Below, piece after piece: positions 1-64,000 of a stretch of 64,000 nucleotides of DNA (the first letter of the stretch is position 1; the number at the start of each line of letters is the position of its first letter). This stretch comes from Fistulifera solaris (taxonomy: Eukaryota): the NCBI GenBank assembly GCA_030295235.1, contig AP026164.1:2170001-2234000 (forward strand), in the 5' to 3' direction. The notes under the pieces were generated by a model. That model was not told the DNA's origin and searched no databases. It saw nothing but the letters and a program-made list of their open reading frames with translations. The translations under genes were made by a program, and so were the position numbers.

Positions 1-1573
1 AAGAAGTTGGAAGTGATTCTTGGCCCAGATACAACGGATCTCCAGATGCGAGTGGGTTTGCACAGCGGTCCTGTGACGGCTGGTGTTTTACGTGGTGAGC
101 GCTCACGGTTCCAGCTGTTTGGTGATACAATGAATACAGCCAGTAGAATGGAGTCGAATGGGCTTCCGGGAAAAATTCACATGTCCCAGGAAACAGCAGA
201 GCTTCTGGTTGCGGCAGGCAAAGAGCACTGGGTGATTCCTCGCTGAAGAGAAAGTAGTAGCAAAGGGCAAAGGCGAGCTGCAAACGTTCTGGCTGGTAAC
301 TACCAAAGCGTCGAACAATACTCGGAGCGAGACGGCCTCAAGTGAGACTTCTGGCGAGCACAGTGAAGGTCTTGTTCCGGAGGCGGTCTTTGACACCGCC
401 CGGTAATGGACGAAAAAACAGATCGTTTAGTGCAATGGAACGTCGAAGTCCTCGCCACTTTGTTGAAGAAAGTGGTGGCCAGGGCGTGAGGACATGATAC
501 GTACCCAGGAATCGGCACGCGATGTTACATTTTCCAAAACTACAACAACACCGCTGGATGAAGTCCAAGAAATTATCCGATTGCCGGTGTTCAAGCCGGG
601 GTACTGGTGCGGATATCAAAGACGTGGAACTAGGAGATGCAGTATTAGAGCAGCTGAGAGAGTATGTATCTGCAGTAGCATCCATGTATCGGAACAATCC
701 TTTCCACAACTTTGAGCACGCTGTCGCACGTAACCATGTCCGTGGTCAAACTTCTTTCTCGTATTGTGAGCCCGATGTTGACGCCGGTCAACAGCGATTT
801 GGAATCTACCTTGCATGATTACACATACGGCATCACATCGGATCCACTCACGCAGTTTGCTTGTGTGCTTTCGGCGTTGATTCACGATGTCGACCATCCT
901 GGTGTACCGAACACGCAACTCGTCATTGAGAATCCCCAGCTCGCCAAGTTTTACAAGGACAAGAGCGTGGCTGAGCAAAACTCGGTCGATTTGTCCTGGG
1001 ATCTACTTCAAGACAGTACGTTTGACGACTTGAGGCTGGCGATATGTCCTACGGAGCATGATCGTATCAGATTCCGTCAGCTTGTGGTCAACTCAGTCAT
1101 GGCAACTGACATCATGGACAAAGACTTGAAAGCACTTGAAACAAACGCTGGGAAAAGGCTGCTATGGGAGACAATGCCGAAGAATCAGCAAAGGACGCTG
1201 TCGATCGGTAAGGCTACAATTGTGATTGAGCACTTGATCCAGGCGTCAGACGTCAGCGCACACCATGCAACACTGGCATATCTACAGAAAGTGGAACCAA
1301 AGATTGTTTGAAGAGCTGTACAGTGCCTATATTCAAGGTCGGTCTGCAAGCGACCCTTCTGAGAACTGGTACAAGGGCGAGATTGGTTTCTTTGACTTTT
1401 ACATCATTCCTTTGGCGAAGAAATTCGCGAATGCGGTGTGTTTGGCGTTTCCAGTGACGCAGTACTTGAACTATGCTGAAAAGAATCGACAGGAATGGGA
1501 AGCCAGAGGCATGGAAGTCGTCGCAGGCATGGTGGAAGCAGCGCACAAGAAATATGGTTCGAAGCCGATGTAG
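1..1573 (+). CDS. Class III nucleotide cyclase - cyclic-nucleotide phosphodiesterase fusion (3' part, runs off the window); several frameshifts
   Basis: Cyclase motifs RVGLHSGPV and RFQLFGDTMNTASRMES. PDE motifs NPFHNFEHA, HDVDHPGVPN, MATDI, QASDV and WYKGEIGFFDFY follow in successive frames on the same strand. Confidence 0.92.
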
Positions 1574-2179
1574 ATGTTTTGTACTCGCACAGCCGGATGA
1601 AAAGGGAATCAAATGAACGTAAACTTTAGTAAGACAATTTCAAAACAAGTATTTTTTCAATATATAATCAGCACTTACCGATTGGCCAAACTTTAGCGCT
1701 GAGTAAAGAGGTTTTCCTTCCCTCGTTCTCTTCTTCTTTGACAACTTTCTGATGCCAAGCCTGTGCGTCTTTAACTACTTTACTTCAAAGCTGACTTCAA
1801 TACACTCCTTTTCGTATATTCCATTCGCAGAGTTGCTCAAGGGAGGCGTTCATCGCTCATTCTATCATCCAAATGAATCATACAACAAACATTTTGCTTG
1901 CCGTGATGACGGAAGACTGAGTCATGATTCGAGACTGAGACCCGGCACAATTAAACTAGAAGAACCGCGAATCTTAGCTTGTTTGCAACGAAACAAGAGG
2001 AAGGGAAACAATACTTAAAAAAAGATGAACAGACCATGCCTTATCGCCGAAGTCAAATCCTACTAGATTGACTATTTAGTTTATCTCGATTGTCTATAGG
2101 TTTATGACTACGTTGTCGAATTCGATAAGTCAGCTTGGTGGTTTAATTTCGATCTACGGCTTGGCTCACAAGTCGCAAA

Positions 2180-4032
2180 TTACTTTCCTTCCATCATCAT
2201 TTTAAGGTCACTTGAGGGATCTCCAACTGGCATGATGTTATAATTTTGCTGTAAAACACTCAAGATTCCAGGACTGATGTACGCTGGCAGCGAAGGACCG
2301 AGGCGAATATTTTTGACTCCCAAATGTAATAAAGTGAGCAGCACGGCAGCTGCCTTTTGCTCCAAATGAGAAATCGCCAAGGAGAGAGGCAATTCGTTGA
2401 CCGATTCCAGTTTCATCGCTTTGGCTAGTTCTAGTGCTACCACCACTGCCGAATAAGAGTCGTTGCACTGTCCCATATCGAGAACGCGAGGAATGGTGGC
2501 GCCGTTTGGAAGTGTGATCTGATTTGTCACCAGGTCATCTGATTTGAACTTCTCGGATTGCAGGATGCGATTCTTAGCACAACCAAGTGTGAGAATGATG
2601 CTGTCTTCAGGACTTTCGTCGGCCAAATCTGTAAAGTACGACCGATTCCACTGGGAACCATCACAGCCACCAATGAGTAAGATGCGGGACAACTTTCCTG
2701 CAGTAGCGGCTTCGATGATCTGATCCGCTAGAGGCAAAACAGCTCGGTGATTGAAGCCAATGGTGCGGAAAGTGGCTGGCTCTGCAGTTTGCTCAAAACC
2801 TTTGCACTGCTTCGCTTGCTCGATAACAGCCGAAAAGTCGCGGTTCTTCACATGCTTAATGCCGCTTAGGCCGGTAGCATTGATGGTGTACAGTCGATCT
2901 TCGTAGATTTTGCGCGGCTTCAAAACACAGTTGGTAGTAACAACGACCGGGCCCGGGAAGCAACTGAACTCGAAATTTTGATTTTGCCACGCTGTACCAT
3001 ATGATCCAGCCAGATGCGGGAAGGCATGAAGCTTCGGGTACGAATGGGCAGGTAACATTTCGCCGTGCGTGTAAACTTGAATACCGGTACCTTCGGTTTG
3101 CTTCAACAGATGGTACAGATCCACCATGTCGTGTCCGGATACGAGGATGCATTTTCCCTTGACAGCCGAAGTTCGAACGGGTGTCGGACAAGGCGCTCCT
3201 AACAATTCAGCATGCGCCGCATCCAGGGCAGCGAGGACCGACGTATTCACTTCACCAATCTTCAATGCAGCTTGCAGCAATCCATTGACATCCGCTGTAT
3301 CATCCGCTAGCTTGGCATAAATTTCATGAATAGCGATCATGACGCTCTCATCGACACTCGATCCATCAATCTCTTGACGCAACTGATGAACGTGCTCGGC
3401 GTAGGCACACAGTCCCTTCATACCGTACGTGGCGAGCTCATGCAACGAGAAAGCATCTTCATGATTCATCAGTTTGGCTCGTTCGGGAACTGAGACTAGC
3501 AGAGCCGCTTCTTGAATTTGCGATTCGGTCTTGTTGAGCCAGTCCAAGTGTGCCACAGGATGGCTCGGAGTCGCCACCCTGCCGCCGCAAATTCTTTCTT
3601 GAGGGCTTCACCTTGCTGAATGTATTCGAGAATGCGATTCTCATCAAAGTTCACGTTGGTGAGTGTACTGAACGTCGCTTCGAGCGTCCAAGTGTTGGCC
3701 TTGGCGAGGACATTCGCCGCAGTCCCACTGGCTCGGGCGGCAGTGCACCACAATGCGACAGATTTCAACACATGAATTAAGGCATCCTGTGCGGCCGAAG
3801 TCTCGGGTGTCTTACCGCAAACTCCAACGGTCGTGCAGGCGTGATGATCCGCCGTTTGTTCACATTGACGACAGAACATGGCGGATTCCGTCGACTGCCA
3901 GCGCGCTGTCATGTGAGAGGATTTAGCAGTTCTCGTAAAACCATGAGGTAAAGCTTGTGTAGCGACCAGACTCTTAGCGAGCGTCGATCGAAGCTGCGAC
4001 GAAGCGGCAACGCGGCGTAGAGTACTCAACAT
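2180..4032 (-). CDS. hcp: Hybrid-cluster protein (Hcp/prismane; hydroxylamine/NO reductase family) with mitochondrial-type presequence; one frameshift at a G run (~3577-3579)
   Basis: N-terminal MFCRQCEQT..CTTVGVCGK (CX2CX8CX5C). Hybrid-cluster motifs SGHD, THGEM, TTNC, GGCDG, LGCAK, GQCND and HLEQKA are present. Adding one G joins the 3496..4032 and 2180..3577 ORFs. Confidence 0.96.
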
Positions 4033-4678
4033 GGCGATCGAAAGAAAAGAAAGTTACTTGTTTTGTATCCGTCAAGCAAAACAGATTTATGACGATCGGA
4101 AAAGATTCTGCATCCTGCTGAAACGAAAGGTATTTCAGAGTTTGGATTCGGATTTCAGGCATTCATCACAATCTTACCCTTTCAATCCGCCGAGCCGAGA
4201 AAAAATGCGAACCTGCAAAGAACGCTTCACTCGGCCGTACTATTTCTGACTGTAACAATACTTCGAATTGCGGGGACTTTTGTAAACTACACAAAATCAA
4301 TGAATCCTGAAAAATTTCCCCGTTAGATTCGAAGTCACGCCAGTTCTTCCGGGGAACGAAAAGTACTGTTTCTATGGTAGTAGAAAGGTATGAGGTCACA
4401 GACATTGTTCCTCGGTCACAATATTGAGTATCAACAGCCGCCGAAAATCCGAACTCGAATCTTCAAGAGATTACAAAGGATGGATCTGTTATTCGTAACG
4501 TTCCTTCCAACGCCTTATTTCCAAGACTTTCTTGGATAGAAAGTGAAGGTCGGACTTGACACCAAATAATGTGAGTTCGGGTTCGACAATTGTCGGGGCA
4601 TTGGTAGACACCAACCGAGTAAAGATCGGATTCCGACACCACAAATGATTCATGCCCACAAATTTGGAATATCCTCGA

Positions 4679-6532
4679 ATGATGAATCGTTTCTTGTTGC
4701 GCTCCACAAGATCGTCACTTCCCATGACGGTGTTGCGGCATCTACGCTGGTTGTCGACACAACCGATCAAAGACTCTTTTCAAAAGGTCTCCATTTTGTA
4801 CGGAAGTCAAACAGGGACAGCCCAACTCTTTGCCATGCAACTGCAACAGGCACTGCAAGGCGCCGGAAAGGAATGCACGATGAAAGCTATGGCCGAAGTT
4901 CCACCATCCTCTTTAACGGATGATTGCCTGCACTTGTTTCTGATCAGTACTACGGGGGTCGGTGAGTTTCCTTCTAACGCCAAATCGTTTTACGAAGGCT
5001 TGTCATCATCGAAGAACGAAGCGCCGGCGATCCCCTACGCCATTTTCGCCCTTGGCAATTCGCAGGCCCATCCCAATCACTTTTGTGCCGCAGGAAAAGC
5101 ACTCCAACAAGCGTTTCAGGCCAAATTTCCGAGTGCCGTTCAGGTTTTACCGGTGCGATTGGGAGATGACGCTGTATGTATTGACGAAGAATTCGACCAG
5201 TGGCAAGAGAAAATCCTTCACACAATTGCTAAAGGAACGGAAAACACGGACGGTGAGACACCCAAGTGCAAAACATCGACGCTAGCGACGGAGACGCAAG
5301 CGCCCACGACTCGTATCCCGACGAATTACCCGGAATTGCACTTGTTAGCAGCTCAACAGAGCCGTGACGACGCGCCAGACTTGCTGGACATTTTCCCCCA
5401 TTTTTACAAGGAGAACTGTCGTCAACGAATGGAAATAACATACAATAGGAACATGCATCCCCACGCCGTCGTGGATACGGGCTTGCATGAAATGCATTTG
5501 TCGTTACCGTCGGGTTTGTCCTATGAAACAGGGGATCACATCATGATATACCCCCGAAATCCGGACCTTCTAGTTCAAGCCTACCTCAGTCATGTCTTGG
5601 AAGGTGTTGATCCCAGCCAAGTCGTGAACGAAGCAAGTCAAGCTGGACATTACCCGCATCCTTCTGGATTATCGGTCTACCAAACACTTAGTCACTGCGT
5701 CGATCTGACGGCGCCTCCATCACCATCCTTTGCGCGCTGGCTGACCTCGTCCAAGTCGTTGGAGTACAGGCAGCAAATATCCCAGCCGCGGCGGACAGTG
5801 CTGGACTTGGTCATGGAAAATCCTCAGGCCGACAAAGTGTCGCTGGCGGATTTGCTGTATCAGCTTCCGCCCCTCCAGCCTCGCTACTATTCCATTGCTT
5901 CGGCTGCCTCCGCACACCCGAATGAATTATATTTGACATATAGACCCGTGCACTACATATCGTCACGGGGTAGTCTACGTAATGGTCTTTGCACGACGTT
6001 CATGCAAAATTGCAAACCATCTCAAACAATCGTCGCTGGATTGGTGTCGAATCCTGCTTTCCGGCTCCCATTAGATCCCCAGGTTCCAATCATCTTGATA
6101 GGAGGAGGATGTGGCGTGGCTCCAATACGGGGTTTTCTGGAAGAACTGGTCCATCAAGGCACGAATCGTCCCAAGAACGTTTCACTTTTCTTGGGCTTTC
6201 GCGATCCTGCAGATCAAGTATATCATGAGTTGGTGGAAGAGAGCCAAGGATTCCTCCAAGAATGCCACATTGGATATGCTAGTGATGGTTCTCTCGTGAC
6301 CAAGGCTTTGTCGCGAAAAGCTGAATTCCTTCATCAACAATTAGTCACTCAGGGGGCTCATGTCTATATCTGTGGAGGTGCGGCATCCTTTGGTGCTGCC
6401 ATCCGGAAAACAGTGACAGATTTACTCTGGCAAGGCAATTGCTCGGGAACGATACCCGATGCTGAGGTTGCTACAAGTTTTCTACAGCACATGTCGTCGG
6501 AAGGACGATGGCATGAGGATTTGTCAGATTGA
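4679..6532 (+). CDS. Stand-alone diflavin (FMN/FAD/NAD(P)H) oxidoreductase of the CPR/NOS-reductase/CysJ superfamily with mitochondrial-type presequence
   Basis: Flavodoxin motifs ILYGSQTGTA, STTGVGEFP and FALGNS. FAD motifs PRYYSIAS and GLCTTF. Nucleotide-binding motifs GGGCGVAPIRGF, LFLGFR and VYICGG. Probable start is MMNRFLLRS at 4679; an in-frame ATG also exists at 4652. Confidence 0.93.
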   Translation: MMNRFLLRSTRSSLPMTVLRHLRWLSTQPIKDSFQKVSILYGSQTGTAQLFAMQLQQALQGAGKECTMKAMAEVPPSSLTDDCLHLFLISTTGVGEFPSNAKSFYEGLSSSKNEAPAIPYAIFALGNSQAHPNHFCAAGKALQQAFQAKFPSAVQVLPVRLGDDAVCIDEEFDQWQEKILHTIAKGTENTDGETPKCKTSTLATETQAPTTRIPTNYPELHLLAAQQSRDDAPDLLDIFPHFYKENCRQRMEITYNRNMHPHAVVDTGLHEMHLSLPSGLSYETGDHIMIYPRNPDLLVQAYLSHVLEGVDPSQVVNEASQAGHYPHPSGLSVYQTLSHCVDLTAPPSPSFARWLTSSKSLEYRQQISQPRRTVLDLVMENPQADKVSLADLLYQLPPLQPRYYSIASAASAHPNELYLTYRPVHYISSRGSLRNGLCTTFMQNCKPSQTIVAGLVSNPAFRLPLDPQVPIILIGGGCGVAPIRGFLEELVHQGTNRPKNVSLFLGFRDPADQVYHELVEESQGFLQECHIGYASDGSLVTKALSRKAEFLHQQLVTQGAHVYICGGAASFGAAIRKTVTDLLWQGNCSGTIPDAEVATSFLQHMSSEGRWHEDLSD

Positions 6533-6639
6533 ACATGAAGCCTCAAATGGAAAGAGTATCATACAGAAAAGGTTTAATTCATAAACAAACCAACGCTATC
6601 GATTACGCTACAGGTTTTAGATGATCATCGTTGGAAGAT

Positions 6640-7436
6640 TTAGTATTCAGAGGACGTCATAGGGGCATCCGACGAAGTAAATTCAGGATCTTTCTTGGGT
6701 CCGTCCTTAATCAATCCTAACGGCTTCAAGAGAGTATTGACAATAGGCTTCAGCATTTCTTGAGTCTTGTCCGAAGCTCCAATAAGTAGACTGAGAACCG
6801 CATTGATCGTAGGATTCAAGATACCGTCGTCAACCTGGTGCAACTTAACGGAAACACCCTTATCAACGTCATCAAGGTTTTTGCCAACTACGGACACAAC
6901 AGTACCGGCTACACCTTCAGCGAGACCGAGAAAGGGACCTACGAAGAAAACTCCTTTTCCCCAACCCCAAACGCCCTTGGCGGAGTCGTACACGTGGGTG
7001 GCAACATCAATGTTCTTTTCAGAAGTCATTTCGGAGTCTTCAAAATCTTCTGTTTGAGCGGTAATATCTACAAAGTCCTGTGAAAGAGGGTCACGAGCAA
7101 AGGGTGAATCTTTTGATAAAGAATAATCGTCAGCGGGAAAAAGTGTCGACCACGGCCCGTTTCCATTCCAGAGTGCATTGATTGTGCAACCGAGGCAAAG
7201 TCTTCCGTCGCAACGGACAAGCTGCAGGACGACTTGTGCTTTTCATGTATCTGATGCGCTAGTGCCAATGCTGATATTGTGTCCGTCGGAAGGCCGGGAC
7301 CGAAGAATAAGGACTCAGCAGGGCCTTTAGGCGATACAGGTTGAAGCATATCATCGTCATCCAAGCTATAATCCCCCGAGGATGGAGTCATCATAGAAAT
7401 GCCTGGAATGTCGAGCTCTGATCCGATAAGACTCAT
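6640..7436 (-). CDS. Hypothetical protein, probably two exons (7436-~7150 and ~7070-6640); C-terminal amphipathic-helix-rich domain
   Basis: The 129-aa ORF reads open upstream (DFVDITAQTEDFEDSE-MTSEK) to a pyrimidine-rich acceptor region. A 122-aa ORF lies directly upstream on the same strand. Exact splice sites are uncertain. Confidence 0.55.
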
Positions 7437-8933
7437 TCTTTCCTTTGATTAACGTTCGAAAGATCACAAACAACAACTTCAAGTGTTCTCAAAATGAAAC
7501 AACTGGAATGTCAAGCAAAGGAGCAACGCGTGAGAGTTTAGTCTTTTCGAAAGAATTGCACGTGAAGCGGCAAGATACAAACGACGGTGCAGTTCGCTGT
7601 CCCTAAAGTATAGGCCAATGTGTAGACAGCACCAATGCTTCGCAACCGCGGGCGTGCGCGGCCTCACAGGGGGTCTGAGTGAAACAGTAGAGTGATGCGC
7701 CGTATAGCGGATCGACGTCGATTTTTCGCACGGATACGCGAACGCTTTCACAAAACTATGTCGTGTAAAGTAGTTAAATACTTCGCACGAAAGAATATCG
7801 AGCCGCCGCCACCACCATGGCGATCGTGAACGGCGTCTTGTTGCTGGGCATGAGCGTCTTGGGCTAGAATATTGACTCTAACATGATGAAGATGAGGGCG
7901 TCTCGATGACTAGTTCGGATAGACGAGCGGTCGGAAGGGAGCTTACATGTCCTTTGGAAGTATGGTGCTCTTTACATTTCAATTCATCCCTTTTCTTGCA
8001 ACCAACAGATTCTCTCGCAACATTGCTCTTCGGAACGTACCTCTGCAATCAACAACAAACATGTTGCATACCTTGTATTGAATTGTAGTTTGATCTTTGT
8101 TGTCGAATGGATTCCAGCTTCGCGGGGAACGGAACATTACGATTTGTGGAACAGGAAAGGAGTGATGAAAATGGCGGCTCGGATTTCCGCAGATGTGAGG
8201 AAGTCGATCGACATCATTATTATTATTTGAAATTCGACCCTACACCCTACACCCATGAAATAAAGTCGTCGACCATTTACGTTTTACAAGTAGCTTTCAA
8301 TGCCGTGTAGTACGTCACAAAGAAAACCTGTCTAGGGTTTAAAGTACCCGATCGGTTCTGAAATTTATCTAGGGCGGTGGAAAATGGGAACTGCATAACA
8401 TCACCTCTAGAAATCGAAATTGCCGTTTATGTTTTATGCCATGGCCGAAAGCGAGGCAGCCAGCTACATAAGTGACCATTGTCGCCTTTCACCTTGTATT
8501 CCGCTATTGCTATGTATACCATTGTCACCCACAACGGCCAAGGGCATCAACAAAAATTTCTAAATAGAAAGGATGGGGCGGCTCTTAGTTCGTGACAAGT
8601 CTCAGGTAAAATCATTGTGTGTGGCTATCAAATATCAAACTAAAGTTGGCGATTAGCTCTTCTAATATTTAAATTGCTTTTTTCGCGACTAAAGCACAGG
8701 AGAAAAAACGGCAGATCCTAAAAAATGCGCACTTGAAACTACAAATCGTTCAGTTAACACGAAAAATACCTTCTCGCCCCTCCATAGTCAATGCATCGGG
8801 GTCGTACAAAGCAAAAACCGGAAGCTATATTCAAAAATGATTCATACCAGGTACGACCATGCATACTTGCATGACCACGCGAAATCAACTGACCGTTTCG
8901 CAAGAACAAGATCAATCGTTACTTAGCTCATTA

Positions 8934-9029
8934 TTTCATGTCCCTTTCTAATTATTCCTAATTTCCTAAAAGTCAGAATGTAATTTTGACATTCGACTGA
9001 AATTTCCATTTTTCGTTTCATGTCCCTTT
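8934..9029. repeat. 68-bp segment flanked by the 14-bp direct repeat TTTCATGTCCCTTT; contains a dispersed 29-bp motif and a hairpin
   Basis: Direct repeat at 8934-8947 and 9016-9029. The internal sequence TTATTCCTAATTTCCTAAAAGTCAGAATG nearly recurs at 55654-55681. Confidence 0.7.
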
Positions 9030-9485
9030 GTTTAGTTGATGGTTTTGTTGATCGGCTTCAACAAAGAATGTGTATACTACTCGAAACGTGTTGGTCCCTG
9101 TTGAGCTTCACATCTATTACTTTTTATCCAAGTGTTGCTCTAAATCTTGGAAACTAACAGTACTCTGAATCACGAGTTCTCAGGGCCACTATTACATCTG
9201 CGAGTACCGAAAGCGAATTTTGAGTACCGCAACATTTATTTAGCTTAAAGCTGCGCGGAGACGTTCTACGGCAAACCTACAGTTTCTATTAGATTCATTT
9301 TCGACTGTAGGCATTTTGGTACCAAGAATGTTTCGGCCCCTAAAATCCCTAATCACACGATCCCAATTTCCGTGCACCTCATCCCTCATCCTTTTGACTT
9401 CAAACGTTCTTTCCTCCTCTCGGCATCTTGCTATTTGAATGTAATTAAGATCAACCAGTTTGCTCCAAGTCGACGCTTCTATACA

Positions 9486-11213
9486 ATGAAATCGCTATCT
9501 CGATGGATTCTCGCATTATTGTGCGCATCTGCCGCCGCACTCTTGAAGGAAGATGCCAGAATGGTACGACGATCGGATCTTTCTGTGTCTCATCATTGTA
9601 GTATGCGACGATCGCTCACTCAACGCACCTGGACCAGATGGCGTATGTCGGAAACTGGCAAACCTGTCCCTCGGAGGCTCAGCTGGAACAATACACACAC
9701 ATTGCGATCGGATTTGCGGTCACGTATACGTACGCGGAACCGAAGAATCTGTGCAGTGAAACGTGTGTCATCGAAGCACCGTTGATTTGCGAAAATCAGG
9801 CGGATCCTACCATTATCAGTGACTGGAAGTCTCGCGGCATTAAAGTATTACTGAGTTTTGGAGGTGCGGGTATGGGTGGAAGTTGGGAAGGAGATGTCAA
9901 CGATTGCTGGAAATACTGCTTTGGCCGTGAAGATTACGTGATTGGTCGTTTGGTCGAATTAGTAAACACGATGAACCTCGACGGCATCGACTTGGATTAT
10001 GAATACTTCCTAGAAGATGAACCCGAACGAGGATTTACGGAAGGGGCTGCGGCAATCAACTTTCTTGAGACTGTGACCGTTGGATTACGACAACAAATGC
10101 CCGATAAGCTTCTTACCCATGCACCGATGGATGTCGACGCGGTGGCAGGAACGGCCTATTATGAAATGTTGAGGCGAGTCGCCTACACAATGGATTTTAT
10201 CATGCCACAATACTATAACGGTGTCACTCGACCCAATATGGACGGTTTCATGAATCAAGTACAGGGTGAGATGTCACCCTTGGATCATTACAACGGCCTT
10301 TTGCCACTCTTTGAATACGATCCCACTCGAATTGTATTTGGATTTTGCATCAATGATTGCGGAGGTGAGTATAATATATATTTATGAGAAGCAATGCTTT
10401 GCGAGTTGAAGTATTCGAAAAGTTCTCATCATTGCTTCGACAGGTACCGGCTCGAACTCGGACGCAACCCAGGCCTCAACTGTCATCACTGAACTGGAAA
10501 GTCAATTTCCCTGTCACGGCGGAGCTTTCTTCTGGGTAAATTTAGACGATACCAATGGAGATTGGTCGAGAGGTGTCAATCAAGCTCTTTCTTTCAATCG
10601 TGGATGTACCAACATTGGTGGCGTAATTCCTACTCCCCCTCCTCTTGCCGTCCCCGTCTCCGTTCCGGTCGCTCTTCCGGCTCCCACGTCTCCAATCGGG
10701 GTTTCCCCCGTTTCAGTGCCTGTCGCTTTTCCGACCCCTTCGTCTCCGATAGGCATTTCGCCTGTTACAGTTCCGATTTCTATCCCTACACCATCCCTCC
10801 CATCCGCTCCTTTCACTTTTCCGAGCCCTTCGTCCCCGACAGGTCTTTCCCCTGTGACAGCTCCCATTTCTATCCCTACGCCAGTCCTTCCCTCTGTTCC
10901 TGTAGCGAGTCCTGTATCAAGCCCTCTATCACCCGTGGCCAGTTTCCCTGTTGGGACTCCAACTCCTACATTCCCAGTGATAAATTCCGCTCCACCCGCA
11001 TTGACTCCGGCTACAACGACTGTGGAACCCACTGAGCTTTCAACACCCACGGCGAGCCCCGTTGGCATGATCAGCATCGGCAACGGCTCGGTGACCGATC
11101 CCAATGAACCCAATTTTTACGACCCCAACAACTCTCTATCATTAGCGTTTCCGTCCTATCAAGCAAACCTGCTTCTAATTCCGACTCTGGTTACATGGGC
11201 TTTGATGATGTAA
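9486..11213 (+). CDS. GH18 chitinase-like secreted protein with P/S/T-rich stalk and hydrophobic C-terminus (putative GPI anchor); introns ~9563-9637 and 10365-10443
   Basis: Signal peptide MKSLSRWILALLCASAAA, LLSFGG, intact DGIDLDYE (DxxDxDxE), MPQYYN and GAFFW. Splicing restores the frame into the 10716..11213 ORF. Confidence 0.9.
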
Positions 11214-11337
11214 TGTATGCTTCAATTAGATAATGTTTTCATTCTTGAGTGAATTCAACACATGTTATTGCTATCCGTTACTGTCTGGCTCTAAACGCAT
11301 ACCACATGTTGTTTCTTCACTTCGCAATCGTAAATGC

Positions 11338-12202
11338 TTATTCCACTTCCATGGCCGTCTCTCCTCCCGCCGCAACGACCGGATGAGGCTTGAATTCACT
11401 CTTAATGATCGGTGTCAAACCCGGTCGCATGTTCAATCGTCCCGAACGTTGCACCTGCGCGCGCAGCGGAGCCAATTCATTGGGTTTGACCGCATTGCGA
11501 CGATAATCGACCGTTCCGTCTGTTTTAATGATGCAAATATCGCAATTCGAGCCCGAACCCAAGTCATTGAAAATACCGGCACCGATCGCGCGCTGCACTA
11601 ATTGCACGGCCATTTCTTCCGTCATGTTCTCTTGCCAGCTGCTTTCCAACACCGCCATGGCCGCCAATGAACCACTTCCCATACTCGTGTAAGGGAGTTT
11701 CGCGGTACTGCCGTGGGGATAGATTTGATAAATGTGCGGTCCTTGCAGATCGCATCCCCCCAAGACGAGTGCTGCACTCACGTAACCCTGATAACGGAAC
11801 AGCATGCGCTTGAGTTAACGTCACGGCCGTCACGAGACGCGACGGACGTGCTGTATCCATGCGCAATAATTCAAGTTGACGCGAAATGAGTGCAGTAGTG
11901 TTTTCCGTGTCCGCGGCCGTTCCGGCACCGCAACAGTACATGTTGGGAGCAATGTAATGAATCTTTTCGCAATTGCGTTCCGCGACTTCCGTATCGTTGG
12001 TGGCTCGCGTATCGGCGCCCAAGACGACTCCTCCGGCGTAGACGGTTCCGACAATTGTAGTTCCGGTCTTTTTGGCTTTCAATTTGGGGGCAGCGCCTTC
12101 AGTTTGCAACAAATTTTGATTGCGAAGGTAGTTGGAGAAATCGAAACCAGCGGCTGGTTCGTGTAAATTGTTAGCGGCGTTCATCTGCGAATCTGCTGTC
12201 AT
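11338..12202 (-). CDS. PSMB7: 20S proteasome subunit beta-2 (PSMB7/Pup1 type); frameshift ~11810
   Basis: KKTG-TTIVG propeptide junction with catalytic Thr; [30 protein letters not shown] and NDLGSGSN. Confidence 0.95.
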
Positions 12203-12661
12203 TAAAACTAACTTGATTGATTAAATATGTTAATTATTTGAAAGACACAAGCATATGGTTGTGACGCAACAAGTCATGCAGCAACAAACAAAAAATGCAA
12301 GGAGACCATGGTGCAAGTGGCGGCGTTTGACGAAGCGAGAGGATGAGCAAAGATTTTTCGGCGTCTGTACGTTGTAAGTGTTAACGTCGCAGCGAATCAC
12401 GAAAAGTAATGACCGAAAGCAGAAGGAACGGAAGCTAGGAACGGGCATAGGAAACCCATCTAGAGACGTTTAATCTTTTATGATAATCACCAGGGGAAGA
12501 CCGCTCTCTTGACCGCTAGATTTCCAAAGTTGTTTTGAGAGAGAAAAGAGGCAGAGGATAAAAAACTATAACATTAGCTCTACCAGGTATACTAGTAAAG
12601 TTTTTTAGCTCTGAACTGTTCACTTAAAAACCGATTTTCGATAAATAGAGAAATATCATTT

Positions 12662-13693
12662 TTACCACCGCGGACGACCGAATCGAAATCCTCCAAAATG
12701 TCCTCCTCCGTAGTATCCTCGCCGTCGACCACCCATCATATTCATCATGAACATTGCGTGCAATGGATTGATGCCATTTCGATGACACAGATACGCCACC
12801 CCCAATACCATGGCTAGAGACGCTAAAGAAGATGCATCGGAAGACGATGTTGTACTGCCGTAATGACTGCTGTGATGATGGTGCGTTCCGCGGGGACTCG
12901 ATTGGCGATACGGATAATCGTTGTAGTACGACGACGATGGAGCACTGTGATAGTTCTGTCGATACTGATCGTACAAATTACCTCGTTCGTAATTCCCGTG
13001 ACGACGATGGTGTGATTCCCATCCGAATCGTCCGCCAAACGCGATGTAGAGCACGAACAAACCGATCCCCACTTTCAGTATCTGCTTCGATTCAGACGAT
13101 AGTTGTTCGTACCACAAAGACACCCGGGCTACGAAAAATTGTAGACGATCTTGCATCGAAATCGAATCGTCCACGGGGTCCTCCCACACGCTTCTTTCGG
13201 GATTTTGTGGTTCTGTGGGTGGCGGTGATTGTTGTGATTGTGGTGGAGGCACATAGTCAGGATTGATAGGAGGATCGGGTCGATGATCGCGTCGCAATTC
13301 CCTTAATAACATTTGCCGTGCCATGGCATTCCCCGGATCCAATCGCAATGCCGTCTGCAAAGCATTGCACGCATCGTTGCTGTGTCCTCCCAACGCCACG
13401 AGAGCGGACGCGAGTCGCACATGACCTTTCGCCCAGGCTGGATTCAATGAGACACATTGCTTCGCTTCATGGACTGCTAATTCCGCCGAATCTCCCAACT
13501 TCAATCGACAAGCAACAATATTCGATAGAATGATCTGTTGTTCTTGGCGAGGCGCTTCTAAAACTGGATCGAGAGCCGCTTGATATTCTCGCAGTGCTTC
13601 CGCGTATTGTTGTCGTTCGTACAATTCTTTGCCTCTGTTTTTGTGGCTAAGCCACGAGTCTCTTCGCTGCGATGATTCAAAGGGGTATCTCAT
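12662..13693 (-). CDS. TPR-repeat protein with hydrophobic segments and Gly/Arg/Tyr-rich C-terminus
   Basis: TPR-like helices (KNRGKELY..QQYAEALREY; LSNIVACRLKL; LNPAWAKGHVRLA) and a hydrophobic stretch GIGLFVLYIAF. Confidence 0.8.
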   Translation of the reverse strand: MRYPFESSQRRDSWLSHKNRGKELYERQQYAEALREYQAALDPVLEAPRQEQQIILSNIVACRLKLGDSAELAVHEAKQCVSLNPAWAKGHVRLASALVALGGHSNDACNALQTALRLDPGNAMARQMLLRELRRDHRPDPPINPDYVPPPQSQQSPPPTEPQNPERSVWEDPVDDSISMQDRLQFFVARVSLWYEQLSSESKQILKVGIGLFVLYIAFGGRFGWESHHRRHGNYERGNLYDQYRQNYHSAPSSSYYNDYPYRQSSPRGTHHHHSSHYGSTTSSSDASSLASLAMVLGVAYLCHRNGINPLHAMFMMNMMGGRRRGYYGGGHFGGFRFGRPRW

Positions 13694-14071
13694 TATTGTG
13701 TATTGTATTGAGTTTGTGTATTGGTACGTAGTAAGGATAAGATGCAACTCTCGTGTTGTGTTTCTTTTGTTCTGCGCAATGAGAGAAAAGAAGAGGCGCG
13801 TCGCGAGTCAAAGCGGCCCGCGTTTCACGATCAAGTCATCAATCGCATCGGTACTAAACTCGTTGAGTTTCATTACCAGGTACCGTTTCCACGTGGAGAA
13901 AAATATCAGATGCGAGGAAGAGGAAGAAGGACGAACGACGAACGCGACATCTGCAACAATGAGGGCGGAGTACTACGGCGCAATAACTCATTCAACAACT
14001 TGACATTCCTTCTTCTTATGTTATTATTAATTCTACCTTTTCTTCTAAAATTGAAAACATAAAAGTCAAAT

Positions 14072-15131
14072 ATGAGAAAGTGTTTGCTGCCGTCTCTGCT
14101 GCTGCACTTACTGCTCGGTGAAAGCAGCGGATATTCACTGTGGGATGCTCAAAAAGCGGCTCGCAGTCTCGTTTCACCCAATCAATCGCTCTTTCGTCCT
14201 CCCATGACAATGTTACAACGTGATACCATTCAAATGCCGAGTACAACTCCAATGGTTCCTTTCAAGGTAATTTTTTGATTGAGCTGGTGTTGCTGTGACG
14301 ATTATTATCTCTCTCTCGGTGTTTCTCAATCGAGTGATTTTCTCATTCATTTCATCTTTTGCAACTCTTTTTTACCAGCCCCCCGGTTCCGATTATGCCC
14401 AATTCATTGACATTGAGTCCGCCATGTACCGCGACCGAACCATGTTTATTTCTAAATACATTGACGACCAAGCTGCGAACAGTATTATCAGCATAATGCT
14501 CTACTTGCGCAACGAAAGTCCCCGTTCTCCCATTAGCATGTACTTCAATGTCCCCGGAGCCAATCTCCGACCCGCCTTGGCTATATACGATCTGATGCAA
14601 AATACGAAGAAGAATTGTGAAATTCAAACGGTCAATTTGGCCTTGACGGCGGGAATGGGATCGATTTTGTGTGCGGCGGGCACGAAAGGGCAACGCAGTG
14701 CCTTGCCGAATGCGCGCTTCCTGTTGCACCGGACCGGGATGGATCAAGTGTTTCGGGGACAAGCGACCGATATTGCGCTTGAAGTCAAGAATTTAAAGCA
14801 GGCGAATGATCGAATGGAACAGGAATTGGCCCTACTGACGGGTCAACCGCTTGATCGGATTCAACAGGATTTGAAACGTGATTTTTATTTGTTTGCTGAT
14901 GAGGCTGCGCAGTATGGATTGATTGATCAAGTACTATTGCCATCACCGAGAAAACGTGCAGCGCGAGGACAAGAAGCTAATTTGGGTGCCTTTGAGGGTG
15001 AAGAAGAGCAGCGTTACCAGAGCGGTGATCAGCAACAAATGGATGGTGGATGGGGCAGCCGACAACAGCCACCTGGTACCAACAACAATAACAGAGATGA
15101 CGACGATGAACCTAAAATCGCCAAAGGATAA
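14072..15131 (+). CDS. Plastid-type Clp protease subunit, probably non-catalytic ClpR; intron 14267-14378
   Basis: ClpP fold motifs (MYRDRTMFI, ISMYFNVPG, GQRSALPNARFLLH, GQATDI, DLKRDFY, YGLIDQV) and a signal peptide. The catalytic Ser position reads TAGMGS instead of AASMGS. Confidence 0.85.
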
Positions 15132-15451
15132 ATAGATCGATAAAATGAACTGCTTTTACGCCATTTGTAAAAAAAGTGCGAAGACGAAAAAGGGAGTAAT
15201 TACATCGACATTACTTCACAGTATAGCACAACCGAAAAATAACGAGTTTCTCCTTTAGAAAAAAATAAGTTTTCATGATCACTAACGGACACAAAAAGGA
15301 ATTCGTCATGGCAGTTTTCAATGCTAGGCGTCTCACATGAAACACCGCCCACCACCACGTTTTTCCTAATTTCCTAATTCATACACATATTACCGTGAAG
15401 ACTAAGTATGATTTTTTCTAGAAAACGTTACAATCTATGTGGGAAATAAAT

Positions 15452-16174
15452 CTAACCAAGGAAATGTTCAACAATTCCCTTTCCGTCAGCCAACTCTTGT
15501 GCCAAGAAACCGGCGGCGGCGAGCATGGCCAAACGTCCGTTCTGCAATTCCTTGTTCTGCATGGCCAAAAGGGCGTCCGGTTCCGCGGGCTTTAAGCCGA
15601 GAGGGTCGAATCCCAAGTCACCGGGGATGTAGTCGGTGCGCAAGAGTCCCGGCTTGTCGACGGGGACATCACGGGGAGGGACCCAGCCGTATTGGGCACG
15701 GTCGAGCTCGAGCTTGGCAATGGAGATGGCCAAAAGAGTCCAGAAAGGAGCGGGAACCTGAGCCAAGTGGGTAATGGCGGGTCCTGAGATTTGAGAGTCA
15801 AAAGGAACGAGGATCCCTCAACCTTCTCACCGACGAGGAAACCGACGGTGGCCAACATGGCAACACGTCCATGGGTGAGTTCGGCCTCACGGTATCGCTT
15901 CAAAGTGTTGGCATCCGCCTTGGCAGCAAGTCCGAGGGGATCGAAGATTCCTACCGGAGGGAGAGCACCAGGGATCTCGTCAACAGAGAACGACTGTTAA
16001 CGTTGAGCAAGAGGTGAGAATCTCGTTGTGGTTGACCGTTGACTGAAAGGATCCTCAGTGAAAACTTACCGGAGCAGCAACGGCGGCAGGAGCGGCAGCC
16101 TTCTTGGGGCTAAAGGCATTGAAGGCCGAAACCGAAGAGGCGAGAAGGGCGATGGCAGAGAGGGTGAGCTTCAT
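15452..16174 (-). CDS. Lhcx: Lhcx (LI818/LHCSR-like) fucoxanthin-chlorophyll protein; intron 15994-16069, frameshift ~15800
   Basis: Bipartite presequence [21 protein letters not shown] motifs [45 protein letters not shown] and [20 protein letters not shown]. Confidence 0.93.
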
Positions 16175-16427
16175 GTTTTTGGTATGAATGGAGAGTTCAA
16201 GGTTGGTGGTTGGCAAAATTTATGAATCTTTTTAATTGAGAAGAAAAAAAGTGATGGGCCGGAGTTGGCTTGCGGCTATTGTGAGTCGGAATTCTTTCGT
16301 CAGAATAATGTCTGAGCTTGGATTCACAGTGAACTCGGAAGTAGATGACTGGATCACGGTTTCTAATCAGACGTACGCACTTCGACTTAGTCATTGCAGG
16401 TGGCTGTCTCATTGGGTGCATGATCCA

Positions 16428-16494
16428 TGACGTGTGACGTGGATGGATGATGTAGATCAATGCAGACGTGTTGGGACTGAGTCACGTGTCACGT
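16428..16494. promoter_or_regulatory. Cluster of bZIP-type ACGT elements upstream of Lhcx (2x TGACGT, TGAGTCA, CACGTG)
   Basis: TGACGT at 16428-16433 and 16435-16440, GACGTG at ~16465, TGAGTCA at 16478-16484 overlapping CACGTG at 16483-16488, and TCACGT at 16489-16494. Confidence 0.65.
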
Positions 16495-16877
16495 ATCACC
16501 AACCCTGTCACGCTCGTGATTTACTGCTGGTGAATGCGTTTAACGCCTATTTACCTGAAAATAGAGAACCTTCAATTTGAACGATATACAATAGGCACTG
16601 AAATAAGTACAGTACAAGAGCCAATGCATCGACCTAAAACATCTTTAATGTATTTACCGTTGTAAAAAATCTTACTTTGTACGTAGTATGAAGCATAGCG
16701 ACCTGCGCGCGGCTTGCTCGGCACAAGTGAGCCTCTAAAACCCTACAAAATCAACCCACAAAATAACAATGACCGACGATCGACGATGTTAAAAGGCCAA
16801 AACCCAAGACGTAAATGATCATCATTATCTTTCTTATATCGTGTTCTGTGCTAAGCCGGTAAATATTCGTACTGGCA

Positions 16878-18258
16878 GTGATACTCAAACAACAAACAAT
16901 GGTGAAGGTCCTACCGCTCCCTTCATGGCAACGCGCAGCTTTCTTCGAAACAAGGCAAAGAATCCGGCCTTCCAAGCAGGCAACAACGAGCAACTTGACG
17001 ATGAGGATATGTGGTATTTGTCTCGGGTTCGCTTTATTCGGTTTATGGAGAAGCAATGAACTGACAGTAGGTCAGCCATTCACCATTCCGGAAGAAGGCG
17101 AATGTTCGCGAAGGAGCAGGGCCGGAGGCAAGAAATGTCCGTGTCGGATCGCTATCACCAATTCAGTCACCTATCATTACGAGATTCTGGAGTCTATCGC
17201 ATCGCAACTACCTCTGCGCTTTTTCAATTTAGAGGATGCCGACTGTGATACGACCAACTTAGTATTTGATTTCTTTATTGTGCAATACCGGCCTCCTCCT
17301 CGGTTTTGGGAGTATTATAGGCTCGACATGGTCTATAGAATGTTGGTTCCGAACCAACTCGCGGTATCTTTTGTTTCGTATTTTGAGTCTGAAATGAAAG
17401 GCACGACGTTTGTAGATGAAGCAACATCACCCAATGTGACGCGGACGATCGGCACTTTGACAGTGCAAAGAAAGAATCACGACCTAAAGCCCATCGAAGT
17501 GAAGGGATATGACGCTATGATTGAAGCTTCGTGCCCTTGTTCATCCTACAATCTATTATCCTTGCAACACGACCGAATACGATCCTGTATTTTTCACGAA
17601 ACATGTCCATCGGTCGAGAATCATCCGCGGGCCGTTTGGGTGAGTCCGTATCACGCCAATTTTTTCATTCCGACCCAATTACCGAAAGTGGCAGCCGCCA
17701 AAGCACGTACCGCTGGAGCGCCCTTGGGTCTTTGTGTCATTGGCACCGTTTATCGAAGAAGCTGGAGATTACTCGCCGCATATCTGGATCAGTTTACCAG
17801 AAACACCCACAAATCGTCACCTTTATCATTGAGCGTCGAAATTATGGGCGTTGGACGATTTCCCGACGAACTTTTGCCGTATAAGAACATGATTCGGCTT
17901 TCTGCTCCTCCCTGGCTACTTGGGATTTCATCAGCAGGTAGAAAACGACTGTGACGCTATCTTGTTGCTATTAACCAAGCAAGACCAGCCTCAATATTTT
18001 GAGGGTCCAGAAAGTCTTCTTCGATTGACCGGGGCAATTCCCCTGGTCATGGCGTATCAAAAACCAATTCTTTTACACGAAGAGCTATACAGGCATTACA
18101 AAAAGTTCTTTCCTTCCGATTTGTTGGCTATCACTCACAAGGATGATACAAGTAGCTTCGTAAAAGCCGCGTCGGACTTGATTGAAAAGTTGTCGAGCAG
18201 CAATATGGTGCAGCGCAATCAAGGATTACAAAGGGCGGACATTGAACAAAGAAGGTAA
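16878..18258 (+). CDS. Hypothetical type II membrane protein, possibly glycosyltransferase-like; frameshift ~17920; start uncertain (16900 or 17001)
   Basis: 358-aa and 112-aa ORFs overlap on the same strand. N-terminal hydrophobic segment ICGICLGFALFGLW and a C-terminal RLTGAIPLVMAYQKP reminiscent of GT-B domains. No firm family call. Confidence 0.6.
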
Positions 18259-18419
18259 ATGCATCGCTTTAATTAATTGTTGAAGACTTTCCATATCAGT
18301 GCTTCCGCTGTACCGGCGGTGATTGTGAAATATCTATGCAGAAAATGCAGACTTGGCGGAAACGAAATAAACTCAACAAAGCAACCGGTAGTTTCTATGT
18401 ATAGGCCATCTGCCTTTTC

Positions 18420-19504
18420 TTAGTCCAGCTTTTTCTGCATCGCTGATTCTTCCACGGGCGAAAAATGAAGCACGTTTCGTTTGACAGTATCCGCGACAAC
18501 GACCGGCAACAACGAAAGAGCCCTCCATAGGGTGTTTGCATCCGAACCTACCCAGTAATACGGCTGGATCTTGTGGCTGGGCAACGTCAGAATACCTCTC
18601 AAGGTTTCGACAACCATGCTCGGTTCACCTATGATTGCCGAAGACTGCTTCTCACCGTCTTGAAAGATTCGCAGGACTTTGTTGCGAAAGGTTTCTCCTC
18701 CGTACAATTCCTGAACGTTGGCCGGAGCGGCGTCAAAATTTTTCACGTAATTTGTCTGCCAATCCACTTGAATTTGCGTTCGATTTTGCCCCGGTCGAAC
18801 TTTTGGTGACAACAATGTGAAAGGGTGCCAGCTCGGTGCGCAAGGCATCACTCCAGGCTTCCACCGCGAATTTACTAGCATTGTAGGAAGAATTGCCGGG
18901 ACTCGCGACGGCTCCACACACCGAGCTCATATTCAGAATCCGAGCTCCGTGTTTTGTTGTACGCAACATCATGGGTAACAGTGCTTGCGTGACACGGAGC
19001 ATACCAAAAAGTTGACATCCATAACGGTCCGGTAGGTTTTTAAACTGGGATCGAAGAGAAAATCACCAGGATCCGCCATGCCGGCATTGTTGACAATGGC
19101 AAACAAGAAAGTATTGGGTTCCCTGGATAACAGTTCTTCAACGGCCCATGCCATTTGCGTGACTTCGGTTTCATTTGTGACGTTGCATTGCAATACTAGG
19201 TGTTGTTTCGCCAACAGGGCACGCAATTCCGTCACGGTTTTGGAAGTGAGGGCCAGTGCTACGACGACGAAATCAGTGGATGTGGCCAGTTGTTCCGCCA
19301 GCAACCGTCGATGCCTCGATCGCAACCCGTAATGACCACTACACGCCGTACAGTATCGTTGGGTGGTTGTTTTGTGCGACACCAAGCTTGAATTTGTTTC
19401 CATACATGATAGTGACACGACAAGCAGCAAATGATGGCCACAGCGACGAATTCGAAGATTCCCTTCAACAGATTCGGTCGAACAGCTCTGCTAACCGTCG
19501 TCAT
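18420..19504 (-). CDS. Short-chain dehydrogenase/reductase (RDH/17beta-HSD/BDH-like) with N-terminal membrane segment; three frameshifts
   Basis: VVVITGCDRGI(G), VNNAG, MDVN, NMSS and SYNASKF (YxxxK) are spread over consecutive overlapping ORFs. Confidence 0.88.
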
Positions 19505-19773
19505 GTTTGTGTTTAAAATTAACAATGATTCATTTGAATGCTTTTGAAGAACAATGGATTATGAGATAAAGAATAGACGATTTTCGAAAATATGTTTGGG
19601 CTTAGAGTCGTCGTCTCTTTTGCGTTCTTCGATGACTGCGACTCCAATGTAGGCGAACTTTGCGATGACGTCATAAATCGGAGTGAGTACCAACAAATCC
19701 ACATGACTGCATTTCCTGTCACGAGTTTCTTGTTGCGCGAAGATACCCTCGCATGGGTCGCGGACGGACGACG

Positions 19774-19798
19774 ACTCGCACTCGCACTCGCACTCGCA
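19774..19798. repeat. (ACTCGC)4 microsatellite in a divergent intergenic region
   Basis: actcgc actcgc actcgc actcgc read directly from the sequence. Confidence 0.85.
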
Positions 19799-20020
19799 CA
19801 AACGCATCACAATCGACAACCAAAAAAAAAACCATGGGGCGGCGGGCGAGATCGACAACATTTTTTGTATTAGTTACTTCCTTCAAAAGGGACCAGTTTC
19901 TTATTCTAGCACAAAGACCAGCACTCGTTCGTTTTCGGTTAAATCCTTTCTCAATGCTCGAACAAATGTGCTAGACTGGAGCGTTTGGCAGATACTAAGT
20001 TCTAACTTTTGGGTGACACA

Positions 20021-22167
20021 ATGAACACCGACGAACCATCCTCGTTTGCGGCCGCATTGGCCACCGCCTTGCAAGAGAATGAATTGAAAACACCGACACC
20101 TGCCGAACTGATACACGAAACTTATGTGAAATTGTGTCACGATGATCCGTATGACTTGAATGCGACCGGTTGTGAATTGTTGGCGCAGGAATTGTTGAAA
20201 TCCGAAACGTCCTACGCTCTTTCGTCGCGACTCGTACAAGGTCTCGATCAAGTATTACGACGACCCGCCGATACGGAGAATTCACAAACGAAACTAGAAC
20301 GAGGCGTTTCGTTTTTGGCTTGGACGGTACATGTTCGAATACCTTGGACTTGCTTGAATCTGATTTGTAGTCCATCTTCCAAGTCAGCCGATGAGAAGCT
20401 ACAAAGAGTCAAGCGATACATGGGATCGTATCGAGGGAATCACCAATTTTCGAATACTGCTGATGATGATAATTTACAACAAAAGATGACCCAGGATTTG
20501 CAAATTGCGGAGGATCACTCAAAGTCCACCAACGAGACCGAGCAGGATAATCTGCACGAAGTGACAGCAGGAGCCCAACAATATACAAGCAGCTTAGAGG
20601 AGGAAGAAGAAGTGTGGGCAGCCGAGTCCGATCCGGATGACTTTGACTTTCAATCGGGTTATAACTATCAAGACGAACTGCAAGGAATTCAGGAATGGGC
20701 CGCGCTGGCTGTAATCGATCCGCATTCACTCTCCCTCGCACCCGACGATACATCTTGGTCCGAGATCGCAGTAGGAATCGTTTCTTTGCTGACTCCGGTG
20801 CGGTATAGCTCTCATTTGGCATCTTTGTCGAACCAAGATTGGAAGGGATCATGGGAGTCCTGTTGGGTGCCCTTGATCCTGTCGCTGTTGGTTCTCCCGG
20901 ATCAGAATGTAGACTGTCCCCTGTGGATTATGAGTACCAACCATCGAAGTGGATTCCAGCGTCTAGGATTTCATCTGATGCAAATAATACGTGACGCTGT
21001 ATCGCACCGACCGGACGTACTCCTGACACCTTACATCGAACTATTGCAGAATTTGCTTCTAGTTCAAACAACACAAAGTGAACTTGCGACAAGAGTCTTG
21101 CCGGCTGCGTGGGTAGGATTGGGATCCTTATCGGCACTTTGTGATAGCACGTTGGCTATGGGAACTAACCAGGCATCGACGCTCCCTATTGTTCAAAAGG
21201 GCATCATTGAATCATGTGAACAACTAACCTCGTTACTGGAGCGTTCACAGGGTGACGCCGAAACTTATTGCTCGGTCCAGTGGTCCTACCTATCTCTGAT
21301 GCGAGCTCTAGCGGTCGATCCTGTTTCGACAATACCTGCTATGGGAAGCGCGCACGGTCAACTTTTGTTGCAATCGGGATTATTCCGCCAATGGTTGTTG
21401 CACTGGATGAGTGAAAAAGTAGGGACGAAGCGGAAGTGGTCCATTTACGCAGGCTGGTGCACCGGGCACTGTGGGATTTATGTGCGGCGAGTCCAAACTT
21501 GTTGGGAAAGTATGCGTGGAGGTTCCCAGATGTAGCAGTGACCGTTACGAAGGAAACCAAGGAGAACAGCGTGAACACACTATTGTGGAATTTGTTGGGC
21601 ATTCTTTTGAGCAAAAGTGATGCACCGAAATTGAAGCTTCGTAATTCCGTCTTAGCGGAACCGCCTAGTACAGCGGAATGTCAAAGCACCGCGTGGTTGG
21701 CGTTTCAATCTCTTTGTCGTAGCATCGAGTCTATTTTATTGCGTTGGCGAAAGAAAGTAGAGCGAGCAGCATCGGAAAGCGACTCTTTAAATGAAGCTTT
21801 GAAGAAAGACATTCACATGGTTAAAGAGTTCGAAACTTTTGTGGGAGTTATAGCAAAGTCGCAGCTAACGTGCCAACTCTTTTTGGAAGAAATGGTGCCG
21901 GTGGTAGACGGCAAACACTCTCTCGCAATACTCAAGTCCTGTTTGCACCCTCTTAAGGAAGCGCTGCAAGATTGGCCTGCACAAAATGCTGGTTCCGTTT
22001 GCGATAAGGGGTCGAACGATGATAATTCTGATGATGAAAAGGATGGAAGCATCCGCAAACGAAAACATGCACTTCCAATTCAAGAAGTACGAAATTGCAT
22101 AAAAACGCTTTCTACAATTTTTCTAAGTCATGGGGAAGGCGCCCGATCGTCTAGTAAATCTGATTAA
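20021..22167 (+). CDS. Hypothetical ~710-aa alpha-helical protein; frameshift ~21430
   Basis: Long overlapping ORFs 20009..21535 and 21436..22167; Leu-rich helical composition; no recognised motif. Confidence 0.7.
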
Positions 22168-22217
22168 TGAGTAATAAACTGAATCGAGCCCATCGTAGAT
22201 TCTCGTTGATGTAAAGG

Positions 22218-25200
22218 CTAGCGCTTGAGCGTGCGTTGCTTTTCGGCAGCAATCACCGTACGGCTTGAATCGACTATCAAACCTTTCCGTTGCCTTACCT
22301 GCCGAATGTATTTCAACGCAATATTGCCCATACCAGTTGAAGAATCTCCAGTCCGTTCTAACTCGCCGAAATCCTCTCTTTCTTCTTGACTAGTTGGAAT
22401 CCAGAAAGGATCTTCGTCCAGGAGTTCCCAGTGACTGAAGATTAACTCAGGAGCTGTCACTTCGCCGCTAGTTTTTCTAAAGAGCTCTGTAGCCAGCCCA
22501 AATGACTCTGCTTGAGGTATCAAGGCAGATATAAGCAACAAGTCCGTGCCATCTACCATTGTGTCTTCTGTAACCTTTCCGCGACGCTTGCTCAGAACCG
22601 AGTACAATGATCCTAGCCCCGTGAGAGAAGAATGAAGTGTTAACTGGAGAACACCTTCCACAAGCCGAGCGGGGCGACTGATGAGGGCGCTTCGAATAGC
22701 GGTTCGCACAGCCGAGACAACCATCCCTCCCGAGAAGGGTTTTGAGGGACCATAGATATCATCTTTCAAGGTCAAAGCAATTTCAACCCCTTCTAGTACG
22801 ACAAGAACGTGTCGAGTTAGGTTCTTCGCAAATCCACCCAGATCGTACGGCCATTTGAAAGCCGGCGACAGTGGATTTTCTCATGTCACGATTCCATATT
22901 CGGAATGCAGCTTCATCGACGTCTGATCTCGGTGTCTCGTCAGATTCTGCGTGTTGCTGAGTTGAGCGGATAGATTTGCACAAGGAATCATAGGCGTCCT
23001 TTTGCTCCGATTCAGTGACAGATAACTGCTGAATGGCTTCCTCAACAGGGCCGCCGGATGTGTCGTTCAACGAAAAAACTTCACCGCTCTGTGCTAGAAC
23101 CCCTTTTACCGATGATCCTGTTTTTCATTCCGTCGGTCTCCATGAGCCCGTTACCATTGCTATCCAGGAAGTATAAAAGATTAGACACCTCACTCAAAAT
23201 CTGCTTTGCAGCTTCTTCGTCATCCGTGCTAGTAGTCTGGCATTCGAGTCCCAAGCCTCGCCCAAGTATTAAAATGTCGCGAATAGTATCGTCGTCTGGA
23301 CTGAATGAGTGGTCTGGCTCGTGTAATTTTAACGCTTTAACAATCGACGGTGCAAACGGAACTGCCCTTACACTAATGGCAGTTCCTTTCCCTGTCAAGA
23401 AAATACGCGATCTTCCATGACGCGCAAAAGCCACCCCTTCTTCTTCATTGTATGGTGGGATGGTCATTTGTCTTAACGGTGGTCTAGTTTCATCGTCGAA
23501 AAACGCCGCAAAACCATTCTCCTCTGTCTCCTTTTCAAACCAGCTTGTTGATTCACCAAAGTCTACAATAGGATCTGATACGCGAAATCTGATTCCTTCC
23601 TTGTTGCAATAGACGCGTTCCAAGTCAATCAGAGATTGCTCAAGGTGAAGTTCGCCTAAAGCGGCAAGAAGCTTTTCACCTCGGGCAGTCGAGGTGACTT
23701 CGATAGCTCCATCCGCCAACGACAACTTGACTAAACCTCGCTCTAAAGCATCTCCATCGCCAGCGTTTTCAGGTTCAATGCTCACCTTGACAAGAGGACG
23801 TAGATTGTTGCCTGTGAAACCTTTTATTGGCATAGCTTCTTTGCCATTACAGAGAGTTACTGTTTTGAAAGGGACACCGTCCAAATTAGAAATAGCACAA
23901 AGATGACCCGCTGGTACCTCTGGAACAGATATGAACGAAGAACCCATGAGAAGAAAAAGTCGAACAGTCCGATGTAAAGGTTCATCAGTCGATGAGGCAG
24001 GATATTTTGGGCCGAATAAGTGATATGAGTCCCCAGTTCGTAAGGATCCCGACAACACACGTGCTAAGCCCAGTAGGATTGTGGGTTCACCATTGTCAGG
24101 GAGCTGTGGATCTCGAATTTGAGACCTGTTCGTATTGATATATTTGCATACATGGGCGACCGCTGGGGCCTGAGGTGTGGCATCACACGATGTTACGCAT
24201 TTTTGTATACCTTTCCACGCTTCCTGTATTACTGAAGTATCGGTGGGATGTTCACAAAGGCATAATACATTTCCTCTGACGGCCGATACTGCACGTTCGG
24301 GAGATGGGCAATATTCACAAATGGTATCCAAAATGGCGGGTGCCAAGGGACGATATCGACGTAACAAAGCACGAAGAAACAATTCTTCATTGCTCGCCGC
24401 AACTGCACTTTGCAGTTGCTTCAGCTCGTCTAACGTAGATGGAAGTCTTGTATTCATTGATGTACAACCTGTTTCGATTGCCCCCAAGAGTGACTGCGCC
24501 AGCTCCTCGGTCAAATTTAGTTTTTGATTGCGATTATCATGAATGGCTACCGCCGTAGAGGTTACCTGGTAGATCGTCCAAAGCGGTTTTAAGACGTATT
24601 GTGCAAACACGGGTTCACCGTGACTTCCCTGCTTCCATTTTAAAACCTTGTTGTTGACAAATTTTACATCGGAAAAGAGCGTTTGCTTCAAAACAACCGG
24701 TTTGATCGGCAGGACTTTCTGTCGAAAGAGCGATCGAGCCATTGACTGAACAGTGAAACCCCATCCAAAGAGAGCCGAACAAAAGATCACGTTTCCTATC
24801 GCCGGTTCGAAATTCCAGCACGCCTCGTACGTTTCATCCTCTTCCAGTTCTCCCAACGACGCGGCCGACCGTAGCATAGCCGAAGCGGCCGCATTCACGG
24901 TTTCCAGTAATGTTCGAAGACGCAGATAACTTTCGGTGGGATCCAAGCCAAGATCCGTGAACAAGCGATCAATTTTGTTGATGACCAGAACAGGAACCAG
25001 TCGATGCATGTACGCTTCCCTCAGTACTTGATGCGTTCTGGGTGCCATCCCTTCCACGGCATCCAATACCAGTAGACATGAATCACAAGCCAGCAGGGAT
25101 GAACTCACTTCCATACTAAAATCTGTGTGACCTGGAGAATCCAATAGATGAATGATATAGTTCTCGGCAGTGTCCGTTTTGGGGGATTTTAAAGTGTGCT

Positions 25201-25492
25201 TGAGCCCGATGGCCGAACTTCGCATGGTGATGCCTCGACGCTGCTCCTCTGGATCCGAGTCCAGGTAGCGCACCGTACCGGCGATTCTTTCGGAGATAAT
25301 GCCATTGTATTCAATTAAATTATCAGCGAGTGTTGTTTTGCCATGATCGACGTGCGCTAATGCAAAAATACGCGAGAGGAGAGTGAGGAACCCACATCAC
25401 ACCTTGCTTAGTACAGCTTCATGCGAGAACTTTTCGTACCTATGATTGTCACTAATCTTGTAGCGGAAGGTTCGAGGAAAATAGAAAGACAT
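22218..25492 (-). CDS. EFL1: Elongation factor-like GTPase 1 (EFL1/Ria1, ribosome biogenesis); intron 25357-25439; frameshifts near 25480, 23085, 22800
   Basis: IIAHVDHGKTTLAD across the intron, RYLDS..EQRRGITMRSS, LDSPGHTDF, INKIDRL, GELHLE, and the EFL1-specific EDPFWIPT..EE.E and AEKQRTLKR ending. Confidence 0.94.
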
Positions 25493-25837
25493 CCGTGCTG
25501 GGATGATCTTTCGTTGCTCTAATCTTAAAAGGTTTTTTTTGTTGTATCGTCTCTTTGTTTTGTTTTTAGTTTTCCTTGCGTTTTTTATGGCTTATCACAA
25601 ATTGCGTGTCTCATTCTTGCGCGCGTCTCGATTTTCGAGTCACGGGTTGCGTTCGACGTAAGACGTAATTCATTCGTCGTGCCTCGAGAACAACGAGTGT
25701 GAAAGGAAGTGTGACAATCGAGTGCCGACCCAGAAAGGTAACGTACTTACAAGCGTATTGTAAAAGGATCACGAGTAAAAAGTGTGAGGCACTGTTCTTT
25801 GGAGAGTACACAGAACGGAGTATTTTTCCGACCCAAG

Positions 25838-27069
25838 ATGAGCAACGACAGCGATGCCTCTCTCTCACAAAAACCAAAGCGCGAAAAATTGGAAACGACG
25901 AGATCCTTCGATCCTTTCTATCCATCCGATTCGACCTATTCCCCACAGCAGTATTGCGCAAAGGAAGGACCAAACTTGATAAGGACCTCCACAGTCGTTG
26001 ACAGGGTGAGTATTACTATGGCAAAAGAAGCCATAGGTAAGGAGCAATGTCATCAGATTCTAGCGATTCTCCAGTATCTCGACAAAAGTGGTTTTCCGAA
26101 GATTGCCAAAAAGCTCAAGCGTAAACTAAAGGAGAAGGTCGACGGATCATTACCGAGTAGTATTAAAGGACAATGGATTTGGGAAGGTTACGAGACTAAA
26201 GGGACCGATGACGAGCGTAAAAATTTGAAAAAGGAAAAGAAGAGCAAGAAGGAGAAAAAAAGCCAAAAGTAAGTCCAAGTCGAAACGAGTAGACGACTCT
26301 GACGATTCGATCGGCGACAGCGAGTCTTCTGCGGACGAATCGTCCAAGAAGAGTAAGAAAAAGAAATCCAAAAGCATGTCAAAGTCGAAGCCATTAGATT
26401 CAGACAACTCGATTGACGACAGCGATTCATCAGAGAACGAGGTTTCCATGAATAGCATCCAAAAGAAACCGAAAAAGAAAGCAGTCGATACATGTATCAG
26501 TTGTGAATTATCTTCCGATGAATCATCGACAAAGTGCACCAAGACTAAACATCAGAAGCATGGATCGGCCAAGGATGAAAAATTAAGCAACGATGAATCT
26601 TCCGATGATAGCTCAAAGAAAAGCAAGGCAACGACTGTATGGAAAGCTACGTCTTTGGAAAAGAATCTGACGATTCGTGCTCTAGCGACGATGATTCATC
26701 AGTGGACAGCTCGGAAAAGGAAATAAAGAACAAGACGAGCGTAACGAAAAAACAAGCAGAAGAATCTTCAGACAGTTCGGTCGATGACTCGGAGTCTTCG
26801 AGAAGAAAAGAAAGAAAAAAACGACCTTCAAAGAAATCAACGCCGAAAATTCAACGAGCAGTTTCCTTTTCTGATGACGAGCACGTTGTCTATCTTCTGT
26901 CGCCTTTCCAAAGGGCGAGAAAGAGAACTGCTTTTACAATAAAGCGGATCTCAAACGATTTCAACAAGAAAATAGGGATGAAGAAGTCCAAGCGGCAACT
27001 CAAAGCCTCCAGGATATGATCGCAGCAGCGGGGGTCACAATGGGTTACACGCTCCCCTTTTCCTCATAG
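25838..27069 (+). CDS. Lys/Ser/Asp-rich low-complexity protein with LisH-like motif; several frameshifts in A runs; start uncertain
   Basis: ILAILQYLDKSGFPKIAKKL (LisH-like), alternating basic and acidic-serine tracts, and RAVSFSD followed by CFYNKADLKRFQQE. Joined frames end at TAG 27067-27069. Confidence 0.6.
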
Positions 27070-27313
27070 CTAATAGAGACGCGTGCGTGATAAAGGTAGA
27101 CTCTCTACCTATCAACTTAATACTGCTACATGATAGACAAGATGTTGAAAGTAAGATATCATTCTAATCAATATATTATATAATTTTATGAATTTTCATA
27201 TGCAAGATAACGCAAGAGTCTAGGCTCTCGAAATGATAAAGGAAGACATGGTTCTTGTGAAGCCCTAACATGAAGAGTTAGCTTGTCTCTTCCGCGTCGC
27301 GAAAGTGTACGTC

Positions 27314-28976
27314 TTAAGCGTTCCATTTTCGCCAGCGTCTCACCGGCGCTTTTACTGGCGTTGCGACCGGTGTTGGGGCTGGAGCCTTTACTGGAGTTGC
27401 CACTGGCGTCGGAGCGGGGACGGGGGCTTTCACTGGAGTTGCCACTGGCGTCGGAGCGGGGACGGGGGCTTTCACTGGAGTTACCACTGGCGTCGGAGCG
27501 GGGACGGGGGCTTTCACTGGTGCAGCCACTGGCACCTGACTGCATCCATTCGATACACAGGTGACTTGACTGGTCCAATTACAGACTTGCTTGGATCCAT
27601 CGAAAAGAAGGCCCGTCGAGCATTTAACCTCTCCTCCTATTTGAACTCCATTTTGGCACGTGATGAATCCAGTACAAGCACTTGACGGTACCAAGCCCGT
27701 GAAACCACTTGGACAACAAGCTACGGAGGTAGGAGAAGCCACTGGAGACGGCGGCTTCACTGGAGTTGCTACAGGCGTAGGCACAGCCACTGGAGACGGC
27801 GGCTTCACAGGCGCTGCTACAGGCGTAGGCACAGCCACTGGGGAAGGTGGCTTCACTGGAGCGGCTACCGGAGTTGGGGCTTGTACAGGTGAGGCTACTG
27901 GAGTTGGAGGACTGGGAAGTCTTGCAGAGCATCCTCGGTTTACCTGCAAGGCCGTATTGACGGTCTGAGACCATTGACCATTTACATCGTGTGCTGCAAC
28001 CCAAAAGAACGCTCCTCCATGACAGCTGTAGGCCGTGTTCACTTGATCCATGACGGCTTTCGCGGCAGCAGCTCCAGTGTTGCTGCCTGTCCCAGCGCAA
28101 TCACTGATACAGAAGCCAAGAACGAGGCGATCCGCTTGGCCGTTGAATAGGGTGGCCACGAGGTTTTGATAGTGAGCAGATGTCGCGACTGTACCAACTC
28201 CTGCGTTGAAAAATCCATCTCTTGCCGGCCTCGTAATTCCATTGTAGTATTGCGGCATGAGAAAGTCGATGGAGCTGCTGACACTTTGTAGCATGGTCAA
28301 ATAGTCCGATCCGGCGACGAGATCCGCGTCCATCGGAGCATGGGTGACGAGTGCATTCGCCGGAAGTTTGCTGCGGAGTCCTGTCGTCACCTGTTTGAGA
28401 AAGTTGATAGCTTGAGCTCCCTTCGTAAAACCAGAACCGTTCTGATCGTTTTCGTAAAAGTATTCGTAATCAATGTCGACACCGTCCATTTTGAGGTCGT
28501 TAACAATCTGGACTAGACGGTCGACGACTTGTGTTTCCCGTCCAAAGCAATATTCCCAGCAGTCATTGACGTCACCCGCCCAGCTCCCTCCCATTCCGGC
28601 ACCACCGAAACTTAGTACAACCTTCTTTCCTTTGGCATGAAGGTCGTTGATCAGGTTTGAATTGGGTGCATTGTTGCAAATCGGCGGAGTGGCGATTTCG
28701 CACGTCGGACTACAAATGTTCTTAGATGGGCTCCATGTGTACGAAACCGCAAAAGATACCATGATATGGGTGTATTGATCAAGCTGCGCTGCTGTAGGAC
28801 ATGCTTGCCAGTTTCCTAGAAAGGCCACCTGGGCGTCGAAGTGTGAGCGCACATTTTGTTCTTCGTGAGGATAATCTCGCGCACGGAAATCTTACCATGC
28901 GGTTGTCTTCTTTCACCAAGGCGTTGGCGAAAGAAAAGAAAACACATAGAATGCTTAAAAGTCGAGTAATTGACAT
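27314..28976 (-). CDS. GH18 chitinase with CBM14/peritrophin-A-like chitin-binding domain between Pro-rich repeats; intron 28829-28895
   Basis: Signal peptide MSITRLLSILCVFFSFANA, VLSFGG, DGVDIDYE and MPQYYN. Six-Cys module CPSGFTG...CTGFITC...CSTGLLFD...CNW....C. Confidence 0.92.
27370..27530 (-). repeat. Coding minisatellite, 42-bp unit (APVPAPTPVATPVK) x ~3.5
   Basis: Repeated ccactggcgtcggagcggggacgggggcttt on the + strand. Confidence 0.9.
27737..27870 (-). repeat. Coding minisatellite, 48-bp unit (PPSPVAVPTPVAAPVK) x ~3
   Basis: agccactggagacggcggcttcac recurs at 48-bp spacing. Confidence 0.88.
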
Positions 28977-29055
28977 GGTCGACGAGTTGCAATTGTTTTC
29001 TTCTGTTGGCTTTTGATTTATGTGACAAAATTGATGATTGGGAATCAAGCATGGA

Positions 29056-29076
29056 TGCCGATTGCCGATTGCCGAT
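29056..29076. repeat. (TGCCGAT)3 tandem repeat ~80 bp upstream of the second chitinase
   Basis: tgccgat tgccgat tgccgat read directly from the sequence. Confidence 0.8.
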
Positions 29077-29813
29077 TGCTCGGCACATCGGAGTGGAAAG
29101 AGTTCGTCAGAACGTGTGTATGACCTCGACAAGACCAAAAACAAGAAAATGACCAAAGGAGAAGTAATCAAAGGTCATCAAGTAATTTCCCAATACGTGA
29201 TCTCGAGAAAAGGTATACATTAAAAGCCATACCGATAAACCCGAATCAAGGTTCAAGATGGTTTGGCAATAACGCAAAGGTCATTTGGAAGTGTGACTAT
29301 CGAGTTTGAGAGCCGAAGCGTATACTCCGCATTCCGCATCCGTATCAACTGACTCCGAATTTTCTATTGTTTGGACAAGTTCATCGCTACTCGCTACTCC
29401 GTAATCAATAATCAATAATGACTTCCACTTTTCGGATTCAGTAATCCATGCCTTCGCTTTTTGGTTGAAACTTCATGCTTCTTGCTTTTGTAGGGGCTTA
29501 TTTAATTGATAAGTTCTTGCTTCTTGCTACTTTACCAGTAAGATTGGGCAATATTAAAAGAAGCGCATCTGGGAAAAACGCCAGAAGGGCAATAAAACAG
29601 CTACGAACAATAACCTGGACCCGATTCCTCCTTTTTTTCCGCGATGGACGGGAATGCAATTCATTCACGATCCTGACGAAGTGTTTAGTTCACGCGTTGC
29701 GAAACAGTGCGAATGACAAGGAACTTTCATTCGTTAATTCATCGCAATTCATTCGTATGCGGTTGCGATCATAACATCCAATTCAATTAAACAATTAAGT
29801 CTCTTGTAGCAAT

Positions 29814-32800
29814 ATGTTCGACGGTCAGTTCCGTACCCGACGGAACGTGAATTTGGGCGGAAAGACGAGTCGTCGCAGCCGGAAGGAAATTTTGGAAGAC
29901 AGCAAGCGTCAGCGGCAAGATCGTGAAAAGGCACAACGACAAGAGAAATGCGCTATTTTCTTACAAAAAATGCGAAGAGGAGCTCAGACGAGAAAAAAAT
30001 TGATTGAGCAGCTGGAAGATTCATTGACACAGGCTACTGGGATTGACACCTACACACGAAACCTGGATGTCCTCTTGCGATTGTATAGCGGTTCCAACAT
30101 GCCGCACACGAAAGTCGAAATATGGCTGAGCAATATATCGCTAATGCTTCAAGAGTACGGAACGCAGCTAAGAGAAGGAATTCTCGCGAAATGGGTGATA
30201 AAAGCGACCTTTTGTGGATGCAACAAGCACCGTCCGCCTTTACGGAAAGAGATGCGATCTGTGGGGTGATTCTTGAACATATCCTGTCACAAAAAAGATT
30301 ACGTGCGACAAAATCTTGGCTATGATTCAGGATATAGCTTAGCAGTTGACACGATGCTTACCACAACAGACAGCCGGTTGGCACAGTTGATTTGTGACGC
30401 CATCTTCCGTGCTACCCCTTGCCCAGCTGGAGAAGCTGTCTTGGGTGCTCTGGCTTTGCTGCAGTCTTCCGAAGTGGATTGGCAGAAACTAGAAGCTCTG
30501 TATGAGACGTTATCCCAGTCAAGGGCAATTGGTTCACGATATACTTATCTTAGGGACACAGTGGATAAAATTGCTTCGCAACACGGTCTCGCGATGCTAC
30601 GTTCCGTGCTAAGTTTATCGTCTACAAATGCTTTTCAAACTGGTGTTGTAGTCGGAATTACGAACAAGCTAATGGCGAGGTCAACAGCTGTTCCATTCTT
30701 TTGCAGTCTTTTGGTCCGTGACGAAGACCCTGTGAAAGTACTATCGTCTTCTACGGAACTTTCCGTTGCGACTCCCATAAATACAGACGACAACGATAGC
30801 AGCAGCGATGAGGAAGACGGATGGAGTTTAAGAAGAAAATCGAATAGTATTCTTTCGGATAGGGTTTCTTCCGTAGCACGCGTGACAATGAGGCATGAAA
30901 TAAAGACAGCAGCTCAGCTGGACCGTGTCATGAGCGTCGAGTATCAGAGTTGGCGCAACCAGTCCTTGGAAATTTTACGAAATACAAATAATGAGCAGGC
31001 GATCGCTGTTGCGCGCGAAATCGTTGACGCACGTCGTTGGATTAAGTGGAGTGCTGATCTCGTCGGGCCGACGGATAGCATTGAAATTGTGGGGACTAAG
31101 GACATGTTTGCACTGCTTGGCCAGTTGTTGAAGCCGCTTACAGGCCTTACAGTCCGACAAAGTTCTCGAAGTACGTTTTTGTCACAGCTAGCCTTTGAGC
31201 CAAAGATGTCGGAGCACCTGTGGTCTTACACGCAGAGGTTCGGTGAACAGACCCAGGACCCATCGTTTCTCACAGCCATGTCTGCATTCTGCGACCTTCT
31301 CTCACATCGGCTCATCGCCATGTTGGATAGCCAGTTTCTCGAGCAATATAACAGTGAAGGTAGCCAAATTCGAGCGGGAGATGTCATACTGCGAATCAAG
31401 TTGATCTTGTTTAGTCTGTATTGGGAAAAGCCCGTAAAAACTGGGGACTTAAGTGGGATTTTCGGCATCGGTTATTCTCTTGATGCTCTAAGAGCGCGCC
31501 TCTTTCTCACCGGTACGAAAGTTTGGAATAGCTTACACGATCGATGGTGTCGTCTTTTACGTCATGCAGAGATCTGCGACGAATCGAGTTGGTTGTTTCC
31601 TGACATCACGTCGTTTGGCGACAACAATGCTGTGGTCCGAGGCCACACGCCATCTAATGGCGACCAGATGGATACCGACGAAAGTGAAGACGAACAGATG
31701 GCAGGAGATGATTTGGATCAACTTGCAGATGTTTTTAGTGATCCTAAAATGGGACGCGTACTTACCTCTATCCCTCAAGCACTGCCCTTCGATCGCCGCG
31801 TCCGACTATTTCAGTCACTGCTTAACAATGACAAGCAAACGACTCAAAACGACGAGGCGGCGGCTCGATCAGCACTGGTTAATATGCTTAGAGGAGAAGA
31901 CGTCGACATGATGAGCGGTCGTGAACGTGTTAGTATCCGGCGAGATCGTTTGTACTCAGATTCCATGAAGACTCTGAACAAACTTGGCTCTCGTCTTCGT
32001 CGACGTATCCAGGTCAGCTTCGTAAATCAGCATGGTGCTGCTGAAGCTGGTATTGACGGAGGTGGTGTCTTCAAGGAATTTATTGACGATTTGATTAAAG
32101 ATGCGTTCCTGAGGCCGCAAGGGTCAACCGCTACTCACCAGCTATTTTCAGTTACTCCACAACAAACGCTTGCCGTGAATACATCACTTGCTGTTGACCA
32201 AACTATTCTGGACCAATACGAATTCTTGGGACGTGTCTTGGGAAAAGCAGTTTATGAATCCATTCTCGTGGATCCACAATTTTGCTTGCCATTTCTAAAC
32301 CAACTGCTGGGCAAACGAAACTCTCTAGAAGATCTCAAGAACTATGACCTGGAGTATTATCGCAATCTTATCAAACTTCTTACTTTATCAGCTGCAGAAG
32401 TTGAAAGTTTGTGTCTGACGTTTGAAATGACGATTGGTGATGAACAAACCGGAAAAGTTCGCATGGTTGATTTGATTACAGGCGGACGCGATGTACCCGT
32501 GACAAAGCAAAGCGTAATACAGTATGTTCATTTGGTGGCGAACCATCGCCTAAACGTCATCTCGGCTGCACAGACCAAAGCTTTCTTGAGCGGCTTCCGC
32601 GATCTGATCCCCGCGCCATGGGTGCGCCTTTTCTCATCGTACGAGCTGCAGAAACTTATTTCGGGTGATGATAGAGGTATAGACGTTCTGTCATTTAAAG
32701 AAGCTATGCAGTACGCATCGGGATATCATCCGTCGCAAGAAGTTGTGAAATGGTTCTGGGAGATTGTGTGCGAGATGAGCGCAGAACAACAACAAAAACT

Positions 32801-33062
32801 GCTGAAATTCATGACATCTTGCTCGCGCCAACCACTGCTTGGTTTTTCATCCCTTGAACCGTCTCCGTGCTTGCAACAAATTCGTCTACCGAATTCTTTG
32901 CGCGAGACAATGGACCTTGAAGTATTAGCGAAGGCAACCCCTCTCCCGACGGCTTCAACATGCATGAATCTTTTGAAACTCCCAAATTATCCCAACAAGC
33001 AGCTCATGAAGTGGAAGTTACTAGCGGCCATAGAAGCTGGAGCCGGCTTCGAGCTGACATGA
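29814..33062 (+). CDS. HECT E3 ubiquitin ligase, UBE3B/UBE3C (Hul5/UPL6-7) type with N-terminal IQ-like motif; frameshifts ~30200-30300
   Basis: N-terminal MFDGQFRTRRNVNLGG and CAIFLQKMRRG. HECT motifs EAGIDGGGVFKEF, LLKFMTSCSRQPLLGF, LPTASTCMNLLKLP and GAGFELT end. Confidence 0.94.
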
Positions 33063-33636
33063 TACTTTTTAGCACGGTAGATGATCTTCAGTGAAGATTG
33101 ACTTTGGAGGTTTTTAACGCGCAATCAAGGCATGATTATTAATTTTTCAGCTTACAGATTTCTGCTCGAAGGTCAATACTGATGAGAAGCCTGACAAAAG
33201 TTACAAAGTTCCGAGCGTAAGACTTGTGCTACAATTAGGTCGATTGTTTTGTTGAACACAAGGACTAAGGACCAAAGCTATCCTTCGTTTGGAATTCCTG
33301 GGAACTCCTTGATCCTCTGTTGCCTATCTAGCTAGAGATCATCATTGCCAAAAAATGGAAAGATGCAAGATACATCGCTCGATGAGCCAAACGCGATCAA
33401 AATAAATTTAGACTAAGTGATTAAGTGAGGTGTGTCACTCAAGTTCGTATAATTCGCTGCTAAATGACGCACATAAACTAGGACTAACTATGATACTGTA
33501 TACTACTCTACATTATGATATTCCACCGCGTAGATAGTCACCATTTCTCATTTCCATTTTTCTCCATCATCATTATTCTTGATTTTTCTTCTTTCAAAAA
33601 GACATATTTTTTTTTAACAAAAGAGATAAGTCGGCA

Positions 33637-34522
33637 ATGAAATCGATAATAGCTCTAGTGCTCGTTTCCATCACTGTTGCAATCACAGGGTGCGAAGTCG
33701 GTGTAGATCGAATTCAGCCACACGATCACACAGGGAAGCTGGCGCCTTACTTCCCAAGACCTTTTTCCGAGATCAAGTTGACGTCCCACGAAGAGGCTCA
33801 ACTTGCTCGTGGTAAATCCGTGCTGAAGGAAATAGAAGGTGAGGGTGGTACTGTCGTCTGCGTACAGGATATCAATGCACCCAAGGCAGCGGTGTGGAAC
33901 CAAATCCTAGATTTTGGAATGTAGTAAGTGTGCCCTCCTGTCACTATATACGGACACGTAACCAAGATCTAAACTTCATCCACGCTCACAGCAACAAGAA
34001 AGTCAACTTAGTACTTCACAGCAGCAATTATTACGTCGACAAGAGCAACGAAGAGGCTAAAAAGATAAAAACAAAAATTTATATTTGGAATTCTACCTGG
34101 CTATTCGGTATGTAAAGCACGCATTCGCTGTCTCTGCACTTTCATACGCTCATCTATGATCGAAATTCCTTTGAATCAACGACGTTTTTAGTACAATTTG
34201 TACTATGATCACACATTTCTACCCGCAGAAAGATAGTATGACATGGACATTAGATTACACGAAAAAATCTGACATGGATGACGTTTCCGGGCAATGGCAC
34301 ATAGAAGAGCGCGATAACGGTTCGAAAACACGAGTCTTTTGTGCTTGCGATGTCTTACTTCGAGAATTTGTTCCTGTGTCTATTATGAGCTCCATATCGA
34401 GGGCTGCTCTGATATTGGCGACTGGCTGGGTTAAGAAGCAAAGTGAGCAAAATGCTGATAGTTTTCATGTGGCTGAGCAGTTCGGATATAAACGCACAAT
34501 TCCGATTGCTATACCAATATAG
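33637..34522 (+). CDS. Secreted START/SRPBCC (polyketide cyclase-like) fold protein; two introns (~33923-33991, ~34108-34191)
   Basis: Signal peptide, VCVQDINAPKAAVWNQILDF and TWTLDYTKKSDMDDVSGQWHIE; GT..AG boundaries are visible. Confidence 0.7.
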
Positions 34523-34878
34523 GTCAGCGCAATCTTGGACGCGGTATTCTTGGCTTCCCCAAGGCCTCTTAACTAATGACGATGCCTACTTACCTAAAAC
34601 TGCCGTCATCATGGCAAAGGGTTGCGAGACACTGTCTGAATTTAGTAACCCGGATTGTCGAACAACATAGTTTAGTTATTTCGCTTTCAGGTAGTTTTAG
34701 TATTTAGTAGGTGACCACGCAACTACCAGGTACTACTCAATACAGTCTAATTCATGTGTCGGTTTGGATACAGAAAATTATGAATGCGAGTGAATGCAAC
34801 TTGTCGAGGTTGTCGCGAGTCATGAACAATTCGCTCGTTGCTCTAGGTCACGACTCAACACAAACATAGCAGGACAAA

Positions 34879-36360
34879 TCATTTACAAAGTACACTGGCG
34901 TTTTGGACCGGAGTACTCCCAACTGCAAGGACTCCCACATAAAGAAGTACAGGTTCTGTCCACTGCTGCACGGGACTCTGAGTTGGGCTCTGCGAAGGAA
35001 CCGGCGCTGGATCTTCCACGTCGGCGAATGCCCTTCTTAAAAGACCAGCCAAAGTTCGAATAAGCAATCGGAAAAGACCTGTTTCGTTCTCTTTCGTGGG
35101 CTCTTGCACAAATTCATTCGCACTAAACGCTCCTGTGGAGCACGATTCAGCGCTTCCCAGATTACTCTTCACGCATAGATCTGCTGAACTCCATGATGGC
35201 GGACTCAACAAGTTCATGTACATGTCTGCATTGCCTTCGTTGGCCGAGATAGTGCATGTTGTGTTCCCTTGTATCATATATCGAAAGACTTGACGTTCTC
35301 TCGGTATTAAATTAAAGGGATCAGATTGTTCGCCAAACTGCAAGTCAATTATATCATTTTCCCAGCGACCACGGCGGAAATACGTGTAGCATGCTCGCAT
35401 AGCCAGCGCTTGGCCTAGAGTGAACTCGTACATGCAGGCATCGAGAGAGTAGTCCATAAAATTGAAAATCGGATCAGGACCTCCTCCTGGGCAAGTATCA
35501 GGTCGGGTTGCAGGCGAACATCCTCCATAGGCGTTGCCTTGTGGCGGCGTATCAGCGATACCGTCGGAAATATCACATCCCCCCGAAAAGGTATGCGAGA
35601 GACCCAGCCAATGTCCGACTTCGTGTACCAACGTATCACCCTCATTGTAGCGCGTATTGGTTCCTCCCGGTATTGAAGAAGCCTTCACGACAACACCGTC
35701 TTTGATCGACCCCGGCGTTACCGCCCACGGATAAAACGTAAAGCCCAGAGCCCGAAGATCCGTAAAATACACGTCCAGAGTTTTCGCATCGCCCTTTTTC
35801 AGCGCCGTTTTCATTTCCATTTCATCTCCAGAATCCAGGTATGCCCACACATTGTTGACCACATGAAACACACACGCGCCGCTTGTTGAAACATCTCGGA
35901 CGGTTGCGCCTGGGACGAGGACGCCATTCGCATTCACTTTCGCCACGGCAAATTGGATTCCTGTTTTGATGGAACAAGTGCCCGGAGCACACCAACTCAG
36001 CGTAGTGTTGCAACATGATGAGGATCCGTAGGCTGTGTTCAATGCGTCGAGTTGCCGTTGCAGATCGCCGTTGGAGAGTTTGTTCTTTCCTGTATCGTCC
36101 GATATTACGTAAAAGCACACAGGGATCATAATATTTGCTTCGATATCGACTTCGTCTGGGCTAGAGAGAAATTTTTCTACCACAAGTTGTTGGGTGGCAA
36201 TGTCGGCTTCTTTCGCTTCGGCGGTATCACATCGCTCAATCGTCGTTTCAAGGTCGCGGTCATCCTGCCACCCGTGCGACCCATGCGATGATACTTCTTG
36301 TATTTTCGAAAAGCATGCTGTCAATGCGAACAACAATAGAGCGTATCCGGGTAATTTCAT
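34879..36360 (-). CDS. M43 (pappalysin/ulilysin-like) zinc metalloprotease, secreted, with C-terminal PPC-like domain (paralog A)
   Basis: Signal peptide, cysteine-switch RCDT, HEVGHWLGLSH, DTPPQ, Met-turn NFMDY and C-terminal GNADMY. Confidence 0.93.
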   Translation of the reverse strand: MKLPGYALLLFALTACFSKIQEVSSHGSHGWQDDRDLETTIERCDTAEAKEADIATQQLVVEKFLSSPDEVDIEANIMIPVCFYVISDDTGKNKLSNGDLQRQLDALNTAYGSSSCCNTTLSWCAPGTCSIKTGIQFAVAKVNANGVLVPGATVRDVSTSGACVFHVVNNVWAYLDSGDEMEMKTALKKGDAKTLDVYFTDLRALGFTFYPWAVTPGSIKDGVVVKASSIPGGTNTRYNEGDTLVHEVGHWLGLSHTFSGGCDISDGIADTPPQGNAYGGCSPATRPDTCPGGGPDPIFNFMDYSLDACMYEFTLGQALAMRACYTYFRRGRWENDIIDLQFGEQSDPFNLIPRERQVFRYMIQGNTTCTISANEGNADMYMNLLSPPSWSSADLCVKSNLGSAESCSTGAFSANEFVQEPTKENETGLFRLLIRTLAGLLRRAFADVEDPAPVPSQSPTQSPVQQWTEPVLLYVGVLAVGSTPVQNASVLCK

Positions 36361-36741
36361 GTGGTAGTTCTTGTTTTGTTGCTCTTCTGTGGGATACTTC
36401 AGGTTCAAACGAAGTATCTTGTTGGAAGGACGTGTTTTTCCTGTTCGTTTTCTTTTTTAATAGAGATGTTGTGAATGTTGGTTGCGCAAGAGAAGTTTCG
36501 CTCTCGCCAGACGCACAGGTTCCTTACAGGTTTGCATGACGACTATAACGAGAAAAGCGGTATCAGTCGGTACAAAGAAAGAAAAGTGATTAAATACGAA
36601 AATTCAATTTGTTTTTGTGACTATCAAAAGATGCATAGCAAAAATCCAAGTTGTTAACACAAAACCGTCTGTTGACGTTTTGGTCCAATTGTAACGATGT
36701 TTTATTAAGGATAACGTTAAGCGTGAAAATAATACTGCGGG

Positions 36742-36808
36742 GGTACTCCGTACCAGTACTGCACTGGAACTGGTACCGTACCGGTACCGGTACCGGTACA
36801 AGTACCAG
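36742..36808. repeat. GTAC/TACCGG-rich self-complementary tandem tract
   Basis: ggtactccgtaccagtactgcactggaactggtaccgtaccggtaccggtaccggtacaagtaccagg. Confidence 0.8.
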
Positions 36809-37054
36809 GCAATTGGTAATACCTGGTAATGCACCGAGCACCGAGCCTGCAACTGCGACGATGAAAGATAGACGAAAGAGAGGAAATTATCAAATACATC
36901 AAGATTACAACAGGCCTCATCATCTTTGTCTTTCGCAAACAAATTAAGCTGAGTTTCATAGGCCCGCAGAGCACGCTGCGAGCTATCGACGCAACAACAA
37001 TAGAAATAATTCACCAACTGACGTCACTTGAATTCGATATTCCCATCAATAGGG

Positions 37055-37833
37055 ATGCAATCTCGTCTTTCTCTCCTGTGCTTTCTTGGTGTCACATACG
37101 TCGGTGCGTTTGTTCTTACCAACGTACGGAGGCACAAATTCTTACCTCTTTCCAGAGCTTAGATGAGCACGTTGAGACAGAAAAGGCTGGGTCCTCTCAG
37201 CAGACAAGGAGATTCTTTGCGAAAGCATCCGCTGCCGTCGTTGCTGCCTCTCTATTCCATGATAGCTTACCGGCCAGAGCTGCTGATGAAGAAATCCCAG
37301 TATTTAAGACAGCATCCGGACTTAAATACATTGATCTACAAGTAGGAACCGGCGAGTCGCCCCAATATGGTCAGCTTTGTTCAATTCAATACGCAGCTTA
37401 CATCAAGTTACCGGCATCGGCCAAAAATCCCAATCCGAAACCGGAACTGTTTGAGAAACAAAGTGCCTATCTTTTGAAGCATGGGAATGGTAGAACGATT
37501 CCTGGACTCGATGAAGGATTGCACACCATGAAAGTTGGTGGGACGCGTCGATTGCTCATTCCTCCGAAGCTGGGTTATATTGAGAATGGTCTCGGCCCAA
37601 TTCCAGAGTATCCCTGGGATCGAAATAAGCTGAACCAGTTGTTGACAGCTATGGTGGAGCAAGCGGGAGGAACTGTGATATTTGAAGTGACACTGTTGTC
37701 CGCAATCGATGACGAAGCCGATCAGGGTTATTATTCCGATGATTCCCTTTCGCCGGAAGACTTTGATACATTACGAAAAAACCTGCAAAGGAAAGTGCAA
37801 GAGAATAGGGAACAGCAGCAAGGTACTCTGTAG
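37055..37833 (+). CDS. FKBP-type peptidyl-prolyl isomerase, thylakoid-lumen targeted (tripartite presequence); frameshift ~37140
   Basis: Signal peptide MQSRLSLLCFLGVTYVGAF from 37055. Twin-Arg TRRFF, hydrophobic stretch and ARA cleavage site. FKBP motifs SGLKYIDL..G.G, IPGLDEGL..MKVGGTRRLLIPP.LGY and IFEVTL. Confidence 0.9.
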
Positions 37834-37875
37834 ATGCTGCCATGACGTAACGAAGGTTAAATTTAAAATATTCGC

Positions 37876-39240
37876 CTAATATCTTTGTTTCGAAGCAGCA
37901 ATGCACTTTTTCCGCCAAGCCGTCATATCAATAGGATGCGTCAATTCAGAAGCCTCATCGTCCGGTTTCCAAATCTTGATGGTTTTATCTCCTTCTCCCG
38001 TGATTAATCGTGTACCGGTGGCGTCAAAGGCGGTCGCCATAATAGAGTTTTCCGAATCCAAACTACCCGGTTGCACCTGCGACATGGTCTGCTGAAAGGA
38101 ATACCCCGTCTTGTAATCCCAGAAATGCAAACTCCCGTTATCTCCACCAGACACCATAACTCCATCATCGTTGACTGCCATGGCGTTGATAATGGCTTTG
38201 TGGCCCGTAAAAGTGTGCAGAAATTTGCCGTCTTTTCCTTGAAATTGTTTAATCTGACCATCGGCAGCACCGGAGCAGAACGTGTGCTCAAACGAGGGCT
38301 GCGCTAAAGCACGAATCGACTTTTGATGATGCGTCAAAGTCGTGACGCATTTGCCGGCCACGAGATCCCATAATCGAACGGTGCTGTCGTGGCTTCCGGT
38401 GATCACTTGAGGTTTCATCGTCTTGGTCACAACGGCGGCTACCGTATTGTCGTGTCCGCTCAAGCAATGCACCTGCTTCTTGGTGCGAATATCCCACACA
38501 CGCGCCACGGCGTCTCGTCCTCCAGTCACTAAAACATCGACAGTCGGATGGAGGGACATGCAATAGACACCGGAGAGATGTCCGTGATAATGACGAACCA
38601 CTTGATTCGTTTCCAAATCCCAACATTTGACCTGTTTATCTTCTCCGCAACTAAACAAATACGGATGTCTCGTAGAAAATGCCAGTCCCCGTACGGCAGA
38701 AATATGTCCCGTCAGAGTATATTGCAAGGCGGACTCACTTCCGACCGAAGCCGCCGCGAGATTGAATACTTTGATCGTCCGATCTGCGGAACCGGTAGCA
38801 AACCATCGGTTCGTGGCTTGATCGACCGCAATCGAGCGCACCCATCCCAAATGAGATGATATGACGGTCGAAAGCTTCCATGGAGCATGCCATTGGGGTG
38901 TGGGAATGTAGACCGAACGCTGATGATCGGGTCGTTTCACCAAGATGCGACTCGAAGACGATGTTTCGTCGCCTTCATTCGTGTTTGCAGCTACCAGAGC
39001 CTGATCAATTCTTTCTTTTTTATGTTCCGATGACGCTAACACCAATGCTTGAGAGCTTTTACCTCCTTCAGATTTCGTTACGATACCGTATCGCATCCGC
39101 TTTCGTCGAGCGACGGACGTTTCGCGGAGTGAAGGGTCCGCGGCAGGTAAGAACACCGGCTCATCGAATAGTTGTCGGGAGCGACTGGATATGTGAAAAG
39201 CCGACTCAGCTGCGTAGTTGTGGATTGTTTCTTCTGTCAT
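37876..39240 (-). CDS. PLRG1: Pleiotropic regulator 1 / Prp46 WD40 splicing factor
   Basis: [22 protein letters not shown], seven WD repeats, VQPGSLDSE and DKTIKIWK. Confidence 0.96.
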
Positions 39241-39654
39241 GCTATATTTACTCCGTTCGAATCTCAAATTGTTAGTCTATTATTGCAATATTGTGTCGTA
39301 TGATTGCGCTTCCGCGGTTGGCTTTATTTCTCGCGAGAACAAGCACCAAAAAAATTGTATGGTGCGACGGGCAGACGTTGTTCTCCTGAAAGCGTTCTAC
39401 GGTTACACGTCGTCTTAGCGTTACCGGTGCCTAATTTTTTACGTGACGAGCGACGAGTGAAGAGTGGCAATAGAGCTAGAGGGAAAGACTGGTCAGGATC
39501 AGATTAAATGTCGATATTCCATGTCTGTTTAGATCCAATTGGCTATGTCATTCATCTACTTTGCTCGATTAATTTCCGATGGGTGACTAATCCCGACGGA
39601 GGTATGGATAGCTTAGAATGATAAAAATGTTGTCCAGGAGAAACCAATGTTCTA

Positions 39655-41040
39655 TCATCTAAATAAGCTGCAACGAAGTCTTAAATTTTGAACGGGTGTG
39701 CTCCCAGTAGCAACAACTCCCACGTACAGAGGTAGAGGGTCTCGGATGAACCCAGTCAACGCGCCGAATATAGAACGAATCGGGGCCCCTCTTTGAGCAT
39801 TAATGTATGCACTAACATCACCCGTAGAGCATGATTCGGCACTTGTCGTACTGTTTGATTTGCACAAATCTGCCGCACTCCAGGTTGGCGGACTCAACAA
39901 GTTAATGTACATGTCTGCGTTGCCTTCTTTGGCAGAGATACTGCAAGTCGTCCTTCGTCGGATCAAAACTCGAAAAATCTGTCGTTCTCTGGGTATTAGA
40001 TTCAAAGGTGCTGATTGTTCACGAACTCGTAATTGAATGACCTCGTTCTCCCAGCGACCGAGTCGGAAGAAAGTATAGCAGGCTCGCATGGCCAACGCCT
40101 GGCCTCTCGTGAATTCGTACATACAGGCATCGAGAGAGTAGTCCATGAAATTGAAAATCGGATCGGGACCACCTCCTGGACACGTATCCGGACGCGTCGC
40201 AGGGGAACAGCCACCATAGGCATTCGCCTGAGGCGGTGTATCAACGATTCCGTCAGAAATATCACAGCCACCTGCAAAGGTGTGCGACAGACCCATCCAG
40301 TGCCCCACTTCGTGTGCCAGCGTATCGCCTTCATTGTAGCGTTTATTGCTTCCTCCGGGTACTGTTGAAGCCTGCACCACAACACCATCTCGGATTGATC
40401 CTGGAGTGATCGCCCACGGAAAAGTTGTAAAGCCGAGTGCTCGAAGATCTGTGAAATATACGTCTAGCGTTTTCTCATCACCCTTTTTCAGCGCCGTTTT
40501 CATGGCCATTTCGTCACCATCATCCAGATAGGCCCAGGCATTGTTCACCACTCGAGTCACGCAGGCACCACTTGCTGAAACACTGCTCGCCGTCGCGCCT
40601 GGCACGAGGGCGCCATTGGCATTAATCTTCGCCATGGCGAATGATATCCCAGTATTGATCGAGCAGGTACCTGGAGCACACCAGCTCAAAGTAGTGTTAC
40701 AGCAAGAAGAAGAACCGTACGCTCTGTTCAATGCGTCGAGTTGCCCTTGGAGATCGCTATCGGAAAGACTGTTGTTTCCTTGAGTGTCGGATATCACATA
40801 GAAGCAGACTGGTACCACAATCTCCGTGTCGACTCTCTCCGAGCTGGAGAGAAACTTCTCGACAACAAGCTGTTGCGTTGCGATGTCGAGCTCTGTAGCT
40901 TCGGGGGTACCACACCGGTTCATTTCCTCAAGATCTCGAGCAACGTGTCCCACATGAAACCCATGAGACGATACGCCTTGCAATCTCAGAAAAAACGTTA
41001 TAAAGACGAACGAAAAGACCACATAATCATTTGTTTTCAT
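39655..41040 (-). CDS. M43 zinc metalloprotease (paralog B)
   Basis: RCGT cysteine switch, HEVGHWMGLSH and NFMDY; catalytic domain nearly collinear with 34879..36360. Confidence 0.93.
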   Translation of the reverse strand: MKTNDYVVFSFVFITFFLRLQGVSSHGFHVGHVARDLEEMNRCGTPEATELDIATQQLVVEKFLSSSERVDTEIVVPVCFYVISDTQGNNSLSDSDLQGQLDALNRAYGSSSCCNTTLSWCAPGTCSINTGISFAMAKINANGALVPGATASSVSASGACVTRVVNNAWAYLDDGDEMAMKTALKKGDEKTLDVYFTDLRALGFTTFPWAITPGSIRDGVVVQASTVPGGSNKRYNEGDTLAHEVGHWMGLSHTFAGGCDISDGIVDTPPQANAYGGCSPATRPDTCPGGGPDPIFNFMDYSLDACMYEFTRGQALAMRACYTFFRLGRWENEVIQLRVREQSAPLNLIPRERQIFRVLIRRRTTCSISAKEGNADMYINLLSPPTWSAADLCKSNSTTSAESCSTGDVSAYINAQRGAPIRSIFGALTGFIRDPLPLYVGVVATGSTPVQNLRLRCSLFR

Positions 41041-41692
41041 TTGATCTTTCTGTTCTTTTCTGTAAGTTGTTCGCTGTATGATTATTCAAAGAAAGAATAT
41101 GCTTCGCAATGGTCTTTATTGCAATGCATTGGCAACTCGCTCAAGATCGGGGCATTTTCTGTTTCAGCTTTTTCGTTCTCCTTTGCGCTTCCTGGTCATG
41201 GCTAAGCACGGATTATGATACGGCATCCAATACCAGGTAACCACATACTATACTGACGCTAAGTTCAAGTTCTGCAAACATCTTTTAGAATTAGTCGAAA
41301 AAATTTGAATGCAAAGATGTTACTCCGGAGTAGTACTACGTAGTTAAATGTGGCGGTGAGTCGTGGCAAAGTGGACCGACGCGTTGGCTATGGCTATGGT
41401 TGGTTAGCGGGCTAGCGGGCTGGCGACAGGCGAGACTCTCTCTCTAGAGTAGGCAGCTACGAGCTACCGGACAAGGGTGTGCGCTCTAGAGCGAGGAACT
41501 CTTTCAATTCTTTTTTTTGTAAGATATTATCAGAAGAAAAGCATATCTACTGGGTTTCTAATAACAATGCCTAAACACGCGAGTTTGTCGGTTGATATTG
41601 GCAATCTAGTCGATAGCATTAATAAATAGAAACTTCGACTTGAACAGACCGTTTTTCGAAATTTTTCTGCTATTATGTGTATACTAGAGCAA

Positions 41693-43480
41693 TTACAATT
41701 TGAGCCACACCGCAGAAGTGCACTTAAATCCGGAACCAAAGGCCACTTGCAGAATTCTGTCTCCCTTGCGCAGCATGTGCTTTTGATTTTCTTGGATGTA
41801 TTCCAGTTCGTACCAGATACTGCTCGAACTCGTGTTCCCGTAATTCAACAACGTCATTCGAGAAGGTTCTGTATGATAAGGTTCCAATTTTAGGTTCTTC
41901 TCAATTCCGTCAATAACAGCGCGACCACCAGCATGGATACAGAAATGGTCAATGGCAGTCTTGAAGTCGGGCACGTACGGCTTCATCGGTGATTCTACTT
42001 TAAAAAGGTTTTTCTGGAAATATCGTACAATGATACTCAAAACCACCAAAGCCTGTTCGCTCCAAGGCAGCACTTGAGGCCCAAGCATGGTGAAGTTCTT
42101 CTCCATGCATTTTCCGGCAACCTTCACAATATCTTTCGATAGACGTACTCCCTGTTCTTGCTTCGCATCTTCACCTTCATAGACACACTCGTAAGCTGCC
42201 TGACCTGTTCCCTGGACACGAACCGTGTGCAACAATTTGTACCAAGCGCGACGACCGTCGGACCAACGATTGCTCAATACCATGGCCGCACCACCGCAAC
42301 GAAAGAGAGTATTTTGAATCAAGAATCCTCGATCATTTCCGTGGTAAAAGTTTGGCGTCAAAATCTCGGTCGAAACTACGAGTGCTTTCTTGTACGAGTG
42401 TTTGCTGAGAAGCTGCTGTGCCAAATCGATGGAAATCAAAGAAGCCGAACATCCCATACCCGATAAGTTGAATGTTTGCACATCACTGCGCATCCCAAAA
42501 TGACTTAAGACCATGGCACACAAGGAAGGCGTCGGCGAAAAAGACTGCAGTTAATGATCAGTACGTCAATTTCCTTGGGTTTCACGTTGGCTTTGCGCAA
42601 GGCCTCCTCCACGACCGTGAAAATGACAGTTTCCGCTTCGGCGCGCGATGCCTTCATCGATCGATCCGCCTTCGGATACGTGACCGACCCATCCGGCTGC
42701 TTTTCTTCTTTCAAGCTTTGGACGATACCCGGAGGCCAGGCGGTCGACTGACCCGTACCACTTCGTTCAAGGATGCGTTCCATGAATTCAATCGAGTCTT
42801 CCGTAAAGCAATTCTGGCGACGCATAATTTCGACGATTTGATCGTGCGACAATTTCCAAGACTCCGGTGGTTTAAATGTAGCAAACGACAACAGGTAGAC
42901 CGGGCGTTGCACGCGCATAATCAACGCCCCCGAAAGTAACACCAACGCGGTCGCCTTGACGTACGGAGCGAGCAAACTGAATGTATTGGTGTTGTTTTTC
43001 AAAAAGTTGTGATACAGTCGCATGAGAAGTTCCTTAACGGCGGTGGCGACGGCGTAAACAGTTTCGGTCGTCCATTTTTCTCTGTGAAAGAGTTCTTTGC
43101 TCGAGATGACTTGATGAATGATTTGCGCCAAGAGAACAAAAATCAGTAGTGTCATGATTTGTGGCAAATGAGTACCAATCACATGCGTCCAGTCAATCAT
43201 CCTTTCGAGCGCAAATAAAGAAAAGATCGAGTGAGAAGGAAGAGAGAGACAATGATTGTTAGAGAAGGGTCCTTTCAGAAGAACTACAAAGGACTCTTCG
43301 ACGTCCTCTCCAAGATCGCACGTACCCAATCAAACTCGACTTTCGAACTCGGTACTCACGGGCCTTCGAGTTGAAATCGGAGTTGATTGAAATGTCGGTA
43401 TCGGAATCGACGCGATGCATTCCGGTGGGTTCGTTTTGCTGATTATTGCTATTATTTTGGTTTCGCATTTGAGGGGGCAT
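41693..43480 (-). CDS. FAE1-type 3-ketoacyl-CoA synthase (very-long-chain fatty acid condensing enzyme); intron 43202-43325, frameshift ~42535
   Basis: RPVYL, ILERSGTG, EIDVLIINCSLF, NLSGMGCSA (active Cys), LFRCGGAA, HFCIHAGGRAV, YGNTSSSSIWYE and QVAFGSGFKCTSAVW; N-terminal TM segments. Confidence 0.94.
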
Positions 43481-44208
43481 TCGGTGATGAAGGATGATAA
43501 ATACGAAGCTCTTTTGTGCTTCACGGTCGATGAAAGCTACGGTTTGTTGAAGATATATTCGATCAATTCCGTTCGGGCTGTTTTTGGAAACGACAGCTGC
43601 AACTTTAAAGTGCAATAATGAGAATCTCTGAAAGAATGAGAACGTCAATCTTCAACTCAGTGTCTGCAGGCTCTCGAAAAGGCAGATATTTGTTGCAAAA
43701 CTGACTTATTTTTGAGCCGATAGATCAGTTCTGTTACCGACGGGTGGTGTGAAGATGATGATGACGAAAGCCAGGATGGAAAATTGGGAGCCCTTATTGT
43801 GATGATGATGTCAAACTCAAACGGGGGCAACGTAGGTCGCGTTGTTGGGTGGAGGTGCGGTGATTTTTTGCGTGATGATGGAAACGAGACTCCTGCGGCA
43901 TGTAATCTTCCGCGCCAGCCGACATGTCCTATCGTGATTTCATCGGTCGGGTCGCAACGAAAGAGTGCCCATCCGTGATACTCCAAATTTTGCGGTACTG
44001 ACTTGGCTAGTTAGAATATTTATTTAGCGATCCTCTAAATTTTTAGCCAAGGGGTTTGATTCGACTAGGTTCCAGGTTCCAGTCATTGCAACAACTATTC
44101 TAAGCCCTTAACATTGCAACAAGGGCTCAAGGTTCCACAAAACGATGAACGTGCTGCCGCGCCACAATTTCCTTGTAATTGGTGGTGAAAACATGAGGAA
44201 GAGACACT

Positions 44209-46307
44209 TCATTCAGCCTTCTTTCGGTTCTGCGAAAACCGTTCATCCCACATCTTACGAATACGTGCACATTGCTCTTCCGTTGCAAATAGATTAGAAA
44301 GCTGTTCTTTGACTGCATCGATACGTTTCTTGGCTTCTTCCTTGATATACTTTCCAGCTCCTTTGATCTCGTATATCCATGGCGCCGCCGCACTCACAAA
44401 GTCAAAATCAGGATCCAAGCTTTTGCCAACTCCGTCCATCTGACTCAAGGCTCGGGCTACGAAGGCATATTCCGCAGGAAGCTTGAAATACTTCATGATT
44501 TCCGCATCCGTGGATGTTGCGTTACTGGTGATATTCTGTTTCACGGTCTCTCGAAACTGGTAGCCCCTTTCTTTCAGGCGTTTCCGATTGGCCTTGATTT
44601 TACCAGTTCTATAGTTGTCGGCAATCTTGGCACGAACTTTTTCCATATCAGCGTCGGGTTGAAGGACGCCCATCTTCTGGAACGAGATCATCGAACGATC
44701 CACATCTGAGTCCACAATGGCGTCGACGATCTCTAGGATGCCATCCCCTTGCTCGGCCGTCAAAGTCGCGGCTTGCCCAAAGTCATAAAAGACGAGGCGA
44801 ACGCGATCTTCCGACTTGGTGGCGTTCATATCTAAAAGCTCCACTCCGAGATTTCCAGGATGCGGATCCGTCGAAAAGAAATTGTGACAACAAAGCTGGC
44901 GCAAATAGGCCCGACCCAGACAGTCGGCCAAGTACATTTTATCATCGTCGTTGACACCAGCAGCCTCCAGCTTGTCGTTCCTTGTGATTTTGATACTCGG
45001 TACATATTCATTCACAAGAATCTTTTCGGAGGAAAGATCTGAGTAAACATAGGGTGTTCGTAACCATGGTGCAGCACTTGGTAGTTCTTTCCCATCCTTG
45101 GACAGCGACCGAGACTGGACGCTTTTCCCTCCCAAAGTCAAGCCGAAATCGGAGCAGAATCTCATAGCATTTTCTGCTTCGTCGCGATAATCGATTTCTC
45201 GATAAAGGATTTCCTCAGCATCTATAAATATTTCCGTCCAATTCTGCTTGATGCCACCGACGTCGCTCATCGTCCCGCCACTGAAGCGATCCATCATGCC
45301 AGCTAACTTGGTAAGAAGCGCAAAGTCTTGATCGTACATTTCCCGCAAATAAGGGCGCTGTAATTTGATGGCCACAAGGTCACCCGTCTCACGGAGCGTT
45401 GCGGTGTGAACTTGACCCAGACTGGCGGCAGCAATGGGCACATCGTTGAAATCCGAAAATATCTCCTCAAAAGGTTTGAAATGTACCGTCTGATTGCCAT
45501 CTGCGTCAGTAGGCCAAGCGGCTCGGACCAGCGCCCACGCCTTTTCACCGCTTTGTGCTGGCACTTGATCTTGCAATCGTTCCATTGCTTGGATCCACGG
45601 TGATGGTAATAATTCCGAACGACAGGATATAATTTGTCCCAACTTTATATACAAGGGACCCAGTTGCAACAAACCCGTCGTGAGTTGTTGTCCCGATTTT
45701 TGTAAGAGAGTCTCGGCCCGGGTCTTGGCTCCGATCCACTGCCACCCTCGCGCGGGAAGGTAACCACCAAACGTCACCACCAGAACCAACGTCAGGAGAG
45801 CACGCCCCCGCGCTCCCGGATGTCGAGCATACCGTCCCCATTCCGAGGTAGCATCCCGTGCTTGTCGTTGTTTGACTTGTCGATGTGCGGCATATTGCCA
45901 TATGGCGAGCAAAGCGAGGAACGGGCGTTTCAAATTTTGTACTGCTGGCACAGTATCGTAGGTAGCATACGAAAGCGAGTTCCTGTCGTGAAAGCTTTGG
46001 TCGCCAATACGGTAACTATCACTAACAGAGCGATCCTCTTTATCGAACTGGATTTGATCCGTGCAAAGAACTTCTCTGAGAAGTTGCCGGTCGCCACCTC
46101 GTTTCGTCTTTGTTTTGTCGTTGCTGGTGAGATGTGAATTGCGTCATCCTGCCGTTCGTCGAGCGGCGGAGCAGTCACGGACAAATGCAAAACGGTCTGA
46201 CCATGTATATTATTAAGTTGAAGGGGAAATAAGTGAAAGGATAAAACTGGATGGAATCCGGACAAAACGACGAGCAACGGAACGAGCATAGCGTGTCGAA
46301 GTATCAT
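44209..46307 (-). CDS. ABC1K/UbiB atypical kinase, plastid-type presequence; frameshift ~45950
   Basis: LGPLYIKLGQ, LQDQVP, AAASLGQVH, VAIKLQRP, EIDYRDE, DPHPGN and YDFG; N-terminal signal peptide ending VLSF. Confidence 0.92.
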
Positions 46308-46843
46308 GGCTCTACATACAGATCGATCGACCAGCTTGTAGTATTTGTGCGAGTTTCCAAGAAGTTAATACTCCCTGGTGTTCATTGCAGGTATGATGAA
46401 GGTGATCATAAAAGATGCGTTTTTAATACTTTCTATCATCGAAGTTAATCCGTGGTCATGCAACGAATGGAAAAAAGAAGCATGACGGATCAATCAAAAC
46501 GATCGGCCATTTTCGCAGCGTATCGTATCGGTAATCCAATCCTTCACAAATGAGTACAGGATGCTAAGACCATAAGCCGATGACCGATGACCCAAGCTTC
46601 CTACATTTCGTAAGGATACAAAAGTGCAGAATACACGCTCAACAGGCATTTTGTGAGCGAATGACTTTCCCTATCTTGCATCGGTCAAAAAAGCGCCACC
46701 ATTTCTTCTGTATTTCACGCCATGGTGTTTTCTAAGGCTATTTATTACATTATAAGTTTTCGGTTTCATTGAGACTTTCGATAACTTCAGAGAACAAGAA
46801 ATAGACTGCTTGTAAGACGGGTTTGTCACGGAAGTCTTCAAAT

Positions 46844-49241
46844 ATGAGCAGCTACAACGAGAGCCCGTCGAACGATCCTCTCGTGGGAGAATCGCGGGTA
46901 GTCGAGGATTCATCCAACAATCCATTCTTAGACACGGTCGATAATCCGTTTGCTACTTCGGATACGTCGTCTCCTCTTCCTCCTCCTCCCGCGACGGTAG
47001 ATTCCTCCAATAACCCCTTTGTTGATGATGATTTACTCGCGGACGACTTTTCTCCGCGACAGCCTTTGGAAGTCGACTCCACCAGGAACAATAACGACAA
47101 TAATCCATTTGCGGACGAGACTCCTGTAACAACGGAAGAAGACCCATTTTTGAAATTGATCCCAATTCCTCCACCGATCCAGCGAATGGGGTTCCGCCTG
47201 GCTCCAAAGAAGGAGAATACTATGATGATCAACAGCCGCAAGGTTATTACGATGAGAATGGTGACTACTACGAATACGATGAGAATGCCCCGGGATATTA
47301 CGACGAGAATGGACACTTCATTTACTACGACCAGGGCTATTACGATGACGGATACGGGGGATATCACGATGATCCGCACGCGCAAGTCACCTACGATGAG
47401 CACGGCAATCCTGTCGGCATCTACCGCGACAACGACAAGAAGGGACGACGTCGGGCCCGCAAAAAGGAAAAAAGAAAAAGCGTAGTATCGATCGAGAGAG
47501 AAGACGAGCTCGCCGTCGCCAATGGTGTCGCAGATGTCTCCTCATTCTGTTTTGCTTGTTGTGTTGTTTGGGAATCCTCTTACTTCTTCTTTGGCTTTTG
47601 AGAGACTTGTTCAAAGAAGACGAAATTTGGCGATCTGATGATGTGGCCTTTGATGACGATCTTGGAGTGGTGGGACCCTATTTTGGTATCCAAACGACAC
47701 CCATGGATCCGTACACGCCCGAAGATTGTTACTTTGATGACAACACCTTCCCTCACACATTGAATCAGTGTCAGTGTAATGGTCGAATCGAAAAGGTACC
47801 GGAGGATGTTATGGCTCTGTACGAGCAGATTCGTGAGGACGTGGCTGATGAGTTTTACAATGGGACGCTTCGGTTCCCTGTGGACTCGTGCGATGCCAAA
47901 AACCAAGCCTTGATTTGGCTATCCAGTGGTAGCACGCGTGATTCAGGTGATCTTTTCACGCGCTATGCCTTGGCGATGTCGTATTACACCATGAACGGGA
48001 CCAAGTGGGATTTGAAAGATTTATGGTTGTCAGACGACAGTGAATGTTTGTGGATTGGACTTGCGTGCAGTGGCCGTTTCGAGCTCAACAACTTTGCCCT
48101 CGACACGAATAACATCCATGGAACGTTCCCAACTGAAATCGCATATATGAGCACTCTCCGAACAATTTCGATTACACGAAATCACATTCAAGGAACGCTA
48201 CCACCCGAAATTGTCAGTATGCCCATGCTCGAAAACTTGATGTTGTATGCGAATGAACTTACTGGATCACTACCGTCCGAAATCGGAAAGGCTTCAAGCC
48301 TGAAGGTTCTGCGGCTAAACACCAACTTTCTCTTCGGTACACTGGTGACCGAAATTGGTCAAGTCACCACACTGGAAGAAGTTGGCCTTGGTTTCAACGA
48401 TTTTATTCGCCATATTCCTACAGAGTTTGGCAACCTTACGAACTTGAAAACTATTGACTTTGAGTCGAATCGTTTTTTCGGGAACGTTTCCGACCGAGTT
48501 CGGCAAATTAACCAAGTTGGAGCACCTTCGATGGACGACGAACTTGATGAACGGTCCCCTTCCCACCGAGCTGGCCCATCTCACCCAACTGAAGGAATTC
48601 CGTGTTGCTAACACGGGGTTGGGTGGCCAAATTCCTACCGAAATGGCGAAGCTCAAAAAGTTGGATCGATTGGAACTGGGAAAGAATAACTTTTCTGGTG
48701 TACTAATGACCCACATTGGCCTTCTCAAGAACCTGACTTTCCTTGGATTGGATGATAACAAGTTTACGGGTGAACTCCCTTCTGAATTAGGAGAACTCAC
48801 CAAGTTAACACGCTTACTGCTGAGTGGAAACGAGTTCCGCGGAGATATCCCCTCCGAGTTGGGTAACATGGTCATGCTTGAGAATCTAAGCTTCGATAAC
48901 ACGTACCTGGGAGGTACCATGCCTGACGAAGTCTGCTCTCTACGAGCCGGAAAACTGGGCCTCCTTGTGGTGGACTGCCTATCAGCCAATGGAGTAGGCG
49001 TCGACTGTGACTTGGAGCATTGTTGCACATTTTGTCGTCGCAGCGAAACCAACAGTGATCGTATTCCGGGAGCCGGGAAGAATGAAACGGCTGGAGGAGG
49101 GCCGGAAGCAGAGCAACCAGAAGGAGGCGATAGTCCCGGTGATTCTGAAGCCACGGAAGAACCAGGAGACGAAACGGCGGCTCCCGAAAAACATCACCTC
49201 CGGATGATCCAGCGACCCCAGCGCCTGGAGGCGGTCGGTAG
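46844..49241 (+). CDS. Type II membrane LRR receptor-like protein: cytosolic NPF/YYD-rich N-terminus, TM helix, extracellular plant-type LRRs; frameshifts ~47170, ~47470, ~48475, ~49190
   Basis: Repeated NNPF/DNPF, then RRRARRRQWCRRCLLILFCLLCCLGILLLLLWLL. QALIWL...RYALA..YY...G..W cap and CLWIGLAC. Many LxLxxNxxxGxxPxExG repeats and a CDLEHCCTFC end cap. Confidence 0.88.
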
Positions 49242-49642
49242 GGTATGCTTTGGCTGTCGATATTATTGCCTGAAGAAAGTCTTGAGTATTCTAGATAATG
49301 AAGTCTACATTTTTAATTTATGCTTGTACTCGGTTGTAGAGCCTTTCAACATGAGCAGGCTATGTTGCATCATTGTCTGTTGTCTCTCACAGGGCTAGAG
49401 CACTTAGGTCTGTATATCTAGACTACCGTTTTTTTGAAACTTGTCCTTTTAGTATTCTTTTCTACTTGTTAATGACGGAGGAACGGTTCTTAAATCGTCA
49501 CGGAGGTCGTACATAGACTTTTCATGTCTCACCGCAACACCCGAGCAGCGTCGTCTGCGACCGCAAAAATTTTGCGCACATTAAAACCAGCACCAAATTA
49601 TTTTTAGCCTTTCTTGTTTTCAATAGCATCGATAATATTATA

Positions 49643-50203
49643 ATGGCTTCAATTCAAACTATATCACAACGCTTCCTGCGTAAGAGCTGCTTACTGCGAA
49701 CAGCGACTTCATTTCGAAAATCGCAGCAAACGATCTCGCTGTTTTCGACCGATGCTACACCGACGGTGGCTCCGCATGATATCCCCTTTCGTTCGACGAA
49801 ATCTCGGGATCTATTCCTCCGTATAACATCCACATTGTCCAAAGAGGATGTCTCGGAATTATCACACGCCATCAATCGTCAACTTGGCCGTGTGTTTCGA
49901 AAGAATGAATTCTATTATCGTGGGTTCGGGGGTCGTGTGGCCGGAGGTGGAGGTACAAAAGCTGCCGAGAAACCGGCGGTCGAAGTCAAATCGACCTTTG
50001 ATCTCAAATTAGTTGGCTTTGATGCGAAAGCCAAGATCAAAGTGATTAAGGAGGTTCGTTCGATTGCTGGATTGGGATTGAAAGAATCAAAAGATTTAGT
50101 GGAAGGAGTGCCGGCCGTGATTCAAAAGAATTTGAGCACGGAAAAAGCGGAGGAATTGAAAAAACTTCTCGAGAGCGTGGGTGCCACCGTCGAACTCGTG
50201 TAA
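49643..50203 (+). CDS. MRPL12: Mitochondrial ribosomal protein L7/L12
   Basis: Mitochondrial-type presequence; [35 protein letters not shown] and A..LKKLLE..GATVEL. Confidence 0.93.
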
Positions 50204-50270
50204 CAGAAAATGTTAATAGATGACTAGCGTTTTATTAAACTAAAAATTGTTTAGTGTGATAGGTGTCGTT

Positions 50271-51786
50271 TTACACCCCACACCCCATATGCAATGGAGT
50301 TCGGAAGTCTCGTTGGTGTATCCAAGCATTCGCAGCATATTTGACTCCACGTTCCACCGGCAAGGCTTGATGCTCCGTCCGAACATCGATTTGGCCCGGT
50401 TCGTCATTCAAGACGCTGGGCCACAAAATAGCTCGCCCTTGGTTCGGTAAGACAGTCAGATTGTGAATGCTTGGAAAATTGGTTCCGCCACCCTCTAGCC
50501 GATCGTCATTCAAGTACAAAAACACGGTCAGAATACGCACTCCCGCCATACTTCCCGCGTGAAGAGGTGTGTAATCGTGATGCACTTTGTAATACTGATT
50601 CTCTTCGTACCGCAGGAGCTGTAAAGCTTCCGAGTTATTGATTGGTATCTGAACCAGTTGCTCAATGCGTTGTGTCACCTTTGCTGAATCGCATCTTTCC
50701 CACAAACCGAGCTTTCGGTACACCACGCCGTCGACGACGTTCGACTTTTGCTCTCGTACGAATCTGTGGATCCGTCGTATTTGATGCGACCGATATCTTT
50801 CGAGCGTTGAAACCCCAGCTCGTGGCCCAGATCGATCAAACGTTCACACTCCATGGCGGACAAGAAGTGATCCAGCTGCAATACCCAAGGACCAGGACGA
50901 CCGTCTGGTTCGATAGCTTCCGCCGGACCGGAGAGTACTTTCAAACTGAACAACGTCCGTAAGGTATCGTTCCGGACGACACTCCAAAAGAATCGGTCTA
51001 AATCACCTGGCTCACTCCATGTCGTTCTTTCTTTTGCACTGGATTCATCAAAGGGACACCGGATACGAATATCGAGCCAATGACACGTCTGACAGGCGGG
51101 AGCGCATTCTCTGTGGTGCAAAAGGTGAGAAAGAGCCCCTGCATCAACATACAGCGAAACAATTGTATCGTACTTTTTCATATATGTGGGATTCCTCTCA
51201 CACTCTCCTTCCCAAGCCCACTGACTGCAGTTCACGTTTCGATTTTTGCACTAGAAAACGAGATGCTCGTTTTGTGAGACTCGAAATTTCGCTGCCGACT
51301 GTAACCCTTTGGAGACACACGTACCGAGGAACGAATTTTGGCATAGGTTTCATTGACAAACACTTGATGTATCATATACTGTTGTGTCTTGCGAATTACC
51401 TCGAGAACGCCTTGGTTGTTGACATTTTGTAAATCACCATAACACGTCTTTACTTGACTCTTTTCTGTATCATAGTTGCTGCAAAGACCACAACTAAAAG
51501 GACATTCCTCCAACATGACATCGGGCGATTTGACACACGCATTCAAAAGCGCTTTCATCGGACAGTCTCTTTCATTCTTGTCGACACAATGGGGATGATC
51601 AGTGGACACAAAGTCGCCCCATCGGTCCAAGAAGGAAGGAAGTGATGGGTGCTCTGTCGAGGAACATTCTTCTTCGACTTCACATATTATAGATTCCTTT
51701 TCCGATATATCACCGAATACCCACCACAGCAGGGAAAACCTCACCAGTGAGGTTAAAATGCTGCGCATTCTGATTGTGGATCGCAT
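50271..51786 (-). CDS. Prolyl 4-hydroxylase (2OG-Fe(II)) with ShKT-like Cys domains; introns and a frameshift
   Basis: CVDKNERDC...C......MLEECPFSCGLC and CSQWAWEGECERNP.YM..ECAPACQTC. Catalytic motifs RTSSTAW, LQLLRYE, HHD, RILTVFLYLND, GGGTNF, TEH and KYAANAWIH. Confidence 0.9.
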
Positions 51787-52298
51787 GCTTTTGAAAAGGT
51801 CTACAGTTAAGGTCGTTTGGATGTCGAAGTATAGAGAAAAAATAATAATGACCGCAAAAAACATAAACGGGGTGCAAAACTACATCAGTACTTGTACGAC
51901 ATAATTTTATAATACTCCAACCGCTGCTGTCTTCTACTACTACTTTGTTTGTAGTGACGTCAAACGTCAAACAATGAGAATTCCGCAAACCGCGGTGCGC
52001 TGCCGTGTTATTTTTATTTCGTGTTGCGCCGCATTGACGCGAAGGATCTCTCCGTCTGTTGCACAAGAACTCCCATCATTGATTGCGTGCATCTCGAAAA
52101 GAGAGAAAGTGTCAAACGACCATTCTCTCTGAGAATCTTCTTTGAGAAAACCGAACCGAACGGAGAATATTCGCTCGTCTTTCAGTGTCTGCAAACACAC
52201 GACGACAAGCTTTCTTGATTTTCGACTCAGAAAAACACATTCAATAGTTGAAATTCTTGTTTACATTAACGATGCTGCAATTCACCTATCGAATAAAG

Positions 52299-54385
52299 AT
52301 GTTCGTTTGGCTTGCAGTGCTCTTGTTTGTATCGAGGGCAGATGCTTTTTCGTCCTTATCGAGGCGTATTATCTCACGAGCAACTCATTTGTATGCGAAT
52401 AATATGTCAAGAAGAGAACTGGAAATTCGACGAAAAATCGCGGCACTTAAAAAAGAAGGCAAAATCAATAACAAGGAGGATGATTATCCAGAAGAGGATC
52501 GATATTCGATGAAAATTCAGCAAAAACTGGGGAAGGCGAAGAGCAAAATGTTAGGGTATTCGACTGTAGACGAAGCAGAGGAGGACGATGACGACAGCAT
52601 TGAGGCAGAGCAACGAATCGACGAAACGTTGACACGGACCGCACAAATTGGTGCTCTCCCGACTTCAGTAGAAAACGAGCCCTTTCAGCAATCATCGTCG
52701 GATGATTCGACACCTCTGTCGTCGCCTCGGAAACAACTCATCGACCCATCCTTATTTGACGATATGGAGGAGGAAAGCGATCTTCCTGAAGAAGATCTTA
52801 TCGAACTCGTAGCACAAAAAATGTTGGAAAAAGAGGAGCAAAAAAGACGAATGGAAATGGAAACGGCGGTGGAAAGGTCACAACGTACGGAACAACCGAA
52901 ATTAAGTAAGACTACCTATAGCACGGACGACGACGGTGAATTACCACAACTGACTACTGGGGTAGGTGGTAGTTGGAAAAAGAATGAAACTCTCGAAGTC
53001 GAATATTACAAACCAAAAGTCGGATCTTGGGGGCGTTCGCCCGTCCCAAAGATATCTCGAAAGCTTATGGCGGAGGACGAAGGGTCGGTCCAGGATACAG
53101 CAACGAAGAATTGTCGGAAGCGTCCGTAGAGGCAACACGAGAGCGACTGCAACAGTATCGTGAAAAAGTGGGGATCGACGTTAAATCTGAGAAAGATCAT
53201 GCTGCCGAAATCGACTTGGCGCTTCGCAAAGGAGCGTATGCTATGCAGCGCGGCATGTATTCCGCTGCGGTAACCGACTTGGAACAGGTTACCAAGTACT
53301 GCTCGAGTAATAGCAAAGTCGGCGGAAAAGTCTTTTTGGAGTTAGCCATGGCTTACGAAGCATCGGGGAGGTTGGAAGAGGCGTCGTTCGTGTATAGAAC
53401 ACTTTCCAAGAGCCGCATTGAAGAAATTAAAATTAACGCCAGTCGGCTGTTGTACGGGCTGGAAGCGATGCTTTTCATGCGAGACAATGTCGGGAGCAAG
53501 GCTTTTTCGAGAACAAAGGTTCGAAATACGTTCATAGATACGACAGGACTGGCCAACATTGCTCAAAATTTCGACGATGTGTACAACACGGCATGGATTG
53601 ATCTGGATAAGGGTTTTTACAAGCAGCTGACGGAATCGGTCGTGCGCTCCCCCCGGGAAGCTCGCCAAGTGCTGATGCGCGCTGTAGCAGGCGGTGAAGT
53701 ACCGCGCTTGCGGGTGGTCCAGGCACTGCGATCGATTGCTCGGCGATTTGATGATGCTTTGGAGATTGAGATCAAGAAGGCGGAAAGCAAGGTAGTAGAA
53801 GAGGAATCGGTTGCGGTTATTGACGGTAAACCCATTTTGAGTAAAAAGAAGCAAGAAGAAGAAATGCTAGCTGGCATGATGCAGGATCTCGACGAATTCA
53901 TACTGGCGGCACCCGATCAAATGAAAGAGAATCTTTCGGGAGAGTGGCGCTTGCAGTTGTTAGCGGACAAAAAGGGAGATGGTGTTAAATTCTTTAATAG
54001 CACCATGTCGACGCAAACAATCGACATGGAACGATTATCATTTACATCCGACGGCGGCAATAGCGGACTGATGAATGTGAAGCAATCGGGTCAAGTTCAG
54101 TTCAATGACGAACGACGTATTCTCAGCAAGACCGACGTACAAGTGTCCGGCGGTATGTTGGGACTTTTCGGTGTCACCAACAGCGGGGCCGCCGGCGCCG
54201 TCAGTTCCCCGCAACAAGTGTTAAGTGTCGATTCCACGCTTCTGGTGACGCGAAGAGTGTTTTCGAAGAATCAAACCCCCGGGGAAGACGCGAAAGAGTT
54301 CTTTGCGGTTTGGAGACGGCTGCCGAGCGCCTCGGGCTTGGTTTCGAATGTGGATGATCTATTTGCTAACGAGATGACATCATGA
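52299..54385 (+). CDS. Plastid-targeted hypothetical protein with TPR-like helices; frameshift ~53030
   Basis: Bipartite presequence MFVWLAVLLFVSRADAFSS; YKPKVGSWGAFARP.DISKAYGGGR; TPR-like GKVFLELAMAYEASGRLEEA. Confidence 0.75.
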
Positions 54386-54621
54386 ATATTATTACCTAAA
54401 GTAAATTAGACATTAACTAGGATTCTTTCTGTTACGGGTTGAGAGAGTTGAGTTGTGAGAGTGGAAAGAGTATGAGCGAGTGAAGTGAAGTGACGTTGAG
54501 TTCATGTGTGAATAGATGCATTGATGAAGCGGAGCAAAAGAGCTTTGAGTCCTAGTTCTCAAGCAGATTGCACAATGAAAGCTGAGCCTGGAATAACAAA
54601 CAACTTGAAACTTTGCAACTT

Positions 54622-55178
54622 TTAGCAAGCATTCACTTTCTCTCGAGCCATGATAATCATTTCGCGCTCTTCCGTCGAAAGACCCCAGACCGGCTGTCCT
54701 TCCAATTCGAGTCGATTCAGGGATTCCAATACACTCGGATCGGTCATAAGCTTTTGATGGCCGACTTGAGTTCGATGGACTTGCTATTTACGCCCGCATT
54801 GTCCAATAACTGACTTTCCAGCGATTCGACGGCCGTCATGACTTGTTCGATCTTTTCCACATCTTGCGACAGCGCAATCATCCGTCCTCGCGTTTCGTCG
54901 TCACTGGCGTAGTCATCGACATTGCTTCGGGCCCCTCCAGAAGCATAGAATCCACCCTGACCTTCCGTGGGCTGTCCTCCCGAGTACTATAGAGAGCCAA
55001 AGGGAAGGTGAGAACTACGAAAAAAAAGCCTCCTCAGCGAATCGACAGGTGCGTTGAGGATTCTACCTACCGTGATGGAGAATTCCCGGAGTTGGAAAGC
55101 TGCTTGCGGCAGACGCGAACGAATCGACGGGCGAACAGCTGCAGGAAGAAGACGAGAAAATAGGAAGCGAGTTGTCAT
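54622..55178 (-). CDS. Small mitochondrial-type hypothetical protein (~155 aa); intron 54987-55070, frameshift in an A run ~54753
   Basis: Exon 1 is MTTRFLFSRLL...REFSIT followed by GTAGGT. After ATAG, exon 2 reads YSGGQPTEGQGGFYASGGAR...LEGQPVWGLSTEEREMIIMAREKVNAC*. Confidence 0.75.
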
Positions 55179-55653
55179 GTTAACTAATATTCTTCTTGTT
55201 GAATCCAAGTTGCAACGTGTGGTAATGATCTTATTTTTTGTGGTGTCAGCGTCAACGAGAAAACTAAATAGTTCGCAGTCTGCAAAAAAAAAAAAATCGA
55301 TCTCGCATCATGTCGCACAGCCTCTAAAATGAACCTATCTACTTTTAGTACCACGAATACTACAGTATAGCCACTATACTTTGTACGGACGAAAACGACA
55401 AAACGAAAAAAAAAAACTTCTGAAGCGATGAACGAAAGACACAGGCGAAGAACATACCCAGCAACATGATGTTCTTCTGTTGCAAGCAACAGACGTCATG
55501 ACTGGCGGGATCTCTCGCCTCTGGCGCCCCTGGCGGACTTAAAAAACACAACAACGGTAGATCTTTGCGAGATCGTCAAACGTGCTATCTGGCGGAAGAA
55601 TGGAACTGCTATTTGCTGAATATTAACGGATCTTGATGAGACTATACTGATAT

Positions 55654-55700
55654 TTATTCCTAATTTCCTCAAGTCAGAATGCTATTTGCTTAGTGTCTGA
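55654..55700. repeat. Second copy of the TTATTCCTAATTTCCT-AAGTCAGAATG motif with a GTCAGA/TCTGAC hairpin
   Basis: Near-identity to 8952-8980. Confidence 0.65.
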
Positions 55701-55857
55701 CGACGAGTTTGATGTATGCTGGGAACTGTACCTTTTCTTTACCGTAGAATGCAATTTATATTGTTTGTTTTGCGCGATTCATGGGGAATCCGAAACAGCT
55801 ATTACGGAGACGGGCCACGTTCTTTTGGTCGTTGAAACAAAAAGCTGTTCCTGGGCG

Positions 55858-57086
55858 ATGCTTCGCATTCATGATTATCTTAAGCACCATCAAATGAAAT
55901 CTCGGGATCAGTGCGAGCACAAGTGCAAGTTGGACTTTTACGTCACTGCAACCGGAGCAGCTCGCTCACATCTTAAGACTCGAATCCAACGCACGATTTT
56001 GATTTTCGAACTAGAATAATGGACCTCGAAACAGTTGGCGGTTCTCGCATCGAGACCTTATCCTCGGAATTTGACGCTTGGAAAATGGTTAATTTTTGAA
56101 GAGGATGGCAAAACGTTTGTCAAGGTACTGAAGAAACGCCGATCCTGCTTTGGCTCCCTCGGCATCGTCTTTGATTAAATTGATCCTCCTCTTTCTGACT
56201 CCAACCCGGAGCGCTTTGTGAAACTCGACATGCTCAAAGAGCTTCGTACAAGCAACCTTCACGAGGAATGTTTTCGTTTGCCGTTTTCCGCAAAAGTAGA
56301 GGCGTTTCACTTCACGATTGAAGCAGCTGAAATAGTGCCCGGTTACTTTGACGCACTGAACATCGTTACTTGCGACCTTAGTCTAAAACTGATACTGGAT
56401 GAGGATTACCTGTGTGCCGAGCTTGCCATCTCCTTCTTCGATCGCCTGGCGGAATCGAGTCATTTCAATGGTTGACTTTCTCCAGTGACGATTTGCCTTG
56501 TTATGATGGAAAAGGTTTTTGACAATATAGGCGCTCTTGTAGGAGCATGGATCCGTGCCGTTCAAGGCGATTCCAAGCTGACATACGTGGACTCGATTGA
56601 AACCTGCTGGCGATTACCGTCCACTTCGAGGCTATCTTTCAGTCCCTGGAAAAACATGAGGGGCTACGAACATTTGTTGTCGAAGGAAAGAGCTCCATGC
56701 ATTACTTTAAATAGTTGGAAAAGCTGCTTTGGCGAAATTGCAGTATTGAGGTAATCGACTCTTCCGGAAAGCGATTGTCAAACGAACTGGTTATTGACAA
56801 CCTCTAGGCACTCAATCGTGTGTTTAATGGATCGACCCGTCTTTCAAAAGAGCCCTTTTTCCTGTGATTGCTCGTGTCATCGTCGCCGGTCAACACTGCG
56901 TCAGACAGTTTCAACAAACTGCTTTGTTGCTTGCAAACCACACGGACGTCTTGCGAGAGTGGATCTCTGATTGAGACCTCGACTATGTCCGCGTCGCCCG
57001 ACTCGAAATCATGGAGAATGAGGCATCGTTCGACGCTCTCTCTCCAGAGTTACATTAAAGTGATCATACTTCGAAACGTAAAGTGA
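55858..57086 (+). pseudogene. Degenerate copy of an LRR/RNI-like hypothetical protein family
   Basis: Protein-like fragments (VPGYFDALNIVT, AISFFDRLAES, WIRAVQGDSKLTY, EKHEGLRTF, ASDSFQQTALLLANHTDV) are separated by many frame changes and in-frame stops, more than other genes here. Family assignment is from recollection only. Confidence 0.5.
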
Positions 57087-57384
57087 CAGTTCAGGTTTCA
57101 CCTGTTGCAAAGAAAGCAGCTCGAGCTAAGACGTGGATCGGCCGATTCTTCCAGTTCTTTTCTACGTAGTTTGCGTATTTCATTCATATTAGACCGATAT
57201 TTTCTGAATGCTCGGCATGATAAAGTAGCGTGTTGCACAATGGGTCTCTCTGGTCGCAATCTAGCTTTTCACAATGTCTACACAATGGCGGTCGTACCTG
57301 CATTCTGGACACCCTTAACCAACGAAAAGAAAGACGAGAAACAGGTCTTATCTATCTTCAGTGCTGTCATAATTCTATTCCTAT

Positions 57385-58149
57385 TTATTCAAGCATGGCC
57401 ATCAGCGAATGATCCTGTCGGTCGCTCGGTTCTCGACGGTACCCTAAATCAAACCGGTTGGGCGGAAACAACAGATACTGCTCCGCATCTTCCATCAACA
57501 CCGAATCATCTTGCGACAAAGGAAGGGGTTCTCGACTTTCCGTCGCGCAATCCGCTTCCGCGTACCGCAGACGAGGTGGCTTTCTGTGAGGACGCTCTGC
57601 CATAGCATCTTGGACAACTATAGCACACGGCGGATGAGGCTCTTCGAGTAACGGCACTATCAATTGTGACAATATTTCGTGCAATCGCATCAAAGGCGAC
57701 CAACCCCGTACGAGGATGGCACCCCGTTGTTGCGCCGAGGCGACGTGCGAATCTTCCGGTCCCGTTTGTATGACAATTTCGAAACGATGATGAAGACATT
57801 CAATGCGCGACAGAATCGGCGGATGATGCGGATAGAGTCGCGGAATTTGCAACCACACGGTCCATTGCGGACTGTGCATCACCAAATGCAACGGATCTTC
57901 AATGCATTGTTTGACCGTATATCCCTCCGTGACGACTTTCCACGTATTCCCACAACTTCCGATGGGAATCCATCCCGCACAACAGACGGCGTGTTTGAAA
58001 TCGCGCTGTAACCGTAATTCTCCCGGTGACGCGGAAGTAACTTTCATGCGTTTTAGGGAACGTTGCAAGCTCAAGTCGTCATTTGTTGTAATTAAGGCAT
58101 TACGTTTTCCATTGGATATTTTGGGAGTCGGAGGGGCTTCTAGCGACAT
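57385..58149 (-). CDS. UBC/E2-like fold protein lacking the HPN motif and a clear catalytic Cys
   Basis: SPGELRLQRDF, IPRLYPHHPP and GWSPLMRLHEIL resemble E2 helix 1, the YP..PP loop and the W.P segment. Confidence 0.6.
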   Translation of the reverse strand: MSLEAPPTPKISNGKRNALITTNDDLSLQRSLKRMKVTSASPGELRLQRDFKHAVCCAGWIPIGSCGNTWKVVTEGYTVKQCIEDPLHLVMHSPQWTVWLQIPRLYPHHPPILSRIECLHHRFEIVIQTGPEDSHVASAQQRGAILVRGWSPLMRLHEILSQLIVPLLEEPHPPCAIVVQDAMAERPHRKPPRLRYAEADCATESREPLPLSQDDSVLMEDAEQYLLFPPNRFDLGYRREPSDRQDHSLMAMLE

Positions 58150-58650
58150 GATGACGGGGTAGGACGTGTAGATTTGACGTCCGGGATCGAGTTACGTGTT
58201 GTGTGTATGTGTTCGCAAGAGAGACGTGTGACAAATGCAAAAGCGTTATCGTTTGTGCAATGAATCGACAATAAAGCAATCTAATCAGAATGACTTTCTT
58301 TGTCGGAACTACATTCGTAGCAATTCTGAAGAACAAAAGGTGTGGGTAATCAATGTCTCTGGAGATGGCTATCCGTTTGTGTTGCGTTTATGTTGCTTTG
58401 TCGTTTGTTGCTTTCCTTTTTCTTACGCTTGTTGGACCGCACTTTTTCTTGCACCGCCGCGTCTCGCCAGATTCCCGCCAAGCGGTACCCAGTTAGCGTA
58501 AGCGCCCTTCCTTTAACAGAGCGCCGGCCTACTTCTCGTGACTGAAAGCCACTGCGGACTGAGACTTAGCTGGGCAAAACCTCGCATCCGCGTTTCATTT
58601 TTTCGACGACAACAAACTCCAACCGCGTATAAATATCACCGAGCGCAACC

Positions 58651-59318
58651 ATGATGATGATACGATGGAAGGCAATCGCCAGCATTCCGGCGTGTTTCTT
58701 TCTACCAATAGTACACGCACAAGATACTATCGAAAGCTTCCTTCAGGTTCGTTTCTTTCGGCATGTCGCCTCACAACTACTACTTTGTAGAGAAACAGAA
58801 AACTCACACCCACGTAGGCCTGTACGGACGATGCCGTCGACACGGTACGCACCGCCCTACAGGAACATCCCGACTGGTTGCACATTCGTTCGTCCCATGG
58901 TGAGACATGTTTGCACGTGGCGGGCATTTACGGTGCCTCTGCCGTGACCCGCGCGGTGTTGCAAGCCGGAGCCGATCCCAATGTCCGATCCACCTACGAA
59001 CATGGCTTACGGATGCATCCGCTCAGTTGGAATGTGTACGGTGGACATGTTACCAATGTACGGCTCTTGTTAGAACATGGGGCCGATCCGAATCTCGATG
59101 TGGATCCGATGGTGAAGGGTGCTTCACCCGAAACTGTGTTGGATATTGTGCAGCGAATATTAGGGGCATTTGACGAAAACTATAAAGACAATGAAAACCA
59201 AAACGAAGATTCCCGATATACAGCCTTTCGAGAAATAGAGAAATTGCTGGTGAAATACGATGCAAAGAGTTTCGATGCCTTGAATACTGTCGATGATTCT
59301 TCGCACGCCGAGTTGTGA
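58651..59318 (+). CDS. Ankyrin-repeat protein with signal peptide and C-terminal HAEL; intron 58747-58817
   Basis: MMMIRWKAIASIPACFFLPIVHA-Q, GETCLHVA, LQAGADPN, LLLEHGADPN; ends SSHAEL*. Confidence 0.85.
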
Positions 59319-59613
59319 GAAAAATATATAGAAATTCTAGCTTATTGGCGAATAATAACGCTGTTCATTAACCTACTGAAATAAAGAAAACGAAACCTTA
59401 AAAAAAACCTAGTGAACTCTTGTTCATGAATCGTTTTGTATACAACAGGAATCTTTTTACATACAATTGAAGACTTGCTACCAACGCGAAACACTCGAGT
59501 TCTGTTACATCCACTGCCATTATATAGGCACCTGTGTTTCGAGTGAGAAAGCCGTTAAAGCCCTTGCAAGAAGCATTGGCAGTAGTATAGTTCGACATGA
59601 ACCACGGCATGTA

Positions 59614-60459
59614 TCATACCAGTACACTCCGATGCACCATCAATTCTTTCCATTCTCGCACCAGTGGTGTGTGTCGCTCTTGTTTCACATCCTCCTCCGC
59701 CGCCGTACGACGGATCGTAGTGGTTGTATTTTTTAAAGATGGACTGTGTTCAACACCTTTCCGAGCATCTTTGAGTAACTGCAGCATGGCCGCATAATGC
59801 GGATTGCTTTTTTGCAAAACTTGTTGGGGTAAACTCCCTTGCAAGGTTACCGCGGATGCGGCAGCCGGATTCGACTCCAGCAGCCACTGAAAGACTTCGA
59901 GTCGATGACAGCTAACGCTGGCGGCGACATGCAAGGGCGTCCATCCCCGTTGATCGACGGCGTACGTCGACACCGGACAAGCCTCCAACAATAAGCGGAC
60001 CGTCGCCACATCCGCCTGATTCGAAAGAGCATAATGCAATGGTATTCGTTGTAAATTGTCTTTATGCAAACACATGTCGTGGGCCGGATCGGATTCATTG
60101 ACTCCACTACTCGTCAGAGACGCTCCGCGTAATAAGGCCGCAATCACTGCCGGACGGGCGCTCGTTCGACACGCACAATGCAAGGGTATTCGTTGATACG
60201 AAGACTCCGGTTTATACAAAGCCGCTGGAAATGCCTGAATCAAAGCTTCGATCAGTACCGCAGGAACCTGAGGACACGCACACGCTTGATGCAAGGGAAA
60301 GACGGTAGCATCTTTCAAACCGTCAAAGAATCCCTGCAACACAAAGCTGTGACTGGCTAACTTGGGTTTCTCTTGCACTAATTTGAGTGCGACTGTCCAT
60401 TGTTGATCCATTAATGCCAAACTGAGTTTGTTTTTGGTAGGTTTGTTTGTCATCAACAT
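59614..60459 (-). CDS. Ankyrin-like repeat protein
   Basis: Repeated PLH motifs (FPLHQAC, IPLHCAC, IPLHYAL, GWTPLHVAA). Confidence 0.85.
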   Translation of the reverse strand: MLMTNKPTKNKLSLALMDQQWTVALKLVQEKPKLASHSFVLQGFFDGLKDATVFPLHQACACPQVPAVLIEALIQAFPAALYKPESSYQRIPLHCACRTSARPAVIAALLRGASLTSSGVNESDPAHDMCLHKDNLQRIPLHYALSNQADVATVRLLLEACPVSTYAVDQRGWTPLHVAASVSCHRLEVFQWLLESNPAAASAVTLQGSLPQQVLQKSNPHYAAMLQLLKDARKGVEHSPSLKNTTTTIRRTAAEEDVKQERHTPLVREWKELMVHRSVLV

Positions 60460-61047
60460 GATTTGCAATGGTGATGAGGAAAAGTCGACTTGTTCGAGAA
60501 ACCGTAATACTCAACGTTTGATGGCGTTTTCTCCAACGAATAACTCTAGCGCTTCGTCAATCCAACGAAGTCACGACTTGTTTACCGCACGGGAAATGAT
60601 AATGAAGACAGGAAACAGAGGAATAATATTATCATAACAACAAAATAGGAAGCGGTTCTTTTTCTTTGTCTTTTTCTGCGTCGCGTGTGTGACTTTCTTA
60701 TCTTGTGACTTTGGGGCTTCTTTGCGTTAGTAAATTATGTACTTGGTTTGTCACATCGTGTTCTTCTTTTGGTGTGTAGAGCGATCCAGTTTAGAACCAA
60801 GATGCTAATTATAAAATATCTTATTTGTAAATATAGTCTGCATAAATAGTCGTAGAGGCTTCGCAACTTGGACTTTAAAGAGTATACTAAAGTCTAGCAA
60901 GACACGGTCATCGTCCGAACCCAACAACAACAACAAAAGCACCATGGTGATGTAGGTTGCAGACCATTTTAGAAACAGAAGCAAATCAAAGAATCCTTCA
61001 AAAGCGAGACTTTGACGATTGAAGTACCACTCTTATGATATAGCAAA

Positions 61048-63761
61048 ATGTGGGGCAATTTGAAGAATTTAGGTTCCAAAATGGAACAAATTGGGAGTGC
61101 CATTGCGCCGGTGTTGGCGGTTGACGACGGGGAATACAGTGACGATGAATACGAAGAGGAGGAAGAGGATGAATACTACAACGAAGACGATGAAGAAGAA
61201 CCAGGGCAACCCGGCAGTTCTGCACCGTTCGGATTTGTCGGAATGATTACCAAAGCGTTAGATAGAGAACAGAAAGTTTACAATGATACACATCCCCGAC
61301 TCAATTTTGACGAGGAGGAAGAAGAAGTCATTGATCTTATTCCTTTGGAAGAGAATGATTCTCAGCAACAACAAAACAAGAATGTAATGAAACAGGATTG
61401 GAGTGAATCATCGTACGTTCCGACACCGCACATTCCTGCAAAGGATCTGCAAGTGAATGAACAGTATCCAATTTCTCCGAGTTCGAAGCTTCGACACGCA
61501 TCGCAATTAATGATCGCGACAGATGAATCGAAGGAAAAGTTCGTGTCCGACAACATTCGTAGTCAGCAGGATGTGGATCTCGCGGGAACAAATGATTCTC
61601 CCCCGACTCACTCTCTCAAACCGTCCATGCCATCTCCTAACCATCCACCTTCCAATCTCCAAAATCCCATCACACGATCCCCGTCCGAGCAACGATCCCC
61701 CGCAACCTCCAAAGTTATGATGCCCACGGAAGAACCGCGACGTCCGAGTCTCATTCGAGAAAAAGGATCCGTTTCACCCAATACCCCCAAAGTAACCAAA
61801 CCGGTGGCGCGTCCTCCTAGTCAAAGCAATAGTACCGAGAAAATTGTTGAACTGGATAGTCCTGTCCGTCAGCGACCGCCCTTTCTGTATGCTCCTCCAC
61901 TGTCAGCTAGTTCCGAAGATGAAGGCGGCGAAGAGGATGACGACGACGAGGAAGAAGAAGAAAAAGAAACAAAAGATGACGCTTCATCCACTAGACTGGC
62001 CAAAGAAGCCATCGACGCGCAGCAACACCAACAGGAGCTTCCTCAATCCAACTCAGTGGTCACTTCATGTAGTGAATCGTCACTATCTCCAGGACATAAG
62101 CAACGTCATGCCTTTAAGCTTCCGCCACCTCTACCGTCGCCCAATCATTTCAAAGCTCCCGCTCCGCCGGAACATCAACCAGCGCCGAAAGTGCCTCTAT
62201 GTCACGATACAAAGGAGATGGAAGAACTTCGTCGTCACTGTCAAACATTAGAGCATCAATTGAAACAGACGGAAAGTCAAGTACAATCGCTGCGGAAACA
62301 AATCAAAGAATCGTCCACGTCAAATCACGATGAGGCACTTTACATTCAATTTCAAGAAAAAGAAGCACGTTTATTGGAAGCAGCCGCAGAGGAACATCAA
62401 CAACAGCTGAACCTATTACGTGGCGAGCTGGAAGGGAAACTAGGTGCTATTCAGCGACAGTTGAAAGGTGAGCAAGTGGAACATCAGGAAGAAAAGCAAA
62501 AGCTCTATCGACAATTGGAGGATGCTCTTAGACGCGCCGAGACAGTAGAACGAGAATCGAAGCGCACGCAAGCTCGGCAAGAGATTGAATTGAGCAACAA
62601 AGCCCGGGCCTTGGAGCATTCTTTGCGCATATCCGAAGATAAGTTGGCCCGATCCATGGCACTGTTGGACGAGAGAGAGGAAGAAATGGCTGCGCTCAAG
62701 AAGAATCTCAAAACGTTACAATCGACAATGACAGAGCACAGAGAAGGCGCGGAAGAAGTGGAGGAAGAGATGGATGAATTACATGCAGAAAATGAATCAC
62801 TACGACAGCACGTTGAGGTGTTAGAAGCGCAGTGTACTCAATTAAAAATGAAGGTGGAAGAGCTGCAGGCAGACACAGAAAAGTTGACTGCATTGAAGGT
62901 AAGAATCCTTTTAGGCTACTTTGTTACCCATATTTCTCCACTCATCGCTAGTTTTTCTTCGAACAGCTCGAACTCCGAATGTTGCGAGAAGATAGAGACC
63001 GTGATCTTGCTAAGATACAGTCGGTTGCAGAGACAACATCTGCAACATCAGCCCAACTAGAATCGGAGAGAGCTGCTTTGATAGCTGAGGTTCATGATTT
63101 AAAGCGACAACTAACAGCCGCACGTGCAGACATTGATCTGGCGAGAGCAGATACGGAACGTGTCATAACAGCGAATGCGAATCTACAACATGCGTTGGAA
63201 GCCTTTCAGAGTGAAAGAGATGCTGAGCTCGCTCTATTAGAAGACCAGCGGCGAGATATGGAAGAGGCCATGGTGGCGGCACATGCAGCTGCACTTGAAG
63301 CGACTCACGAGGCTCACGAAGCAGACATTCGTCGAATAAGACTCGAAGCCAACGAAGAGGTTGCCAAAGTGAGAATGGAAGTAACGAAGTTGGAAGAAAA
63401 GAACGATTTATTGAGAGCTGACAACGTGCAGATGCGACGATCGTTAGATGAAGCTATACAGCGCTTGCAGTCTACTCAAGAGGATATAATCGACAGAGCA
63501 ATCATGAAAAACATTCTTCTAGACTGGTTATCGAAGCCAGCAGCTAAAGAGCGTCGTCAGGTGCTAGAAGTCATGGCAAATCTTCTTCACTTTACGACAG
63601 AAGAGAAGGAGAAAGTCCACCTGGTCGACGAGGGAGCTTTCGGCAAAATAGTACACTCTGTTGCTCAATTGCCGCCACCCAAAGCAGATGTGGAGCACTT
63701 AAAGGGAGAAAACGTTAGAGAGAAATGGGTCAACTTTCTTCTTTCTGAGATTGAAGATTAA
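61048..63761 (+). CDS. GRAB-domain golgin (GMAP-210/Rud3-like); intron 62899-62966
   Basis: Long coiled coil, C-terminal IDRAIMKNILLDWL...VLEVMANLLHFT.EEKEKV (GRAB) and EKWVNFLLSE (GA1-like). Splicing joins the two ORFs in frame. Confidence 0.85.
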
Positions 63762-63775
63762 GGTATCTTAGACGA

Positions 63776-64000
63776 TTACACACCCATCATTCCGATTTTC
63801 TTCATACTCTCGTCGACTCTCTTTTGAGTCATCTCAGCAGTAAACTTTTTGTAGTCATTGAAGTCACCACGGAATCTTGTGGCTTTGCCTTCGTGCACAA
63901 CCCAAAGCTCAGAGCACGTTTTCGAAACAAAATACTGATCGTGGCTGACTACTAGTACCCCTCCTTTAAAATCTTGAACCGCTTCGACCAGTGCGTCGAC
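63776..64000 (-). CDS. ABC-F family protein (GCN20/ABCF3-like), C-terminal end only
   Basis: Reverse strand reads VDALVEAVQDFKGGVLVVSHDQYFVSKTCSELWVV...FRGDFNDYKK...GMMGV*; not in the ORF track. Confidence 0.88.
   Translation of the reverse strand, partial: VDALVEAVQDFKGGVLVVSHDQYFVSKTCSELWVVHEGKATRFRGDFNDYKKFTAEMTQKRVDESMKKIGMMGV

Follow-up and report, generated by a model that had tools for sequence, protein, structure and literature searches.

The window, a stretch of 64,000 nucleotides from Fistulifera solaris (contig AP026164.1), contains two genes that stand head-to-head, one on the minus strand coding for a hybrid cluster protein (Hcp) and the other on the plus strand coding for a diflavin reductase (Table 1). 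A preliminary description of this DNA had placed them as divergent genes across about 650 bp (4033-4678), which our annotation bears out, giving a spacer of 646 bp with the reductase start at 4679. Four runs were compared at the locus, namely X1, which has even coverage and is DNA-like, and X2-X4, which are RNA-like; each of the three RNA-like runs has contigs that contain the locus.

Table 1. Features of the hcp-reductase locus, numbered from the first letter of the window
Feature	Position	Strand	Remarks
Probable Hcp 3' UTR up to poly(A) site	2075..2179	-	X2 and X4 contigs stop at 2075 with a loose T run
Hcp coding region	2180..4032	-	Single exon, ~607 aa counting the missing base at 3577
Span of seven hybrid-cluster ligand motifs	2354..3139	-	Sequence reading
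HLEQK motif of Hcp	2354-2368	-	
GQCND motif of Hcp	2459-2473	-	
LGCAK motif of Hcp	2573-2587	-	
GGCDG motif of Hcp	2657-2671	-	
TNC motif of Hcp	2921-2935	-	
HGEM motif of Hcp	3053-3067	-	
SGHD motif of Hcp	3125-3139	-	
Frame break	3575..3579	-	Homopolymer run one base short in the window (CCC on + strand, 3577-3579); tblastn and contigs of runs
[4Fe-4S] cubane motif C54-x2-C57-x8-C66-x5-C72	3817..3873	-	Sequence reading; four Cys invariant in 50 diatom Hcps
Hcp N-terminal extension, residues 1-48	3889..4032	-	Presequence-like, ends RWQST; 0 D/E, 7 R/K
Shared divergent intergenic region	4033..4678	.	Presumed bidirectional promoter; 646 bp between hcp (-) and reductase (+)
Diflavin reductase coding region	4679..6532	+	ORF open from 4652; conserved start 4679
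Reductase N-terminus, MMNRF...RWLST	4679..4759	+	Presequence-like; residues 10-36: 0 D/E, 5 R/K
FMN (flavodoxin) domain	4793..5203	+	SQTGTA kept; STTGVGE and AHPNHF loops replace CPR Tyr loops (Pfam, motif alignment)
FAD-binding/connecting domain	5429..6001	+	RYYSIAS (Pfam, motif alignment)
NAD(P)H domain and C-terminus	6095..6529	+	GGGCGVAP, ICGGA, 2'-phosphate loop YASDGS, terminal EDLSD without aromatic

The Prismane profile of Pfam (PF03063) matches two minus-strand ORFs, 3496-4032 over profile positions 1-88 (E 9e-20) and 2180-3469 over positions 111-513 (E 1e-113), which together place the window protein in this family. Its cubane cysteines (C54, C57, C66 and C72) follow the C-x2-C-x8-C-x5-C spacing that we take to be typical of class I Hcps. 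The class II insertion is absent, and the alignment of a homologue 95% identical to the window protein (P0206) to the class II Hcp of E. coli requires gaps at the cubane motif. All seven motifs that presumably supply the hybrid-cluster ligands (His, Glu, four Cys and Glu, as mapped from the Desulfovibrio structures) are present in the window protein and invariant across the 50 diatom Hcps. The PDB matches of P0206 are Hcp structures (E 6e-134 to 1e-120), and in our tree the window protein falls within a diatom Hcp clade with an SH-aLRT support of 100. The gene is confirmed as coding for a complete, class-I-type hybrid cluster protein, with Prismane matches on both ORFs and every one of the cluster-ligand motifs that had been ascribed to it earlier.

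The hcp frame in the window is split by a 1-nt break at 3577, and taken by itself this broken frame would point to a pseudogene inactivated by frameshift. Such a reading is exceedingly improbable in the face of an extra C behind 3576 in the contigs of all four runs, including the DNA-like X1, and of a gene that is free of any further stop or break. Homeolog-like contigs of X1 and X3 carry an extra A behind 3577. An intron at this site was also considered and rejected: there is no GT-AG interval of the right phase, and in tblastn comparisons two close homologues, P0206 and P0207, align collinearly through this point, with both segments joining at 3577. Given that the contigs of all four runs carry the missing base, the break is an assembly error and neither an intron nor the mark of a pseudogene. 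With one base restored as in these contigs the hcp reading frame is uninterrupted, and both genes of the pair are intact.

The plus-strand ORF (4652-6532) carries the Pfam domains Flavodoxin_1, FAD_binding_1 and NAD_binding_1, and its product probably starts at the ATG at 4679 (MMNRF), matching the proteins P0001 and P0002. Pfam detected no [2Fe-2S] ferredoxin domain beside these three, and no Hcp is part of the same polypeptide, in keeping with the earlier account of a stand-alone FMN/FAD reductase. The best match among solved structures is the microsomal NADPH-cytochrome P450 reductase (CPR; E 7e-51), which has an identical domain order and shares the SQTGTA, RYYSIAS and LGDD motifs. Unlike microsomal CPR, the window reductase has no N-terminal membrane anchor, its FMN loops are altered, GPGTG and CGDA are replaced by GGGCG and CGGA, and the terminal Trp of the DVW ending has given way to EDLSD. 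The residues at rat S596/R597/K602/Y604, which we take as the 2'-phosphate-binding positions, are likewise not kept, the loop reading YASDGS-LVT instead of the Ser-Arg...Lys...Tyr of CPR. For such an enzyme, NADH is a plausible donor in place of NADPH. Furthermore, since other residues stand where CPR has its FMN-stacking Tyr, the FMN chemistry may differ from that assumed here.

These departures are shared by a whole family. The window reductase belongs to a monophyletic diatom clade with a support of 100 in FastTree (97 rows) and an SH-aLRT of 100 in IQ-TREE (41 rows), and phmmer scores are at least 227 bits within this group and at most 206 bits outside it. The clade lacks the C-terminal FAD-stacking Trp and the 2'-phosphate-binding residues. 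With a threshold of 1.6 for the hydropathy of a 19-residue stretch, none of 36 clade members has a hydrophobic 19-mer near the N-terminus, whereas 31 of the 48 generic CPR-like representatives do; the maximum in the window reductase is 0.29. A search of the ESM Atlas with the reductase returned generic diflavin families only. To judge from these comparisons, the clade is a derivative of cytochrome P450 reductase that has retained the canonical architecture and has neither the anchor, the terminal Trp and 2'-phosphate residues nor a place among the CPR orthologues. The preliminary description had named a grouping with MTRR, NDOR1 or CPR orthologues as a finding that would speak against its proposal; the window reductase is no canonical orthologue of any of these and stands in a separate, fully supported diatom clade with signatures of its own. 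A new diflavin reductase subfamily is defined by these features: soluble, presequence-bearing and devoid of the Trp and 2'-phosphate signatures.

The N-termini of the two proteins had been described as acid-free presequences with similar ends, and the stretches delineated in Table 1 contain no acidic residues and end in RWQST and RWLST, respectively. Beyond the window, presequence-like N-termini are kept in both families, being basic, acid-poor and terminated by RxFS(T)-like ends, and similar extensions occur on 68 of the 120 Hcp homologues listed (those starting with M). Supplementary file 2 of PMC7596299 gives the Phaeodactylum Hcp as mitochondrial by both HECTAR and MitoFates, and the Acanthamoeba HCP is described as mitochondrial by microscopy (PMC13632651). 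From the N-termini we infer that Hcp and reductase are both apparently sent to mitochondria.

The linkage of hcp and the reductase gene is conserved in diatoms. In Seminavis, Sro1024_g232680 (r:24640-26971) and g232690 (f:27344-29309) stand head-to-head with a spacer of 373 bp, and the same arrangement with a spacer of about 554 bp is seen in the metagenome diatom L003/L005. Consecutive accessions in Cylindrotheca closterium (CAJ1954094 and CAJ1954095) and consecutive locus tags in a Bacillariaceae MAG (SGBAC_005909 and SGBAC_005910) mark adjacent genes, and in six further cases an hcp and a reductase match agree in source and in the length of the longest contig (21660, 21987, 373161, 22089, 12719 and 11347), so that these contigs appear to hold both. 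Agreements at the lengths 1954 and 2764 were rejected as further pairs, the contigs being too short for both genes and coming from differing sources. The linkage expected in related genomes was thus found in these diatoms and not in Mayamaea pseudoterrestris, where each gene is on a contig of its own. Many long contigs carry one gene with its partner absent among the matches listed, which are the best 120 of 382 and the best 120 of 7995; centric diatoms lie outside this linkage test. Among bacterial Hcp loci, the fetched flanks contained a diflavin match in none of 74, and no orthologue of the reductase was found for Phaeodactylum in the part of the PhaeoNet supplement (file 2) that was searched. 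A comparison of the window spacer with that of L005 for a common promoter motif yielded a single shared 10-mer, which is about the chance level. Contigs cover 4198-4668 in X1 and not in X2-X4, a pattern unusable as evidence on transcript ends.

A third neighbouring gene is common to the window and L005, and part of the linkage could therefore be plain microsynteny. In its full form this argument would make the reductase an ordinary CPR paralogue that lies beside hcp by chance, as its best PDB matches, which are CPRs, might also suggest. We consider this quite unlikely. In L005 the two genes have been inverted together with respect to the third and are still head-to-head, so that the pair stays a divergent unit while the flank switches sides. 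Moreover, the reductase clade lacks the hallmarks of CPR, and all 8 hcp-linked members are scattered throughout it.

The combination of Hcp with a diflavin reductase is not unique to this locus, as fusion proteins of the two are already in the databases. Among 85 long Hcp homologues, 64 are fusions with the domain order Flavodoxin-FAD-(NAD)-Prismane, an order that was checked in seven of the eight examined; their sources are fungi, an oomycete, Chromera and Cyanophora. These proteins of ~1200 aa (Basidiobolus, Gonapodya, Aphanomyces, Chromera, Cyanophora and others) join three reductase domains to Hcp, the same components as in the diatom pair, and would follow the logic proposed for it, from NAD(P)H through FAD and FMN to Hcp. 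They differ from the diatom pair, with its separate and divergent genes, in being one polypeptide. Their reductase domain is 24-25% identical to the window reductase and, unlike it, keeps a C-terminal aromatic residue (EAY). In our trees the fusion reductase domains form a clade of their own with a support of 100, the fusion Hcp domain is likewise in a clade separate from diatom Hcp, and the fused reductase domains score below rat CPR against the window reductase. We rejected the idea that the diatom pair arose when a fused gene split in two, because both domains fall in separate clades. The natural fusions show a reductase of this kind to be capable of serving Hcp; given their distance and separate clade, they support the principle and not directly the diatom family.

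We regard the diatom reductase as a strong candidate for the supplier of electrons to Hcp. This partnership, as read in the preliminary description, draws support from the linkage, the distinct clade, the presequence-like N-termini and the fusions, and is weakened by the unlinked genes of Mayamaea. Our best reading, which we hold to be reasonably probable, is that the pair forms a redox module of two genes which diatoms have conserved and which a single divergent promoter region drives, and in which the soluble CPR-derived reductase would act as the dedicated electron donor of a class-I-type Hcp, both proteins being imported into mitochondria. A hydride from NAD(P)H would pass to FAD, and single electrons would then travel via FMN, bound in the flavodoxin-like domain, to the [4Fe-4S] cubane at the N-terminus of Hcp and onward to the hybrid [4Fe-2S-2O] cluster, where NO would be reduced to N2O or NH2OH to NH3. 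The gene content, the two intact genes, their conserved linkage, the distinct reductase clade and the independent fusions are observed directly; we infer that the two proteins bind and exchange electrons, and likewise which nucleotide and substrate they use and in which compartment they act.

Enzymes of the CPR family are promiscuous electron donors, and the two proteins might share a promoter and a compartment and yet have no direct redox partnership. In that case the reductase would deliver its electrons elsewhere in the mitochondrion, for instance to a haem protein, a quinone or a factor of Fe-S assembly, and Hcp would be reduced by a general carrier, for example mitochondrial ferredoxin. 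The unlinked genes of Mayamaea are consistent with this, and so is published opinion: section 4.3 of PMC10210160 states that class I Hcp has no known electron donor and no syntenic gene, an absence of synteny taken in that paper as a sign of a general donor, and section 3.2.4 of PMC8003979 proposes ferredoxin as the donor of Chlamydomonas HCP4. However, mere co-residence sits poorly with a head-to-head linkage that extends across distant diatoms and is unbroken by local inversion, and with the many independent fusions of another diflavin reductase lineage to Hcp; we view it as unlikely, if less so than chance microsynteny.

A dedicated donor, the reading we prefer, has a counterpart in enterobacteria. 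There Hcp is of class II, and hcp is co-transcribed with the gene of the NADH oxidoreductase Hcr, which feeds the cubane; reduction of NO or NH2OH has reportedly been proposed as the physiological role of the system (Wang 2016; van den Berg 2000; cf. PMC10210160). In both cases an hcp gene is paired with that of a pyridine-nucleotide-dependent flavoprotein, and the diatom reductase would take the role of Hcr with FMN instead of the [2Fe-2S] centre. Unlike Hcr, which combines FAD with [2Fe-2S], it is an FMN and FAD diflavin enzyme devoid of an Fe-S domain; unlike the enterobacterial protein, the diatom Hcp has its cubane cysteines spaced as in class I and is without the class II insertion; and unlike the enterobacterial operon, the diatom genes are nuclear, divergent and furnished with presequences.

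More tentatively, with somewhat less than even confidence, we suggest that the diatom pair and sister proteins ending in ED(L/V)(S/A)D might represent one old eukaryotic mitochondrial module, in which a Trp-less, possibly NADH-using offshoot of CPR would be the donor of class-I-type Hcp, while the fusion of a different diflavin reductase to Hcp would be an independent development in fungi, oomycetes, Chromera and Cyanophora. In the literature we found no printed description of a diatom Hcp-diflavin reductase pair. Together with the many independent fusions, the pair names a concrete and testable type of donor for class I Hcp. For the diatoms themselves it represents a candidate NAD(P)H-driven sink for NO or hydroxylamine in mitochondria, which would be relevant to their use of nitrate in darkness or anoxia.

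The window is nuclear DNA of the diatom, and its hcp gene is represented by two ORFs in different frames. Their translations contain the cubane motif (C54-x2-C57-x8-C66-x5-C72) and all 7 hybrid-cluster ligand motifs, the latter invariant across an alignment of 50 diatom Hcp sequences, in line with the complete set of cluster-ligand motifs claimed in the preliminary description. Using the close Hcp homologs P0206 (619 aa) and P0207 (623 aa) as tblastn queries and reading the frame by hand, we found that the two segments join at nucleotide 3577 with 0 residues lost (KKEFAAAG followed directly by VATPSHP). Given that they meet in this way, the window is one base short in a run, namely CCC on the plus strand at 3577-3579. 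Contigs from four sequencing runs of one study (X1-X4) were compared with window positions 2000-6700, and those of all four runs had an extra C behind 3576; homeolog-like contigs from X1 and X3 had an extra A behind 3577 and two substitutions close by. As the extra base is present in contigs of all four runs, it is clear that hcp is intact and that the frame break is an artefact of assembly. A loose T run terminates the X2 and X4 contigs at 2075 and suggests polyadenylation some 105 nt beyond the hcp stop codon.

The divergent reductase corresponds to a 626-aa public record (P0326), which falls in a 90%-identity cluster with the Fistulifera solaris protein FisN_20Hh172. Its start is likely to be the ATG at 4679, since MMNRF/MNRF opens both P0001, a homeolog, and P0002, a relative; with this start, the previously described spacer of 4033-4678 is recovered. 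The divergent arrangement of an Hcp gene and a stand-alone FMN/FAD reductase is thus real, with the Prismane profile on the minus strand and three reductase domains on the plus strand.

Coordinates of the Hcp/reductase pair and of a neighboring gene in the window, Seminavis robusta and metagenome locus L005
Feature	Location	Strand	Remarks
Hcp ORFs, window	3496-4032 and 2180-3469	-	jointly span the whole Prismane/Hcp profile
Reductase ORF, window	4652-6532	+	Flavodoxin_1, FAD_binding_1, NAD_binding_1
Seminavis 'P450 reductase'	Sro1024_g232680, 24640-26971	r	public annotation
Seminavis 'hydroxylamine reductase'	Sro1024_g232690, 27344-29309	f	public annotation
Third neighbor gene, window	6640-7436	-	~250 aa, no Pfam family; homolog in L005
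Third neighbor homolog, L005	8872-9627	-	E 8e-26 against the window gene

Among solved structures, the best matches of the window reductase were CPRs (E 7e-51); NOS, BM3 and CysJ came next, and MTRR and NDOR1 ranked far lower. When 1.84 billion representatives were searched exhaustively with phmmer, an inner group scored at least 227 bits, after which scores fell to at most 206 bits for generic CPR-like proteins (the named examples looked up being from Lapot, Cyanophora, Clydonella and Cymbomonas). Phylogenetic trees built with FastTree (97 rows) and IQ-TREE in quick mode (41 rows) gave the same picture: the window protein and 8 of 8 Hcp-linked members, dispersed through the group, belong to a diatom clade (support 100 in both) with a sister set of a few proteins (support 99), while the canonical CPRs group separately (support 94 and 98, respectively). 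The preliminary description had set a partnership with Hcp against orthology to MTRR, NDOR1 or CPR; the reductase proved to lie in its own diatom clade, outside the canonical CPRs, and MTRR and NDOR1 are distant matches. Each named diatom species has one reductase among the 120 matches listed, which fits an orthologous group. Cylindrotheca joins Thalassiosirales-type sequences rather than the other raphid pennates in both the reductase (support 96) and Hcp (support 98) trees; the two genes appear to have had a common, unusual history.

The clade is typified by a C-terminus of the form GR-x-x-EDL(S/A)D where CPRs have GRY-x-x-DVW, and consequently lacks the FAD-stacking aromatic residue. The residues of the loop aligned with rat S596-R597...K602...Y604 are also missing (YASDGS-LVT in the window), GGGCG replaces GPGTG and CGGA replaces CGDA. 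The FMN loops read S-T-T-G-V-G-E, without the tyrosine, and GN-x-x-AHP-x-x-F, with two additional residues; SQTGTA, RYYSIAS and LGDD are retained. In CPR, loss of the terminal tryptophan and of the 2'-phosphate contacts moves the preference toward NADH, and as the equivalent residues are missing here, NADH is a plausible donor for the diatom reductase. Most clade members, excepting the Fistulifera proteins, possess a two-cysteine insertion (S-G-C-x(3-20)-C-x-L-V-S), which aligns to window residues 539-553, exactly at the CPR site for the NADPH 2'-phosphate.

The synteny called for by the preliminary description was recovered in several diatoms. In Seminavis robusta the two genes are annotated head-to-head, 373 bp apart; in Cylindrotheca closterium they have consecutive accessions (CAJ1954094, Hcp; CAJ1954095, reductase) on a single 340-kb contig, and in a Bacillariaceae MAG they are consecutive (SGBAC_005909 and SGBAC_005910) on a single 23-kb contig. 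Six further reductase/Hcp pairs matched in source and in the length of the longest contig (21660, 21987, 373161, 22089, 12719 and 11347), and on this indirect evidence appear to hold both genes on one contig. A metagenome scan with the C-terminal Hcp ORF yielded 80 loci, the diatom-like ones being L001-L006 (58-65% identity), of which only L003 and L005 include over 1.3 kb of sequence upstream of hcp. These two, whose near-identity indicates one organism, were the only 2 of the 80 matched by the window reductase in tblastn searches; in the flanks retrieved for the 74 bacterial loci, no diflavin match was obtained. In L005 the reductase (-, from ATG 6086) and Hcp (+, from ATG 6641) are head-to-head with a spacing of about 554 bp. 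However, Mayamaea pseudoterrestris has the two proteins on separate contigs, an exception that counts against conservation, and for many long contigs with one gene the partner was not found among the matches listed.

Seminavis has two Hcp genes (P0281, P0253): Sro1024_g232690 is the reductase-linked copy, and Sro1750_g295230 lies on another contig and has an N-terminal extension of merely 29 residues. At 6171-6306, the L005 spacer contains two exact copies of a word of about 16 nt, AGAACGTGGTCGTGTC (~6209 and ~6288), besides an incomplete third one at ~6171; this word is a possible cis element, and is absent from the window spacer.

A third gene adjoins the pair tail-to-tail, on the reductase side in the window and on the Hcp side in L005, implying that the divergent pair was inverted as a unit between the two. 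Its presence in both loci shows some plain microsynteny, and the pair stays together through rearrangement. In the window this gene, too, is split between frames, at 7068-7436 and 6640-7242, perhaps through a further homopolymer error. The look-alikes of its product by ESM-Atlas features are lipid-droplet proteins (Perilipin_2, REF/SRPP; score 0.85), a lead only. Elsewhere in the window, an ORF end at 1-246 (+) resembles a nucleotide cyclase by eye and is followed by a PDEase_I domain divided between two ORFs that overlap but differ in frame (736-1311 and 1265-1573, +), a split that may reflect an intron or, again, a frame error of the assembly. An ORF at 9638-10387 (+) contains a DGIDLDYEY motif and resembles a GH18 chitinase.

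The hydrophobic 19-mer (mean hydropathy of at least 1.6) found ahead of the flavodoxin domain in 31 of 48 generic representatives occurs in 0 of the 36 Met-starting members of the clade. Their N-terminal extensions have a median length of 56 residues, with 8 R/K and 1 D/E at the median, and finish in motifs such as RRFSS, RFLST, RWLST and RLFST. Among the 120 Hcp homologs listed, 68 have a Met start and are extended by 15 or more residues ahead of the cubane motif; in the 45 of these inspected, the extension was basic and acid-poor and mostly ended in (F/L)S(T/S). No signal-peptide-like segment, as for diatom plastid import, was visible in the N-terminal extensions. PMC7596299 (supplementary file 2) lists the Phaeodactylum Hcp as J12416 (chr_8, PhaeoNet module skyblue), with predictions of 'mitochondrion' by HECTAR, 'Possessing mitochondrial presequence' by MitoFates and a consensus of 'Mitochondria'. 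The Acanthamoeba HCP is described as mitochondrial by microscopy and induced by hypoxia and anoxia (PMC13632651).

Longer relatives of the Hcp ORF comprise 85 proteins, of which 64, counted by hand, combine Prismane with FAD_binding_1, mostly along with Flavodoxin_1; in a further protein, Flavodoxin_1 is the sole reductase domain. Their sources include Basidiobolus, Gonapodya, Polychytrium, Hyaloraphidium, Podochytrium, Aphanomyces, Chromera and a Cyanophora-style identifier. The domain order was Flavodoxin-FAD-(NAD)-Prismane in 7 of 8 examined, the eighth being Flavodoxin-Prismane. Unlike the diatom reductases, the fusions keep the C-terminal junction aromatic (EAY); their reductase domains, a clade of their own (support 100), have merely 24-25% identity to the window reductase, and their Hcp domains form a clade (support 99) separate from the diatom Hcps (support 100). 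Hence, two Hcp lineages are each connected with a diflavin reductase lineage of its own, by fusion in one and by divergent gene pairing in the diatoms. The fusions independently support the principle of a diflavin reductase serving Hcp.

The preliminary description knew of no account of the pairing, and a diflavin partner of a eukaryotic Hcp was not found described in the literature searched. For class I HCP, PMC10210160 states that the donor is unknown and that hcp is usually without syntenic genes. In passages of PMC2945787, PMC10328945, PMC8811913 and PMC8977783, diatom Hcp figures solely as a highly expressed nitrogen-metabolism gene of bacterial origin, which diatoms have and Parmales lack. 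The diatom pair is the same kind of system as Hcp-Hcr, and differs in its eukaryotic setting and in the type of reductase, which belongs to a distinct subfamily. Of the module originally proposed, the pair itself, the intact hcp and the conserved linkage stand, and the mitochondrial location is probable on predicted grounds. Judged from sequence, the best-supported reading, which we hold to be reasonably likely, is that the two genes would be co-regulated and would encode a conserved Hcp/diflavin-reductase redox pair, probably located in the mitochondrion.

Follow-up and report, generated by a model that had tools for sequence, protein, structure and literature searches.

Among the diflavin reductases, an aromatic residue stacked on FAD and a Ser-Arg..Lys.Tyr site are regarded as hallmarks. 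To our knowledge, the switching of their coenzyme specificity has so far been demonstrated by mutagenesis only. The nNOS variant F1395S is reportedly shifted toward NADH, and engineered CPR and BM3 variants carry a small residue in place of the stacking aromatic; BM3 R966D/W1046S additionally replaces the 2'-phosphate Arg, which we take to be the counterpart of CPR R597. In the available part of a review, a table of switches toward NADH includes rat CPR W677A, P450 BM3 W1046A, BM3 R966D/W1046S, and the human CPR W676A exchange on which the initial annotation of the present locus drew (PMC5817062). For mosquito CPR, the accessible sections of another study attribute discrimination against NADH to charge interactions with the 2'-phosphate and report that W678A did not lower the Km for NADH (PMC3565348). 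The engineered variants are NADPH enzymes with one or two laboratory changes and lower turnover, whereas the diatom family described here carries the combination naturally, with the whole pocket changed and the change conserved across a clade.

A second set of described systems concerns the hybrid cluster protein (Hcp). Hcp, an iron-sulfur enzyme, catalyzes the reduction of nitric oxide or hydroxylamine, and Hcr of E. coli is described as an FAD and [2Fe-2S] protein, with an FNR-like FAD/NAD module, a [2Fe-2S] ferredoxin domain, and no FMN domain. As far as the accessible text of a 2023 paper goes, class II Hcp uses Hcr with NADH, which bears out, for Hcr of the E. coli type, the NADH use that had been ascribed to bacterial Hcr, whereas class I Hcp has no known reductase and its electron donor is stated to be unknown (PMC10210160). 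The available portion of a mitoproteome study confirms a mitochondrial Hcp in Acanthamoeba, and a search for reductase terms in that portion of its main text found no occurrence (PMC13632651). In the literature we searched, we found neither a report of an Hcp-diflavin pair nor one of a natural diflavin reductase that lacks the aromatic, and no assayed enzyme of the clade characterized below.

The locus analyzed here lies in a 64,000-nucleotide stretch of the genome of Fistulifera solaris (contig AP026164.1, hereafter the window), in which a reductase gene stands head to head with a gene for Hcp (Table 1). The product of the reductase gene is a complete diflavin reductase of CPR fold with an NAD(P)H to FAD to FMN to acceptor layout. 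Its three domains, all above the Pfam cut-offs, lie in one chain and place it in the diflavin reductase superfamily (CPR/CysJ/NOS-reductase type). CPR is its top match both by sequence among PDB chains (HMMER, E 7e-51) and by fold of the predicted model (Foldseek, TM up to 0.75), with the structural alignment showing about 23% identity, and the PDB matches of both kinds include 1J9Z and 1JA0, crystal structures of CPR W677G/W677X. The model has a mean pLDDT of 79.9 and a C-terminal strand at residues 620-624. With rat and human CPR (e.g., PDB 1AMO and 3QE2) it has in common the three-domain layout, the fold, the Ser/Cys/Asp hydride-transfer residues, and the GRx..D scaffold of the tail; these residues (S414, C574, and D623) are all invariant in our alignment A1, as are R411, Y413, I415, and A416 around the first and G575, G576, and A577 after the second. 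An alternative start at M10 or M11 (4679 or 4682) is possible, as the gene model of a 90%-identical relative begins there, and the alignment of the database protein P0001 starts at residue 10.

Table 1. Features of the Hcp-reductase locus (positions are those of the window; residues are those of the reductase)
Feature	Position	Strand	Basis or remark
Hybrid cluster protein (Hcp) gene	2180..4032	-	Two frames, ORFs 3496..4032 and 2180..3577; Pfam Prismane
619-base spacer between divergent Hcp and reductase genes	4033..4651	.	Presumed shared promoter region (role inferred)
Diflavin reductase gene	4652..6532	+	Uninterrupted ORF, 626 codons plus stop, intronless
N-terminal extension, residues 1-38	4652..4765	+	Basic, Ser/Thr/Leu-rich, almost no acidic residues
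FMN (flavodoxin) domain, residues 48-184	4793..5203	+	Pfam PF00258 Flavodoxin_1, E 1.4e-21
FAD-binding/connecting domain, residues 260-450, including RYYSIAS with conserved Ser414	5429..6001	+	PF00667 FAD_binding_1, E 1.1e-24
NAD(P)H-binding domain, residues 482-579	6095..6388	+	PF00175 NAD_binding_1, E 2.2e-11
Pyrophosphate loop GGGCGVAP, residues 484-491 (CPR: GPGTGxAP)	6101..6124	+	Column comparison
HIGYASDGSLVTKAL, residues 539-553, at the place of the CPR AFSR..K.YVQ 2'-phosphate/adenine site	6266..6310	+	Pairwise alignment, column counts
CGGA, residues 574-577: catalytic Cys kept, Gly at CPR Asp632	6371..6382	+	Invariant in A1
Tail GRWHEDLSD plus stop	6503..6532	+	Asp623 = conserved catalytic Asp; terminal Asp626 conserved

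It is in the nucleotide pocket that the two proteins part. The initial annotation had noted a C-terminus, RWHEDLSD, that lacks the FAD-shielding aromatic, and rightly so: the reductase ends in SSEGRWHEDLSD with a TGA stop at 6530-6532, and the ORF translation and the alignment place Ser625 (6524-6526) in the column of the FAD-stacking Trp/Phe/Tyr, so that the aromatic expected of an NADPH-hemoprotein reductase in the strict sense (EC 1.6.2.4 type) is absent. In the HMMER alignment the tail follows the CPR pattern GRY.. as far as residues 622-624. The endings with which it had been contrasted do occur in database proteins, as ..DVWS (P0147), RYHEDIFG (P0170), and ..RDVY (P0328, a protein named sulfite reductase flavoprotein, from Psychromonas). 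The missing AFSR...K.YVQ motif for the NADPH 2'-phosphate likewise held up, both in this protein and across its clade, by HMMER and by MAFFT columns. After LFLGFR (residues 512-517) the protein reads DPADQVYHELVEESQGFLQECHIGYASDGSLVTKALSRKAEFL, and the segment HIGYASDGSLVTKAL contains no Arg, Lys, or Tyr and forms a loop 3 residues shorter than that of CPR. HMMER pairs igyasdgs...lvtkalsrk with vafsreqahkvyvqhllkrd of rat CPR, so that YASDGS..LVTKAL replaces AFSRE..K.YVQ, with a 3-residue gap at the CPR Lys and Leu at the position of the CPR Tyr. The two alignments differ by one residue in where they place the Ser-Arg pair (S544/D545 by HMMER, A543/S544 by MAFFT), with Arg in neither, and the placement of D545 exactly on CPR R597 accordingly depends on the alignment. 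The strict Ser-Arg...Lys-x-Tyr-Val-Gln signature of NADPH-hemoprotein reductases is thus lacking. Set against CPR residue by residue, Trp677 has become Ser or Ala, Arg597, Lys602, and Tyr604 have no equivalent in the Fistulifera protein, Asp632 has become Gly, and GPGTG has become GGGCG.

These departures are not peculiar to one gene. Of the 120 closest homologues, 117 have [ED]D[LVI][AS][DNG] (the EDL[AS]D type) as their C-terminus, the remaining 3 being truncated proteins, and W, F, or Y occurs in the last five residues of 0/141 tail-less proteins in all sets. Judged by these alignments, the odd C-terminus is more than chance. For a wider comparison, we assembled 151 rows, namely 150 representatives of 50% clusters drawn library-wide plus the query, of which 60 are tail-less, 76 aromatic-tailed, and 15 truncated or unclassifiable. 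The Trp677 column holds Ala (38/60) or Ser (22/60) in tail-less rows vs Trp (51/76), Phe (13/76), or Tyr (12/76) in aromatic-tailed ones, and it is followed by Asp in 57/60 tail-less rows. Arg in the R597 column falls from 67/76 aromatic-tailed rows to 0/60 tail-less rows, Lys or Arg in the K602 column from 66/76 to 7/60, Tyr in the Y604 column from 67/76 to 1/60, and the Gln of Tyr-Val-Gln, in its own column, from 73/76 to 0/60. The D632 column is Gly in 58/60 tail-less rows vs Asp in 44/76 aromatic-tailed rows, and the tail-less pyrophosphate loop has Gly at the CPR Pro column (55/60) and Cys at the CPR Thr column (48/60). The catalytic positions are kept throughout the tail-less rows, with Cys in 60/60 at Cys630 and 58 Asp plus 2 Glu at Asp675. 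In these columns, the disappearance of the aromatic goes hand in hand with that of Arg, Lys, and Tyr, and both are a clade-wide trait.

Tree building agrees, in that tail-less proteins all fall to one side of a single branch with support of 93 and 90 (75 and 53 chosen rows); both trees are from FastTree only, the key branch is unstarred, and the trait columns were included. We define the tail-less clade by a C-terminus of the form [ED]D[LVI][AS]D, by CGG replacing CGD, by the lack of Ser-Arg..Lys.Tyr, and by its position beyond that branch. The query, with its EDLSD end, its CGGA, and no Ser-Arg..Lys.Tyr, sits inside the tail-less group in starred nested sets. The clade was found here only in eukaryotes, and all of its named members are diatoms, including 15/15 of the organism-named closest homologues. 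Pattern scans of prokaryotes (Y[VLI]CGGAx[GA]F[GA], one genome per species) found no tail-less member; because they are pattern-based, they do not prove absence. None of the 37 pattern matches encodes a relative, and the 80 loci kept from a second prokaryote scan are partial FNR-like matches throughout, with the exception of Zavarzinia. The one Zavarzinia locus examined (L083) was rejected as a member, since its 747-aa product, which is extended far at the N-terminus, keeps AFSRD and ends in FDLFD. Hcp was not found at any of the loci of the prokaryote scans.

We lean, if only slightly, toward reading the protein as a diflavin reductase with a rebuilt pocket that uses most likely NADH or both coenzymes, resides in mitochondria, and feeds Hcp. 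In this clade, Ser or Ala has taken the place of the Trp, Phe, or Tyr that lies on FAD and has to swing away, the pocket no longer contains the Arg, Lys, and Tyr by which NADPH is held at its 2'-phosphate and adenine, and the nearby Asp632 loop now carries Gly, with the residues of hydride transfer (Ser/Cys/Asp) and the two flavin sites retained. The nicotinamide site would stand permanently open. With its pocket rebuilt as a set, such an enzyme would be unable to select NADPH in the manner of CPR, and with an open site it would then most likely draw its hydride from NADH or, discriminating little, from either coenzyme. From the substitutions in the pocket, we reasonably infer a preference for NADH.

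Dual use is nevertheless a live rival because no conserved acidic residue would exclude NADPH: in the two closest relatives, of 90% and 77% identity, the query's D545 is replaced by V and N, respectively. The reductase may be unselective or may still prefer NADPH, with other residues holding the 2'-phosphate and the open FAD site altering kinetics (for instance by speeding up nicotinamide binding) and not specificity, an account that we regard as rather unlikely. Candidate holders are the Arg of CGGAR, which most family members possess, or basic residues of the variable loop; Arg occupies the R634 column in 37/60 tail-less rows, and the 2'-phosphate loop contains at least one Arg or Lys in 37/60 and at least two, which might still bind a phosphate, in 15/60. 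However, the query has neither Arg nor Lys in this loop and has Ala at its CGGA-R position, and the joint loss, across the clade, of the equivalents of Arg597, Lys602, and Tyr604 would be hard to explain for an enzyme that still selects NADPH. Removal of the aromatic in mosquito CPR (W678A), according to the sections at hand, tightened the binding of NADPH, not of NADH (PMC3565348), which favors an NADPH-using or unselective enzyme.

Turning to location, the extension that precedes the FMN domain resembles a mitochondrial presequence, and its composition suggests import into mitochondria. CPR has an N-terminal membrane anchor; the diatom reductase has the basic extension instead, and its N-terminus, MPTNLEYPRMMNRFLLRSTRSSLPMTVLRHLRWLST, includes no long hydrophobic run such as would make a microsomal CPR anchor. 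Residues 1-38 of the model have pLDDT < 50 and form no helix. Within the first 40 residues of 91 extended family members, the medians are 6 for basic, 1 for acidic, and 7 for Ser/Thr residues, and at most one acidic residue is found there in 74/91. Mitochondria also contain NADPH.

The preferred reading further holds that the neighboring gene encodes the electron acceptor. The two pieces of the Hcp gene match Prismane with E values of 9.4e-20 and 1.6e-114, their cubane spacing, Cx2Cx8Cx5C, is of the class-I type, and the N-terminus is again presequence-like. It is this class that lacks a known reductase, whereas Hcr serves class II, according to the accessible text on these classes (PMC10210160). 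The divergent layout recurs in metagenome loci L004/L005, which belong to another diatom and in which the reductase is 33% identical; the pair is thus seen in two lineages, and the other three family loci are too short to tell. In runs X2-X4, positions 4208-4575 of the spacer are uncovered by contigs, a gap to which we attach no meaning for transcription units.

Eight further proteins of 1171-1256 aa (P0352, P0360, P0362-P0365, P0367, and P0368) combine Flavodoxin, FAD_binding_1, and Prismane in one chain, four of them together with NAD_binding_1; P0365, from Chromera velia, is named hydroxylamine reductase. Like the diatom pair, the fusions unite a diflavin reductase with a class-I-spaced Hcp, have a basic N-terminus, and have lost the Arg after Ser, which is His in 8/8 (VASHD). 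They differ in being single polypeptides with Hcp at the C-terminal end, in forming a separate clade (100, starred) at 23-28% identity to the query, and in retaining an aromatic at the stacking position (EE[YFH][FY]), where the query has Ser. Since the fused reductases keep the aromatic, a link to Hcp does not require its loss. Within the tail-less clade, a Prismane domain was found in 0/17 long proteins scanned. A complex prediction of the FMN domain with the two separate Hcp pieces, with a score of 0.22 against a mark of 0.34, speaks neither for nor against an association.

Taken together, the conserved divergent pair and the fusion proteins support the connection with Hcp made at the outset, and the reductase would most likely be the electron donor to the class-I-type Hcp. 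After import directed by the basic extension, electrons would pass through the FMN domain to the Hcp encoded head to head, and the diatom reductase would take over the role that the unrelated NADH oxidoreductase Hcr plays for E. coli Hcp. The likeness to Hcr lies in a proposed dedicated, pyridine-nucleotide-driven reductase encoded beside hcp, as described in the part of the paper available (PMC10210160). The two are not homologous in architecture, and since the query shows a flavodoxin domain but none of the Fe-S kind in Pfam, Hcr can be a functional analogue at most. Alternatively, the neighborhood may be incidental and the acceptors may be P450s, cytochrome b5, heme oxygenase, or quinones, which we consider improbable. 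Such acceptors would suit the database labels of the family, NADPH-hemoprotein reductase or P450 reductase, and eukaryotic neighbors often have only a promoter in common, the gene order here having been checked in two lineages only. Yet the head-to-head pair is maintained at only 33% reductase identity, Hcp-diflavin fusions exist in other eukaryotes, a membrane anchor of the microsomal CPR type is missing, and both neighbors have similar presequence-like N-termini.

A broader proposal, possible though in our estimate less than probable, is that the tail-less reductases represent an old, eukaryote-wide mitochondrial NADH:Hcp oxidoreductase, which would be the missing donor for class-I-type Hcp and the first natural diflavin family built for NADH. 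In that case, the Trp gate and the 2'-phosphate site would have been lost in co-evolution, because either loss alone would cripple turnover. A natural, conserved clade with both changes would show evolution's answer to the same problem that engineers have addressed, and it would correct the coenzyme and function implied by the database labels on diatom proteins. The clade, the gene pair, and the fusions offer a concrete and testable candidate donor for class-I-type Hcp, with a bearing on how diatoms handle nitric oxide and hydroxylamine. If it is driven by NADH, such a diflavin reductase could also be useful for biocatalysis.

That the odd C-terminus is an artefact, whether from sequencing error, from an intron that was overlooked, or from decay of the gene, is extremely improbable: although single-base errors occur at two other positions of the window (3576 and 7137), positions 6180-6532 show no difference, indel, or joint in four runs, and the tail is identical in the relatives of 90% and 77% identity and of the same type in nearly all close homologues. 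Contigs of all four runs span 5713-6526 without a gap or a deviating letter, and one contig (X2 record 15, 6497-6963) bridges the stop codon, which confirms the letters of the 3' end with support that is only partly independent, as the four runs come from one study and the best may be the window's own assembly sample. The status of Hcp as a pseudogene was rejected, since the reads of all four runs supply the base absent from the window, an extra C behind 3576 that joins both Hcp frames.

Diflavin reductase architecture is evident in the protein encoded divergently from the hybrid cluster protein (Hcp) gene, both by fold and by catalytic residues. Its top solved-structure matches in HMMER are NADPH-cytochrome P450 reductases (CPR; E 7e-51), followed by nitric-oxide synthase reductase modules, P450 BM3, and CysJ. 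The AlphaFold2 model, for which 27 family sequences were aligned, reaches a mean pLDDT of 79.9, with disorder limited to residues 1-38 and 196-223 and a last strand at 620-624; CPR structures are its top Foldseek matches (TM up to 0.75), and the Trp677 mutants 1J9Z and 1JA0 are among the best. The protein shares fold and catalytic residues with CPR but lacks its microsomal membrane anchor, and its architecture is not related to that of Hcr, the E. coli-type NADH oxidoreductase of Hcp; the protein could at most be a functional analogue of that enzyme.

Features of the reductase and the adjacent Hcp gene (window coordinates unless residues are stated)
Feature	Position	Strand	Remarks
Reductase ORF	4652..6532	+	unbroken, 626 residues; stop TGA at 6530-6532
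Flavodoxin_1	residues 48-184	+	Pfam, above cut-off
FAD_binding_1	residues 260-450	+	Pfam, above cut-off
NAD_binding_1	residues 482-579	+	Pfam, above cut-off
Hcp gene	2180-4032	-	Pfam Prismane on both pieces

This protein lacks two hallmarks of the NADPH-hemoprotein reductase site: the tail aromatic and the 2'-phosphate motif. Residues 512-517 read LFLGFR and are followed by ECHIGYASDGSLVTKALSRKAEFL, and the C-terminus reads SSEGRWHEDLSD directly before the stop codon; for both segments the translated ORF matches the initial annotation exactly. HMMER aligns 'igyasdgs...lvtkalsrk' to rat CPR 'vafsreqahkvyvqhllkrd', such that no Arg follows the Ser of the 2'-phosphate loop, the CPR Lys falls in a 3-residue gap, and the adenine-stacking Tyr is replaced by Leu. 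Because MAFFT (A543/S544) and HMMER (S544/D545) differ by one residue in where they place the Ser-Arg pair, a replacement of Arg by Asp is alignment-dependent; the absence of both Arg and Lys from the loop is not.

The unusual 3' end is well supported. Among contigs from four public runs of one study, whose library kinds were guessed, compared with window positions 2000-7500, all four runs cover 5713-6526 with no other letters and no gaps, and one contig (run X2, record 15, 6497-6963) spans the stop codon. The contigs agree with the window through 6180-6532, where they list no difference, indel, or joint. The same contigs can detect assembly errors, since they carry an extra base at two other places, behind 3576 and behind 7137. 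The assembly may itself derive from the best-matching run, which makes the contig evidence less than fully independent. Relatives give stronger support: those 90% identical (named Fistulifera solaris) and 77% identical to the query end in the identical GRWHEDLSD and do not restore the DxW/F of canonical enzymes.

Loss of these features is a family-wide trait rather than an oddity of one protein, which bears out, for the query and for the whole tail-less clade, the initial claim that the FAD-shielding aromatic and the 2'-phosphate motif are missing. An ending of the form [ED]D[LVI][AS][DNG] occurs in 117 of the 120 best homologues, the other three being truncated before the tail; all 15 organism-named rows among these 120 are diatoms, and a separate homologue search gave no named relatives for the more divergent tail-less proteins (e.g., P0136, P0149, P0166, P0215). 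All 1.84 billion cluster representatives were searched with phmmer and the best 150 proteins aligned with the query; the resulting 151 rows comprise 60 tail-less proteins, 76 with an aromatic tail (DVW, DVY, DIF, ELW), and 15 that are truncated or unclassifiable. The column counts show that loss of the aromatic is coupled to loss of the 2'-phosphate site while hydride-transfer residues are kept; the position after Trp677 is Asp in 57 of the 60 tail-less rows.

Residues at coenzyme-site columns (CPR numbering)
Column	Tail-less (n=60)	Aromatic-tailed (n=76)
Trp677	Ala 38, Ser 22	Trp 51, Phe 13, Tyr 12
Arg597	Arg 0	Arg 67
Lys602	Lys/Arg 7	Lys/Arg 66
Tyr604	Tyr 1 (+ Phe 9)	Tyr 67 (+ Phe 8)
Gln606	Gln 0	Gln 73
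Asp632	Gly 58	Asp 44
Cys630	Cys 60	Cys 76
Asp675	Asp 58, Glu 2	Asp 62, Glu 14

A single, unstarred branch separates aromatic from tail-less proteins, with support of 93 (75 rows chosen from 234 proteins) and 90 (53 rows chosen from 369) in unrooted trees made with FastTree only and with the trait columns included. Two pattern scans, using one genome per species, found no tail-less member in prokaryotes, and a natural diflavin reductase lacking the aromatic did not turn up in our literature searches. The tail-less P0091 has an EF-hand pair inserted between its FMN and FAD domains (Pfam), which hints that some members may be under calcium control. Six long proteins (P0129, P0152, P0163, P0175, P0209, P0230) contain 3-6 tandem flavodoxin domains, which precede a FAD (and NAD) module in five; P0129 has six and no FAD module. 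In a 747-residue Zavarzinia protein (locus L083, 3257-5500), a long N-terminal region that seems to span the membrane is fused to a canonical diflavin module with AFSRD and the C-terminus FDLFD.

In CPR, the C-terminal Trp lies over the FAD re-face and has to move before nicotinamide stacks. PMC3565348 describes this flip and ascribes discrimination against NADH to charge interactions with the 2'-phosphate. Removal of Trp, or of Trp and Arg, moves CPR and BM3 toward NADH in a review table of PMC5817062, which supports the earlier claim of such a shift for CPR. Turnover drops in exchange; PMC3565348 gives residual cytochrome c activities of 5% for human W676A and 22% for W676H. From what is known of FNR and CPR, the loss of both gate and phosphate anchor in a clade, together with an altered Asp632 loop, fits selection toward use of a coenzyme that lacks the 2'-phosphate. 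It is likely that the tail-less clade lost CPR-type NADPH recognition, and slightly more probable than not that NADH is the preferred physiological donor, with unselective coenzyme use as the main alternative. Both estimates are kept at these levels because several points oppose a firm call: a conserved acidic residue that would repel NADPH is absent; the relatives nearest to the query have V or N in place of its D545; 15 of 60 tail-less members have at least two basic residues in the loop; mosquito CPR W678A showed no improved NADH Km (PMC3565348); and Hcp-fused reductases keep the aromatic.

These fusions came from a search for longer relatives, which returned eight proteins of 1171-1256 residues (P0352, P0360, P0362-P0365, P0367, P0368). 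Each combines Flavodoxin, FAD_binding_1, and Prismane domains in a single polypeptide, and four also have NAD_binding_1; one of the eight bears the name hydroxylamine reductase (Chromera velia). An N-terminal reductase, with His-Asp rather than Arg behind Ser and an aromatic at the stacking position, precedes a C-terminal Hcp with class-I spacing, and the fusions form a clade of their own (100*, FastTree). In the window, the Hcp and reductase genes lie head-to-head, 619 bases apart, and the translated Hcp has the spacing Cx2Cx8Cx5C, class-I type by the cubane-motif definition in PMC10210160. A divergent pair also occurs at metagenome loci L004/L005, from another genome, diatom-like and intron-bearing, with a reductase only 33% identical to the query; the remaining three family loci are too short to show the pair. 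At least two eukaryotic lineages thus link Hcp with a diflavin reductase, one through gene neighbourhood and one through fusion; literature searches found no paper describing either the pair or the fusions. The window Hcp is read in two frames (ORFs 3496..4032 and 2180..3577), but a pseudogene or genuine frameshift is rejected, since one extra C behind 3576, within a C run, joins both frames in contigs of all four runs and marks an assembly error.

Both proteins of the pair, in the window and at L004 alike, begin with basic, Ser/Thr-rich, acid-poor extensions; among 91 family members the median extension is 56 residues, with medians of 6 basic and 1 acidic in the first 40. By composition these look like mitochondrial presequences. 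Microscopy in a 2026 paper (PMC13632651) showed Acanthamoeba Hcp to be mitochondrial.

Beyond the reductase, an additional A follows 7137 in each of the four runs, and the affected minus-strand ORFs 6640..7029 and 7068..7436 are probably one gene. The VWGWGK-motif protein at 6640-7029 (-), which has no Pfam match, is 48% identical over 119 residues to one at L004 1704-2459 (+); it adjoins the Hcp/reductase pair at both loci, on different sides, and could be a third member of a conserved neighbourhood. Contigs of X2, X3, and X4, runs whose kinds are guesses, each show 14-22 loose T in a row before 2075, about 100 bases past the Hcp stop, which would fit the poly(A) tail of a minus-strand transcript. 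By eye, ORFs at 1-1573 resemble fragments of two enzymes, a nucleotide cyclase and, with an HDVDHPG motif, a cyclic-nucleotide phosphodiesterase.
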